The notes under the pieces are model-generated. The model had not been told where the DNA came from. It saw only the letters and a list, made by a program, of their open reading frames with translations, and did not search any database. Positions 1 to 19,332 of a stretch of 19,332 nucleotides of DNA are shown piece by piece; position 1 is the stretch's first letter, and the number at the start of each line of letters is the position of its first letter. Location: assembly GCA_016839445.1 (NCBI GenBank), contig JAEOUG010000109.1:1-19332 (forward strand), in the 5' to 3' direction. This stretch comes from Candidatus Thorarchaeota archaeon. GTDB lineage: Archaea; Asgardarchaeota; Thorarchaeia; Thorarchaeales; Thorarchaeaceae. The translations under genes and the position numbers were made by a program.

Positions 1-2
1 AG

Positions 3-1523
3 AACCTCAGGGATGCAGGCGAACCAGAAGATCTCCTGGCGGACCTGCCGAAGAAGGTCCTCACAGCTCCTGAGATTGTTAGTATCACCAAGAAACGGAA
101 TATGTGTCCCTATGAGTTTGCCAGACGAGTGGCCAAGGTAGTTGATGTTCTGGCGCTATCATACCTCTATGTCTTCGACCCTTGGATCCTCGAGATCACC
201 CTCCCCGAACTTGGCACAAACCCATCGAAAATCGTGCGGATTCAGGATGAGGCCCACAATGTTCCTACAACAGCCCTCGATTGTGCAAGTGACTCTCTTC
301 CGCTGACAACAGTAAGGCAGGCGGTGAGAGAGGCCACAGATTACCATGATTCTAGGTCTAAGGACTTCTCAAGGGCTCTTGCCAAGGTGATACTTGATGA
401 GGCCTCGGACTTGGAGAGAGTGGGGGAGAAGGTAGTGGACCCCAGCAAACTGATTGGAGGAAGCGTTACTACTGCAGGGTTGACTCCATCAGAAGATGTC
501 CTCTCATACATGAGGGACTTCGGGTTGAAGATCCGGCGTGGACTGCTGAGAGCTGGTAAGTTTCCACGTTCGGCGATTCATAGAGTGGCTGAGTTCATGC
601 TTCGATGCCGGAGTCTCGCGGGTAGGGAGGACTACAAGTTCTTCGTCACATCGGCAGTGGGTATTGCTGGAAACCGACGAGTCTCGCTAGACATCACCGC
701 ACTTGATCCGACCTCTGTCACTTCACGTGTGTTGAACGCCCTCCATAGCTCTGTCGCAGTGTCCGGAACCATGTCACCATTGACAGCGTACGCGGAAATG
801 CTTGGTTTCGATCACGATTCACTCGTAGCAACCTTCAGGAATCCGTTCGCAAAGAAGAACAGGCTGGGGCTAATAGTCGAGGGGCTTGACACATCATACC
901 AGAACCGGGGAACCCAGACATACGAGAGAATGGTTGCTCATTGTGTGGCTGTCGCGCACGCCACCCCCGGCAATACAGGCATATTCACAGCAAGCTATCG
1001 TGTGCTCAAGGGACTACTGGATGCAGGATTAGAGAAGCAGCTCGGGGTCGACCTCTTTGTCGAGATGCCAAAAATGAAGACCTCTCAGAATGACAAGATG
1101 ATAGCGGAGTTCAAAGGGAGAGGGGCAGACGGCAGCGCGGTGCTTCTTGGGGTGCAGGGAGGAAGAAACTCCGAGGGAGGTGATTTCCCAGGCCCGTCCA
1201 TGGAGAGTGTCGTTGTGGTAGGAGTGCCCTATGCTGTTCCCACACCCAGAGTCAATGCGATGATTGAGTATTATGATAGAAGATTCTCAGGACGGGGTCG
1301 TGACTATGCCTATGTTCTTCCAGCAATGACACGGGCCATCCAGGCTGCAGGAAGGCCTGTAAGACGGATGGACGATAGAGGTGTCATCATCATGCTTGAT
1401 CAGCGGTTTGGGACACCCTATCTCAGACGTTTCATCCCGGAGTGGTTGCGAGAGGTAACTCACCAAGTCGTGGACAACTCTGAGATGGTTGAACAGCACG
1501 TCAGGAGCTTTTTCCTCTCTTAG
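3..1523 (+). CDS. xpd: XPD/Rad3/DinG-family SF2 DNA helicase (5'-truncated by the window edge)
   Basis: The frame is open from base 3 (NLRDAGEPEDLL...), upstream of the track ATG at 102. Motifs: CPY, SYLYVFDP, motif II DEAHN, SGTMSP, FTASY, GGRNSEGGDFPG, VVVGVPY and motif VI QAAGRPVRRMDDRG..LDQRF. Confidence 0.92.
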   Translation, partial: NLRDAGEPEDLLADLPKKVLTAPEIVSITKKRNMCPYEFARRVAKVVDVLALSYLYVFDPWILEITLPELGTNPSKIVRIQDEAHNVPTTALDCASDSLPLTTVRQAVREATDYHDSRSKDFSRALAKVILDEASDLERVGEKVVDPSKLIGGSVTTAGLTPSEDVLSYMRDFGLKIRRGLLRAGKFPRSAIHRVAEFMLRCRSLAGREDYKFFVTSAVGIAGNRRVSLDITALDPTSVTSRVLNALHSSVAVSGTMSPLTAYAEMLGFDHDSLVATFRNPFAKKNRLGLIVEGLDTSYQNRGTQTYERMVAHCVAVAHATPGNTGIFTASYRVLKGLLDAGLEKQLGVDLFVEMPKMKTSQNDKMIAEFKGRGADGSAVLLGVQGGRNSEGGDFPGPSMESVVVVGVPYAVPTPRVNAMIEYYDRRFSGRGRDYAYVLPAMTRAIQAAGRPVRRMDDRGVIIMLDQRFGTPYLRRFIPEWLREVTHQVVDNSEMVEQHVRSFFLS

Positions 1524-2289
1524 CGAGCTCATCCAGCAGCTGGTCGAGACTCTTCTCTCCTACGACTACCGCTCTGGCAGTTTCGGTGGAAACGGATCGT
1601 CTGCTGCGCGTGGCTCTTCTTACCAGGGTCTTCAGTGACTTGATGTAACCGGGCTTGGCTTCAAGAGTCAAGTCACCATCCACCATCGCTCTCCCCCTTC
1701 GTCCCGCAATCAAGATGGCAGATGACTCATTCGATCCCGGTCCGCCTGGCAGCGTGGTGCCTTCTTCGTTGACGACCTCGATTTCTTCCTTGCTCAGGAC
1801 ATCAGATACTGCTCTGAAGAGGAGCACCGAGAAGAGGCGTGAACCTTCACCTATTCTCACAATGGAATTGCATCCGGGAAAGACCGATGCTACTGCACTC
1901 TTCAGACGCACAACCGCCTCGGCGGTTGCTCGAGGAGAACCAAACGAGTTCTGAAAGAGTGTGTGTCCGTCTGTTACCAAGGCTATGCCAGACATCATGC
2001 CTGGATCGACACCAATGTAGGCATATCTAGGGTACTCGATATCGTGGAGGCGAGCAAGCAGGCCAATTGTCAACAGGAGTGCGTCAAAACCCTCCTCCAC
2101 AACCAAGGGATCAGTGGTTCCAGTTCTATGTGCTTCTGATGGCGTAGTGAGAATGACCTTGGCATCACATAACCGTTCATCGCCTGGGGTACACAAGATG
2201 AAACTGAGCTCGAGGCGCTTCAGGAGCTCAACAAGAAGATACATGAGTTTGGGATTCTCTGTCGCGATAGCAGCCTGCCATCTGTGCAT
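1501..2289 (-). CDS. Conserved archaeal protein with a YqgF/RuvC-like RNase H-fold domain (putative nuclease)
   Basis: YIGVDPGMMSGIALV strand-1 motif, IVRIGEG, VNEEGTT and NESSAILIA match the YqgF-like pattern (GxDxG...DERxTT...DxxAAxxI). Start moved to ATG 2289 because the region upstream holds the TATA elements. Confidence 0.65.
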   Translation of the reverse strand: MHRWQAAIATENPKLMYLLVELLKRLELSFILCTPGDERLCDAKVILTTPSEAHRTGTTDPLVVEEGFDALLLTIGLLARLHDIEYPRYAYIGVDPGMMSGIALVTDGHTLFQNSFGSPRATAEAVVRLKSAVASVFPGCNSIVRIGEGSRLFSVLLFRAVSDVLSKEEIEVVNEEGTTLPGGPGSNESSAILIAGRRGRAMVDGDLTLEAKPGYIKSLKTLVRRATRSRRSVSTETARAVVVGEKSLDQLLDELAKRGKSS

Positions 2290-2311
2290 GGTGAGGAGAC
2301 ATCCAGATACG

Positions 2312-2324
2312 CTTATCACTTAAA
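2312..2324. promoter_or_regulatory. Back-to-back TATA-like elements between the YqgF-like gene and radB
   Basis: CTTATCA on + (TTAT 27 nt before GTG 2344) and TTTAAG on - (29 nt before ATG 2289), inside a 54-nt divergent spacer. Confidence 0.5.
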
Positions 2325-2343
2325 CGAGGATATCCATCCGAGA

Positions 2344-3045
2344 GTGAGTCAGGATTTGATTCTTCCGTCTGGAGTTGGTCTGCTTGACCGGATCATGATA
2401 GGAGGGTTGCACACCGAGGCGATTACTCACATATTCGGAAGAGCGGCCTCGGGGAAGACTACCTTGGCACTTCAGTTCGTTAGCTCTTCGTTGAAACTTG
2501 GGTATGGCTCCATCTACGTCAATACAGAAACAGCCTCTCCTGTCACAAGATTGGAGCAGATCACAGGCGAGGAGTACTCGAAGATTGAGAGCAGGGTCAA
2601 GATGCTATCCCCAAGGGGTTTCGAGGAACAAGGAGCTCTGATAGATGACCTCGACCTCTACGCACGCGAAGACACCAAGGTGATTGTGATTGACACTCTG
2701 ACTAGGCATTACAGGCTGAACATGGATGACCGAAAAACGAACTATCGGAACCACCGGGAGCTCAACCGACAGGCGGGAGTACTGAAGGGCCTGGCACTGA
2801 AGCGCGGCCTTGCTGTGGTTGTTGTGAATCAAGTTACATCACGGCCAGACGGACAAGAGGAGTTCGAACCTGTGGCAAGAAACATCCTCTCGTACTGGTC
2901 AGACTACACGGTTAGAGTCGGGACAGCAACCAAGACAGCAGAACGAGTCATCCGGCGACTCTCACCAGAGGGGACTCCGAATGAGGGGAGACTCTACCTC
3001 TCGGCACAGGGCTTCATTGTGACACTGCCAGATGAGAAAGAGTGA
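2344..3045 (+). CDS. radB: DNA repair and recombination protein RadB (RadA paralog)
   Basis: RecA core without an N-terminal HhH domain: LPSGVGLLD..GG, Walker A GRAASGKTT, YVNTE, Walker B IVIDTL, VVVNQV, ILSYWSD. Start likely GTG 2344, since the track start at 2284 overlaps the divergent gene. Confidence 0.82.
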   Translation: MSQDLILPSGVGLLDRIMIGGLHTEAITHIFGRAASGKTTLALQFVSSSLKLGYGSIYVNTETASPVTRLEQITGEEYSKIESRVKMLSPRGFEEQGALIDDLDLYAREDTKVIVIDTLTRHYRLNMDDRKTNYRNHRELNRQAGVLKGLALKRGLAVVVVNQVTSRPDGQEEFEPVARNILSYWSDYTVRVGTATKTAERVIRRLSPEGTPNEGRLYLSAQGFIVTLPDEKE

Positions 3046-3082
3046 AATTGCCCGCAGTGGGCTGAAGCACGGAGTCCCGAGT

Positions 3083-3643
3083 ATGTATGAAGAGCTAGCC
3101 ATCCTGGAATTGGCGGTCTGGTTGGGCCTGCCTGCGTGGATTGCGAATGCAGTGCCAGTGCTGGGAGGTGGAGGACGGCCAATTGATGGAGGCGCATGCT
3201 TCCGGGACGGCAACCGTATCTTGGGAGATGGAAAGACCATTCGTGGATTCATTCTAGGAGTTGTCTTTGGAACCCTCGTCGGAGTTCTTCAGTTTCTTCT
3301 GGCCCCCTTCCTGAGGCCCCTTCTTGAGATCTTCGTGACTGTATCGACAGACATGGACTACGTGCTCTCGATGCAGATTCCGGCTGCATTCCTCATGTCA
3401 TTAGGAGCACTCACCGGCGACTTGGTGGGATCATTCGTGAAGCGTCGTGTGAATGTCAGGAGCGGAGACCCTTCTCCCGTCCTTGACCAGATTGGCTTCA
3501 TAATAATGGCCCTCATCTTTGCTGCCCCGGTTCTTCACCCAGAACCTGCCTACGTCATCGTTCTGATTCTCATAACTCTGGCGATACACTGGGTTAGCAA
3601 TGCCATGGGCTATGTGTTGGGTCTGAAGAAGAATCCTTGGTGA
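3083..3643 (+). CDS. carS: CDP-archaeol synthase (DUF46)
   Basis: LPAWIANAVPVLGGGGRPIDGG, RILGDGKTIRG, GDLVGSFVKRR, PVLDQ and C-terminal GYVLGLKKNPW, with several TM segments. Start ATG 3083 preferred; 3032 is possible. Confidence 0.93.
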   Translation: MYEELAILELAVWLGLPAWIANAVPVLGGGGRPIDGGACFRDGNRILGDGKTIRGFILGVVFGTLVGVLQFLLAPFLRPLLEIFVTVSTDMDYVLSMQIPAAFLMSLGALTGDLVGSFVKRRVNVRSGDPSPVLDQIGFIIMALIFAAPVLHPEPAYVIVLILITLAIHWVSNAMGYVLGLKKNPW

Positions 3644-3783
3644 GAAGCGAAATTGGTAGTGATTCTCAAAGATAGACATAAAAGGTAACCCAGAACTCCA
3701 TACTGTTGCTTCAGACCAGCTGAGCGTATGATTGCCGGCGGTCGGACGGAGCGAGTATTCTAAGAGCCGGAGTAGCTTCGACA

Positions 3784-4638
3784 ATGATGGTAAAGGACTG
3801 CATGCAATCAGATGTGGTGTATGTTTCAGTACCCGGTACAAGAGATGATGTACTTCAGGTCATGGCTGAGAAGCAGATTAACGGTGTGCCTGTAGTCAAG
3901 AAGGGGACCAAGAACCTCGTAGGAATGGTGACCCGGACAAACCTGCTGAAGAAGGCAGACGAGAATCAGCTGGCTCTGCTCATGGTTCGCGATCCCACAA
4001 CTGTAACGCCTAGAACAGACATCAAGACAGCCCTGAAGACCATGATGGCCCATGAATTCAGAAGGCTCCCAGTGGTCGAAAAGGATGAACTTGTAGGTCT
4101 GCTCTCGGTTCCGGACATCCTTGGAGCTACACTTGAGGATGATGAGAAGTACGGTTCTCAGGAAATATCGAAGTACGTCAACAGGAATATTGCAGCAGTC
4201 TGGGAAGAAACGCCAGTTTCGCTAAGCTATATGATTATGGACATGGCAGGTACGAATGGTCTTGTCGTCCTGAATGCGGGAGGTGGCGTCACGGGTATGG
4301 TCACTGTGAGCGACTACATCAAGCTCTCAGAGGTGACCGTTGAAGACAATGTATCGAAGACCTTCAGCGGAACAGACAGTGCTGTGGAGTGGGGTTGGAC
4401 CTCGCAGGACTTCCTGGTAGTCACAAAGAAGCTCCTCAAACTCCCAAATGTACCTGTGAAGGAAGTCATGACGAAGGATATCATCAACTTCACAGAGATA
4501 ACGACAGTCTCAGAATGTGTCCGCACTCTGAGAAACGAAGAGATTGACCAAGCCCCAGTGTTGTCCGTTAAGGGGAATCTCGTCGGCATGATTGAGGATC
4601 ACGGGCTACTGACCCTTGCTCTCGAGTCACTAGGCTAG
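3784..4638 (+). CDS. CBS-domain protein (four CBS repeats, two Bateman modules)
   Basis: Repeated CBS motifs: VKDCM..VVYV, GVPVV..LVGMVT, RRLPVVE..LVGLLS, VTGMVTVSD, VKEVMTKDI, QAPVL..LVGMIE. Confidence 0.9.
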   Translation: MMVKDCMQSDVVYVSVPGTRDDVLQVMAEKQINGVPVVKKGTKNLVGMVTRTNLLKKADENQLALLMVRDPTTVTPRTDIKTALKTMMAHEFRRLPVVEKDELVGLLSVPDILGATLEDDEKYGSQEISKYVNRNIAAVWEETPVSLSYMIMDMAGTNGLVVLNAGGGVTGMVTVSDYIKLSEVTVEDNVSKTFSGTDSAVEWGWTSQDFLVVTKKLLKLPNVPVKEVMTKDIINFTEITTVSECVRTLRNEEIDQAPVLSVKGNLVGMIEDHGLLTLALESLG

Positions 4639-7600
4639 AAGAACTCTGAGAGAGTGGTCTGTTCTGAGATGAACAGCGAGTCCATTGAGGACCTAATGAG
4701 TCGCAGTCGCTCCTGCATGAACTCGTCCAGGCCGTTTTCTCGGATAAGCTTCTCAGTGGTTTCCAGATACTTCGAGATATTGCTCTGCCGGACTGTCAGA
4801 GATATCTTACCTTCTTTCCCCTCCTTGACGCACTTCTCGCATTTCCCAGAGAGGGGGATTCTCCTAAACCCTTCATTGCAGCTCAAGCAACGGAACTTCT
4901 GAGTGGAGTATGCCCTAAGATTCCCTCGAATGTCCCGGAAGAAGTGACGCATGAGAACTCGAGTCGCGACATCCTGTGCATCTACGGCTTGTATCATCTG
5001 GGCAAGGCGCAGTTGAGCGTCAAGCTTCTCGCTCATCCTAGGGAGTATCTTGTACCTTGAGTTCTGAGGGCCTCGGTCGATGGATGATGTATTGTGAGTG
5101 AAGCCAAAGCCTTCGTACTGGGCCTCGGTAGCCAGCCTGTATTTCACAATGTCGACGAGTCGTTCGACCTCTTTGGGATGCCGTGCCTTCGCCACCATCT
5201 CGTAGAACTGAGCGGGGTATCTCCTGCAGACTTCGATGTTATGGCTTTCGTCATCAACCTCGGTTGGGTTCAGAATGACCGAGAGGACCAGAGGCGCATC
5301 CATTAGTCCTCCCTTCCCACTGGGAAGATACTGCTTAGAGAAGTTGAGTAGTGCATCCATGACAAGCAAGATCGCGTCTTCATCACCATCGCAGTTCCTC
5401 CGCTTCGCGGCATGCCAGTACGGATGGGCGTAGCAGACACTCGCATTGGTGAACCCGACAATCCGACCGATGATTCCAGCTGATGTGTGAGGAGCCAGCC
5501 CTATGATCAGTTGCCCGATTACATCATCTTGAGTTCTGAAGTCGTAGTATCGTCCCTGTCCGTAGACCTTCTCAAGGCAATCGTCAACAAACCTGCCTAC
5601 TCTGAGGAGGTAGTCAGCGCAGTTCTCAGGGACTATGATGTCTTGGACCTTCAGCTCAACAATCTGGTCAGGAGAAACGAGAGGATTTCCCAGATAGTCA
5701 TTGAGATACCCCAGCTCCTCAAGTTTCGCAATGGGGACCTCAATCTCCCTCGGAGTGAAATGAGTTAGGGGGGCATCTGTTGCATCAAATCTTGCTGTCC
5801 CGTCGCGATAGCAGTAAACATCGTGTTTTGCCCGCAGGATTCCCTTTCCGAGATACTCTGGTATCTTCTTTGCATTAGTGAGCCCAAGGACACCTCTGAC
5901 CCCGTGAGCCTCGTACTCACCAATCTCACTTTTCACACGCTCAAGCATCTCCTTCAGATCAACCTGCCACTCCAGAGTGTGACGCGGAGGGTCCAGATGC
6001 TTCTCTTCGCATGTACCCTTTGATGGATTGATTGGTCTGTTGCAGCCAGCCTTGCCACACCAGGGATACAGAGTGGTGTGGACCTTGCAGTCCGGACAGC
6101 GAGACTCAAACTGAGGCTTCCCGCACTTAGGACAGATTCTTGAAACCAGCTCCACCTTCACACCGGCTGCGTCTACATCACCGGTCATGGCATCTGGTCC
6201 GCCACTTTGGGGATCAAGACTGGACTGATATTCGATGCTTGCAGCCACCTTGTCAACTACGCGCTCAGTTCCCCTAGAACGACCCACTGGGAACAAGACC
6301 TGTACGGGGGGTTTCATCCTTCGCTCCTGAGCTTTCTCAGGTCTTCCCATTCTGGCACCGATTGAGAATCCCAGCTTATCTTTCAACACGACGTCTGAGA
6401 CCGAGTTGAGCATCTGTAGAGCTGTTTCTCCCACAGGCTTCCGTTCAATGTTGCCCATCTGTGCAATGATGGGAGACGGATGGTCAGTAAGAATGAGCGA
6501 CTTCTTGTCAGATGACACTCTGTGTGGAATCCCTACCTTCTCGAGTAGCTGTTTGAAGGCGGTGTCACGCGGCAGAGATATGTACTCGCCCTCCTTCTGC
6601 TTCGATAGGGTGTACTCCGAGAGAATCCAGTTTCTGATGTTCAATAGCTCCTCTGGGGAGAGAACTGACCATCTATAGAGATAGCGGGGATGAAGCGGAA
6701 CGCCGATGTTCTTTGAGAGATGGAGAGCTTCTTCCTCTGAGGGAATCCTTGCTAGCGGGGACTCCACCATCTCGTTGAGGTCGATAATGCTCAGCTCGGA
6801 GCCTGAGAGACGCTTGCTGAGCTGCTTCTCAGTGAGCTGAGAGACTGCCTCATCAAGATTGTGTGACCACCACTCCTCGCAGTATCCTGAGGGGGCCAAT
6901 GGATGGTTGTTCTCGAGGAATTCACCCAGGGCAACAAGGATGTCACCTAGAGCAATAATCCTCTTTACTCTCCCCTCGAGGTGCCGTGCCTCGTCAACAT
7001 CCGAAATCTTCCGCACTGAACCATTCTTCAGAAGGACAATGGGACCTTCTATGGTATCAACAGGTGCAACGATGGAACCCTTTCCTGGCCGCTCTGTGCG
7101 GATATGGGTGCCCGGAGCCAAGAACTCCTCGACGATGAACATGGTGGCAGGATGTATGCCGACGCCAGCCAGGCCTGTGTTTCGGGAACGTCCGTACCTG
7201 AGACGGAAACCGCCTATGCGCGAGGGATGCGAGAATACAGGACGACCTGCAATCACGTCTGAGATGTAATCGGATTTGGGCTCGAGCATCTGGTCAGGAC
7301 TGATCTCTTCTTCAGTCTTCGTCTTCGTTTCAAGTGCCGTCAGCTCGTCCAACCACTCCCAGCCTTCCATCCCTGTGCTACTCACTATCTTGGCCAGCTT
7401 TGCCGCCCTACCCACTACTCCATCGTTGAGGACTAGCACCGCACCTCCCCGAACCCGGTTATCCTCGCCAATCCGGGGCAAGTCGCGACTTCCAGTGACC
7501 TCGAATTCTTCAGTGGGATCACCATTCAGCATTATGGGGAGCTTCGCAGCTGCGAAACGGACCATCTCAGGATGAACTGGATATTGCAGGTGGACATTCC

Positions 7601-8231
7601 TGGCGTAGAGTTCTACTTCTTCTAGATATCTCTCAACCTCTTCTGGTGTGGCTCTGAAGGCTGGAAGCTTCAGCACCTGACGAACATAGTCAGCCACAAG
7701 CACCGTCATCGCAGCCTCAGTTCCACCTGCAGCTCGGATTGGTCCTGCAAGGAAGAGCGCAAGATAGAGATCATCGTCAGACCCCCGTATCTTCACCTCT
7801 GATATGCCTTCAAGAGGTGCCGCTGTGATACTCTCCGTTAGGATAGATAGAGCCACGCGTACAGCCTTGTCTGCAGCCTTCTCCTTATCCTGCCGTTTGA
7901 TGCTCTCTGGTGGTAGAGATGGATTGTAGAAGTCCCCTAGTTTTCCCTCGGCGATCTCCTTGGCCACAGCAAGTGCAACTCCCTCGCGAGAGAGGTCCTT
8001 CTGGAGTTCCCTGATCCTGATTGCTACGCCTTTTGGTCCTTCCAGAGTGGCCTCTACACGTCCGGCAACGTCGTGTGCGCGAGGAATCTCAATCCGGGTG
8101 GTAGGGTCAAACCCCATCACGCGGGCCTTCTCCGCAATGTCATAGATTCTACTGACTTCATCACTTAGGGATTCGAAGTACTCCCCATATGCCCTGCTAT
8201 GAGGAGGTAGGGTGAAGCCTTCATCTGACAC
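4635..8231 (-). CDS. polC: DNA polymerase D large subunit DP2
   Basis: AGPIRAAGGT, IAGRPVF, GGFRLRYGRSRNTG, ERPGKG, GARMGRPEKA, DGTARFDATD, GLAPHTSAG, catalytic HAAKRRNCDGDED, C-terminal CxxC...CxxC and PIP box QTTLSEFF. Confidence 0.98.
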   Translation of the reverse strand: MSDEGFTLPPHSRAYGEYFESLSDEVSRIYDIAEKARVMGFDPTTRIEIPRAHDVAGRVEATLEGPKGVAIRIRELQKDLSREGVALAVAKEIAEGKLGDFYNPSLPPESIKRQDKEKAADKAVRVALSILTESITAAPLEGISEVKIRGSDDDLYLALFLAGPIRAAGGTEAAMTVLVADYVRQVLKLPAFRATPEEVERYLEEVELYARNVHLQYPVHPEMVRFAAAKLPIMLNGDPTEEFEVTGSRDLPRIGEDNRVRGGAVLVLNDGVVGRAAKLAKIVSSTGMEGWEWLDELTALETKTKTEEEISPDQMLEPKSDYISDVIAGRPVFSHPSRIGGFRLRYGRSRNTGLAGVGIHPATMFIVEEFLAPGTHIRTERPGKGSIVAPVDTIEGPIVLLKNGSVRKISDVDEARHLEGRVKRIIALGDILVALGEFLENNHPLAPSGYCEEWWSHNLDEAVSQLTEKQLSKRLSGSELSIIDLNEMVESPLARIPSEEEALHLSKNIGVPLHPRYLYRWSVLSPEELLNIRNWILSEYTLSKQKEGEYISLPRDTAFKQLLEKVGIPHRVSSDKKSLILTDHPSPIIAQMGNIERKPVGETALQMLNSVSDVVLKDKLGFSIGARMGRPEKAQERRMKPPVQVLFPVGRSRGTERVVDKVAASIEYQSSLDPQSGGPDAMTGDVDAAGVKVELVSRICPKCGKPQFESRCPDCKVHTTLYPWCGKAGCNRPINPSKGTCEEKHLDPPRHTLEWQVDLKEMLERVKSEIGEYEAHGVRGVLGLTNAKKIPEYLGKGILRAKHDVYCYRDGTARFDATDAPLTHFTPREIEVPIAKLEELGYLNDYLGNPLVSPDQIVELKVQDIIVPENCADYLLRVGRFVDDCLEKVYGQGRYYDFRTQDDVIGQLIIGLAPHTSAGIIGRIVGFTNASVCYAHPYWHAAKRRNCDGDEDAILLVMDALLNFSKQYLPSGKGGLMDAPLVLSVILNPTEVDDESHNIEVCRRYPAQFYEMVAKARHPKEVERLVDIVKYRLATEAQYEGFGFTHNTSSIDRGPQNSRYKILPRMSEKLDAQLRLAQMIQAVDAQDVATRVLMRHFFRDIRGNLRAYSTQKFRCLSCNEGFRRIPLSGKCEKCVKEGKEGKISLTVRQSNISKYLETTEKLIRENGLDEFMQERLRLIRSSMDSLFISEQTTLSEFF

Positions 8232-8317
8232 TGTGAGTCTTGGGGACCTTGAACGAATGGCTATTCTGTGTTTCGTTGGCCGCGCCGTTTGCAGCTCGCC
8301 GAAATTGAGTAGGGAGA

Positions 8318-8323
8318 TTTAAA
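8318..8323. promoter_or_regulatory. Palindromic TATA box (TTTAAA) between divergent polC and rpa
   Basis: The clearest AT-rich hexamer in the 153-nt spacer; it reads the same on both strands. An SD-like AAGGTGA precedes the rpa ATG at 8385. Confidence 0.5.
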
Positions 8324-8384
8324 GGAGAACTGCTGAACGAGTAGATAGTCGGGGTTGCCGACCACATAGAACAAGGTGACTTGG

Positions 8385-10172
8385 ATGCTTACCCTTGAAG
8401 AAACAATTGAGCTCATCCTGAAGCATAGAACAGACTATGAGAGAAGTCACATTCTCGAGATGGTCAAGGAGAAGCGTCAGGAACTCGGCCCTGAAGTAGT
8501 CAATGACGAGTCGGCTGCGATGATAGTAGCGAGGGAACTGGGCGTTGACTTGCACAGGGCAACTCCACAGGCACGAACAAGAATCAAGGACATATCACTC
8601 TCAACAAGGAATGTCAATCTCTATGCCCAAGTCAAGAGCATAGGTGACGTGAGGACGTTCTCGAGAAAGGATGGAGGACAGGGTAGAGTAGCAAGTCTTA
8701 CACTGGGCGATGAAACAGGCACAGTCAGGCTCGCGCTGTGGGATGAAAAGACAGACATCCTCAAGGAAGATGCGCTCTCCGTGGGATGTATAGTGCAGAT
8801 CATGAAGGCCTATGTTAGAGAGGGACTCGGCAATGCACTGGAGCTGAACCTTGGCAGAATGGGAGGCATTAGGATTCTTGAGGACTATGAAGTTGATGAG
8901 GAGAACCTGGACTTCGGGGGCCAAGAAGGCGGAATGGAGTTTGTCGAGATTCGGAATCTAGAGGCTGGCAAGTACGATGTCAGCGTGAAGGCCAAGGTAA
9001 GATGGGTCTCAGATGTAAGCGAATTCACCCGGAAGGACGGAACTACTGGACGCGTCATGAGTGTCTTCGCCGCGGACGAAACAGGTTCAACACGTATCGT
9101 CTTCTGGGATGAGCGGGTTGATGACGCCAAGGGCGTTGAAGTGGGAGAGGTAATCGCCGTAGAGAGAGGCTACACCAGACTCAGTTCAAGGAACAACGAA
9201 GTCGAGTTGCACACAGGCAGGTCTTCAGAGGTCAAGCGCGGACTTGATGATGATATCGAAGTGTCGTCTTCCGACGCGCCCCGTCAGGAGTCGAAGCCTC
9301 TAGGACGAAAGAACATTGAGGACCTCACAACAGGAATGTGGGATGTGGACATCGAAGGGCAGGTAGCGATGGTTCACGAAGTCCGGACCTTCCAGAAGAA
9401 GGATGGCGGAGATGGAAGGGTGCAGAACCTGATTCTTGTTGATAAGACAGGGAGAATCAGGACAGTGTTCTGGGATGACGATGTGGACACTATCTCCTCG
9501 GTGAAAGAGGGGGATGTCGTCAGAATCAGCCACGCCTATGTCAAGGAGGGATTCATGCAGGCATTGGAGGCGGTCGCTGGACGAAGCTGTGAAATCACAG
9601 TCAACCCCAAGGACAGTGATCTTATCAGCCTAGACCTTTCAGGAGTCACTGAGCAGGCCTCTGTTGTTCCCTCGAGAGTCACTATTGGGGACATCGGTGA
9701 CGATATTGAGGGCAAGACGGTAGAGGTCTATGGAATTGTGGTTGGCATTGGACAAGCAAGCCCCATCTATCAGGCCTGCCCGGAATGTAACAAGAAACTC
9801 GAACAGACAGAGGACGGCTTTTACTGTCGCACGTGTAGCAAGGGCATCGACGAACCCGAGCCGCGGATGTTTTACAAGATTACGCTTGATGATGGCACTG
9901 AGACCATCCGAGCAACAATGTTTGGAGACGTGGCTGAGAAGCTGCTGGGCCTTACCGCTAAGCAGGCTATGGACATGATAGTCAAAACTGGGAACATCAG
10001 CGAGCCGATTCGTAGGAATTCCGATAAGATACTTGGCCGGTATCTGTGCGTTGTTGGCAGAATCAACAAGTTTAGAGACTCAATAGAGATCTCGGCTGCA
10101 GGATTCGACTTCGCGGATCCAATAAAGGAGATCAAGAGACTGAAGGCCAGCATCAAGAATGAGATTGGCTAG
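8385..10172 (+). CDS. rpa1: Replication protein A large subunit (N-terminal helical domain, four OB folds, zinc finger)
   Basis: N-terminal ESAAMIVARELGV helix; three OB repeats (F.RKDG..GRV...DETG..R..WD); a fourth OB fold with YQACPEC...CRTC and LDDGTETIRATMFG; C-terminal amphipathic helix. ATG 8385 follows an SD-like AAGGTGA. Confidence 0.92.
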   Translation: MLTLEETIELILKHRTDYERSHILEMVKEKRQELGPEVVNDESAAMIVARELGVDLHRATPQARTRIKDISLSTRNVNLYAQVKSIGDVRTFSRKDGGQGRVASLTLGDETGTVRLALWDEKTDILKEDALSVGCIVQIMKAYVREGLGNALELNLGRMGGIRILEDYEVDEENLDFGGQEGGMEFVEIRNLEAGKYDVSVKAKVRWVSDVSEFTRKDGTTGRVMSVFAADETGSTRIVFWDERVDDAKGVEVGEVIAVERGYTRLSSRNNEVELHTGRSSEVKRGLDDDIEVSSSDAPRQESKPLGRKNIEDLTTGMWDVDIEGQVAMVHEVRTFQKKDGGDGRVQNLILVDKTGRIRTVFWDDDVDTISSVKEGDVVRISHAYVKEGFMQALEAVAGRSCEITVNPKDSDLISLDLSGVTEQASVVPSRVTIGDIGDDIEGKTVEVYGIVVGIGQASPIYQACPECNKKLEQTEDGFYCRTCSKGIDEPEPRMFYKITLDDGTETIRATMFGDVAEKLLGLTAKQAMDMIVKTGNISEPIRRNSDKILGRYLCVVGRINKFRDSIEISAAGFDFADPIKEIKRLKASIKNEIG

Positions 10173-10174
10173 CC

Positions 10175-11416
10175 TCATGAGCTCGCCTTGATCAGCGACT
10201 CGATGGCCTCTAAGAATCTGTCGACATCATCCATGTTGTTGTAGACATAGAAGCTCGCACGTGCAGTGCCCTTCTTGGGGTCGATTCCCATCTGGTAGTG
10301 GAACGGTCCTGCACAGTGCCAGCCGCTACGTATCATGATGTTATGCTCATCGTTGAGGAATCCTGCAACATCATGAGCCGAAGGGACCGTGCTGACGACA
10401 AAAGTCACTAGCCCGACCCTCAAAGATGCATCACTTGTGCCGAATATCCTGACTTCATCCATTTCAAGAAGTCTCTTCAGAACCCGCTCAATCAGCGACT
10501 TCTCATGCTTCTCGATCTCGTGCATTCCTATTGATTGTAGATAGTCTGCAGCTGCAGCCGCACCGATAGCCCCTGCGTAGTTCTGAAGACCGGCCTCGAA
10601 CTTCTCAGGAGGCGGAAGATACTCGGGAAGAATGACTCCATCTTCATATCGTACATCACTTACTGTGTCGCCACCGTACAGGCACATCTGCATGGACTCC
10701 AGGAGTTCGAGGCGTCCGTACAGCACGCCCATGCCTGTCGGACCACACATCTTGTGGACAGAGATAGCAGAGAAGTCTACACCGGAGTCTTGGACGTCCA
10801 TAGGATGGTGTGGCGCGTATTGTGCATCATCAGCAACAACTATTGCACCTCTGTCGTGTGCGATCTCAACAATAGCCTCCAGTGGAGCGATTGTGCCAGT
10901 AACGTTGGAGCAATGCACAAGGGAAACTAGCCCCGTATTCGAGTCAATTGCCTCCTTCCAGTCTTCAATATCAAAGGTTCCATCAGGACGGGCCTCTACA
11001 ACGTGGAGTTTCAGGCCATCTCTTCGAGCTCTTTCTACGAAGGGCAGTGAGCCACTATGATGCTCAAGAGAAGTAGTAATGATCTTCGACCCCTTGTCGA
11101 GCTTGACCGAGCTAGCTACGATGTTCAGTGACTCTGTTGCGTTGCGTGTCCAAACGCACTCCTCGGGTTGGGCGGCGTTGATGAACCGAGCGAATCTCTT
11201 CCTAGCACCAGCGTACGCATTAGAGGCCTCTTCTCCGAATCGGTGAACGCTCCTGCCGGCACATGCTGGGTACTGCTCGTAGTACTCGTTCATTGCATCA
11301 ATTACCTGCTTTGGTTTCATAGCCATACAGGCACTGTCGAGATAGACGATAGGGCGTCCATTGATCCTACGATTGAGGGCAGGGAAGTCCTGCCTGACAA
11401 GTTCCCAGTCAACCAT
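10175..11416 (-). CDS. sufS: PLP-dependent cysteine desulfurase / selenocysteine lyase, SufS/CsdA type
   Basis: VRQDFPAL..VYLDSAC..KP, LEHH, SNVTG, DDAQ, PLP lysine motif HKMCGPTGMG, FEAG and catalytic loop IRSGWHCA, then RASFYVYN. Confidence 0.92.
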   Translation of the reverse strand: MVDWELVRQDFPALNRRINGRPIVYLDSACMAMKPKQVIDAMNEYYEQYPACAGRSVHRFGEEASNAYAGARKRFARFINAAQPEECVWTRNATESLNIVASSVKLDKGSKIITTSLEHHSGSLPFVERARRDGLKLHVVEARPDGTFDIEDWKEAIDSNTGLVSLVHCSNVTGTIAPLEAIVEIAHDRGAIVVADDAQYAPHHPMDVQDSGVDFSAISVHKMCGPTGMGVLYGRLELLESMQMCLYGGDTVSDVRYEDGVILPEYLPPPEKFEAGLQNYAGAIGAAAAADYLQSIGMHEIEKHEKSLIERVLKRLLEMDEVRIFGTSDASLRVGLVTFVVSTVPSAHDVAGFLNDEHNIMIRSGWHCAGPFHYQMGIDPKKGTARASFYVYNNMDDVDRFLEAIESLIKASS

Positions 11417-11421
11417 TGCAC

Positions 11422-11655
11422 TCAGTCCTTGAGCAACTCCCAGCGATATCCGCCCTTTCCGAACGTCTTCTTGATTAGCCCGTGTTCCACAAGCTGATTA
11501 GCAGCAGCAACAAAGGCATCGCCACCTGCGCAGTCGTGACAGAGGTCAGAGTATTCCTCCTTCCGCGCCATCTCAAGAATGTCAACAGTTGACAACGAAT
11601 TAGCCTGGCGGAGTATTGCCAATACACATCTTGCGTTCTTTGAGAGGTCGGGCAT
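11422..11655 (-). CDS. Small (77 aa) winged-helix-like protein with a CxxC motif
   Basis: MPDLSKNARCVLAILRQANSLSTVDILEMA...LCHDCAGGDAFVAAANQLVEHGLIKKTFGKGGYRWELL has a helix-helix-helix plus beta-wing pattern (L...GLI...W). It ends 5 nt before sufS. Start ATG 11655 preferred over 11751. Confidence 0.7.
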   Translation of the reverse strand: MPDLSKNARCVLAILRQANSLSTVDILEMARKEEYSDLCHDCAGGDAFVAAANQLVEHGLIKKTFGKGGYRWELLKD

Positions 11656-11719
11656 CGCAAGCGAGCGGAGGCATGACTCAATATGAAAGCTTCGCAATAA
11701 TCCAACATCTCGTTTCATC

Positions 11720-11733
11720 AAAAGTCTTAAATG
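11720..11733. promoter_or_regulatory. BRE/TATA-like element in the divergent spacer between the wHTH gene and elf1
   Basis: AAAAGTCTTAAATG: a purine-rich BRE plus TTAAAT on +, and TTTAAG on -. An SD-like GGTGA lies just before the elf1 ATG. Confidence 0.45.
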
Positions 11734-11815
11734 AATACACACGCGGGTCACCTCGCTCTATTTCTTGCGGGGCTTTAGCTCTGACTTGTGTGAAATAGGC
11801 AAAGGGTGATTCATC

Positions 11816-12061
11816 ATGGGTAGAAGAAGAAGACAGAAGACTCGGAGAAGGCCACCAAAGAGGATTCCCGATGTTTACTCGTGTCCGGATTGTGGTAACA
11901 CCGCAATCAAGATTGACCTCTATCGGGACAACGAGATGGCCATAGTGAAGTGTGGGTCTTGTGGTCTAGAGATGACAATTACTGATGTGAATGCCCTGAC
12001 TGAACCGGTTGATATCTACGGCTCCTTCATTGACAGATACTACGGCGAAAGGAAGCCCTAG
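11816..12061 (+). CDS. elf1: Transcription elongation factor Elf1
   Basis: Basic N-terminus MGRRRRQK, zinc ribbon CPDC...CGSC and the signature LTEPVDIYGSFID. Confidence 0.95.
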   Translation: MGRRRRQKTRRRPPKRIPDVYSCPDCGNTAIKIDLYRDNEMAIVKCGSCGLEMTITDVNALTEPVDIYGSFIDRYYGERKP

Positions 12062-12095
12062 ACCTTTGAGTACACCCTTTGGAACTCAGCAACGG

Positions 12096-12101
12096 TTATA
12101 A
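12096..12101 (+). promoter_or_regulatory. TATA box (TTATAA) heading the microprotein-hypothetical-lhr-engB unit
   Basis: Consensus TTATAA ending 30 nt before ATG 12132. Confidence 0.6.
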
Positions 12102-12131
12102 GCAGACCCAATCCGAGGCCACCAGATTCGA

Positions 12132-12248
12132 ATGCAATCGCTTGACACCATCAACACAATCCTGTTTCTCATAATGGCAGCACTGGGAGTCATAGCTCTA
12201 GTTCTGACCATGGGATACATGGTTTACGGTGAAACAGAAGAGGAGTAG
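12132..12248 (+). CDS. 38-aa single-transmembrane microprotein (not in the ORF track)
   Basis: Hand translation gives MQSLDTINTILFLIMAALGVIALVLTMGYMVYGETEEE*, with one long hydrophobic stretch and an acidic tail. The upstream TATA box is correctly spaced. Confidence 0.65.
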   Translation: MQSLDTINTILFLIMAALGVIALVLTMGYMVYGETEEE

Positions 12249-12267
12249 TTGCACGGAAGTAGATCCG

Positions 12268-12501
12268 ATGAACATTGCTCTTGTTCAGACTGCTTTTAGT
12301 AGAGTCATGGGTCATATCACGAATGTTGAGTCAATGAAGACGATTGTAGATGATACAGTACAGACTGAGGACTCACTAGAGTCTGCAATCAGGAGTCTTG
12401 AGAAGCGGCTAGATGGTGCCGAAGTGACCCTAAGAACAGACATCCGCATCTTAATCAACGAGTGTCGGCACTTGATGATGGGTAGTCGAGCAGATGAGTG
12501 A
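12268..12501 (+). CDS. Hypothetical small alpha-helical protein (77 aa)
   Basis: MNIALVQTAFSRVMGH...TLRTDIRILINECRHL, with amphipathic helices. The stop overlaps the lhr start (ATGAGTGA). ATG 12268 preferred. Confidence 0.6.
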   Translation: MNIALVQTAFSRVMGHITNVESMKTIVDDTVQTEDSLESAIRSLEKRLDGAEVTLRTDIRILINECRHLMMGSRADE

Positions 12502-15331
12502 CCTCTCGATATTTGGCACCGAGATGCAGAAGTTCCTCAATGCAGCAGGAATTGTGAGTTTCACTCCAATTCAGGAGAGAGCAATTCCCACAATTCTGAA
12601 AGGAGGAGAGAACGTACTCCTCTTGGCTCCCACCGGAAGCGGTAAGACTGAGGCGGCCTTGCTTCCACTTCTCGAAAGACTACACCGGATGAAGAGCGCG
12701 AGAGATCTCTTCGGATTCTACATTCTGTACATCACGCCACTGAGGGCGCTGAACCGGGATGTCTTCAAGCGGATTCAGGACCTCTGTGAGCATCTTGGTT
12801 TGACTGTAGAGGTCAGACATGGCGATACTACTCAATATGCAAGGCGAAAGCAGGCAATCACTCCACCGAACCTCCTGATTACCACTCCAGAGTCCCTTCA
12901 GGCAATCCTTCCGGGGAAGCGCCTGCGATATCATCTGAAGACAGTGTTTGCGGTGGTTGTTGACGAAGTACACGAATTGGCGGACAGCAAAAGAGGCGTC
13001 CAGCTTAGTCTGGGGCTGGAGAGGCTTGAGAGAGTGGCTGGGACGCGTATAGAGAGAATAGGTCTCTCTGCAACCGTCGGCAACCCGGAAGAAGTGGGAT
13101 CACTCCTCAGTGGAAAGCAGAAGGCACGGACCATCTGGGCAGGATATGGGCAGAGGGAGATGGAGCTCAGGGTGGAGATGCCCGAGCCTGTGGAAGAGAC
13201 TAATGCGCTGGCGAAGAAGCTGGCATACCCACTCCATTCGACAGCTAGGCTCAACTACATAGTTGACCAGGTCTCAAATCACGAGTCCACAATCGTGTTC
13301 ACAAACACGAGATCGTTTGCAGAAGTCCTAGGAGCGAAGATGCACTTGCTGAACCCACCGTACGAGTTCGATGTGCATCATGGTTCGCTCTCGAAGGAGG
13401 TTAGAGTGGGCGCAGAAGACAGACTAAAGGCTGGAAAGTCGAGAGCAATCATAGCGACCTCGAGCCTTGAGCTTGGTATCGACATCGGACAGACGGACCT
13501 GGTCATTCAGTACTCGTCACCCAGAGAAGTGGCAAGACTCCTTCAGAGGTCTGGACGGTCTGGACATGGAGTGGGGGGGAAGGCCAAGGGCCTAGTACTA
13601 TCAACAGTGAATCTGGATGATGTGACGGAGTCAGGTGTCATCGTCAGACGAGCTAGGGCAAACAAGGTCGAAGATGCGGAAATACCGAAGAAGAGCTGGG
13701 ATGTACTCTGTCACCAGATAGCGGGCTTCTTGCTGGACGAAGGGGAGGTGTCGAAGGAGGACCTATTGAGCTTCCTGAGAGGGGCATACCCCTACTCTGA
13801 TGTCACCGCAGAAGAGCTCGAGAGCCTTCTATCCTTCATGCAGACGAGGAAACTCCTTGAGCAGGACGGCGGTCTCTTGAAGAGACACGCTCGGACACGC
13901 GTCTTCTACTATGAACGTCTGAGCACAATTCCCGACATTCGACAAGTCCCAGCCATAGACATGACAACGAGGACATCAATCGGTGTGCTAGACGAGGACT
14001 ACGTGAGCGCAAACGTTGAGGCAGGGTCAGTCTTTGTGATCAGAGGACGCCCTTGGACAGTAATAAGCGTTGACGACGAAACTAGCGAGGTTGTCTGTGC
14101 CCCAACCACAGGTGCAAACACCGACATACCAAGATGGATTGGTGAGATGATTCCCGTACCGTACGAGGTTGCTTCTGAGGTCGCAGAGGTGTGGAAGACA
14201 TCAGAAGAGAGAGGAGAGGGAGCTCAGAAATGGCTTCGAAAGGAATATGGATTGGCGGATAGGGCCCGGCGTCATCTTATCGAATCAGTGAGATTGGCTC
14301 AAGAGGCCTTAGATGTCATTCCGACAGTCGATAATCTCGTACTGGAGGACTTCGGAACAGGCCTTGTGCTGCATGCGCCCTTGGGCACTCGGGCCAACGA
14401 ATCACTTGGCATAGTCATCGCATCTCTTCTTACAACAAGACTGGGATTCGATATTGGTGTTGAGCGGGATCCGTATAGGATTCTCTTTACTTCAACAGAG
14501 AGGATAGAACCAGAAACTGTGATAGAAGTGCTGAAAGACTACAATCCCAATCAAGCATCACAAATCCTGCGGCTAGCTGTGAAGAACACTCAGAACTTCG
14601 CCTCGAGATTCATTCATGTGGCAAGACGTATGGACGTAGTGAAGAGAGACGCGAAACCCCGTGGAATTCCTGTGAGAAGGCTAGTGAAGTCGTACGAGAA
14701 TACGCCGCTCTTCGAGGAGACGATGAGAGAGGTGCTCGAGGAGAAGATGGACGAGGAGCGAATGAGGAGTGTCTTCGATAGGTATGAAGCAGGGGCTCTC
14801 AGAGTCCATGTTGCGAAGACGGAGCATCCCTCTCATCTTGCGCGTCTGATAATTGAGGAGAAGACCCGCTTTGAGGTCATGGGCGAAATCTCGGAAGAAG
14901 ACGAAGTACTCAGAATGATGCATGAGCGACTCCTCTCAAAGCAGTTTCGTCTTGTGTGTATGGCAGGAGTTCATTGGGACTCGGTAAGAACCGTTTCGAC
15001 TATGGAGGAGGATATCACTTGTCCAGTGTGTGGTGCGAGAATGATTGCAGTCCTGAGCCCCTCCAATGACTTGTTCAAGAAGACCCTCGCGAAACGTGTC
15101 CGTGGCGATACACTTACGAAGCAGGAACAGAAGGACTATAATCAGGGTGCCTTAACAGCACAGTTGGTCTCGAGGTACGGGAGGAAAGCACTCCTGGTGC
15201 TTGCTGGCCGCGGAATAGGTCCGAGAACAGCCTCGCGGATACTTAGACCCGGCCTAGTGGAGCGCAAGGAGATCCTCCGAGCGATTGCAAGAGGCGAGAT
15301 GGAGTATGAAAGAACTAGGCCGTTCTGGTGA
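12494..15331 (+). CDS. lhr: Lhr-family ATP-dependent SF2 helicase with C-terminal Cys-rich and HhH-like region (aLhr1-like)
   Basis: APTGSGKTEAA, YITPLRALNRD, RHGDT, TTPESL, DEVH..KRG, GLSATVGN, HHGSLS, TSSLELGIDIG, QRSGRSGH, PRWIGE; C-terminal CPVCG and LAGRGIGPRTASRIL. Confidence 0.93.
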   Translation: MSDLSIFGTEMQKFLNAAGIVSFTPIQERAIPTILKGGENVLLLAPTGSGKTEAALLPLLERLHRMKSARDLFGFYILYITPLRALNRDVFKRIQDLCEHLGLTVEVRHGDTTQYARRKQAITPPNLLITTPESLQAILPGKRLRYHLKTVFAVVVDEVHELADSKRGVQLSLGLERLERVAGTRIERIGLSATVGNPEEVGSLLSGKQKARTIWAGYGQREMELRVEMPEPVEETNALAKKLAYPLHSTARLNYIVDQVSNHESTIVFTNTRSFAEVLGAKMHLLNPPYEFDVHHGSLSKEVRVGAEDRLKAGKSRAIIATSSLELGIDIGQTDLVIQYSSPREVARLLQRSGRSGHGVGGKAKGLVLSTVNLDDVTESGVIVRRARANKVEDAEIPKKSWDVLCHQIAGFLLDEGEVSKEDLLSFLRGAYPYSDVTAEELESLLSFMQTRKLLEQDGGLLKRHARTRVFYYERLSTIPDIRQVPAIDMTTRTSIGVLDEDYVSANVEAGSVFVIRGRPWTVISVDDETSEVVCAPTTGANTDIPRWIGEMIPVPYEVASEVAEVWKTSEERGEGAQKWLRKEYGLADRARRHLIESVRLAQEALDVIPTVDNLVLEDFGTGLVLHAPLGTRANESLGIVIASLLTTRLGFDIGVERDPYRILFTSTERIEPETVIEVLKDYNPNQASQILRLAVKNTQNFASRFIHVARRMDVVKRDAKPRGIPVRRLVKSYENTPLFEETMREVLEEKMDEERMRSVFDRYEAGALRVHVAKTEHPSHLARLIIEEKTRFEVMGEISEEDEVLRMMHERLLSKQFRLVCMAGVHWDSVRTVSTMEEDITCPVCGARMIAVLSPSNDLFKKTLAKRVRGDTLTKQEQKDYNQGALTAQLVSRYGRKALLVLAGRGIGPRTASRILRPGLVERKEILRAIARGEMEYERTRPFW

Positions 15332-15929
15332 GAAGAAACCGATTATTGTGTTTGCAGGGCGCAGTAACGTAGGCAAGAGCAGTTCCATTCGCGCCCTAAC
15401 CGGAAAGAAGCTTCGAGTCGGGAAGAAGCCTGGCAGTACTCGGTGGGAAACAATGATTGACCTTGGAACCGTACAGATTGCGGACATTCCAGGATTCGGT
15501 TTCATGGCCGGTCAAAGCAAGACAGCAATTGATGAAACCAAGAACAGAATCGTACAGGTCTTGGAGCAATGGTCGGAGCGGCTTATTCTGTCAGTCCTAA
15601 TCATTGACATCTCGCTGTTTCGCGAGCTCTACGAGCGGTGGTCTGGTCGGGGGGAGATACCGATTGATGTGGAGTTCTATCAATTCCTCTCAGAGATTTC
15701 GGAGAACGTTATCGTCGTGGCGAATAAGTCGGACAAGCTGAAGGGACGCGAAATCCCTAGGGAAACTGAATTCCTTAGAGAGAAACTTCGAGAGGCAGTA
15801 CCGGATTCCCAACCCGAGATTCTGGTCACATCTTGCACAAGGAGAAGAGGCCTTACAGCACTGCGTGACCGAATCGATGCTACTCTTGTCCATAACGATG
15901 TCGAAGCACCCAGATGGGCAATCACCTGA
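15306..15929 (+). CDS. engB: EngB/YihA-family GTPase
   Basis: G1 GRSNVGKSS, G2 GKKPGST, G3 DIPGFGFM, G4 NKSD and the archaeal EngB segment RW..RGEIPIDVEFY.FL. ATG 15306 follows GGAG. Confidence 0.9.
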   Translation: MKELGRSGEKKPIIVFAGRSNVGKSSSIRALTGKKLRVGKKPGSTRWETMIDLGTVQIADIPGFGFMAGQSKTAIDETKNRIVQVLEQWSERLILSVLIIDISLFRELYERWSGRGEIPIDVEFYQFLSEISENVIVVANKSDKLKGREIPRETEFLREKLREAVPDSQPEILVTSCTRRRGLTALRDRIDATLVHNDVEAPRWAIT

Positions 15930-17013
15930 TCTTCTTCAAGACATAGTAGGCTAGACCTACAAGAAGGACAACAGATGAGATGATGAAGACCGTGCCGATT
16001 GCTCCGGGTACGTCCACAATATTCTCTGATAACCAGCTGAGGATATTCATGAAGAGACGTGAATTGTCGCCGGCATTGAGCCAGGTCAGCTCAGCATCAG
16101 GAAGCGGCAGAGTCCTTCCCGTAAACATCAGTGTTGAGCCACAGATAGCAACGCGCCCATTCCCAAACTCGAACGCGGACAGCCATCCAGGGTAGGTGCC
16201 GTTGATTGTGGAATACGATAGAGGAGCAGCCTCGAAGTCCGCCAGAGTCATGTTGGGGTACGAGTAGTTCGCCCAGGTTAGAGCGCTTCTCTTGTACTGA
16301 GCAAATGAGGTGTCGTAGCTCTTGCCAATGAGTGTGGAGTGATCGATTGGCTTCAGTGTGGCAGTCATCGTGTAGAGAACGTTGATGTTTCGGAAGATGG
16401 GGTGTCTTGTGTCCCATGTTGTCGAATCGAGTTTGATTACGTAAGGGTATGTTTCGTTGAGTGAGTTGTCGTAGTCAAACATGGTGTCACACTGAGGGTC
16501 GAACGTAGTCTGGTTCACGCTGAAACGAACACCAGTCATGTTCAAGTCGTCCAGAAGGGTATTGATGGCGAAATTCTCTCCAAGATTCTGGAGCAAAGCC
16601 TCATCCCAGTACTCAGTAGACTGGTCTATGGTTGGGTCCCCAAGGATGAAAAGGGAACTGCCGTTTGCCAGCATCTCGAAGATGCCACTCAGCTCCTCGG
16701 GCTCGAAAGGTGCGTTCTCGTCAGGCCCGGCGATGAATAGCACGTCAACGTCGCTCAGCATCTCATCATCGAGGGGTCCATCTTCCTCTATTCTAACGAT
16801 AAAACGAGTAGACGCATTTGCCATGTCCAGCACAAGCTGAAGCCCCCTGTCTGACTCGGTTGGTGAGAACTGCGGATTGTGACTTGCATCGACTAGAATC
16901 ACGATAGGATCCAAATCAGCTTGGGCATTCACGGTACCTTGTATACCCGAGAGGAGTAAGACTGCGGTCAGCATCAAGGCAACTATCTTGGGGACCCTAC
17001 GGAGATGACTCAT
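15922..17013 (-). CDS. Type I membrane protein with signal peptide and an extracellular GIFT/DUF4350-like domain
   Basis: Signal peptide (RRVPKIVALMLTAVLLL..VNA/QA), ILVDASH, LSDVDVLFIAGP...F.PEEL..I..ML.NGSSLFILGD, GRVAICGS..F, DNSRLFMNILSWL, C-terminal TM helix followed by KKIR. Confidence 0.7.
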   Translation of the reverse strand: MSHLRRVPKIVALMLTAVLLLSGIQGTVNAQADLDPIVILVDASHNPQFSPTESDRGLQLVLDMANASTRFIVRIEEDGPLDDEMLSDVDVLFIAGPDENAPFEPEELSGIFEMLANGSSLFILGDPTIDQSTEYWDEALLQNLGENFAINTLLDDLNMTGVRFSVNQTTFDPQCDTMFDYDNSLNETYPYVIKLDSTTWDTRHPIFRNINVLYTMTATLKPIDHSTLIGKSYDTSFAQYKRSALTWANYSYPNMTLADFEAAPLSYSTINGTYPGWLSAFEFGNGRVAICGSTLMFTGRTLPLPDAELTWLNAGDNSRLFMNILSWLSENIVDVPGAIGTVFIISSVVLLVGLAYYVLKKIR

Positions 17014-17094
17014 ATCCTGTAACCGACCTTCGTGCTCAGTCAGCGTGCCAGACCCGTGGCCGTGTTTTAAAGTTATCTTCAGTTCGAAGTGCCT

Positions 17095-17481
17095 TCAGTC
17101 AGTTCTTCGCCATTCGATGTACATCTGTCGTCGGTCCTGATCTGTTCCCTCACGTGACTCGTGCAGTCCACGAAGCTCTGCTATTCTCTGCGCTAAGAGA
17201 TGATAGCACATGTTGGTCTCGCGAGAGATGACTACATCCTGGTAGAAACTCCTGCAAGTGCAGTAGACCTCCGGAATGACCATGTATTCCCTCTTTTTTC
17301 CCCGGACAATCCAAGTCGAAGTTTCACTTGGACTGAAAGTGTACTTCACGACCTTGCCGTCCTCGGCGGCCTTCAATGCGCGGACGAATTTCTTACCATA
17401 CTTGTCCGTGAAGAACTCGATGTCAATCTGAAGTAGTTCATCCTTCTCGAGCCTTCTTGTTTCTGTGGGAGGAAGTACCAT
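17095..17481 (-). CDS. SWIM zinc-finger protein (SWS1/ZSWIM7-like)
   Basis: SWIM signature YCTCRSF...MCYHLLA (CxC-xn-CxH), preceded by RAL...FSPS...WIVRG...Y. Confidence 0.85.
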   Translation of the reverse strand: MVLPPTETRRLEKDELLQIDIEFFTDKYGKKFVRALKAAEDGKVVKYTFSPSETSTWIVRGKKREYMVIPEVYCTCRSFYQDVVISRETNMCYHLLAQRIAELRGLHESREGTDQDRRQMYIEWRRTD

Positions 17482-17511
17482 CTCTTTCAGGAAAACAGTG
17501 GTATGGCGAGG

Positions 17512-17518
17512 TTAAAAT
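17512..17518. promoter_or_regulatory. Central bidirectional TATA element between the SWIM and MPE genes
   Basis: TTAAAA on + ends 26 nt before ATG 17544; TTTTAA on - ends 30 nt before ATG 17481. Confidence 0.55.
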
Positions 17519-17543
17519 GTTGTAGGACGAAGTCTGAATCGCG

Positions 17544-18392
17544 ATGGAGATAGTCTTCGAGGACCGTGCAATGGTTGTTCATTTCACGGAGGAGTCTATT
17601 CTACTCCTCGCAGATCTTCATCTGGGATTTGAGCGAGAACTGGAGGAACGAGGTGTCATCGTTCCTTCTCAGCACAAGAGCATGCTTCCAAGAATCAAGC
17701 AGCTCGTAGATTCGCACAAGACCTCGACAATCTGCATCGTTGGTGACATAAAACACTCCATATTCCCAGACATCAACTACAACTGGGAGGTCATCCCGGA
17801 ATTCATGGAGAGCCTATTAGAAATCGCCAAGGTTGTTATCGTGCCTGGAAACCATGATGGTGACCTGCAGGCCTTCCTTCCCAGAAGTGTGGTCATGAGC
17901 GATTCTAGCGGCATTTCAGTGGACAGACCGGATGAGAAGCTGGGTGTCTTTCACGGTCATGCATGGGCGGCCCCGGAGCTGCTAGACGCAGACGTCATGG
18001 TAACGGCACACAATCACCCCGTTATACGCAGAATGCGTAATGTATCAATCGAGAGCATAGGCCGTGAGGGGAGGATGAGATATGGAAGAACCATTCCAGT
18101 CGTTGTCAAATCAAGACTGGACAGGAACTGCGTGAGAAGGGAACTCGGCATGCTCGAAATCCCGGATGAACCCCCAGCCAGCCTATTCACATTGCCTACC
18201 TTCAACGAGATGTTCTCCGGCGTCGCAGTGAACACCCCCACTAGTGCGTTTCATGGTCCGTTCTTCGAAAACGGCTGCGCCTTGCTCGGAGCTTCTGAGG
18301 TTTTCAGCACGACAGGGGTCTATCTGGGCGAGGTGTCCTGGTTAAGAGAGCAGTTCAACGAAACGATTAAATCTCGACCACCCGGGAACTGA
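17544..18392 (+). CDS. Calcineurin-like metallophosphoesterase, MPE/PdeM (SbcD/Mre11-related) family
   Basis: ADLHLGFE....G...P.Q, GDIKH, PGNHD, HGH, AHNHP and LPTFN motifs. Confidence 0.88.
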   Translation: MEIVFEDRAMVVHFTEESILLLADLHLGFERELEERGVIVPSQHKSMLPRIKQLVDSHKTSTICIVGDIKHSIFPDINYNWEVIPEFMESLLEIAKVVIVPGNHDGDLQAFLPRSVVMSDSSGISVDRPDEKLGVFHGHAWAAPELLDADVMVTAHNHPVIRRMRNVSIESIGREGRMRYGRTIPVVVKSRLDRNCVRRELGMLEIPDEPPASLFTLPTFNEMFSGVAVNTPTSAFHGPFFENGCALLGASEVFSTTGVYLGEVSWLREQFNETIKSRPPGN

Positions 18393-18413
18393 TTCTGCTA
18401 GATTTCTCAGTAT

Positions 18414-18490
18414 GGGTCGGTGGTCTAGCTTGGTATGATTCTTGGTTCGGATCCAAGGGATCGGGAGTTCGAATCTCCCCCGGCCCACCA
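18414..18490 (+). tRNA. tRNA-Pro (anticodon CGG), intronless, with encoded CCA
   Basis: Acceptor stem GGGTCGG/CCGGCCC, D arm GTCTAGCTTGGTATGAT, anticodon stem CTTGG/CCAAG with loop TT-CGG-AT, T arm GGGAG-TTCGAAT-CTCCC, discriminator A plus CCA. Confidence 0.95.
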
Positions 18491-18757
18491 CTACCTCCTA
18501 TCCTTCGTCTTTTCCTTCCGTCTTGGCATCGTTCCCGTGAATGGGCCCACACCATCAATGAGGCCTCTGCCCTGAACAGCACCCGCTCGTGCCCCGTGAT
18601 GAGTTTCTTCTGCGACCCTTGCAGCCGCAGTGGGGGTCTCATCCCTCTTCCGGTAGGTAGTAGCTCCCCGACGTCCCGATCTCGGCGCAGCAAGAACGAG
18701 GATAAGAGCCGCTATTACCACGCCGGCAATACCGATTAGTAACCAGCTCATAGACAC
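18491..18757 (-). CDS. Small N-terminally membrane-anchored basic protein (hypothetical)
   Basis: TM segment WLLIGIAGVVIAALILVLAA followed by an Arg/Lys-rich tail. TTAAAT on - (18791-18786) ends 28 nt before GTG 18757; ATG 18751 is an alternative start. Confidence 0.6.
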   Translation of the reverse strand: MSMSWLLIGIAGVVIAALILVLAAPRSGRRGATTYRKRDETPTAAARVAEETHHGARAGAVQGRGLIDGVGPFTGTMPRRKEKTKDRR

Positions 18758-18812
18758 AGCTCGAGAACTACTTGAGTGTGAGATGATTTAACTCTTGGCA
18801 GTCCCTTCTGTT

Positions 18813-19286
18813 CTATTCTCTCCCTCGGAGAGCATAGAGGACTACCGCGGCTGTTCCGGCGGGCCCTATGTCCACCTCTGCATGAAGGCTTCTGCAGTCC
18901 CCTTTGTCCATTTCTTTCCTTGAAAACGAGCTGCTACTTCCAGAGAGAATCAAGGCAATACGCTGACCGGATTTCACTAGGTCGACAATCTCTGAGACCT
19001 CAAGACGTTCCTTCGTCAGCTTTGGGGATGTTATCATCAGGGGACGTTCGATTTGCAGGGTTTCCAGAACATCAGGTAGATCGGGAAGAACCATGAAGTT
19101 GCGCTTCATCTTCAGTGCTAGTCGGTTGGCATCAGGAACACCAGACTGAGCCGCCGACCCCTCAGCCTTGGTAACAACGTAGTTTCGGTATCCCAAACCA
19201 TAGACCACTTGCGCAGTTTCCACAGTCTTTGAAGCAGAGTGTACGTTGTGCAGTACAACGTAGACATTGTTGAGATTCTCATTCAA
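18813..19286 (-). CDS. COG4080/DUF2122 SPOUT-like putative RNA methyltransferase (often labelled 'RecB-family nuclease')
   Basis: VVLHNVHS, VVTKAEGSAAQSGVP, VLPDLPD, ILSGSSSSFSRKE, DIGPAGTAAVVLY. TTG start with an SD-like GGAGGT 11 nt upstream. Confidence 0.75.
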   Translation of the reverse strand: MNENLNNVYVVLHNVHSASKTVETAQVVYGLGYRNYVVTKAEGSAAQSGVPDANRLALKMKRNFMVLPDLPDVLETLQIERPLMITSPKLTKERLEVSEIVDLVKSGQRIALILSGSSSSFSRKEMDKGDCRSLHAEVDIGPAGTAAVVLYALRGRE

Positions 19287-19332
19287 TGTGGTTCTTGACC
19301 TCCTTGTATAGTAGACGGGAAATCAGGGGTGG

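Follow-up and report, generated by a model that had tools for sequence, protein, structure and literature searches.

The window analysed here, a stretch of 19,332 nucleotides from a Candidatus Thorarchaeota archaeon, carries on its minus strand (17095..17481) a gene for a stand-alone, Shu2/SWS1-like protein of 128 amino acids, an assignment based on an ATG-to-stop open reading frame (ORF), its homologues and an AlphaFold2 (AF2) model. We refer to it as the SWIM protein. Its translation contains ...KYGKKFVRAL...FSPS...WIVRG...YCTCRSFYQDVVISRETNMCYHLLAQ..., and the codons of its zinc-binding SWIM signature, C74-x-C76-x15-C92-x-H94-x-x-A97, lie at 17191..17262 on the same strand and are conserved across diverse members of the family. 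The ORF, the residue blocks and the CxC-x15-CxHxxA motif were thus all found as described in an earlier note on this DNA, which had drawn attention to the gene.

Transcribed in the opposite direction is the gene for an MPE-type binuclear metallophosphoesterase, a predicted single-stranded DNA (ssDNA) endonuclease (17544..18392, plus strand; PF00149, TIGR00024 and TIGR04123), whose TIGR00024 (SbcD_rel_arch) score of 89.6 bits falls below the 115.2 cut-off and which TIGR04123 (PdeM) matches as well. The two genes are divergent and separated by an intergenic region of 62 bp (17482..17543, read from the window sequence). When we aligned 22 Thorarchaeota intergenic regions, a conserved TATA-like element emerged at 17507-17524 (plus strand), with a TTAAAAT core at 17512-17518. 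It is the single such element and lies about 30 nt from both the SWIM and the MPE start codons; the sequence of the spacer suggests a bidirectional promoter.

On the other side of the SWIM gene, an Lhr-type SF2 helicase of 945 amino acids (12494..15331, plus strand; PF00270, PF08494 and PF19306) is encoded 1.8 kb away, with a membrane-protein gene and EngB in between. Farther off is a RadB-like RadA paralog that consists of the core only, with the Walker A sequence GRAASGKT (2284..3045, plus strand; TIGR02237 and PF08423); its score against TIGR02237 (radB) is 127.5 bits, for a cut-off of 172.4. The repair and replication genes of the window comprise XPD (3-1523), the RadB-like gene, PolD DP2, RPA, Lhr, MPE and a DUF2122 RecB-family nuclease. 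All of the neighbours named earlier (XPD, RadB-like, PolD, RPA, Lhr and MPE) were present by family matches.

Conservation and fold of the SWIM protein

A word-indexed search returned 186 homologues of the SWIM protein at E ≤ 1e-3, and the named ones were almost all from Candidatus Thorarchaeota or carried the JGI label 'predicted nucleic acid-binding Zn finger protein'. Using a hidden Markov model built from 20 Thorarchaeota sequences only, an exhaustive HMMER search of 1.84 billion representatives retrieved 412 cluster representatives at E ≤ 1e-3, including 124 at E ≤ 1e-10. An alignment of the 20 Thorarchaeota sequences has 42 columns without variation, among them the zinc ligands, A97 and the C-terminal RRTD; at W124, directly before RRTD, conservation is at least 90%. 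In a set of 126 diverse members, no substitution occurs at C74, C76, C92 or H94, and conservation reaches 90% or more at W57, G61, F79 and A97. The pattern CxC..CxH occurs in 142 and the longer CxC..CxHxxA in 134 among the 150 representatives listed, out of 412, and in this set the spacer from CxC to CxH is mostly 14-15 residues long. The SWIM ORF is a genuine, well-conserved gene, and the family is under strong purifying conservation. One family member carries an intein precisely at the second cysteine of the CxC, an HhH_5 insert is found in one relative, and another ends in a C-terminal HTH; inteins and HhH inserts are typical of DNA-handling proteins.

Neither Pfam nor NCBIfam yielded a match to the SWIM protein. 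The Pfam SWIM model, PF04434, gave none at E ≤ 10, and it found no match anywhere in the 2.9-Mb assembly (89.8% complete). Three of the 32 distant relatives scanned matched this model, one of them above the cut-off (26.3 bits, with a gathering threshold of 19.6 bits). Because the SWIM motif itself is present, we attribute the miss to a model that is too narrow.

To place the protein structurally, we compared its AF2 model (mean pLDDT 86.2, pTM 0.79) with solved structures. In the model, three helices are followed by three strands, two further helices, a strand and a final helix. Foldseek ranked two chains of Shu2 first and second in the Protein Data Bank (PDB), 6dex_B (E 4.7e-3, TMq 0.62) and 5xyn_D (E 7e-3, TMq 0.67), both with probability 1.0, and from rank 3 down TMq was at most 0.37. 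VIA-align 2, a comparison that is independent of Foldseek and starts from the same predicted model, aligned 6dex_B over 123 of the 128 residues (Z 9.9, rmsd 3.0 Å, 21% identity). Among the 48,161 representative chains compared, this was the sole one at Z ≥ 5; ZSWIM8 reached Z 4.7 and the remainder 3.2 or less. As modelled, the whole SWIM protein, beyond the zinc knuckle, has the Shu2 SWIM-domain fold.

Shu2 is the SWIM subunit of the yeast Shu complex, Csm2-Psy3-Shu1-Shu2. Its structures (6dex_B and 5xyn_D) are the sole solved ones that share the overall fold of the archaeal protein, and its zinc ligands are identical. By contrast, a passage in PMC5727457 describes a 59-residue insertion domain within the SWIM motif of Shu2 that contacts Shu1, whereas the archaeal spacer at this point consists of 15 residues. 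Generic SWIM domains (PF04434; ZSWIM8 in 9rwz_M) have the CxC..CxH zinc knuckle in common with the SWIM protein, but the second-best structural match, to ZSWIM8, extends over 91 residues and is far weaker, with less coverage, than that to Shu2. Generic SWIM-domain proteins such as ZSWIM8 are also large and multidomain, whereas the archaeal protein is small and stands alone. Sequence-only PDB searches with the SWIM protein itself, or with the Thorarchaeota, 126-member and eukaryotic profiles, did not reach Shu2, and the link to the yeast protein therefore rests on fold and on ZSWIM7-like intermediates.

Relation to eukaryotic SWS1 and distribution in Asgard archaea

These intermediates came from the search of 1.84 billion representatives, in which the Thorarchaeota-only profile found eukaryote-type proteins at E values from 4e-13 to 1e-9. 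The eukaryotic-looking matches are P0209, P0227, P0256, P0260, P0263, P0264, P0269, which has a long interruption within its SWIM motif, and P0270. The nearest ESM Atlas cluster of P0264 is named 'ZSWM7 protein (Fragment)' (Chordata, 100% Eukaryota, score 0.95), and one relative of P0264 comes from EukProt. The label ZSWIM7 for the eukaryotic set thus combines an automatic Atlas cluster name, the EukProt source of one member and a Shu2-like fold. For the SWIM protein of the window, the ESM Atlas neighbours are a Thorarchaeota cluster, a Thermoproteota cluster and a chordate SWIM cluster.

Aligning the Thorarchaeota profile with the eukaryotic ZSWIM7-like profile (A3, 10 sequences) in hhalign gave a probability of 99.5% and an E value of 5.4e-23 over 112 columns at 29% identity, and the match covers residues 12-123 of the SWIM protein. 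The homology of the SWIM protein to the eukaryotic family runs over its whole length. Consistent with this, the model of P0264 (pLDDT 88) matches Shu2 at Z 8.7, below the 9.9 of the archaeal protein; it begins with an additional N-terminal helix, beyond which its elements come in the same order. The consensus computed from the ZSWIM7-like set has the block order FG..AL / PSG / V.G / Y..YCSC.F / CKHLLA, in agreement with the order given for ZSWIM7 in the earlier note. According to a passage in PMC6316741, the signature of the Shu2/SWS1 family is CXC..Xn..CXHXXA; the SWIM protein contains it as C74-T-C76-x15-C92-Y-H94-L-L-A97.

The two groups of proteins share more than this signature. Both are stand-alone; the ZSWIM7-like members of the eukaryotic set are about 140-170 amino acids long, compared with 128 for the archaeal protein. 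Both run from two helices and three strands through the CxC, a helix, the CxHxxA helix and a strand to a C-terminal helix, and in both groups the spacer from CxC to CxH is short (14-16 residues). They differ in that eukaryotic SWS1 has C-K-H where the archaeal proteins mostly have C-Y-H, and in that the eukaryotic model has a long N-terminal helix that the archaeal proteins lack. In addition, a conserved, tryptophan-containing tail ends many archaeal SWIM proteins (EWRRTD in Thorarchaeota), unlike eukaryotic SWS1. We did not identify a counterpart of SWSAP1 or SPIDR for the archaeal protein. Because the whole fold matches Shu2 alone and the profiles match over residues 12-123, the likeness to SWS1 extends beyond the SWIM motif, as had been anticipated, and the SWIM protein is very probably a genuine archaeal representative of the Shu2/SWS1 (ZSWIM7) family.

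Using the 126-member profile, we found the SWIM gene in 269 of 301 Asgard genomes, in 88 of 90 high-quality genomes and in 65 of 70 genera. Each genome with the gene had one match, with the exception of one genome (G246) that had two. Family f16 had the gene in none of five genomes, two of which are 100% complete. The SWIM gene is therefore near-universal and single-copy in the Asgard phylum.

We then placed the eukaryotic sequences in phylogenetic trees, all of which were built from 131 columns. The eukaryotic set always formed one clade (SH-aLRT 94-99, UFBoot 100), and this clade was always nested among archaeal sequences, mostly from or close to Asgard genomes. In three IQ-TREE runs it lay nearest a group of the f9 type (SH-aLRT 98 and 94; 79/88 in the careful PMSF tree), and in two other runs it stood beside other divergent Asgard families with low support. 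Family f9 is an AT-rich Asgard family (28% GC) whose SWIM proteins are 51-56% identical to the representative P0170. In the phylogeny that the earlier note had called for, the eukaryotic clade thus falls among Asgard sequences, but its sister group varies from tree to tree. Although the sister shifts in this way, an 'ancestral' status of the archaeal SWIM protein is plausible.

The existence of archaeal relatives of Shu2/SWS1 is probably not new, because one sentence in PMC5727457 describes the orthologues of Shu2 as conserved 'from archaea to humans'. In the literature that we searched, we found no characterisation of an archaeal SWIM member and no Asgard-wide distribution, nor any mention of the match over the whole fold, of eukaryotic SWS1 nested among Asgard sequences or of the link to MPE and Lhr. 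A search for ZSWIM7 together with Asgard returned nothing.

Gene neighbourhood and candidate partners

Across 56 Thorarchaeota loci, the gene order DUF2122 - orf108 - MPE <-> SWIM - membrane protein - EngB - Lhr is conserved, with MPE present in 47, the membrane protein in 54, EngB in 50 and Lhr in 44. We also inspected ±1.5 kb around the SWIM gene in 30 loci from eight other Asgard families, whose SWIM proteins are 34-51% identical. MPE adjoins the SWIM gene in 21 of these loci, and Lhr lies within 1.5 kb in 15. MPE is head-to-head with the SWIM gene in f7 (3/3), f12 (10/10), f15 (3/3) and f19 (4/4) and co-directional with it in f6 (1/1); within the ±1.5 kb inspected, it did not adjoin the gene in f3 (0/4), f21 (0/1) or f27 (0/4). 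Neither MPE nor Lhr was adjacent in ten loci from seven more divergent Asgard families. The same held for 80 f9-type loci from metagenomes, which were collected with five closer sequences as the query and of which 45 span 4.5 kb or more. Likewise, six f9 genome loci had no match to the RadB-like protein, a Walker-less paralog, MPE or Lhr within 4 kb. Overall, the adjacency of MPE and SWIM was seen in 6 of 17 Asgard families (f1, f6, f7, f12, f15 and f19) and not in f3, f8, f9, f14, f17, f20, f21, f22, f26, f27 or f29. The steadiest neighbour of the SWIM gene is MPE, and Lhr is often near; the earlier note had named these two genes merely among the surroundings.

Lhr genes are known partners of MPE genes. 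According to a passage in PMC7826289, Lhr-Core and MPE form a two-gene cluster known in bacteria and archaea, with or without Exo and ligase. Both genes are present in the window, where the SWIM gene stands head-to-head with MPE; the passage describing the Lhr-Core/MPE cluster in PMC7826289 mentions no SWIM or SWS1-like gene. Our literature search found no paper that ties Lhr to a SWIM protein in archaea. In f16, the family without a SWIM gene, Lhr and MPE were each present in five of five genomes and RadA in four of five, while three of the five had a short RadB-like frame (about 238-242 amino acids). Because f16 keeps RadA, a RadB-like gene, MPE and Lhr alike, this family is uninformative as a phyletic test.

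We next considered RadA paralogs as partners. The genome has five RadA-family genes: RadA, a RadA-like gene (358 amino acids), the RadB-like gene and two core-only paralogs that lack Walker A (contigs C88 and C9). The latter two are 41% identical, and each starts with a phenylalanine-x-threonine-alanine motif, which we take to resemble the Rad51 polymerisation motif. When five SWIM-positive genomes from five other families were examined, only one had a clear orthologue of the Walker-A-less paralogs. We therefore rejected these proteins as a universal partner of SWIM, as the pair cannot fill that part generally. A short RadB-like paralog was present in five of five SWIM-positive genomes from five families.

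The occurrence of RadB-like genes does not follow that of SWIM. RadB-like genes (E ≤ 1e-15) were found in 35 of 51 SWIM-positive and in 7 of 10 SWIM-negative genomes, a count over 61 genomes that is limited by kinship, incompleteness and the strict threshold; the phylogenetic co-occurrence of SWIM and RadB proposed as a check thus revealed no association. Nor did gene order bring the two together. We found no RadA-family gene closer than 6 kb to SWIM in any of the 56 Thorarchaeota loci, and no RadA paralog within 1.5 kb in 40 loci from 15 other families or within 4 kb in the 80 metagenome loci. The RadB-like gene lies 14 kb from SWIM in the window, 12-21 kb away in the six further f1 genomes that were sampled and in one genome each of f12, f19 and f21, and 145-163 kb away in f3 and f7. 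The spacing of about 14 kb is loose regional synteny, not an operon, and the earlier caution that the linkage is weak was justified.

We also modelled the RadB-like protein, MPE and SWIM together as three chains. This model gave ipSAE values of 0.74, 0.75 and 0.73; the values were 0.00 and 0.00 when SWIM was replaced by unrelated proteins, and 0.78 when MPE was replaced by one. With three chains, such a score may stem from the kept chain, and we count it neither for nor against binding of SWIM to the RadB-like protein or to MPE.

Proposed role and alternative explanations

According to passages in PMC6316741 and PMC5727457, every studied member of the family serves as the non-paralog subunit in a complex with Rad51 paralogs, and such complexes support Rad51 filaments at replication-associated damage. 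On our reading, the SWIM protein is a small, non-enzymatic alpha/beta protein, its fold held by a Cys2-Cys-His zinc site, and by analogy it would act, as its eukaryotic relatives do, as an adaptor in the recombination-dependent tolerance of replication-blocking DNA damage. It may dock on a RecA-fold RadA paralog, for which the ubiquitous RadB-like protein is the likeliest candidate, and this docking would favour the assembly or persistence of RadA filaments on RPA-coated single-stranded DNA. SWIM would be co-expressed with the MPE single-strand nuclease from a shared divergent promoter in Thorarchaeota and in five more Asgard families, usually near the gene for the Lhr 3'-5' helicase; its action may therefore be coupled to the helicase-nuclease processing of damaged forks or gaps. 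We give this recombination-adaptor explanation as a whole somewhat better than even odds (a probability of roughly 0.55).

Parts of this explanation differ in strength. A role of the SWIM protein in DNA-damage processing is likely, because the whole fold is kept, the region is rich in repair genes, the promoter region is common with MPE in six families and relatives carry an intein or an HhH insert. The protein may bind directly to a RadA paralog, to MPE or to Lhr, or to all three, and a Shu-like complex of SWIM and RadB, as the earlier note had proposed, is a plausible hypothesis. Less likely than not, in our view, is a larger version, in which Asgard archaea would have an ancestral, minimal Shu complex: SWIM would bind the RadB-like protein and hand lesions or gaps processed by Lhr and MPE to RadA, and the eukaryotic machinery would have been inherited from it. 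In Thorarchaeota, the SWIM protein of such a complex would perhaps bind the Walker-A-less RadA-core paralogs too.

The simplest way to dismiss a relation to SWS1 would be to regard the ORF, or its CxC..CxH motif, as a product of chance with no specific link to that family. The silence of Pfam and NCBIfam agrees with such a reading, but hundreds of homologues with invariant zinc ligands, a confident AF2 model, a unique whole-length match to Shu2 and an hhalign probability of 99.5% refute it, and we assign it practically no weight. Much harder to set aside, if still rather unlikely, is the proposal that SWIM is an accessory subunit of an Lhr-MPE module, a zinc-stabilised adaptor or sensor of DNA structure with no RadA-paralog partner; its likeness to SWS1 would then reflect common ancestry and not the same type of partner. 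MPE is the sole conserved immediate neighbour (47/56 Thorarchaeota and 21/30 other-family loci), SWIM and MPE have a TATA-like element in common, 15 of the 30 loci have Lhr within 1.5 kb and a RadA paralog was never adjacent in the loci examined; the Lhr-Core/MPE pair is, moreover, an established repair cluster, as a passage in PMC7826289 has it. Yet the adjacency is confined to 6 of 17 Asgard families whereas the SWIM protein is kept in nearly all, f16 retains MPE and Lhr without a SWIM gene, and every characterised family member binds Rad51 paralogs, according to a passage in PMC6316741.

The head-to-head arrangement could also be explained if SWIM were a nucleic-acid-binding zinc-finger regulator of the divergent MPE gene, and of Lhr, at the level of transcription. 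Divergent genes with a common 62-bp control region are typical of regulator-target pairs, the JGI name of the homologues, 'predicted nucleic acid-binding Zn finger protein', points the same way, and two relatives contain an HhH_5 insert and a C-terminal HTH, respectively. Against such a function, the protein has no fold likeness to known archaeal transcription factors among the 48,161 chains, 11 of the 17 families examined keep the SWIM gene without an adjoining MPE, and Shu1-Shu2 does not bind DNA, as stated in a passage of PMC5727457; we consider a regulator quite improbable.

We return to the recombination adaptor as the preferred reading and to what it would mean. Within the Shu complex, SWS1/Shu2 is the conserved subunit that is not itself a paralog. 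This complex channels replication-blocking damage into error-free recombination, and mice need it for meiotic recombination. A counterpart of full length in almost every Asgard genome would date the origin of this mediator before eukaryotes. With 128 amino acids and no insertion domain, the archaeal protein would be a minimal system for studying the function of the SWIM subunit, and its gene would connect recombination mediators with the poorly understood Lhr-MPE helicase-nuclease pair. If the ancestral Shu complex that we put forward tentatively is real, the eukaryotic SWS1-SWSAP1 and Shu2 machinery would have been inherited from an archaeal ancestor and would not be a eukaryotic invention.

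The SWIM-MPE spacer and flanking genes

The SWIM gene (17095-17481, minus strand), which encodes a Shu2/SWS1-like protein, and MPE (17544-18392, plus strand) diverge from a 62-bp spacer, midway in which lies a single conserved TATA-like element (17507-17524). An alignment of Thorarchaeota loci showed this element to be near-invariant in 19 of 22, and it may act as a bidirectional promoter. On the other side of the SWIM gene, between it and EngB, is a gene for a 363-aa protein (15922-17013, minus strand) that carries a signal peptide and, at its C-terminus, a membrane anchor. The gene keeps this position in 54 of 56 Thorarchaeota loci. The protein's match to ABC_transp_aux is weak (29 bits, below the cut-off). 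Downstream of MPE, a DUF2122 RecB-family nuclease gene (18813-19286, minus strand) is present in 39 of the 56 loci and a 108-aa ORF of no family (18367-18693, minus strand) in 29. The latter runs antisense across the 3' end of MPE and is perhaps not a true gene.

RadA paralogs elsewhere in the genome

Two RadA-core paralogs without Walker A, both on the minus strand, are encoded on other contigs of the same genome, G000: one of 271 aa on contig C88 (L004:1240-2055) and one of 239 aa on contig C9 (L005:1288-2007). They are 41% identical, and both begin with an F-x-T-A motif, which may be akin to the Rad51 polymerisation motif. The pair brings to mind those Rad51 paralogs of the yeast Shu complex that are likewise Walker-less. 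Of five other Asgard families, only one yielded a clear orthologue. Besides RadA itself, the genome has one more full-length RadA-like gene, on contig C46 (358 aa; L002:1246-2322, plus strand; NF003301, 265 bits), and about 6 kb from it lies a Hel308-like helicase paralog (C46:14399-15652; 279 bits). Searching the G000 genome with PF04434 (SWIM) returned no match.

SWIM homologues and RadB-like linkage across Asgard families

Two SWIM-family relatives recovered with a Thorarchaeota-only profile carry insertions. In P0186 (491 aa) a LAGLIDADG-type intein interrupts the zinc motif CxC exactly at its second cysteine, and P0223 (202 aa) has a helix-hairpin-helix domain (HhH_5) inserted between strands.

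One Asgard family, f16, is without a detectable SWIM homologue: none was found in its five sampled genomes (G041, G058, G020, G031 and G050), two of which are 100% complete. MPE and Lhr are each present in all five of these genomes, RadA in four and a short RadB-like frame in three, and the surroundings of the f16 MPE gene (L092-L094) contain no SWIM-like ORF beside MPE.

In families f1, f12, f19 and f21, the RadB-like gene (2284-3045, plus strand, in the window) and the SWIM gene lie on one contig, 12-21 kb apart. That this spacing is kept points to a long replication/repair region conserved across the four Asgard families.
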